Translations under genes and position numbers: made by a program
Origin: Rozella allomycis CSF55
Lineage: Eukaryota
Assembly (NCBI GenBank): GCA_000442015.1
Contig: KE560735.1
Coordinates: 1 to 49,532 of the forward strand
Direction: 5' to 3'
Length of the DNA stretch: 49,532 bases
In this document: piece by piece, positions 1 through 49,532 of the stretch
Numbering within the stretch: position 1 is the first letter of the stretch
Layout: the number at the start of each line of letters is the position of its first letter
The notes under the pieces: model-generated
Databases searched by the model: none
Told to the model about the DNA's origin: nothing
The model's input: only the letters and a program-made list of their open reading frames with translations

Positions 1-99
1 GCTGCTTGTGTTCTCGCGATGTTTATCATTTCATTATGCTAGTTTCATGTTATATGCGAATTAAATAAATGGTTTTATTGGATTTTTATGCAGGGTTGA

Positions 100-561
100 C
101 TACATTGCAGGGCCACGCGGTCTTCTGTCGTCGCGTGTTGGTCTTCTTGTCAGGAATCTGTCTGGTATGTTTCTTGCGGGTCGGTTTTCATGAAAAGAGT
201 TTGTTACAGTATTTGTTTGAGATTGTTCATTTTGCTCTGACTCGGTATTGGTAGGGATGGTGACTTGGGATTGAGACAAATGGCTAGCGTTGTTGACTAT
301 AGGTGTTTCGATAGGTTCTGGAACTTGTGTGAATGCACCATGTTGCGCTGAAGATATATCGGTTCCTTCTGATTGTACGTTGGAAACAGAAACTTCATTC
401 GCGTACGCATTTGTAGCTGGCAGCTCGTTTCTCAGTGACATTCGAGCAACATTGTACATAAGTCTTCTCATTGGCCCAGATTGACGAATAGGATACCGAC
501 ATAACGATGCAGCATGTAAAAGATAGTTTGTTAATATGATTGCTAGAGTGATTAATTTCAT
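100..561 (-). CDS. Small secreted protein of unknown function (153 aa), candidate effector
   Basis: Internal ATG at 561 gives MKLITLAIILTNYLLHAAS (signal-peptide-like), then a low-complexity S/T/Q/N region and an Arg-rich tail. No intron needed. Confidence 0.6.
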   Translation of the reverse strand: MKLITLAIILTNYLLHAASLCRYPIRQSGPMRRLMYNVARMSLRNELPATNAYANEVSVSNVQSEGTDISSAQHGAFTQVPEPIETPIVNNASHLSQSQVTIPTNTESEQNEQSQTNTVTNSFHENRPARNIPDRFLTRRPTRDDRRPRGPAM

Positions 562-881
562 TATCTTGTAATGAACCAGGGTAAACTCCCCATTAAGAGG
601 ATGTGTGACATCAGCCACGTCATCTATTTACCGAAAAGGAAATAGATATAATCTTGGAATTTTCTATTTCCCAAACATTGAATTCATTCTATAATAAAAT
701 CGTAATCGTCGGTCCAACACTACATGTGAACGAGATTGCAAGCACTAAAAGTTAAAAAACTGTTAAATGTTAAAAAATTAAAATCCACACGGCACACTGG
801 TAAAACTATAATTGTAATAATCACAACTAGTGCATTTATCATCAATCGAAGGTAAGAAAATTGTCAAAAAGAACAAAAAAA

Positions 882-954
882 TGCGATCAGTGAGACTCGA
901 ACTCACGACCTTAAGATTATGAGACTTACGCGCTGCCGACTGCGCTATGATCGC
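882..954 (-). tRNA. tRNA-Met(CAT), elongator
   Basis: Reverse complement folds as a 73-nt cloverleaf: GCGATCA-TA-GCGC-AGTCGGCA-GCGC-G-TAAGT-CTCATAA-TCTTA-AGGTC-GTGAG-TTCGAGT-CTCAC-TGATCGC-A. G1:C72, U31:U39 and a TTC T-loop indicate the elongator. A T7 Pol III terminator follows. Confidence 0.97.
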
Positions 955-994
955 CTGATATCGAGACACTGGGAACTTATTACATTTATTAAAC

Positions 995-2554
995 TTATTG
1001 TGCCATTCTGCTTGTCAAATTAAAGATCGCAAAAAAGGATGATTGTGCAGTAACATCAATTTTTAAAGGGTATCCATTATACACATCCCAGGAGATTTGT
1101 ACACCATCGTAAGCGAGTGACATAATGGCTAGTTCATCTAAATCAGCATTGGATTTCGGCAAACATTCTATGGCGACAATAGTAGCTGTATGCCCTCTTA
1201 GTTTAAAAACAATGTCATTCACGATAGGATGATACAATTTGACTGTTCTATCTACACCGCCACACACCACTATTTCTTTAATATTATCAATATCTTCCAT
1301 GTCAACATCTGGTATGTCCTCGTATTTCACTTTGCTGGATGTTATTTCATCTTTCTCTTCGCAAAATCCAAAGTAAGAAAACGTTTCACGTGTTTTTTGA
1401 ACGTAGTCCAGAAATTCATCAGTATATTTAATAAAAGGCATCAAAATTTGCAAAGTGCGTATACTTCTATCATCAGCTTTTATCATGCGACATGCATCAA
1501 CGGTGTTTACTCTTAATGGGAAACGTAACTTGTCATAGTACCAAACGGCGACATGACCTGTGTGAAAGGCGACTGCAATCCTTCGTGTATCAAAATGAAT
1601 ACACGTGACATCTATGGCTTTGTCATGTTTTAAATCAAATAAACAAATATTGCTTTTCCGACTATATACTTTGATGGACCCATCTTTTGCACCAGATATA
1701 ACCAAAACGTCATCAAACTATTAAAAAATTAATCAGTTGTTTACCTGGATGCATGTGATTGGAATTGAATGATTTTGGTAAATACTAATACATCTTCCAG
1801 AGTCCAGTGACCAGCATATCAAGTCACCGCAATTATGACCGACGTAAGCAAATGAAGTATCAAAGGTAATTGCTGTTACGAAACTAGGATGCCCGAAAGC
1901 AAAAGGTCTGGAGTTTTGATTTTGTGCTGGGTTTGCCCTGAATTTCGTGAGAAGTGTCCTGAAATCAGGCCTCAGGATCCATATACGTTCTCCGGAATAA
2001 ACATCGTGGAAATAGCAGACACCATCTGAATCACCAATTGCGAGAAGCCCATCGTGAGCTTGAAGGCAAGTTACAGAACCACCTGCATCCATTGGAATTG
2101 AGTAAACTGTTTTTTTCTGACTCATATCAAAACAAGTAACTTGCCCAAATCCAAGGCAGACTATAATAAATTCGTCATAAAACTATCAACAAAGGTAATA
2201 AAGAATTTACCTGATGCAGCTCACCCGACTTTAAAAATCCATTGTTTTGCGTAATGCAATTTCTTCCTCTTGAATACAGCTTTTCCTGCATAGATAGATT
2301 TTTAGCTGTTTCAAACCAAGATTCATTTCCATTCTTTTCATTTTTCAAGTATTTTAACCATTTTCTGTCGCAAAGGTTCTTCCAAAATTCTACGCCATTT
2401 TTTCTTCGTCTAAGGATCTCGTATAATTTGTTATTTGCTTGCGAAATGGTTGAAAGAGATTCGAAATCCACCCGTTTCCCGTAAAAATCCTGGTGATTTT
2501 TTCTGGTAATTTCCAAAACTTAGTACCGTAGNATGGCAAATCAAATAGTTTCAT
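995..2554 (-). CDS. F-box/WD40-repeat protein (multi-exon)
   Basis: WD40 repeats (VISGAKDGSIKVY, CGGVDRTVKLY, LRGHTATIVAI). Introns 1718-1744 (27 nt) and 2183-2210 (28 nt) join the ORFs in frame. N-terminus MKLFDLP...DFESLSTISQANNKLYEI is F-box-like. The 5' structure is uncertain because of the N at 2532. Confidence 0.7.
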
Positions 2555-2743
2555 CAAGGAGAATTTGAGAGGTTTCTAATTTTATCCTACAATCTATCAA
2601 ATTTTGATGTTTAAACTTCCGGAAATATTATTTGATCATATTGATCTTTGATTGTTTTTACCACACTTCCATGATGACTCATTCCATCAATGTCAATTAA
2701 AATGATGTCTTTAAGTACGTAAAAAAAGAACCAATTTATTAAT

Positions 2744-5700
2744 TTAAAAAGAAGAATAATAAGATAAATAAAAGTAAGCGAGGGATAAAATACCACCAAT
2801 AACTGCTGTAGTCATAGCCAGTGAAGCATTCAAGGTAGTCTCGCTAACAGGTGAATTTATGACATACACCTTAATACAATTAATATTAGAATAGTACCAT
2901 GAATTCAGTTTGCAAATTGCAATAGCTGCCATCAATAAGAAAAACCTTGAAATGATACAATTCAGCGCCCATCCAAATTATGGATGTATTCGGCGATATG
3001 GGTAAAGAAGACACCGACGCGAAATCTGAACAATTATTTGATGCTTTTAAAAATTAATAAAAGGCTTACTGGTAAAGCAATAATCTTTTCTTCCATTAAC
3101 TTCCTCAAGAATGTAAGTTGCTGCCGATGATGTTGATGTCAGGTGTCCATCCTCGTATAGACCTAATTCTGGATTGTAATGAGAATAGTAATCCACGGGA
3201 TATACTTTTGATATGCAATCGCTAAATATTGATTTGAAAGTCATGTTGTAGCCGACTCCACAAGTGCAGTCATGTCTTGTTTTGGCCCCTAAACATTGTT
3301 TATATGTGCCTGAAGATCGGGAAACAGACATAAAATCATTATATCGGGGCATTGAAGGATCAGCGTTGTATAAATTGTCAGATGTCGGAACTGCTAAACC
3401 GTAAGATGAAGGAGGACGATAATTAACTGGAAGATCGATAAAGGAAGAAGGGTATTGATCGATATGTAAATTTGCTTTCAATGAAACTCTTCCATTACAT
3501 CCAACTGATACAACAAGAGGCGAAAATTCTTGAGTACAAGAAGAAGAATATTCTGATAATTGAAACATTAGATCAGTTTCACCCTAGAAATTATTTATCG
3601 AAAATAATCTTACAACAATTCCTTTATCATAAAGAGTTACATTCAATGTGTAATATATCAAGCCGGAATCGATTGATGTTGTCAAAATGGAAGACCTTTG
3701 AACGAGTGATGGATTGCTCAATACCACTGAAAGCCCGATATTTTCTGTTATTTTATCATTTCTGAATGCCACTCTTAACCAAACTTGTGCAGATCGATGT
3801 CGTTCGATTGTGATTGATGTTGTATTGTAACTTGTTTCAATGGATAAAACTTCGCAATCCAAACTCTTCAAGAAATATGGCGACGATCTCAAATAAGGAA
3901 CAGGAAACATGCCATAAACATAGTCTATTGTATTTCTAAACATCATCCATTCGCTTGATGCATAAGTTCCTGAAACCATTGGTGTGAAAAAAGAAACCTA
4001 TTTAATGGAACAGATAACATTACGTTTGCAGTAAAATTGCTGGTGACATTTGTAACAATACCAATAGTGTCATTAAATAAAATCATTTTGTGAAGATCGG
4101 CTGTTGAGAATTTCATAAATCCAGGGTCCAATGTGATCAGATATTGATTACCAACTAAAGAGGATACAGTAAGGTTTTGACTAAAAGTGTTAACATCATT
4201 AATAAAGCCTCTAAAATCGTAAATGTTGTAAGCGCCTGACGGTATGTTGTTCAAATCCCCAAGTACTAAACCTTGATGAGCAATATATCCTGTAGCATTG
4301 TATTTGTTTTGGATATCTGTAATTAGTATATTCAACGATTTGTATATTAAAGTTTTCCCTATAGAACTAAATACCCATCCTTCGGTAGAAGATGAACTTG
4401 ATTGTTGGAGTGAAAGAATAACAAAAGATTCATTTGTAAACATAATATTCAATTTAAATGTTAATGATGGCTCTTTTGAAGGAGCTTCTGGAATTAATTG
4501 ATTTTGGATTTGGCCAAATAAATTGGCAGGCGGTTTTGCGCTAACAATGGAAGAACCAGCAATTGAATTTGGTTGAGCATTTTGGGTTAAAAGAACTCTA
4601 TATAATGATGAGACGGACGAGTTAAAAATATTTAAATCATTTTTTGGGTCAGAAAGCGATTTATACACAAATTCAATATTCTTATCGCTTTTAACTATTG
4701 GAACAGCTGTATGCAATGGTTGAAATTCTTTTCCAGAATATATTGAGCGTCTCGGGATAATAATTCTCTTCAATATATCTTTTCTAAATGAATTTGTTGT
4801 TAAATCAAGAAATCCGAATTCTGTGCCATTTGTAGAATTGTACATCCCAAAATCAGTATGAAGTGCTAAAAGAAGACCTTCATTAGACAAATGGAAAAAA
4901 TGCTTTTGATTTGGATTGTAGTTTGGTAGATTGCTCATTGGCAATAGTTTATTTGATGAAACTTTACCAAAGAAAACCATTGAATGAGACGTAATAGCCA
5001 CTACAATGCTGTCTTGTTTACTCATAAGAATCCTTTCAAAAACATGGATACTACTATCATCGTTAAATTGATATTCACTCAAAGAAAATTGCTGCTCAAA
5101 TAGAAACCCTCCATCATTGGAACGCAAAAATTGTTCTCCATAAACAAACACAGTAAAGCGTGTGGGATGAAGCTTCATTCCTACCACAACCATTGAAGGA
5201 TCAAACATTTTAATGACTTGCTGGGAAGACAAAACATTATTAAAAGTTCTTAATATAATCGTCTGATTGTAAAGGCAAATATTGACTTCACAGTCGCCTG
5301 GATTATTTATAGGATTTCCAAATAAATAAAGATTTGCTTTAGTTGAAGGTATCGTAATGCTTGAAATCAATTTTAAAGTAGTATTCAAATTGAGTAAATT
5401 CCACTTACCCATTAATGCTGCTGAAACAGACGCAGTGTATATGCTAGTAGAGTTTACTATAACGTTCAATTCTTCGTTTCCTTCAGTATAACAATTTTCT
5501 TTAAAGTGTATCGCCAAATTAGTTGAATTTGTAAATGGCGCCCACGAAAATTTATATGCATTGGCGTTATTTCGAGCCATCGCAATCCCATAATTTGTTA
5601 AATAGAAAATAGATTTCTGCGCAAACTTAACATTTAGAATTTCTAACGCCTTGCATTGTGCTGAAGTCAGTCCAAAACAGATCGAGTCAGATAGTAAAGA

Positions 5701-6866
5701 TTCATTTCCCATTTCATTCAAACATAAATTGAAAATCTTTGTCGTCTTGAAAGAGTTGTCGGTAAAAGCAACAATGCACCCTGTGTAGTTTGACGCTGAT
5801 GTACGGAACAGCATTGCAGCGTTACTAGGATTGCATGGATTTGTGGATATAAAGACAGGATTAAATAGATCATTTCTCAAAGTATTGACTATATTTGCGA
5901 AATTGGATCCGCCAATGTTTCCATTCAAATAACAGGCGGGTGAATTAAGGTAAAGTCTTGGAAAAGTTACATCAACGGTAGTTGGAGCGACGCGGCATCC
6001 ACCAATTATGACTAAATTTTTCTTCACTTTTGCAGATATAGAGGCTTCGTTGGCTATGTAAGAATACGGAAAGTTGAATTCCCAAAAAGAATCATTATAC
6101 TGATAATATTCAAGTCATTCTCTTACCAATTTGCTACTGCTGTCCAATCGAAATTTATATGAGCTCCAATAGTTTGAAAAGGTTAAATCTAATTTAATTC
6201 CGTATTTGTGATATGCCCTCGTCCAGACTTCGTCATCAAATTCATTATTATCATTCAGCTTGCTTGTTGCCTGAACAAGGAGTGTCAAGTTCCCAGTAGC
6301 CGAAAATTGTGATCTAGGTGGTAATAGATATCGACCTTGAAAATCGAAACAATCTAATTCAGAATCACAGATGAACGTACAATTGTTGGAGCTGAATACT
6401 ACCAGCGCCTTTCCTATTGATGGTGCTGGTAACCCACTGGTGGTGAGGCCTGATAAATTGGGACCGTTGGCAATTATAAAAGGCTGGTCATTTACTGTCA
6501 CATTAATATGTTTCTTCCCAGGAGTCGTATAGCGGTGATTCCACGAGTATTCTAAAACTTCTTTACCAGTCAGTGGGCCAGTCAAGGAGGTGACAGGTTG
6601 CCCGTCATCATCAAATTCACCATATTGAGTATAAACAAAATATGACTGATTTAAGACGAGAAACGAATTAATTAAACTGATTTTAATTTCTGGCTTAAAT
6701 ATCTTAATTAATAATTACCTTGACCATCCACCACTTCGCTTCTGTAACTGGAAATAAGCATAGATAGTTTGGGATAAGAAGAGGGTAAATTATTCATAAA
6801 ACAATTGAGACCATTGAAATATATTAAGACGAAAAAAAGTAAAAATGACACCTTTTCCCCCATCAT
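2744..6866 (-). CDS. CATSPERB: CatSper channel auxiliary subunit beta orthologue (7 exons, ~1318 aa)
   Basis: Exons 6866-6719, 6689-6127, 6099-4024, 3997-3614, 3583-3070, 3043-2898 and 2869-2744 join in frame through 26-30 nt GT-AG introns. Signal peptide MMGEKVSFLLFFVLIYFNGLNC. C-terminal motifs LPVNYRPPSSYGLAVPTSDNLYNADPS, GTYKQC, FSDCISKV, GAELYHFKV..GSYCNLQTEFMVYV and TM AMTTAVIGGILSLAYF match the CATSPERB C-terminus as I recall it. Confidence 0.88.
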
Positions 6867-6919
6867 GAAATTTCAAAGAATTTTGTTTGTCCATTAATAA
6901 CGGCACATGTTGCGTTAAC

Positions 6920-6952
6920 NNNNNNNNNNNNNNNNNNNNNNNNNNNNNNNNN
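6920..6952. other. Assembly gap (33 N)
   Basis: Run of N in the intergenic region between CATSPERB and the Borealin-like gene. Confidence 0.99.
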
Positions 6953-7044
6953 AATTAAAACATTAATATATTTAAATTCTAATAATGAACACATGTAAGT
7001 CAATACACCATTGTTATGATAGGAATTTCTGAAATATTTAAAAA

Positions 7045-7532
7045 ATGACATCCACAGCTGACACTCCATATTTTTCATCAGAGGAGGAAAAGAAATCAGT
7101 GTTAATTTTTCTAGAAGAACAGCGTAAAATTTATTCTAAGCTTTGATAAGTGCAAAGCAAATTGGAGCTCTTAAACAAACACGAGGTTTTACTTACAGAT
7201 AGTTTGAAGCTTCAGATGGAACTTGAACTATCGAAATTGCCTTTGCATGTACGAGAAATGCGGGTTGATGATTTTGAACGGGAGTCTACTGATAGTAATG
7301 AGCCTACCTTTTAATTTCAGTCACAAAACCAGTTTCCCAAAGCCTTCACAGCACGCCATTGCCTCATGAAAAAAACAGGACTGGGAAGAATACATTAAGG
7401 GAAACACTTGCTTCAGCACCTATAGAGTCACAATTGGAACAGATTGCTAGCCATTCGGATCAGAAAGAGGCCAAGGAATACCTACTTGAACTGCAGGCAC
7501 AACTCTCTTCCATGCTTCAAACTATGAAATAG
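7045..7532 (+). CDS. Borealin/Nbl1-like chromosomal passenger complex subunit (3 exons, not in the ORF track)
   Basis: Introns 7124-7150 and 7295-7320 give MTSTADTPYFSSEEEKKSVLIFLEEQLQSKLELLNKHEVLLTDSLKLQMELELSKLPLHVREMRVDDF...QAQLSSMLQTMK*. ELSKLPxxVRxMxVxDF resembles the Nbl1/Borealin N-terminal helix. Confidence 0.7.
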
Positions 7533-7704
7533 TAATAAATGTAGTTATAGAAATATTTCGTCAGTCTTTTTTAATTCGGTTTGCTTCCGGGCAGTTAATA
7601 TTGCATATTCAACATCAAATATTTGATTTATCTTGCATTTCATTTTTAATACGAATAAGAATGAGGTGGCAGTTTATTTTGTTGTTCTTGTTGTTATTAT
7701 TGAC

Positions 7705-8849
7705 ATGGATTTTAGAATTGCTGTTCGAAAATTAGAATTGATCTACAACGAATGTTCATTGGTAAAACTTTGAGGCACAAGTCATTTTAAGGAAGCAGAA
7801 AAACGAAAGAATGAAGAATCTCAATTAGATGCCTTCAGTAAATTAAGAAAACAGCTGCATCGAGAAATAAAGGAAGTCAGAAAAGTATACATGTTTTAAT
7901 TTGTTGCAAAAGATGATACAAGAGAGAGATTCTTTGAAATCCAACAATGCCCGCGAAAATGCAGAAGCGTCACATAAAATCAGGCAGAAAATTAGAGACG
8001 TCAAAGGAAAGTTTGCTGAAATTAATGACGTATTGAAAGATGAGGAAAAGAAGTTGGCAAAGGTAAAAATTATTAGTCAAGTTTTCTAGCTAAAATCAGG
8101 AGGAAAGAGCGAGAAAATAGATGAAATACAAAAAGAAGTAGTAATGCATAGAGAAGTAGTTGATCTTGTATCAAAGCACATTGAAGAGTGCGAAACATTG
8201 GAAAAAAGGCGATTTCTTGATAAAATGTCAAGCTCCGATAAAACTGCTCTCTTGTCTGGAGGAACTGGCCAAACTCGATTTACACGTGAAGCACCAAATT
8301 TAGGTATGTCTGTAAAAAATGTATCTTAAGATAGAGGTCCTATCGCTAATGCTCTATTTGCTGGAGGATCAAAAGGAGCTGGGAGTAGTGGCGATAAGAC
8401 AGGAAACTCAGATAGTCCATTACCAGACATAGATGTAGACGAGGATTTAAAAATGCTACAAGATCGTAATAATTTAATCGTAAGACTCATGAAAATAATC
8501 GATGTTAGGACCAAGATTTGGATGAAATTGGAACAGGAGTGGGTCGAGTAAAAGATTTGGCTTTAGAAATGCAAAGAGTAGTGTCATAATGGTTATTGTT
8601 ATTTTAGGAGCTAGCCAGACAAAATGATATCTTAACAAATATTGATACGAAAGCAGATAAGGCTCAAGAAAAATTGGACAACATTAATGTTCAAATGAAA
8701 AATTCAATTGAGAAAGTAAAAACGGTATTTGCAAAAGAAAGGTAATGAAAGGAGATAGATTTCTAATGAATTGCATCTTGTTCGTCATTCTACTTTGCAT
8801 AATTGGATTCATTGTGTCATACGTTGTGCCTCCGTCATCTACAAGCTAA
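7705..8849 (+). CDS. Qc-SNARE, SYP7 (syntaxin-71)-like, multi-exon
   Basis: Spliced product has an N-terminal helical region (SQLDAFSKLRKQL), a SNARE motif (DQDLDEIGTGVGRVKDLALEMQ...ELARQNDILTNIDTKADKA) and a C-terminal TM (FLMNCILFVILLCIIGFIVSYVV). Confidence 0.75.
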
Positions 8850-8887
8850 ATATATTAAATACCAGTTTATATTTTTCAATCTTCGCT

Positions 8888-9894
8888 TTATTCAGTGATA
8901 TCCATCTGGGACGTATTGTCGGATCTTCTTCTTGAAGCAACTACACTGAGAAATACATCAAGACCACCAAATGAACCATTTACACTAGAATCAATCCCAT
9001 AATGATTAGTCGCGGCTGTTAATTTGTTCGTAACTAGAGCGACATGTAATGCTTGCAACCTCTGAACATTATTGGCTATTCTGTGGACTTACCTCTATAG
9101 CGCGATTATTAGATTTAATATGTTCAATCAAAGAATCATTAACCGGTGCATTTTGATCCAAAAACGGTAGTATTGAATTCTTGAGCTCAGCGTCTCGTAG
9201 CAAGGGCCCCAAATATTGCATATTTAGCAAGCGGTTGAGAGCAGCTGCGGGTAAAGCTTGCATAGCGGCACCTTGGTTTATATTCATTGTAACATTTACT
9301 TGGATTGGTTATTGAAGATATTACAGTATCAAAGTTAGTTGACTGGTTTGTCGTCGTTTGGGAAGACCCACTAGAATTATTTTGATTACCACCTAGGCCA
9401 GAGCCCCTTAACATTGCGGACAACATTTCATTTTGATTTTGAGAGCCAATAGATCCACCAAACACATTAGTGCTATTATGGCTTGCCGAAGGTGGATTGT
9501 TGATCATTACGTTTACTCTTTTTACAATATCTGAATCATTTTTATCATTTGAGTCTTGCATCCAAATAAAAAATCTTTGAGAAGAAGTCTTATATTTTAA
9601 AACAAAAACACGGCCAGTTGTGCATTGAGGAACATGAACCAATTCAGCCTCGTCCGGAAAAACTATCAAATCCTTAAATTGGAATAAATAATTTTGTACA
9701 TCTTCAGTCATGTTAGTTCTCCTATCGATCCACATTAAATGTAACAATCCATCATCACTTATTTTAACTGAAATTAAGCCTTTCCTAGGATCGGGTACAA
9801 CTAGCCTTCCCTGTTGACTTAATTTGCCTGCTTTGAATTCTATTCTATCGCTTGATGTACTAGCTGCCACAGGCGCTGCGAAAATCGATGACAT
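8888..9894 (-). CDS. RPN13: Proteasomal ubiquitin receptor Rpn13/ADRM1
   Basis: PRU domain: IEFKAGKL, VVPDPRKGLI, EDDLIVFPDEA (after removing the 27-nt intron 9673-9699), CTTGRVFVLKY, FFIWMQ. The spliced C-terminus ends QMDITE*. Confidence 0.93.
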
Positions 9895-10009
9895 TCAATA
9901 AGACCAGGGATCAAATACGTAATAAATTGTTGAAAAATGAGACACACATATTAATTATCTGAGCATCTCATAATCATTTTTCAAGTGATTTATTTTGAGG
10001 CTGAAAATA

Positions 10010-11077
10010 ATGGAAAAAGAGAGTTGCAAAATTTTGTTCAAAGATGACACTTACTTCTATGCTGACGAGGTTTTGTGCGTGGATGTCCACAGCTTTATAT
10101 ATGTTATATGTGCAACTTATCAACTTGATGAAATATCAGGCAAACGAAACGGGTCGGTTTTACTGTACAAGAAATTACACGATGAAAAATCCTTTGTATT
10201 GTTAAAAAGATTAAAGTGTGATGGTATTTATAATATGAAATTGTTTAAACATGATGGGAAGGTATTACTTTTCTCGGCATGCGCGCAAGCCAAGATAAAC
10301 GTATACACACTTGAAAATGATGATTTAACATTAGTAAAAATGAAATTGGTTTTTCATAGACTGCAAAATTTGAAGGAAACGAATCTGATTTATTTTTGTC
10401 GATTGATACCATGAACTCATTGAACGAACTGTTCGTAGTCGCTTCCAACAATATTGGCATGATAAGTGTATATAAATACTATGGAGAATCATTTGAATGT
10501 GTTATAGAATGGAAAGCTCATCATTATGAAACTTGGGCTGTGTGTTTTGAGGTTGGAAACAATAGTGAAGTCTTTTCTGGTGCAGATGACGGTGCGCTTG
10601 TAAGATGGAAGTTGGATTATAGTACGAATAATGCATATCCACTAAAAAAGAAGCAGTAGTTAAGTAATTGACATTACATAGGCATGAAATGGGAATATGC
10701 TCAATTCTAAATCATCCTAGTGATTCTAATCTTCTAGCGTATGGGAGTTATGATGAGCATGTTCGTATACTGAACAAAGATACAAGCCAAATAATTTATA
10801 GCGTTAATACGAACGGCGGTGTCTGGCGATTTAATTTCAGTCCCAACGACGAGAATCTCATTGCTACAGCCTCTATGCATGGTGGGGTCTGTATAATCAA
10901 TATTAAAGAACGTAAAGTTATTTCATAGAATGAAATTTAGAGAAAATCCTTCAAAATTTTCGAGGTCATGAGTCTATAGCGTATGGCGTAGATTGGATTG
11001 ATTCAACAACATTAGCCTCTTGCTCATTTTATGATCACACATTTTTAATTTGGACTTATCTAGATAATAGAGTATAA
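10010..11077 (+). CDS. DPH7: Diphthine methyl ester methylesterase (WD40; DPH7/RRT2/WDR85)
   Basis: Motifs CATYQL, AHHYETW, GSYDEHVRI, GGVWR, HESIAYGVDW and SCSFYD across 4 exons. Confidence 0.92.
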
Positions 11078-11169
11078 TAAGCTTTAATAAAGCATTTTAG
11101 TAGCAATGATGTGCTTAATTTGAGTAATATTGTTCTTTGAGTCGTTTCATTGTTTTGTTGGATACCGAA

Positions 11170-11625
11170 ATGGATGTGGACTACTTGAAGCAAACAGTGG
11201 CATTGCCTTTAAAGAAGGCAATTTTGCAGACAACAATTGTTCAACCAGTGGATCCAATTGAATTCATGGCCCAATATTTACTTTCCCATACAAAATACGA
11301 AAAAGCTAGAGATCTTGAAACCACTGTGAAAAAAGATTTCCAGACCAGACTTAATGACATCCATGAACTAAAGAAAATCCACAATAGAAAGAACGCCGAG
11401 CTATCTACGGAAGAAAAACCGGAATCATCAGATGTTCTTGTAGAAAATGAAAAGCATTTAATAGATGAATCTAAGCCCGATACAGTAACAATTGAAAGTC
11501 CAAAGGAGAATACGGAAGAACTAGAAGAAGCTGTTATCGAGAGCAGTTTAAGTAATAAAGACAGTAGAGTGGCACAAGACGAGCAAGTTAATCCTGATGC
11601 CGAAGAAAGCGCTCAAGATGTATGA
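11170..11625 (+). CDS. DPY30-domain protein (DYDC/radial-spoke-like)
   Basis: N-terminal Dpy-30 motif DYLKQTVALPLKKAILQTTIVQPVDPIEFMAQYLL, then coiled coil and an acidic tail. Confidence 0.75.
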   Translation: MDVDYLKQTVALPLKKAILQTTIVQPVDPIEFMAQYLLSHTKYEKARDLETTVKKDFQTRLNDIHELKKIHNRKNAELSTEEKPESSDVLVENEKHLIDESKPDTVTIESPKENTEELEEAVIESSLSNKDSRVAQDEQVNPDAEESAQDV

Positions 11626-11691
11626 AAGATTGGGAATGTCAATAAAAAGTCTTAAATTTCGCTTATTATTACCCTGACTGTGGCTTTTATC

Positions 11692-12282
11692 ATGTCAACA
11701 GTTATAGCGGGTTTTGATACTTCCTTTACGTCAACTAAATCCATAGCAGCAATCGTAATTTTAGAATATCCTTCTTTTAAAGTTCTATACCAAAATTATC
11801 TTGTTTATGAGCAGTCGATGGAATACAAAGCTGGATTTTTAGGACAAAAAGAGTGTCCTAAATATTTCTCATTATTGAATTCCAGTCCTATAAAACCCGA
11901 CATAATTTTTGTTGACGGTTTCGGGCTTTTACATCCAGAAAAATATGGTTCGGCAACAAGACTTGGAACCACTGTTGAAATACCTACAATTGGTGTTGCT
12001 AAAAACTTAATGGAAACTGTTGTTTCTGTCAGTAGGGACGATTTGAAAAGTTCACAGGAAAACATGGTTTACCTTCCATCGTCTTCAACAAATGAGATAT
12101 TAGGAGTTGCTTGGAGAAATCCTCCCAAGTTTAGTAAATATATATACATTAGTATTGGATGGGGATTATTACTTGAGGAATGTATCGATTGGACTAGGAA
12201 GTGCTGTATTCATAGGATACCAGAGCCTATCCGGCTGGCCGATTTATATTCCCGTAGCATTGCAAGAGAAATAGAAGCTTAA
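11692..12282 (+). CDS. ENDOV: Endonuclease V
   Basis: Motifs IAGFD, YKAGFLGQKE, DIIFVDGFGLLHP, PTIGVAK, IYISIG and RIPEPIRLAD. Catalytic acidic residues are retained. Intronless. Confidence 0.93.
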   Translation: MSTVIAGFDTSFTSTKSIAAIVILEYPSFKVLYQNYLVYEQSMEYKAGFLGQKECPKYFSLLNSSPIKPDIIFVDGFGLLHPEKYGSATRLGTTVEIPTIGVAKNLMETVVSVSRDDLKSSQENMVYLPSSSTNEILGVAWRNPPKFSKYIYISIGWGLLLEECIDWTRKCCIHRIPEPIRLADLYSRSIAREIEA

Positions 12283-12707
12283 ATAATATTAATGAATTTT
12301 ATGAATTTATTTTGCGTCGTGTCGAACCTTTTTGAATAAAATTATCTCTCTTGGAACTCCTGCCTCAAATATTCTGGCATCCAAAATTTCAATTTTATAT
12401 CCATTCATTAAATATATTTTATGAAAATGCTGGTAGATCCACCTAGCCCAAGGTCACGATTAAAATCCCATTTTCGTAAGTGCATGATGAAAAAGACGCA
12501 ATAATGAATCATACTAAGTCATATATTTTTTCCTAGTGGTTTTAATTCAAATGATTCTGGAGAACGCGGTGTCTAGAATTTAATCGTTCCCATTCTCAAA
12601 TCCACTGAATGTTGTAGTGAAGAAGTTATTGGAATCATATTTGACCAATCAAGAAGCGTTTAGGGTCTGTAAGCAACGGATAAACAGAATTGGAAAGGTT
12701 CACCATA
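11992..12707 (+). repeat. Left copy of a segmental direct duplication (collapsed); right copy is 15997-18656
   Basis: 11992-~12530 matches 15997-~16465, 12536-12584 matches 18241-18289, and 12585-12707 matches 18523-18656, in the same order and orientation. Confidence 0.92.
12307..12707 (-). pseudogene. Deleted remnants of the HPM1 3' end and the bHLH gene 5' part
   Basis: Homologous to 16209-16465 and to two pieces of 18241-18656, with indels and large deletions. The bHLH ATG ATG is changed to ATG GTG. Confidence 0.85.
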
Positions 12708-12789
12708 AACTACAAGAGTTGTATTGCCCGCACCAGGCTGTGCTTTTAAACCGATAAAATGTAAACAGAAATGGATCATTTATTCAACT

Positions 12790-14732
12790 TTATTTTAACA
12801 CTTTTCGGCAATTCTGGTACGATCTGATGGAACCCAAAACTTTCCAAAGTTTGTGATAAACATTCTTCAGGTAGACAACTGCAACATTTTCTTCATCATG
12901 AGTGAAATCATCGCTTGCTACAAACAAACCTTCAATCGATAAGTGATTTTCATCCGCAATGGGTTTCCAGGTTTCGAAAAATCTAGTCCATGAATTGTAA
13001 GTGCTGGCGATAGTCACCTGGATTCCAACAATTGCCGTCTCAGTCACTAAAACCATATCAACGCCAGCATAATTGTAAATATGTGGGTCATACAATCTCC
13101 AATGATCTTGTGTAGAAGGAATGAATGTACCCTTCTCCCTCCCAGGCATGAAAAACTTTCTCTCTATCACGATGTAATTCTTTTTAATATACTTTGATAT
13201 TCCATCTCTGCAGACTACTGCTTTAATAACGTCACCTACCAAAAAGCAAAAACTAGATCCATTGAGAGTGTAGCCTTTCAAGAGATGCGGCCAATTTGTT
13301 ATGATCTGATTATCAGCTGCCTTCATTTTCCAAACAGAATATAGCAGGGTGGTTGATATTTCACCTGTTGCCAACAATTGGCCATGATTCACATAAAAGA
13401 AGCGACGGTCAATATGGTCTTTCTCAATAACCATTGACTTTGAAAGTAGGGCATAATAAACCTTCCAAACAATCGCAGCGTCAAAAGGCTTGTAAAATTG
13501 AACCAGGCAGTCTTTGAATTTCTTAATTCTGATGTCTGCCATCACAGCTTCCACAAGTGAATCCCACGTAATGTTCTCGTGATAAAGCGATTCGAAGATG
13601 GAAAGATATAATGGGACCCGGCCAGTCAAGCGCACTAGTTCATCTTTGTTTACTTCAAATAGTTTCCGATTCAAGGTTTCTGTTTGATTCTTTATCCATT
13701 CACTAAATTCCTCTTCGTCAAATCCGCCATAAAAGAAAATGTTGGTCTCGCTTTGTTCCTTGTTCTTCATCAAATTCCACACAGTTGAGTTCATTGACAT
13801 TCCCTTGACAATACATTTCATAGGCCCAAACAGCTCAAAAAATCGGTGCCTAATAGACTCGTACTCTTTCGCATCAATTGAGTTCCATTGGTCAGCAATC
13901 ACAATCCATTTGTACTTGTTAGTCGCAATTATCGCACAAACTTGATCATAATTGGAGACACTTGGGAACAGCATTTTAAATGCCAAAAAAATTGTTTTCT
14001 TATAGTCAGTCAATAACTGGCTGCAACTAGGGATGTAAATAACAGGATACTTTTCTTTTGTCAATTGAGCTGCCAAGGCTGCTAACATATACGATTTTCC
14101 AAAGCCAACAGTTCCAATAACATTCACACATGAACTTGACGGGCCATTGCGCGTCTCTTTAATTGTTTTCCAAAGAGATTGAAGGCAATTTCTTCCCTGG
14201 TATGTAAAACATCTATCTTTGTCCAAGGAAAAGAGATCGGTTTCTTGTATTATTGACGCAAAAGGGACAGACATAATATGTTTCAGAGCCAATAAATTTT
14301 CCTTTACATTGCGAATGCCAGAGAGTAACTTGGCACTACTGAAATCGTTAGATATCTCCGCGGTTCCCAAAGTCCCTTCTAACTTTACATTATTCGCATA
14401 GTTTTACCAGAAGGAGCATCGTTACTTTTTTTTTCTATAAAATCATCGAAAGCAAGCTTCATCTTTTTTGGTGCGAAATCTTCTGTATGTAAGGATTTCA
14501 CACTTTCAGCCCCTAAATATTATCAACCAGTAACTGGATCCTTACTTTTTCGGTGTATATAGTTGTAGATAGCACGTCCCTCTGATCCAAACTCGGCGAC
14601 CCAATCCTCTTTGGTAAAGTCCTTTAAAACTTCAAAGGAAAATTTTTGGAAAAAGGACTTAATTGATTTCACTTGTGATTCATTGCTTAGGTTGACCTCT
14701 ATCCACTGAATGAGTTGTTCTTTGTTTTCCAT
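12790..14732 (-). CDS. Crinkler (CRN/CR)-type effector: helical header + P-loop NTPase + REase-fold nuclease (~626 aa)
   Basis: Walker A GTVGFGKS, Walker B WIVIADQWN, TGRVPLYL, and nuclease-like YAGVDMVLV...GIQVTIA. The header exon (...EGRAIYNYIH) joins in frame through introns 14513-14545 (33 nt) and 14379-14407 (29 nt). Confidence 0.8.
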
Positions 14733-14889
14733 GTTGTGACAGGGGTATTGAAAAGCTTTGATTGGGGTATCGACAATTTTTTTAAATAATTCAACTTGTC
14801 TAATGTCTTATTGATCAATGAAAATGTTCTGAACAAATCAAGGCGCCGACCTGATTTTCCAATTTGTTTCGTTTGAAGCATTAATTTAA

Positions 14890-15165
14890 CTAGCGGTTGT
14901 ACTCGCTTCGCAGTTCGCTCGCATTAAAAAATTGATTTTAAATATTTTCGCTATTTTTCACAAAGCATCGTATGATTTTGCAATTTGATAAATTAATAAG
15001 CATCTACACTCCATATTTGCGCTTTACAAAAATCACTTTTTTCTAGAGGTTTTCATCGCTTCGCTCACATTAATAGATTCACATAAGTTAGCACATATGG
15101 GCTATGGCCACGGGTTCCAACCACATTGTCCATAGTTAAGTTTGTACTCGCTTCACTAGCATTCG
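14890..15165 (-). mobile_element. Stacked Helitron-like 3' termini (GCGAAGC hairpin + CTAG)
   Basis: Minus strand reads tgcgagcgaactgcgaagcgagtacaaccgCTAG|T ending at 14890, tgtgagcgaagcgatgaaaacctCTAG ending at 15043, and a degenerate tgctagtgaagcgagtacaaac near 15140-15162. No RepHel ORF is present. Confidence 0.5.
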
Positions 15166-15593
15166 TTTCTACAGTGCCTTCTAACTTCGCATTAGTCTCT
15201 TATTTTACCTGTCGGAGAATTGTTAGCACTGTGGACCAATAACCATAAGGTTGCTTATCCCATTGACATTCGTTCAAAGCAAACAATGACTCATAAGGAG
15301 AGTTTATGGTGAAAGTCTTGATACATTCCTTCAGTGTTTTATTCGAACAGTTGCCTTAAACCCAATCCAAGAGCTGTTGTTTGCTCGATATTTTTTGACA
15401 GGTATTGTCTTTTTTCAAATGAAGAAATATTTCGATTGTTGTAATGTTGTTGAACACTATATTTTTTAATAAGTTAAAAAAAATATTTAATGAGTAAATT
15501 TTTCTTCAAAACTTCAAGAGCGTAAGAATGAGCCATGAGAATGTCTATTTCTTCCTTCAAAGGCTTCCCTAGGTTTAACGTTTCAAAGAACAT
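15075..15593 (-). pseudogene. Degenerate reading frame carrying a paralogous copy of CRN intron 2 and its flanks
   Basis: MFFETLNLGKPLKEEIDILMAH... is interrupted by stops. Near 15170-15225, AACAATTCTCCGACAG|gtaaaataagagactaatgcgaagttag|AAGGCACT aligns with CRN AACGATGCTCCTTCTG|gtaaaactatgcgaataatgtaaagttag|AAGGGACT. Confidence 0.45.
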
Positions 15594-15996
15594 GATGTAT
15601 ATTGTATACTGATAAACTGGATTCTTTTAAATGAATATTAAACTTTTCATTTATGCAACCTATAAATTGTAGCACTGACTACAGGAAAAAAATTGTGAAA
15701 ATTAGTGCATGGTACATTTAATGAACAGCTTGCACAGTTTTTTGATATATTTTGATCAAAAACTATATAGAAATTAGAAATAACATGAAATTTCAATGTC
15801 TAATAAGCCTCTAAAGTCTAAATGTACTAATTTTACATTAGGATATTATCTTGTTCATCAACTGAAATTCACATTGGTGTTTTAAACACCCAATATTTTG
15901 GTATAGACGTCCATTTTTGGTTCATTGAGATTCTGAGAAAAGAAAAATTCTGTTCGGCCTGGCACAGTGGGCCGCGGCACTCCAATTTAGACCCAG

Positions 15997-16184
15997 GGTG
16001 TTGCCAAAAAAAACCTAATGGAAACGTTTGTTTCTGTAAGTAGGGGCCGGGGACGATTTGAAAAGTTCACAGAAAACACGGTTTACGACTTACGTACAAT
16101 CCTCTTTGTATTCATTAGATACGAGAGTCTATCTGGCTGGCCGATCTATATTCCCGTAGCATGGCAAGAGAAATAGAAGCTTAA
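15997..16184 (+). pseudogene. Degenerate 3' half of endonuclease V (right copy of the duplication)
   Basis: ggtgttgccaaaaaaaacctaatggaaac...gacgatttgaaaagttcacag...gcaagagaaatagaagcttaa matches 11992-12282 with frameshifts and deletions. Confidence 0.9.
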
Positions 16185-16208
16185 ATAATATTAATGAATT
16201 TTATGAAT

Positions 16209-17079
16209 TTATTTTGCGTCGTGTCGAACCTTTTTGAATAAAATTATCTCTCTTGGAACTCCTGCCTCAAATATTCTGGCATCCAAAATTTCAAATTTAT
16301 ATCCATTCATTATTTTTGAAACATAGTTTTTAAAGATGTTGGTAGAACCACCTAGCCCAAAGTAATATCTTTTTGCGGCCACGATTAAAATCCCGTTTTC
16401 GGCGAGTGCGTGATGAAAAAGACGCAATAAAGAATCGTACTTGTTTAAATCATATATTGTTTCAGAAGTTATCAACAAGTCATAATGTTCCTTGATTTCT
16501 TCATTATGAGACAAATCATCCCAGTCTCCAGGTATAAATCTATTATTGTTGATTTTCTCATAATCATCGAGATTTATACGAAATTCTAAACTTTGAGTAT
16601 CAATTATATTGTTGTTTAGCAGAATATTAGGTATCGTCACTGATTTTAGGACTTGTTCATTCTATTTTAAGACACTCAAGGTATTACAAAATCTTGAAAA
16701 TCTACAGTACAGTTTCGATATTTTGATAGATAAATTCCTGGAAGCCCTGCGCCGCATCCAATTTCAATACACGTTTTGCCTTCACAGGTCGCTATATCCA
16801 AATCCGCTAAATATTGAACCAAGTCTAAGGATGCTTCCCATACCTTCAGACCTCCTTCGTAAACTCCTGGAATTAAATCTTTTTTGTCGCAGATGCTTTG
16901 GACTACACCTTTATCGGCGAAATTTTCCTCGTTCTTTGCTATATCTACTTCAACATCGGACAGTGTGCGCTTCCATAATAATATTTCTTCGCCAAAAGTA
17001 ATATTTTCAATTTCAACGTGTAATGGCGCCTGTTATCAACGGCTTTATGTATTACTTTCTCGACTTTTATGAAAGGCAT
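16209..17079 (-). CDS. HPM1: Histidine protein methyltransferase HPM1/METTL18
   Basis: DLIPGVYEGGLKVWEASLDL, IEIGCGAGLPGI, FQDF|NEQVL..VTIPN, DLLITSETIY and AAKRYYFGLGG, with two short introns. Confidence 0.92.
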
Positions 17080-17199
17080 ACCAGCCACAAATTTTTGTTG
17101 TAGGTCGCCAGGGGATGAGTCATGCATAAATGTTAGATATAAAAATAGATAGTCATGCGTTGTGTATTTTACTTGGTATACTTTCTTTGGTTTTTGAAG

Positions 17200-17394
17200 A
17201 TGGTGTCCAATATTCAAACAGAGAATAAAAGAAAACAAGAAATGGATAAGTATATCAGATATTTAAATAAAGCATCTAATGTCAACATTAATGATTCTTC
17301 GGGGATAAAAGGAATACGAGCAAGTGAAACGGTCAAATCTATCAGTCTATTCTCGTTAGGTGTAGTACCAATTCTAGTGGCAATATTACTATAA
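17200..17394 (+). CDS. Possible small tail-anchored membrane protein (64 aa)
   Basis: ATG-initiated ORF filling the gap between HPM1 and the bHLH gene, with a hydrophobic C-terminus and a downstream AATAAA. No family recognised. Confidence 0.3.
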   Translation: MVSNIQTENKRKQEMDKYIRYLNKASNVNINDSSGIKGIRASETVKSISLFSLGVVPILVAILL

Positions 17395-17430
17395 AACTTT
17401 CAAAAAATAAATAGTGCATTTATGAGGTTA

Positions 17431-18655
17431 TTAATTAGAGTTATTGTTGTTGTTTGATGTAGAGTTTGTGTTTGCATTAGTCATTTCATGAGCAACTAGT
17501 TTTTCTTTAAGTTGTTCATTTTCTATCTGTAGTTCAATTATATATTCATAAGCTAGTTTTAAGTTGAATATTAGCACATACCCTTTTGGAGAATTTCCAT
17601 GCGGCTAGGCTGTTTATCTTTATCCATTGGAAGCATTTTACGCAATTCTTGAAAGCATTGTTTGATGCAATCCCTTCTTTTTTGTTCTGCTGCCTTGTGA
17701 TGTGACCGACGTTGTTCTACTCCAACGCACATGACTTCAGTATTATAATCATAGTAGTAGTTCCCAAAATTTGCTTGTTGTCTAACCATTTCGTTGATAT
17801 CTTCTTGTAACACCATATTTTGATCTTTTAAAATAAAATATAGTCCCTACTTGGATGAATGGAAGGTGAAGGAAAAATTGTTGGCTGCATCGCCGGTGAA
17901 TATGTGTTTCCATACATAGGCATTTGCATTTGAGCTTGATGAAAAACCATTGTTTCTGGAGTTGGAGTCAAGACAGGTGATTGCAAGGACATTGCCATCA
18001 TAGCCTTATCGCCAAAGTTAGGCGATGCATAGGATTTATCATGGAAATTGTTTGTGGTGGGGGTGATGGGACTTTTCTGTGCTCCAACTTTCGCCATATT
18101 AAGCATCATAGCAGGCGTCACTGGTCTCATTGACGGGTTCGATGCACTGTTGCGTCTTTCAGACAACGGTTTTTTCGTATAAGGCTTTCCAACTGAAGTC
18201 GCTGTAGTAATTGATAGACCAGATGGTGTTTCCATTTTCTGTGGTTTTAACTGAAACGATTCTGGAGAAAGAGGTGTCTTGAATTTAATTTCATGGTTAG
18301 ACAAGGAACGTCGTATTTTTTGTACATCATCAGGTGTTTCATTTATCCATTTTAAATCAAATGATGATGAAGTGAGCTGCTGATGTGGAATTGACTGATG
18401 TACTTGTGGAGGCTTCTTGTTTGCTTGTAAAACTGGTGACCCTATAGAAATAAATGAGTTTAAAGCCGTGGGAGCTATTGTTGTATCCAAGCTAGGTGAG
18501 ATTGTAGGCGTAAATAGAGGGTCGTTCTCCATTCTCATATCCACCATTGAGTTTGAATGTTGTAGTGAGGAAGTCATTGGAATCATGTTTGACCAATCAA
18601 GAGGCGTCATAGGGTCTGTAAGCAACGGATCAACAGAATTGGAAAGGTTCATCAT
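17431..18655 (-). CDS. bHLH(-ZIP) transcription factor, Pho4-like
   Basis: Basic region EQRRSHHKAAEQKRRDCIKQCFQELRKMLP...SRMEILQK|AYEYIIELQ with the E-box-binding H-E-R pattern. Long S/T-P-rich N-terminus. Two introns, including 17553-17581. Confidence 0.85.
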
Positions 18656-18965
18656 AGCTAAAAATTACTTTTGCGTCAAAAATTAACAGGGGTCAAATCG
18701 CTACGCCACTTTTTCTTGAGATGAAAGTCATTTAACAATTTGTAAATATCAATTTAAGTTCCATATTGATATTAATTTTTCAGTCACTTCTTTTTTTCCT
18801 TTTCGAATATTTGAACTTTGACAGACAGACATAAGAAATTAAGAATGTCGAGAATTTCATTCCTTTAAGAAACTAACTCATAACTGTGATTCCAATTTTC
18901 AAAGACCTCCACTGCTAAGTAACCAAAAATCACCCTTGCGTTTTCCAGTCGCCAAACCATACCAC

Positions 18966-18971
18966 CACGTG
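18966..18971. promoter_or_regulatory. E-box CACGTG (GCACGTGG on the minus strand) in the divergent bHLH/cyclin promoter
   Basis: Exact palindrome in the ~700 bp intergenic region. Function is not demonstrated. Confidence 0.3.
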
Positions 18972-19354
18972 CCTCGTCTGAATTTCGCCTTCAAAATCGA
19001 AACAATTATGCTATCATTGACATTAGAATTCTTTTGTAAAATAAATTTAAAATTTTTCAGCGAATCAGCTTTAGCCTTTATGTGACTATGTCTATAGCCA
19101 TTTCAAAAGTTTACATCTTTCAATTGAAATGGTTTTCAGCCTTTCCAACTTCATTGGTATTGTAATTCCAGTTTCCAAACGCAATTTATATTTGAGCTAT
19201 TCATTTGAAAAGTATCTTCTGAAAATTCCCCAGTCGCGACGATATCCGTATATGGAAAACTGGCAATTAGACTTTTGCGTTGTCAATATAATTCTGATAT
19301 TTTCCTTTCCATTTTTCGATTATCATAATTACTAGAATTACTCATTTTTGAGTT

Positions 19355-20239
19355 ATGGAAAATCACCACGACAAGGACCGAGATCTGGAAGCTATCTTTC
19401 TTAGTACACATAGATACATCCACTTACAAAATAATAATCAGATGGTTCAAATTGAACGGGAAAAAGGAACATCATACTTTCTTTACAGAAAGTGGGAAGA
19501 CCTATATTCACCGGTAGTGAGATCTAAATCGTACTTGAGCATCAGGAAACAAATAATACAGTCTGTGCTATACGTATGAATAATTTATTATAAGTATTTA
19601 GATAGTTGATGCCTTTGAATACACACATGAGATATTCTACCTAACTATGTCGCTTTGCGATAGGTACTTTGAAAAGGTGCAGTGCAAATCAACACAAAGG
19701 GCATACATTATTTCATTTGCATGCTTTTTTATTACTGGGAAACTGATGGAAGATGATGAGGAACCGCTATTTGAAGATCTGTACAGTTTCTGTAGTTCAA
19801 AGTCTATTTACTTTTCAAAGAAAGAGCTAATGGTATAATGGATTCTAAATTTTTAACTTAGAATGCTGAAAGACGAGTTTTATCTGCCCTTGATTGGGAA
19901 ATCTCGCGACCATCATTGCAGTCAATAGCTTTAGAAATAGTGGATAAAATTAGCTGTCGGGAACTAAATTCGGTTTCTAAAGTATACCTCACTAAAAAGA
20001 TTCAAAACTATATCGACATTATCTACTCAAGTAATAGAAAATTTGCGCATCATATAGAATCACCCACAATTAGATATAGTGTTGCTAATGTTGCGATTGC
20101 ATGTGTGCTGGTAAACCTTCTTGCCCTATTTGACCATACAAACTGGAAATTTGAAGTTCTCAAAATCTCTGGCATCTCTAACTTTCACATGGATGAGTGC
20201 TTAATAGAGTTTAAAAATGTTTTGTACTATTCCCAATAA
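19355..20239 (+). CDS. Cyclin (divergent, 3 exons)
   Basis: Cyclin box IRKQIIQ...EIFYLTMSLCDRYF...FACFFITGKLMED...KELM|NAERRVLSALDWEISRPS. Confidence 0.88.
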
Positions 20240-20292
20240 ATTTTGTTTTAGTTTTATATGCAGTGTGATAGATAGTTACGGGGCGCAGTCGT

Positions 20293-21740
20293 ATGGAATT
20301 ATTTTCTAAACGATCCAAATCCGAAGTTCAAGATGTGCTTAAAAAACAAAAAGTCATTTCATTAGATAAAAATTCAGATGCTATTATTCCAAAAGACGAT
20401 GCGGTAAAAATAGAGGACATAGATAATTTTGAAAAACTTGGATTAGATTCTTGGCTAGTACAAACATTACGCAACCTTTCCATTGTAAAACCTACTCCCG
20501 TCCAGGCCGCATGTATAAAACCAGCAGTACTTGGAAGAGATGTTATAGGAAGCGCTAAAACAGGGCAAGGAAAAACAGCAGCGTTTGCATTACCAATTTT
20601 ACAGGGTCTTGCAAAAGATCCATTTGGTGTTTATGCACTTGTATTGACGCCTACAAGGTATTTGGTGAATATATGTTCAATAGGGAACTGGCTTTTCAGA
20701 TCGCGGAACAGTTTGCAGCGTTTGGAGAAGGGATATCGTTACAGACATGTGTTATTGTGGGCGGTTTAGACATGATGAAGCAAACTTTAGAGCTATCAAA
20801 AAGACCTCATGTTGTTGTTGCGACACCTGGAAGACTTGCTGATATTTTAAGAAGCAGCATTGATGCAGTCAATTTCAATGCGTTACACACGTTAGTTTTA
20901 GATGAAGCTGATAGATTGTTTGAAGAAAAATTTTTGCCGGACTTGTCTCAAATTTTTGATACTCTACCAAAGAAAAGGCAAACAATGTTATTTAGTGCCA
21001 CTCTAACACCCATCGTGGAAAGCGCAATGAAACTCAGTGATAACTCATTCATATGGAAAGAAAACGAAACGTAATTTATGTTTACTTTAACAATAGATTT
21101 GACACTGTTGAGAAATTAGATCAGCGATATTTGTGCGTCCCATCTAAGGTTAAGGATGCTTATCTTGTTCATTTACTGCAAAACGATTATAAAGATAAAA
21201 GTGTTATAATTTTCACTAATAAATGCATGTAAGAGGACTTGAAGATTATGACGTAGAACATGTGAACTATTGAATGTTGCTTTGCGACAGCTGGAGATAA
21301 GAGTGACTGCAATGCACTCTAAAATGCAACAAAAAGACAGAATCGGGTCATTGGCCAAGTTTAAAGGAGGGATTGTTCCCATTTTGATTACAACTGATGT
21401 TGGATCAAGAGGATTAGATATTCCGAAAGTGCAAGTTGTTATTAATTATGACATTCCTAATGACCCTGTAGATTATATTCATAGAATAGGTAGAACAGCG
21501 CGTGCTGGAAGAGGCGGTTTGGCGATTTCATTAGTGTCAGAAATGGATATTTCTTTGCTCAAATCCATTGAACAGAAAACTAGTAATAAAAATTAAAAGA
21601 AACTATTCATAGAAAAACAATTAAATGAAGTTCAAGTTGAAGAAAGGAATGTTCTATCTCTAATTAAAAAGGTGCTTGCAGCTAGGCGGGTTGCTTCTAG
21701 TTACATTATAAATTCAAAATTTAAAAAGAAGACCAAATAA
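20293..21740 (+). CDS. DBP8: DEAD-box RNA helicase DBP8/DDX49
   Basis: [65 protein letters not shown] and [15 protein letters not shown]. Confidence 0.92.
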
Positions 21741-21864
21741 ATGCAAATAGTTTTATATCTCTTGTTTTAACAGTATTCAAGCTATAATTTCTAAGCAATA
21801 TTCACAAATCTATTTATTCCTCTATTTTATGAATATAGATTGTCAAGATTGATTCGGTAAAGGC

Positions 21865-23188
<1,324 letters not shown>

Positions 23189-23401
23189 TTAGAATTTAAT
23201 CAAATATTAAAGACTCCCAGCTCCTTATTGATACGATTAGGTGTATTTAGATTTTTCGAGTCAAATTGAGTGAAAGTTTTAATTACAATGTGATGATTGA
23301 TCATTGAATAATTAATTATGAATTTTAAAAATAAATACGTTGCATCGTTAATGTAATAATGAGTACAAAGATACAATCCTGAGGGGAAATTTTGCAAATT
23401 T

Positions 23402-24223
23402 ATGACATTTCGACCAACCGGTGCAATTGCCAAGGCTGGTCCTAATATCCCTCACATATACATTTACTCAATACCAATCCACAAAACTCACTCAGTTTAC
23501 TTCGCGGACCCAACACCAATGAAGCATTTTATTCCACAAAGCGCCTTGAAATACGGGGGATACCTAGGCCGCTTAATTGATTTTAAAAATCAAAAGATAA
23601 TGGAAATTAGTAGAATGCCTGAAGACAGTTTAATTGGCAAGATATTCAAGTGGTGCAAAGGTACTATTTTTAATACCACTGTAGACCATGATTTTGTAAT
23701 CAACACAGATTATCCCTATCCATTCAAAAACAATCTGGAATACATATATTTTTATCCATCAAATGATGACAAGGAATTGCATCGTTCTACATTTTTTGAA
23801 TACGTCAAAGAGTTGGAAGTTAGAAGCTATCGCAAGTATATTTATTCAAATTTGGCGTTACCTTTTACAGCGCTGATATTGCTGACCCCTATTCCTTCTT
23901 TCTTATTTTACTATAATATCTATTGTGCATATAGTCTATCTCGTCAATATTGGGTCTCACAAAACTTGAAGAGGATGCTTCAGGCAAATAGAGTAAAATT
24001 CAGACCAAGCTTTGTGACTTCAAAAATTACGGATTGCTACAAGACGTCTGGAAAGATTATTACCGATGAGTCAATTAAGAAGTTATCTGAAGATCTAAAA
24101 GCACCAGCGCTGGAATATCATTTAGTGAAAGCAAAATCCCTCTATTCTCACATATTAGAATTCTACAATATGAAGAAAAAGGAAGAAGGTGCTAGTAATC
24201 TGAAGGAAACAGTTAAACAATAA
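23402..24223 (+). CDS. Mitochondrial K+/H+ exchange-related protein (Mit_KHE1/YDL183C-like)
   Basis: IYSIPI..HSVYF, IYFYPS and YRKYIYSNLALPFTALILLTPIPSFLFYYNIYCAY resemble the family pattern. Confidence 0.6.
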   Translation: MTFRPTGAIAKAGPNIPHIYIYSIPIHKTHSVYFADPTPMKHFIPQSALKYGGYLGRLIDFKNQKIMEISRMPEDSLIGKIFKWCKGTIFNTTVDHDFVINTDYPYPFKNNLEYIYFYPSNDDKELHRSTFFEYVKELEVRSYRKYIYSNLALPFTALILLTPIPSFLFYYNIYCAYSLSRQYWVSQNLKRMLQANRVKFRPSFVTSKITDCYKTSGKIITDESIKKLSEDLKAPALEYHLVKAKSLYSHILEFYNMKKKEEGASNLKETVKQ

Positions 24224-24437
24224 AAGTAGCCGCCTATTTTTTGATCTCCTTTATTCATTTATAAGTTAAAGAAACTTTTTCAAATGTTCAACTAAGTATT
24301 CATTACTCATCAGTACTTTCAACCTGGAACTTATTAACTTTGGTGAAATAATCATTCATTGAAATCTTTAAATATTAGATGAGACGTTTGGCGGGGTGTT
24401 AAATTTATTAATAGCTTTCTTTGGTTGCTATGACATC

Positions 24438-26513
24438 ATGTCCGTTAGGTCTTCGAGGTCTTCTGTGTTAGAGCCAACTAATCCTGAAAATGTGAAAGTG
24501 GCAATCAGAATTAAACCATTACTTGAAGATGATTTAAGAGAGAATAAGAAATCTATCTGGATGAATTCTGCTCATTCGATTGGATTAAATCCTGAATTTG
24601 ATAGCAAATATAACAGGCAATCAACATCGCATTCATATGGTATTATATTCAGTGCATTGATAGCAGATCATGTATTTACTGGAAGTAGTAACGAGGTTGT
24701 TTTTGAGAATATTGTGTCCCCAGTAATAAATTCATGTGTTATCGGTTACAATGGTAAAAATATACGATATTTAGAAAATTTGGTATAGTGATAGCCTACG
24801 GTCAAACCGCATCCGGCAAAAGCTATACGATGAGTGGCCATCAAACGGAGCCCGGTGTAATTCCGAGGGCCATTGATCAAGTGTTTCGACTAATAGAAGA
24901 ATCAAATGAAGATAAAGAATATTTATTAAGAGTTTCATTTCTTGAAATATATAACGAAACAATAAGAGATCTCTTGGCGCCCGAGCAAAGAGATATTCGA
25001 ATTTGTGAAGATCGCAAGGTACATAGCCGTTCTTATCGTGAAAGAGGGGAATTTATCTTAGTCCGCTTAAAGAAGAAATAGTCACTTGTCGAGAGCATGT
25101 AATGTCAGTTATAAATAACGGGGAAATGAACAGACATATATCAGAAACCGATTTCAATACATATAGCAGTCGGTCGCATACCATCTTCCAAATGGTATCC
25201 AGTTTTTGATTAATCTTTTCAGGTTATTGAGAGTCGTGATAGGTCTCAGGGATCAGCTGCAATGAGCAAAACTAATTCCGTAGGATCGCTGAAGAGCTTA
25301 AGGCGAATTAATTCGAGATCATCAATCTCTCAATCTCCAGTGAGGGTTTCATGTCTAGTATGACTTTAAATATATCGTTTCAAGAGTTTAATAGACTTGG
25401 CTGGGTCAGAAAAGGCATCGTCGAATTCCGACAGGCGGAAGGAAGGCGCATTCATCAACAAATCTCTCCTTACACTTGGAACCGTTATATCAAAGTTAAC
25501 TGAGAATATCCAGTATCACGATATTTATTTTAACATAGATCTCATATTCCATTTAGAGATTCCAAACTAACCAGAATCCTGCAACCATCATTAACAGGAA
25601 ATGCAAAGGTCGCGATTATCTGCACCATATCGCCCGTGTACGAAAACCTAGAAGAAACAATAAACACTCTTAAATTTGCTTCCAGAGTAAAGCGGATCAC
25701 GCTGAAGCCAGAATTGTATGAGGTATCTAAAATATTATGAAGGTGAATAGGTTATGGATGAAAAGGCGTTGTTGCAAAAGTACAAGGCTGAAATAGAAGA
25801 ATTGAAAGAAAAACTTAGATTGACGAATTTGCATTATGAAATCCAGCGGGAGCAAGAACAATCGCAGCTGTATCAGGAAAAACAAAAGATTGAAGAAGAA
25901 ATGCAAGAGCAGCAGCTTTTGAGAACAGCGTTTAAAGAGCGAATCGACCATTTGGCAAAGTTGATACTGACATCAAATACAGGCAAAAAGTCTCAAGTGC
26001 AATCACCAGTAGAATTTTAGTTTAATGTTTATTGAGAGTGTATTGTCACCAACTTCATCATCGCTAAATGTGAATAACATACTTGTAGAGAACAGCGAGT
26101 TGAAAGCAAGAATTGCCATTTTGGAGAAGAAAGAAGAGATGTTTGAGCAAAGTGAGAAAGTAATTATACGTATCTTTTATGAATAGATTGAAAATGAGTA
26201 TGAAAAATTAAGAGTAGCTTATGCGAATTTGGAGGAGCAAATGTTGACTCAGACTGAGCAGCTGTTGAAAACACTGTCTGAAAAGGATCAAAGAATAAGC
26301 GAGTTGGAAAATTTAAAACAGATAGACACTACTCTTGTTGGACAGATTGAGGAATACTCAAGAATGGTGAAAGACCTCAATGATAGGCTACAAGAAGAGA
26401 GATTACTTAGATGCGACATGGAAACGATATACAGCGACCAGATTAAAGATTTAACAACCAGACTGGCATTATTAAAATCTGCTGCATCACTAAACAAATG
26501 GGAGGTTGAATAA
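24438..26513 (+). CDS. Kinesin-7 family motor (Kip2/CENP-E-like), multi-exon
   Basis: [76 protein letters not shown], neck [16 protein letters not shown], and a coiled-coil tail. Confidence 0.9.
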
Positions 26514-26751
26514 CTGACGAAATTCACATAAATAAACGCTATTTACTTTTTTTCTACCAATGCTTGCTATAAATTATTTTTCGCACAATCTATTTTTTGC
26601 CTTATCCAACTTGATCATTTAATATAATATATAAATATATTTAATATTTTCATGTCATTTCCCTGCACTTTCTAATATTAAATTTAGCTTTAGCACCTGC
26701 CCGACATCCCTAGAAATTTCCAAAAACCCTTGTAATCATTGTCAGCCGACT

Positions 26752-36525
<9,774 letters not shown>

Positions 36526-36650
36526 ATAAAAGATATTAGTTGAAATTATTAGTTGAAATTAAAAAGATATTAGTTTAAATGGTATTAAATGGTATAAACT
36601 CATTTCTTAAATTTTAATTCAATTAGTTTAACGATTTTCTATCACTCTTT

Positions 36651-37471
36651 TTAAACTAGTAATTTATTTAGTTTCTGGTGGCACATACCGCTTCATCTTT
36701 TCAAGTTCGTGCTGCTCCAACTCTTGTATCTTTTCAAACGCATCATTCTACCTCACCAAACTACCAAAATCTTACCATTTTCCCACTAGCCGCCATATAA
36801 AACAAGTACATTGCCAGAAACCCTAGCGCCACAGTCATCCCAATCAAAAACACTTGCGCGATTTTGTGCACGACATCAAACACGACATTCAGCTTTGCAT
36901 TCCAGATCACCCACCGCGGAATCTTGAGCTCCTTGATTAGCTCGGGAGATAGGTCGTTGATTTCTTTGAGCGTTAGTTTCAAAGATTTTCTGCCGTCGGT
37001 TTGGATGTCCAGCTTGGATTGCAGGTACTGCGGGATGCGGATGGGCGTCGTGGGAGTTATTTGTTGTAGGTAGCTGTCCATTGGCGAGAGATTGGAGTTG
37101 GATGGGAGAGTGTTTGAATTTGGGGTGGTTAATGGTGGTGATTGTTTAGCAGGTGAGTTCATTTGAGAGTCTGGGTTGTCTTTAAGTGGAGAGTCTGGGT
37201 TGTCTTTAAGTGGAATGTCGTAAATGTCTTGGAGTGGAGTCTCGTTTTTCATATGTAATGCTGCATTCACATTAGCATTGGCTGAATTGGTATTGCTTGA
37301 ATTGGTATTGTTGAAAGGCGATTCTTTTTCATGTCCAACTTGAGGCTTTTCATTCAACTTGCTGCTAGCATATCGCCTAAACCCAACAACAGCTGGCACT
37401 GGGACCATTCTAAACCTACAAATATTCAATAACCCTCTATCAAATCCTTTGCGCATCATTCCATAATTCAT
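36651..37471 (-). CDS. Probable mitochondrial single-TM protein with a Cox14-like helix
   Basis: Arg-rich presequence-like start (..GFRRYASS), P/S/N-rich linker with a PLKDNPDS repeat, and FDVVHKIAQVFLIGMTVALGFLAMYLFY. Intron 36748-36775 extends the frame to a stop at 36651. The start codon is uncertain. Confidence 0.5.
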
Positions 37472-37519
37472 TTGTACAATACACACTCTAAAATTTCTGA
37501 AATTTACAAGCTTCCTTCA

Positions 37520-37935
37520 ATGACTTCCAAAGGTCGACAAGTATCGTTCACGAAAGAAAGTACGCGCTCAAATATTCTAAAATAGTCCGTCAAATGATGT
37601 ACGGCTTCGGCGATGTCCCCAAACCACGTTTGGATTCAGTAAAGGTTATGGAAGACCTAGTATCAGAGTTTCTGTTTGACGTGGTACGCTTATCTGCTTT
37701 TTTTCTTATGTAGCTGAACAAGGCGGCTAGTGTGCGCAAGGCAAAGGTAAAGACGGAAGATGTTATCCATGTTATTCGCAAGGACGACAAGAAGAAGAGC
37801 AGGGTGGAGGAGCTGCTGTTTATGCAGGAGGAAATCAAGACCGCAAAGAGAGCGTTCCAGGAAAGTGAAATTCCTGGGCTGGATGAGAGTGAGCTGGCGT
37901 TGATGGCTGGCATTTCGACACCGTTGCCGAAATAA
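37520..37935 (+). CDS. TAF13: TFIID subunit TAF13 (3 exons)
   Basis: FTKE|IRQMMYGFGDVPKP..SVKVMEDLV...KVKTEDVIHVIRKDDKKKSRVEELLFMQEEIKTAKRAF. Confidence 0.92.
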
Positions 37936-38007
37936 CGAAGCTTTGAATAGTGAATTGGAAATATGGGGTGTTTAGATTACTAATAAATGAATAAAAGTTT
38001 TGGATGA

Positions 38008-41000
38008 TTAGGTTTTATTACTGACACCCTTTGACTGGTTGTACTCGTTAATGGACATTTTCAAATGTTCAGATAATTTGGATGAATTAATGTAGCCTCC
38101 AACACTGGTAGCTTCTGTCAAGTCTCGGAGACATTGGCATGTCATTTTGAACTTGTCAAGTCGCTTTTGATAAGCCTCCCGCACAAATGGTTTGAGACTT
38201 TTGTTGTTTGCTATTAGAGAGATCTGTAGCTAGTACCTTTCAGATACATGGCTAGAAATTCAATAGCCGACTGATCAAGTGTCTTTGAAGGATGCTTTGG
38301 TCTGATACTGCCAACAGAGACGAGTGCTTTGTTAATCATATCGCCAAGGTTCTGTTCAATGTAGCCTAGTGTCGGTAAACCCTTCACATCGATCCCTACA
38401 ATTGGCGGTGGAAGTTTATGAGGTAGCTTCAAGTCTACGTATTCCCAAGGTTGTCTATGAAAATCAATTAAATGAATCGTACTGCATAAATTCATCTTGT
38501 GCTGCAGCATTGATGAATGCGTATGTGTTGCCTTTGTATTCTACACAATGCAGCAACTCGCCCTTTACAATTGATTCAAATCTAGCATGAATGTTTTCCA
38601 AAACTTGTACTTTGAGCCATAGTTTTTAAATGTTACTGGGCAGTATCCTCGGAATGCTAGCTCGGGCGGTTTCTGAAAGAATGTAAACTTTTTCCGCAAG
38701 GGAACATCCTCTGGAATATTCTTTTCATTTGTTGCGTAGTACTGTGGATTGTTGATAAACTTTTCTTTGCAACCTTCACCTCCAAGAAAGTAGTAGAGAT
38801 CCTCTTTATATTTTCAAATCAATTTACGTTAAATTCAACGATGAGATTTTCATTGTAAGAATCAAATAATAAAAGTTTGTTGTGATCTACAAAATGAACT
38901 GGGCAATAAAGTTTAAATTTTGATTGGTGTGATTCAACGTAGTCATGATGTACACCGCAATTTAGGATGCACGCTGGTTTGTCTATTAAACTTAATTGAT
39001 GCAGTTACTATTATTTCTGGTATGAATAAATTCTTGTCGTTTTCTTATAGAATTAGATACAAAGCCGGCCAATGTATCATACACTTTCCATTTGCTTTGT
39101 GTAGAATCCACGTAAAAAGTAATAGAACGCCCATAGTCATAAGTTTCTTTGATGTAACATTCATTCTTTTCGTATTTTTGATATCGTTTCTCTATTTCCG
39201 CTTTAGATTCCAAACAAATATCATATTGGATGTTTTTCTTCAACAAAGCCTCTTGAAATGACAATATATCGTTAGAACTTCTGTTTAGTGATGTTTCTAA
39301 ATTGCAAGTAAGCAGCAGAACACAAGAAGGTAATATACCCTCATTTTCTAGCTCATTAAGCTCAGATTCTTCTTCAGGGAAGCCTTCCAGAATCCAACCT
39401 TTTGATAAGCAGTCCCGCTGTCTTAAAACTGATTTCAAGCATTGCATTAGCAAAGGCAAGGGGACTGTACCTCCCGAACACATTGAATCTAACAGCTGAC
39501 TTTTTAAAAAGCAGCGGTTTTCTTTTGCCAAAATTCTATCCAAAATTTTATTAACAGAAAGATTAACAAATCCAAAACGTTGTTCTAATCTGTTTGCCAT
39601 CGTGGTCTTTCCAGATTTTGGTGGGCCAAGAATAAACGCTGATGGTGGTGATTTTGAAGATGCTGACTTTTGATTAATGTATTTGAGAGGATTCTTAATA
39701 AATTCCTCTAAAGTTTTAGCAACAATCTTACCTTGGCTTGGGCCTTTGATTTTACGGAGTACAGTTTTCTGTCAACAACAAACATTCTTTCACCAATAGA
39801 AGAATGGCAAAAGAAACCATCTCTAAAGTACTCTACTGGGCAATACTTTCCAAATGAGCTTGTTTGAACAAAACCATTATTTAACAACGACTTTGCATTC
39901 TTTTTAGTCAGGGGAATCGCATTACAAAATATGCTTTCCCTCTAGAAATCTTTTAAGTTATATATTTTTACCCCTTGTAAATAATTGTTTAATTTGGATT
40001 TTATCTTGAATTCTGATATTCTCAATGCTCTCTCGGCTTCAACAGATACCACAGGCATTTTCATTGCAGATTTCAAATATTCCACAATTTCTTCTTGTTG
40101 TTCACATTCTTTTTCATAAATATTCTTTAGTTCCGATATAGCGAAATCTCCGACGTTTTCAATATCTTTTTCTTGGCCTTGATCCATTTCTTTTGATCTT
40201 GCATTAAAGTATTAAATTAAGGCTACTTTTCAATTCGCAGCTTTAAAGATTCAAAATGAGAATTGAAGTTTCTTTTAATGTAAATGGCTTCATTATTTAA
40301 TTTAACATCAATAAGTGCATCAGGCTGATACCCAAAGTGATCCAACATTTCAGCTTCTTTTCTGGTTTTAGGAAACCCTTCAATTAAAAAAGACTGGAAA
40401 TCAATTAATTTATAGATTACTTTACTAAATAAGTCGTCCATTAATCTTTGAAACATCTTTTCAGGAAGGAATTCAACTTCTCCTTTCATGAATGAGTTAA
40501 TTGTATTAATATCATTCTGATCAGAAAATTCAGTTCTTTTTTCAGCAAGATATTGATTATAATTTATAATCGGTGTTTCAGCTATCTTGGAAATTCTATG
40601 TAGTATTTCAGTCTATCCATAACAATTCAGATTGAATACCTTTCCAGACTTTGTTGGACCGATGCAAACAATTCTTGTCTTGGGGATTTGAATTGACTCG
40701 TCAAAATTTGTATAATATTCAGGCGAATTCATAAATGCTTCCATTTTCTCTTTCGTACACATCAAGTATATTTTATTCTTTTCTAAATTCCCTGTTGGTT
40801 TTACTTTATAGAGAACCGCCAAAGTCAAATCGCCCTTAATCAAGACATTTCTTTCTATAAAAGATACGACGCAAAAATCTTTGGTAAACCCAAAATGCAA
40901 ATTCGGATTATTCAAAGCTCCTTCATCGAGCAAAATATTCGCTTTGTTTTAAGGAATAATCGTTTACCAGGAATCGGGGTCAAAACATCAAATGCTTTCC

Positions 41001-42965
41001 TCACGCTATGCAACAGCATTTGTAACTTTTTTTCGGCTTTTAGAACTGAAAAACTTGTAGAAAGTATTTCTTTAAACGAATCAATTTGCGAGACAATTTT
41101 TTCATTCAACTGCTGATAAAACTCTTTCTCGGGCGTCTCAAATAATCCTTTTGGTTCTTCAATAGCTTCCTTGAATTGTTTAAATTCTCTAAAGAGTAAA
41201 GGATTTGTATCATTTATTTCTCTTTTGATTAGTTTATTATGTTTTAGGCTGAAAACGTTGACAGGTTTTGAATCGATTTCATCAGATTGAATGAAGATTA
41301 AATGATCTATATTTTGCTGTTCAGTAAAAATTTTGAGCTTTAATGACTAAATAAGAGCCTGTTTTACTTGGTTTGCATCTACAATGAAGCCATCAATAAT
41401 GAAACTGGTCAAACTTTTCTCTTTGATATACGAAATCAAATCATTTTCATCAATTTCTTCTCCGTTAAATAGTTTTTCAAATTATATTTAAATTATCAAT
41501 TTACCTTGACATTTTTCGTTATCTAACAACGTTTTATAATCAATCAAATCAATATTGTAGATTTTTGATATTGCCTGTGCTAAATGACTTTTTCCAGACA
41601 ATGGAGACCCAGTTATTACTAATCTAAAATCTCGTTTCAATGGATTTGCTATTAAATATTTATCAGGGAACACTGTAAATTTATTGAAGGCGTCAATGTC
41701 GCTCATATAGTAAACTTGATTCTGAAATCATTTATTGAATAAATCACTCACTTGGTATAACACAGCCAAACTGTTCTTTCCTTCTGTTAATATCCCAGAC
41801 GTAGCAAAAGTGACGGGGCAGTAGATTTTGAACTTTCCTAACGTCTTCTTTGGCGATGACAAAGCGTCACCATCAACTGACAAATGCTTTGTTACTACAT
41901 CTTCTTTTGCCATGTCATCAAAAATTTCTCTATCTTCTTCGACGACTAATTGTTTTGGTCTACAAACTGGTGGAACTAGATTCAACCTGTTGAGAAAGTC
42001 ATCTATACACCCGAAGATTTCTTCCACAGTTTGACTCCCATCAATGCAAATAGAATTGCTAATGGGAATAATGCTCTTCAATTTTGAAATTAAATTGCCT
42101 GACATATTATACCTTTCCAGTTCCTTAGATATGTTGTGGTTAAAGTTTAATGGATCTTTGACCAACCTTTCTAATACATCAAATGTCATTTTTGGCTTTT
42201 TCATTTTTATTTTCTTCCCCTCTTCACCATCATTTTCTTCATCCTCGTCGTTATCTCTTTCATTTTCCATTTCTTCTTGTTCATCCCCATCCTCATCACT
42301 TTTTACAGATTCTAGATCAATATCCTCATCATCTTCTTCATTTTGTAAAATACTATCTTCCTTTTTTTCATTTTCATCGGTCTCATCATCATCATCTTCA
42401 ATGTTCGAGTTTCTCTTTTTTTGCGCAAAATATTTTTTAGCGTATTGAACCTCTTCTTCTGTATACTGTGAAGATGTCACATGATCAAAATATAAAATTG
42501 TTCGCGATTCAGTGATATCGGAATCTTCAAATTCAATTTCACAGAAAAGCGGTTCTACTTGGTACTCTTGGAGTTTGTTAAAGATACATCCAAATTTATC
42601 TTTTATAACGCCCATCATATCACTATTTATACATAAGCTTTCAAGGTTGTACAGTACACACCCTCTTTTGATTGCAATGATATGTGTACCTTGAAAGATT
42701 GTTTCATCACTTGTAAGAGTTTCACAAAGTAACTCTAAAGCAGACAAAGGATCACATGCTTCTCCACAATACATAAGTTCCATAATCTGAAATATTAAAT
42801 GAGTCGAAGTACTTTGTCTTTCGCCTTGGATGCCGAAAAATTGAAAGCATTTTCAACGTTCAATACCTTCAAAGCATATTCTTTCTCAAGCAGCTTTGTT
42901 ACTTTGTCTAAATCAGGTGACGCTTTAGAATGAATAATTATAAATGGCTTTCGGCTTGGATTCAT
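38008..42965 (-). CDS. AK9: Adenylate kinase 9 (multi-domain flagellar AK), many introns
   Basis: Repeated AK P-loops (GSPLSGKS, GPTKSGK, GPPKSGKTT), YCPV/YHS-like modules, an acidic insert, and C-terminal KLPHKLPP..LPTLGYIEQ..KALVSVGSIRPKHP..SAIEFLAMYLK|ANN. Confidence 0.88.
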
Positions 42966-43098
42966 TTGTTTATCTTTGGACAAAAACCTGGTATTAAATT
43001 GAAATGACGTTAAGCTCAACATACAAAAAAATTTAAATTGAAATGGTGATATTAATTTGACAAATACCAAAAATATCTTTTATTTAGATTTTATGTTC

Positions 43099-44358
43099 TC
43101 ATTTTTTACTTAGATATCGATCTTCATCTTCATGAGACCCATAAAAGTCATAAAAATTCTTTTCAAAATTAACCGTATCCGATTCTTGTTGTGAATTGAC
43201 GTTATAGAAACTATTTTCAGCGTTCAACAGGGTCAAATCATCATTTTGACGCGCTTGTTTCTTGTTCATGAATGGTGTATCCAAAGTGGCAAGAGGTGAC
43301 AAAAGGTATTCTCTCTGTCCCCCTAAAGATGGAAAAGAACTGGGTGTTTCTACATTTTCATCAAAAAAGCGATTTATCTTGCGTGAAAAGGGAGTTAAAA
43401 AGTCCTCATGAAAAACTTCACCATTTTTTACGTTGTATGAATCATAGCCGTCAGGGGCTACCTCAGAATCGACCTCGTCAGGATTCTCTTCATTATCATC
43501 ACCTTCTTCATGGTAATCTTCATCGTCATCTTCTTCATAAATATTCCCACTATTCTCTAAATCAATGGCTGGTGCTTTTTTAGATGGGCGTTTGCCGTAT
43601 GTAATTCCTTCTTCTTCTTCCTCTGCAGCACTAGATTCTGAATAGGTTTGGCTCTCATCATGATCTTGATCATCTACTTCTTGTAAACCACCGACGCTTC
43701 CAAATTTACTACGGCCTTTTTTCCCTTTAGATGGTCTTTTTCCGTTTTGCATTTTACTATTGATAGGACCTCTTTTGCCGCGTTTTCCAGATCTTTTTCC
43801 GTTTGATTTCACCAATTCAAAATCATCACTATCCTCACCATCAAACGATTGAGAACTAAACAAAAAAATGTATATTGAATACTTTGAAACTTCTTTACCA
43901 TTAATTTCTACAATGGTAGGTATACTCTCCACTAATTTTGATTCATTAATCCCTGTATCTTCTATTGCGACACTAATAAGAAGTGGAAGATCAGCCTGAT
44001 TATATCATATATCTTCGATTACCAATATATCGATGCAAATATCATCAAGAGGATTTCCACGTAAATCTACTTCAACAAGAGCTGTGCATTTTTCAATTCC
44101 AGCAATACTTTTTAACTCATTAAAAGCAACGTTTAAATGTTTCAGCTTTAAAAGTTTCGGTAAGCCTAGTAATGATGATAACGAGCAGCCTTCCAAGGAT
44201 AATGTTGACAAGTTGAAAAAGTTGTGGAGAGAGAATGGCAGTTTTGGATCTGCAATAAGAGAAAGGGAAGGAAGATAGCAATCATCGAGTATCAACTGCG
44301 TCGTATGCAATGGCGAATGAGAAGAAAGAATCTCTAAAGCCGTGGGTTCCTTTGGCAT
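43099..44358 (-). CDS. ANP32-like leucine-rich-repeat protein with acidic tail
   Basis: LILDDC...LSLEGCSLSSLLGLPKLLKLKHLNVAFNEL...EKCTALVEVDLRGNPL, followed by D/E tracts and basic NLS-like clusters. Confidence 0.75.
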
Positions 44359-44913
44359 GGTGTGGCTAAGTTGTTTGGTTTCAGATCCTGGTCAGAACTA
44401 AATTGGTGATTTCAGAAATTTTCAGAATCGAATTGGCATTATTCTGAACGTTTTAGCACTACTTAATTACAATACAAAAAACTTTAACATGATCTGTTTG
44501 TATTCCACTTTAAAATTTAATCGCAAACTAAAACATATACAATAAGGTTCATAGGCGGCAGAGCGATGGCGAGCGGGTGATTGGGGGATGTGCGTGGGGT
44601 GGTAAGCCGGGGCTGTGGACGGCTTCGTATGCATAATGCAACAGTGAAGATATGAAACTTTAAAGTAGCTATGGAGTCGCTGATTGGAATCCTAGAAGTC
44701 ATTTACCTCATCTGATCATTTATTCATTTACGAGTTATTATGTCGCTTATCACCAAATTACAAACACTTTGCGGATGTCCATGTCCAGAACCAACTATAT
44801 CATGACTTGTGCACTATTAAAAGCGGTGCTTTGACACATTGAAAGTAAATTATAGACGCAAGATTTGGATTTACTCATAAAAAACAAAAAAATTCCGCCA
44901 GGCCCCAAGCCAC

Positions 44914-46476
44914 ATGAAACTTTTATTTTACAGCTGTTTCATGATTATATTAGCATCTTGTATTGCCACCAATTTGTTAGCCAAAAAGGGGCATATTCAT
45001 GACTTGTCAGAGGAAACGGTGTCACGCATCTGCTACAACTTGGACGTTAGTTCCTTCTTTCGATTTCAAAGAACCTGTAAACGTTTTCATAAAAGCGCGC
45101 TTGAGAATCAAGAATTGTTTGAAATCCAAAAAGAATATGCTAATTCCTTAAAAAATTCACCTTTTAGAAACATTAAAGGAGGATTTTTCCTTGAAGATGT
45201 TGTTAGAAAGGTCAAGCGATTTTTTGGGGAAAGACAACTCAAAGTGAAAGGGATCACCAAGAGAATAAATTTCCCCGATTTTTACGCATATCTTATTGCT
45301 AATAGTATGGACAACTGCTATTTGCTTAAGACTATTTTCGCGGAACTTAAGATTAGCACAACCGTAAAATTGGTCGAAGTTACGGAATATATGTTAAGAA
45401 GTGACATTTTCGATTCTGCTGGCTTGGATAAATTTTATAGCGGTGATTTTGTGGAGAAATATAAAAAATTGAAGTTTGAGCTGATTACAATTTTAGGCAT
45501 CGGTTATGGGAAATTTCGATTGGGATATGTAGATTTCTTTTCTTTCCAAAACTTGAATATCAATTTCGATTTAGTGCTTGAAGATTGTGTGGAAAGATCT
45601 GCTTTACTCACGCTTGCATTTATTAACAAAGAATTCGTCAGATCTTCAACTAATTTTATCATTAGTCAAATGCAAAAGTATGTAGTAGATATGGAAAATT
45701 CTTATGCAGAAAAAATTCGTGGATTGGGTATAGAAAGTAGACGCTCGTTTGTGTTTGAAACATCACAAGCGAAGCCTCTGTTTTCCGATGAAATGATTAT
45801 TTTGGAAATTTTAAGATTTGATAACTTAGATGCGCTTATTTCATTATACAAAAATAAGCCATTAAGAGTCAAAACCCCTCGCAATCTTGAAAACGCGATT
45901 AAATTAAAGTCTGTGAATATTCTACTTAATTGGGGATTGCTAATAGATAAGGGCGACATAAATAATGAGATACAGTTGAATGAAAGACGGGAAATAATGG
46001 ACAAAATCCTTAAAAGAGGAGATTATTCACTGTTACAAAGCTTGCTACAATCATTTGACAAGTACGTTCAACTCACGGTAGAATCTATTAATTCTTTAAA
46101 TTTATTTCTATTGGAAAACATGGACATAATGCAAAACGTTGGCGACTTTAGCTTTTTCGTTAAGCTAGCTGACAACTACATATTTAAATTCAAAAATTAT
46201 CATGACAACGATATTAAAATAGAATGCATTGCGTTAGGAGATGTCCTGCTTCAATTATCTGAGAAAGTTGGCGAGCAAAATGACTCACTTGACCAGTTGA
46301 TCGTTCGAATCATTAATGAATTTCCAGTTGAATACTTTCCTCTCTTAGCGTCTATACACTTACAAATAATCAATTATATAGCTGCTCACCCTCACCAAAT
46401 AGAACTTTCAGGTGAGCGCAAAAATGAACTAAATCGTGTCTTGCAAGATGATGTGATGCAACTAGATGAGGTCTGA
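44914..46476 (+). CDS. Secreted F-box-like protein (520 aa), candidate effector
   Basis: Signal-peptide-like MKLLFYSCFMIILASCIA, then F-box-like IHDLSEETVSRICYNLDVSSFFRFQRTCKRFH and a helical C-terminal region. Intronless. Confidence 0.7.
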   Translation: MKLLFYSCFMIILASCIATNLLAKKGHIHDLSEETVSRICYNLDVSSFFRFQRTCKRFHKSALENQELFEIQKEYANSLKNSPFRNIKGGFFLEDVVRKVKRFFGERQLKVKGITKRINFPDFYAYLIANSMDNCYLLKTIFAELKISTTVKLVEVTEYMLRSDIFDSAGLDKFYSGDFVEKYKKLKFELITILGIGYGKFRLGYVDFFSFQNLNINFDLVLEDCVERSALLTLAFINKEFVRSSTNFIISQMQKYVVDMENSYAEKIRGLGIESRRSFVFETSQAKPLFSDEMIILEILRFDNLDALISLYKNKPLRVKTPRNLENAIKLKSVNILLNWGLLIDKGDINNEIQLNERREIMDKILKRGDYSLLQSLLQSFDKYVQLTVESINSLNLFLLENMDIMQNVGDFSFFVKLADNYIFKFKNYHDNDIKIECIALGDVLLQLSEKVGEQNDSLDQLIVRIINEFPVEYFPLLASIHLQIINYIAAHPHQIELSGERKNELNRVLQDDVMQLDEV

Positions 46477-46522
46477 ATAAATAAACTGTCGTTACACAAT
46501 CAATTTCAATTAAATTCATTAT

Positions 46523-47707
46523 TTATTGGCCATTTAAACATTCTTCATTCAAGAGATCTTTAGCCATTACCAAATCTAATTTTGAAACAGACTTATCTTT
46601 ATTCAAAAGGTCTTTCGAGGCATAAATAATTTTCTTAGAATCGAAATGCATTCGGATATATTCTTTAACCTCGGAAATCGGTGCCACAGTAGTTTTAAAA
46701 CGCCCGCCCAATAATCTATCCGGTACGCTTTTATCAAAGAGAAAATACGGATGAAACGTAGAACCTGCCTTGTACAAGCCGTCTTCTATTGGAGTGTTAG
46801 GCAATATGAAATGTTTTTCAGCCTCTAAGGGCGTAAATTCTAAATAATAAGCTATGTAGCTGTCCTGTCTAAGGTACCCATGGGTGCAAGCAAGATTTGT
46901 TAAATCACCATTTCTGTAAAAATATCCAGCAAAGAGAGTGTATGAATATGAATAAATAATAGCAAGAGCATTATTTCTTGGGTTGAGAACTGAAGAACGT
47001 ATCAATTCGCAAATGTCCTCGCCCTTCTTGCTCATTATTAGGGGATCCAGGGCGACCTTTTCCTTGCCATCTACTATTGTTTTAATTATTTTTGTAGATC
47101 TATAAAGCAATATCTTATTGTTTTGTATCGCATTCATTTCTGCCTTTACTAGAGTTTCGTAGACTGAATCACTAATGAAAGGCCCCTTGTAACATCCAGG
47201 CAAGTTTGTATTTAACATAAATTTTTGATAAATTTTAGCAGAAAGATCATAATCATTGGGCGAAATGTGTGACATTTCAAGATACCCTTGATACTCAATG
47301 AACAATTTAAGAAAGTTGTAAAATTGAAATGTGCTACTGTATAAAAATGAATTTGGAATTTGATGTGGACCTTCCGCATAGTCATTATGCATTTGAATAG
47401 CGAATAGTTCGAAAACTGTTGAAGGTACTTTTAGAACACCTACAAACATGTCGTTTTCCAAATGGATTCCGGTTTTTAGCTGATTATCGATTTCAGTAAA
47501 GTCTCCTTTAAACACAGGCCATGTATACTCTTTCAGAATCTTAAAACACTCTATTTCTACTGATGACTTAGTTTCTGAAAACAGAGAGTTGTAAATTGTG
47601 TTTTCGGATTCTTCAAGTGGTGCTATAAGACCGGATCTATCCGCTACAAATGGTATGTGCACGACAGACGTTGCTACCACCGCAAGTAGAATCCAAAAAA
47701 AATTCAT
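46523..47707 (-). CDS. Secreted protein (394 aa) with ADP-ribosyltransferase-like motifs, candidate effector
   Basis: Signal-peptide-like MNFFWILLAVVATSVV, then ILLYRS ... YSYSYTLFAG ... GSTFHP. Intronless. The ORF is solid; the fold assignment is tentative. Confidence 0.55.
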   Translation of the reverse strand: MNFFWILLAVVATSVVHIPFVADRSGLIAPLEESENTIYNSLFSETKSSVEIECFKILKEYTWPVFKGDFTEIDNQLKTGIHLENDMFVGVLKVPSTVFELFAIQMHNDYAEGPHQIPNSFLYSSTFQFYNFLKLFIEYQGYLEMSHISPNDYDLSAKIYQKFMLNTNLPGCYKGPFISDSVYETLVKAEMNAIQNNKILLYRSTKIIKTIVDGKEKVALDPLIMSKKGEDICELIRSSVLNPRNNALAIIYSYSYTLFAGYFYRNGDLTNLACTHGYLRQDSYIAYYLEFTPLEAEKHFILPNTPIEDGLYKAGSTFHPYFLFDKSVPDRLLGGRFKTTVAPISEVKEYIRMHFDSKKIIYASKDLLNKDKSVSKLDLVMAKDLLNEECLNGQ

Positions 47708-48143
47708 GTGGCTTGTTCGTGAATAACTTATTTAGAGGCTTGTTTCCTTTCCATAGATTTCTGAATTACTTAAGCCATATCATTGATTATAAGCGATAAT
47801 CGATCAGAAAGTTTTTCTTCATAGATATTGGAATCGTACCAAAAATGATAATTTGCTCTAAATCTATTCTATCAGATTTTCAGAATGTGTTTCCATAGAG
47901 TATAATTCGCTGAAAAGCTGGNTTTCCATAGAGTATAATTCGCTGAAAAGCTGGCAATATTTAAAAATAAATCAACGCTGCAGATTTACCCTATAGTTTT
48001 TGGAATAAACGGCATTTCTTGAAACAATTGACATATTTAAGTAAGATAAGTTTGTTTTATGTTGAAAAAATATAATTTTGAGTGAGATTTTTTGTTCACC
48101 TATTTTCTATCTTCAAATTACAAATTTCAATCACCCTGGCATT

Positions 48144-49470
48144 ATGATATCACCCTCAAAGATAAGATACATATCAATTTTATTACACCTAACTGGAATG
48201 CTATACATAACTCTGTATCCCAAAGTTTGGCGTAACACATACATATCTGAAAATGCCCTAATGCCGGATTACGCGTCTACTACCTTCAATATCAATCACT
48301 GGGAGCAAATGAAAAAGATAAAATCAAATTTTCAAAGTAACTTATCGTTTGAGGACATTCAATCCTTGCTTCCAAAACATTTTTGTACTTTTTCTGACGA
48401 AACGTTACTTTTCAATTCAAATACCGGCTTATCGCACCGATGGCACAGAGGCTGTAATATTTGGTTTCCCTTTCAAAGAAAGCAATATATGGGGTATATC
48501 AATGGGAGTTGTATTAAGCAATCTATTTTCCAGCTTTAATTACATGGCGAAAGATGTGCACTTGGTATTTTATAGAGAATCTTTAAAAGATTGGCTACAT
48601 TCTTATTATTTAGAAAAAAAAATTGTGGATATAGACGAGCAAGAATGTTTTGGCGGCATTTTACAGGCTGGTTTGGTACTGGACATAGAGCTTCCAAAAG
48701 AAGCAGAACAGGGGAAAGCATACGTTAAATATGAAGGACCGGATGGTTTACTCCCCAATTTGGATTTACTAAACTCATTCTTTAGGATCGCAAGTGTTCA
48801 TGGTAATATCGGGCTGTCATCAATATCGTACTTGTTAAACAATGATGTAGTTGGATATTTCAAGGGGCTGTTTTCAATATTGTTTTCTCTTGGCACAAGA
48901 GCAATTTTTTATGATTCTGAACATCATGGTGCTTTACTCAAATACAGAATCGAAGCATTTACGCTTGGAATGATGGATTCAGATCGAAAAAACCCGAATA
49001 TTGATACCAGATTATACGACTTGTTTCCAATGATTGAGTCATTATGGAGAAGCGTTAATAATATTTTGGAGCGATTCCACCAGTCATTCTTCTTCTATCT
49101 ACTGCCAGATCAGTTGCATTACATATCAATTTCCTATTATATGCCGGCGGTTGGTCTTTTTATATTATCTCAAGCAATAATGTTAATAACAATTTGGAAT
49201 AATTTTAGGTCGGACATCTCAAAACACCATACGTATGGTAAAGTTACTTCGTCTGCTTTGACTTTATCATTCTTCTTCATCGCGTTAATTAAAGAACGTC
49301 TAATTTTGTCATTGCTTTTGGTGATAATATGGAAAACTATATGTGGAAATGTATTTAAAGACACCTTAGCTAGATTCATGCTCATTGCTTGGATAGTGAC
49401 TGTTTCATCTTACGACTTTGCTTTGGTCTATATTTGTTCCCCTCTATTTTATATTACTCTGCTTAAATAA
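48144..49470 (+). CDS. GAA1: GPI transamidase subunit GAA1 (apparent +1 frameshift near 48340-48410)
   Basis: RNTYISENALMP, AYRTDGTEAV, YMAKD, GLLPNLDL, RSVNNILERFHQSFFFYLL, ISYYMP and C-terminal TMs. Confidence 0.9.
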
Positions 49471-49498
49471 AAAAATAGCTTACTCTATCAAAAAAAAG

Positions 49499-49532
49499 CA
49501 CCCAACGCGAGGGTCGAACTCGCAACCTTGAG
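49499..49532 (-). tRNA. tRNA 3' half truncated by the window edge (probably Lys; anticodon outside the window)
   Basis: Minus strand CTCAAGGTT-GCGAG-TTCGACC-CTCGC-GTTGGGT-G followed by a T-run terminator. Confidence 0.85.

Follow-up and report, generated by a model that had tools for sequence, protein, structure and literature searches.

The genome of Rozella allomycis CSF55 contains a seven-exon gene that sequence and fold support as an ortholog of CATSPERB, the β subunit of the CatSper Ca2+ channel, together with what is, by sequence, a near-complete set of the other CatSper genes. The β gene lies in a 49,532-nt stretch of DNA (contig KE560735.1, positions 1 to 49,532), which was analyzed as a whole and is called the window here. 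In our opinion, the gene set probably encodes a working flagellar CatSper in Rozella zoospores, with the β protein as its subunit.

The β gene occupies positions 6866-2744 on the minus strand and is divided by six GT-AG introns of 26-30 nt. Exon 1 (6719..6866; aa 1-50) encodes a predicted signal peptide and the first PKD-like strand, as judged from the hydropathy of aa 6-24 and the N-termini of homologues. It is followed by intron 1 (6690..6718, 29 nt, GT-AG) and by exon 2 (6127..6689; aa 50-237), which carries a predicted PKD-like β-sandwich (about aa 50-150) and the subsequent N-terminal region. Exon 3 (4024..6099; aa 238-929) accounts for the β-propeller and head region according to homologues and Foldseek. 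Exon 4 (3614..3997; aa 930-1057) has no Pfam CATSPERB match and, from its position, probably forms an Ig-like domain. Exon 5 (3070..3583; aa 1058-1229) encodes the cysteine-rich stem (CATSPERB_C). Exon 6 (2898..3043, 146 nt; aa 1229-1277) supplies the segment GAELYHFKV..GSYCNLQTEF, and exon 7 (2744..2869; aa 1278-1318) ends the gene with the membrane helix (about 2821-2765), a 6-residue tail, and a TAA stop at 2746-2744. The remaining introns are intron 2 (6100..6126, 27 nt), intron 3 (3998..4023, 26 nt), intron 4 (3584..3613, 30 nt), intron 5 (3044..3069, 26 nt), and intron 6 (2870..2897, 28 nt), all minus-strand and all shared with the public gene model; introns 2 and 4 are in frame, and each contains a stop.

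The joined coding sequence of 3957 nt is open and specifies 1318 residues plus the stop, which bears out the seven-exon, approximately 1318-residue protein that an earlier note on this DNA had proposed. Introns of this size are normal in the Rozella genome, because the public models of four further genes in the same genome imply 23 introns, 19 of which measure 26-31 nt. In a second assembly the same frame is open, with 11 substitutions in 1253 residues. At the level of sequence, these observations confirm the seven-exon CATSPERB gene as real and intact. One RNA run yielded a single 40-base partial match to the gene, with no junctions; its word overlap with the gene is near zero, and the run says nothing either way.

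The signal peptide and single C-terminal transmembrane helix that had been claimed for the protein agree with the hydropathy profile (19-residue windows), in which the top segment is aa 6-24 (1.95), followed by aa 1294-1312 (1.73), with the next peak at 1.21. Hydropathy and the alignment of homologues together point to a type I topology. The protein contains 28 N-glycosylation sequons.

It should be noted that the protein already deposited for this locus, EPZ35838 (UniRef A0A075AZY2), differs from the seven-exon model at both ends. The two are identical over residues 50-1302 (1253 in a row) and share five of the six introns; junction 1 and the stop differ. EPZ35838 starts at an internal ATG and uses a 25-nt first intron, so that exon 1 is nearly all absent and there is no signal peptide. 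At the other end, an extra intron removes part of the last exon, with the result that half of the helix is lost and an unrelated tail is gained. The 25-nt intron relies on a second acceptor 4 nt upstream of that of intron 1, with which the frame of the signal peptide is broken. A profile built from seven hand-picked homologues, the Rozella protein being excluded, gave 42.9 bits for the signal-peptide form, 33.9 for the public start, and 33.2 for exon 2 alone. Thus, exon 1 raises the homologue-only score by 9 bits, and it aligns with the N-termini of the homologues P0008, P0020, P0038, and P0019. The whole C-terminal helix is present in 14 of the 14 homologues aligned at the C-terminus. Homology of the sequences therefore favours the ends of the seven-exon model over those of the public one. 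An alternative hydrophobic frame ahead of the public ATG was rejected, since it has no start codon and scores 33.3 bits against 33.2.

The correction bears on the idea that the β gene is decaying, that its product is non-anchored as in the public model, or that the contig derives from a fungal host. In its favour, neither public model has the signal peptide or a complete helix. Nevertheless, homologues align both with the exon for the signal peptide and with the entire helix, two assemblies have an open frame, and the GC content of the locus (32-35%) and its 26-30 nt introns agree with the remaining genome. We consider this explanation extremely improbable. The corrected model is of practical use, as a protein made according to the public model would be unable to get to the membrane. 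In the table of PMC13358043, a signal peptide is given for none of its nine CATSPERB proteins, which hints that truncated CATSPERB models are widespread.

The identity of the gene is indicated by several lines of evidence. Exon 5 matches Pfam CATSPERB_C (PF15149) with an E-value of 1.1e-32 and 113.9 bits against a cut-off of 27, and exon 6, to which the motif noted above had been assigned beforehand, matches positions 188-217 of the same profile on its own (E 2e-4). The public protein P0001, which is 99% identical to the predicted β protein and whose UniRef cluster includes EPZ35838, already labelled as a CATSPERB C-terminal domain protein, scores 143 bits against CATSPERB_C (cut-off 27) and 19.6 against CATSPERD-E_C, under the cut-off of the latter. 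Both PDB sequence matches of P0001 at E<=1 are mouse CatSper-β chains, and the stem region aligns with mouse β residues 855-1076.

For the propeller and head, the direct match of exon 3 to CATSPERB_2nd (E 0.003) lies under the Pfam cut-off, and recognition comes through homologues and fold. Searched alone, the 692 residues of exon 3 retrieved 31 other proteins, 28 of which carry CATSPERB domains; γ, δ, or ε domains were found in none of the 31 at E<=0.001. Eight of the ten exon-3 homologues looked up belong to zoosporic fungi. A structural model of exon 3 (pLDDT 79.5) placed CatSper-β chains at ranks 1 and 2 in Foldseek (E 4e-24 and 1.5e-22), followed by two other chains of 7EEB and then by generic propellers. 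The TM-score of this model against mouse β is low (0.40, rmsd 17 Å), which indicates that the orientation of domains in the model either differs or is poorly predicted. Neither the NTD profile (PF21541) nor the Ig-like profile (PF22831) of Pfam matches the Rozella protein, and a weak NTD match appears in P0008 just past the PKD-like region. Internal repeats seen by eye in the head region were dismissed, as a profile of the conserved segment matched each of 20 proteins once. On this combined evidence from sequence and modelled fold, the CATSPERB orthology suggested in the earlier note is supported.

The mouse protein (PDB 7EEB chain E, 9UBW chain E) resembles that of Rozella in having a stem with an LP-NYRPPS motif and cysteines, an ELYHF/ELFHF motif, a single C-terminal helix, and the propeller and head fold, with a structural identity of about 15% across the middle region. 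At 1318 residues, the Rozella protein is longer than the 1109-residue mouse CATSPERB, the difference including about 130 extra residues ahead of the propeller and about 110 ahead of the stem. Unlike mouse CATSPERB, it has a predicted PKD-like domain after the signal peptide. CATSPERB proteins of chytrids, monoblephs, and blastoclads (for example KAL2912102, KAI8799872, and KAL7754410) fall in the same length class, have the same domain order, and are 20-26% identical to the Rozella protein over most of its length.

These other fungal proteins begin with a PKD or PKD-like region, whereas the PKD-like domain of Rozella is under Pfam detection, with no match to PF00801 or PF18911. A Pfam PKD domain is found near the N-terminus of 3 of the 31 homologues, and aa 30-150 of the Rozella protein align with the PKD region of homologues. 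The exon-2 model is a β-sandwich of pLDDT 66. When it was compared with 48,161 chains in VIA, a PKD domain ranked first (Z 6.6, rmsd 2.4, 73 residues aligned), with other Ig/FnIII sandwiches coming within 1 Z of it; Foldseek returned no match for this model at E<=0.001. From the alignments and the model we infer that fungal β subunits carry an added PKD-like N-terminal domain. Proteins and carbohydrates are frequent binding partners of PKD domains. A literature search by title or abstract start for papers joining CatSper and the PKD domain produced none on such an extension.

The earlier note had proposed a search for pore subunits and for relatives of the γ, δ, and ε subunits, and both are represented in the genome. 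An Ion_trans search of the genome (G000) gave 12 matches among 13 candidates, distributed over 8 loci. Four of these loci encode single-domain channels, each with an Asp in its filter (T-x-D-x-W), so that the complex is not refuted by a lack of pores. The protein of C555 (filter TLDRW) has mouse CatSper2 as its best match over the whole length (E 8e-62). Among single-domain channels, the best matches are CatSper4 for C265 (TQDGW), CatSper3 for C583 (TADSW), and CatSper1 for C518 (TLDNW), although for these three the chains of four-domain Cav and Nav channels beat CatSper on summed bits. A tree was built from 24 of the 54 channel proteins available, and in it C555 groups with named CatSper2 (FastTree support 1.0) and C265 with named CatSper4 (0.95); C583 pairs with the partial C518 protein, named CatSper1 and CatSper3 being absent from the tree. 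The assignment by sequence is accordingly firm for CatSper2 and CatSper4 and weaker for CatSper1 and CatSper3. The public C518 model (L020) has 244 residues and ends ahead of the pore; exons for the pore and S6 follow it, as read by eye. Classification of single pore exons through the PDB was abandoned because Cav/Nav and bacterial channels dominated the matches, and full-length public models were used instead.

G000 also encodes predicted auxiliary subunits, namely γ (E 9e-13), an ε-type protein (E 6e-21, with CATSPERE_NTD2 over its cut-off), θ (TMEM249; E 1e-8), and a τ-like protein with a CTSRT domain (E 4e-5). The mammalian CatSpermasome components found in Rozella thus comprise pores 1-4, β, γ, ε, θ (TMEM249), and a τ-like protein, and EFCAB9 is listed for Rozella in the table of PMC13358043. 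Unlike in the mammalian CatSpermasome, one δ/ε gene was found, of the ε type, which fits the later origin of δ described in PMC5362262. With a single δ/ε gene, the canopy cannot have the four-subunit make-up seen in mammals. The profiles PF15020, PF22844, PF12929 (Mid1), and PF08016 gave no matches in the genome; three of them were silent in controls, and PF15020 missed a gene that matches directly, so that these results are not proof of absence.

Two further Ion_trans loci have GYGD filters, as in K+ channels. Matches to the voltage-sensor half only were seen at L006:1423-1971 and L010:1321-1887, the first of which appears by eye to be Hv1-like and might act with CatSper as a pH partner. The Ion_trans search of G000, which proceeded exon by exon in an assembly that may be incomplete, revealed no four-domain Cav, and a query with a fish Cav matched only at C555 and C265 (4 matches among 6 candidates). 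These sequence searches hint that no Cav or Cch1 is left in the Rozella genome. The metagenomic proteins P0081, P0082, P0085, and P0088 are single-domain channels of 269 aa whose filter is TLDNW; they may be prokaryotic relatives of BacNav that are naturally Ca2+-selective.

The β gene itself is not new. The 2026 supplement of PMC13358043 already lists EPZ35838 under CATSPERB, and its table has EPZ34913 under CATSPER2, EPZ34868 under EFCAB9, and an EPZ entry under TMEM249. EPZ36251, the C265 protein, is filed there under CATSPER3, contrary to its sequence, which indicates the CatSper4 type. The C583 and C518 proteins are missing from the table, and for ζ and TMEM262 it gives no fungal homologues. 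Among the papers searched, PMC13358043 was the only one to combine CatSper and Rozella; subscription papers were outside the search, so the four-pore set may be in print. A term search of the main texts of PMC12638846, PMC13674862, and PMC13484710 found no discussion of fungal CatSper. What is added here is the corrected gene model, two pore candidates, the PKD-like extension, and the finding of no four-domain Cav.

CatSper had been described beforehand as occurring in a few non-animal flagellates including Allomyces. Its report in Allomyces holds (10.1101/230292), but the surprise was overrated, as PMC13358043 now records CatSper across flagellated fungi and includes the Rozella β protein itself under CATSPERB. 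The proposal that an AK9 gene and a DYDC-like gene in the window support a flagellar complex stands in part. Both genes are present: a multi-exon adenylate kinase at 38992-44004 (minus strand), one exon of which has AK9 as its best named PDB match (E 7e-31), and a DYDC-like protein with a Dpy-30 motif (E 6e-7) and an acidic tail at 11128-11625 (plus strand). The other CatSper genes, however, are on other contigs, and proximity to AK9 and Dpy-30 therefore shows a flagellate genome only. The AK9 match ranks just under a 1910-aa chain labelled CFAP276, perhaps mislabelled.

The rest of the window is varied. Immediately downstream of the β gene lie a WD40-repeat gene (995-2580) and a tRNA-Met (882-954), both on the minus strand. 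A very large HECT ligase with HECT and UBM domains, which we take to be HUWE1/Tom1-like, extends over 27128-36126 on the plus strand; GC skew reaches an unusual +0.37 to +0.59 over 27-32 kb and is mostly <0.25 outside 27-35 kb. An intronless 537-aa P-loop ORF at 12790-14403 (minus strand) has a weak match to nSTAND_NTPase5 (E 0.004) and by eye resembles a Crinkler-type module. Two convergent intronless ORFs with hydrophobic leaders, at 44881-46476 (plus strand; weak F-box match, E 0.008) and 46523-47731 (minus strand; no Pfam match), may encode secreted proteins that act on the fungal host.

The Rozella β protein is best read as a glycosylated type I membrane protein composed of a signal peptide, a PKD-like domain, an N-terminal domain, propeller, head, Ig-like domain, stem, and one helix. 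By analogy with mammalian CatSper, the helix would pack against one of the voltage sensors in a CatSper1-4 heterotetramer, and the ectodomain would join γ and ε in a canopy required for assembly and flagellar delivery. The Asp in all four filters suggests that the complex is a Ca2+-selective channel. Ca2+ entry in the zoospore flagellum may then alter the beat while the zoospore swims to and settles on its host. In Allomyces, sperm chemotaxis requires Ca2+ influx (PMC4685582).

It could be that the complex is real and serves gamete fusion in a cryptic sexual stage, as proposed for Allomyces, and not infective zoospores. Animal CatSper is sperm-specific, and Allomyces expresses homologues of CATSPERB, G, and D during its sexual stage (10.1101/230292). 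Yet the cycle described for Rozella in PMC6899921 comprises only the infective zoospore, an intracellular stage, sporulation, and resting spores, the infective zoospore being the motile stage described, and CatSper, while patchy, is widespread in zoosporic fungi (PMC13358043). A sexual role therefore seems quite improbable to us. It is likewise improbable that the intact complex acts outside the flagellum, that is, in the cell body or during encystment or attachment to the host, where the large ectodomain would serve adhesion or ligand sensing. The PKD-like domain at the tip of β would suit such a role, and with no four-domain Cav found CatSper might serve general Ca2+ entry; against this, PMC13358043 records CatSper orthogroups in flagellated fungi only, and a τ-like trafficking factor is retained.

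A flagellar CatSper in zoospores is the reading that we prefer. Heterologous expression of CatSper has resisted attempts (PMC5362262), and a smaller set with one ε-type subunit is a candidate for reconstitution. A bolder and rather unlikely proposal is that CatSper is the sole voltage-gated Ca2+ channel of Rozella and works in asexual infective zoospores, where the PKD-like tip of β would read host cues for steering and settling. If this were true, the ancestral job of CatSper would be target-finding by any flagellated cell, and sperm would be a late special case. Rozella, an obligate intracellular parasite, belongs to the deepest branch of the fungi (PMC6899921). The occurrence of a predicted near-complete CatSper set on that branch, in a parasite whose infective spore is its described motile stage, makes it testable whether a general role in flagellar steering preceded the role of CatSper in sperm.
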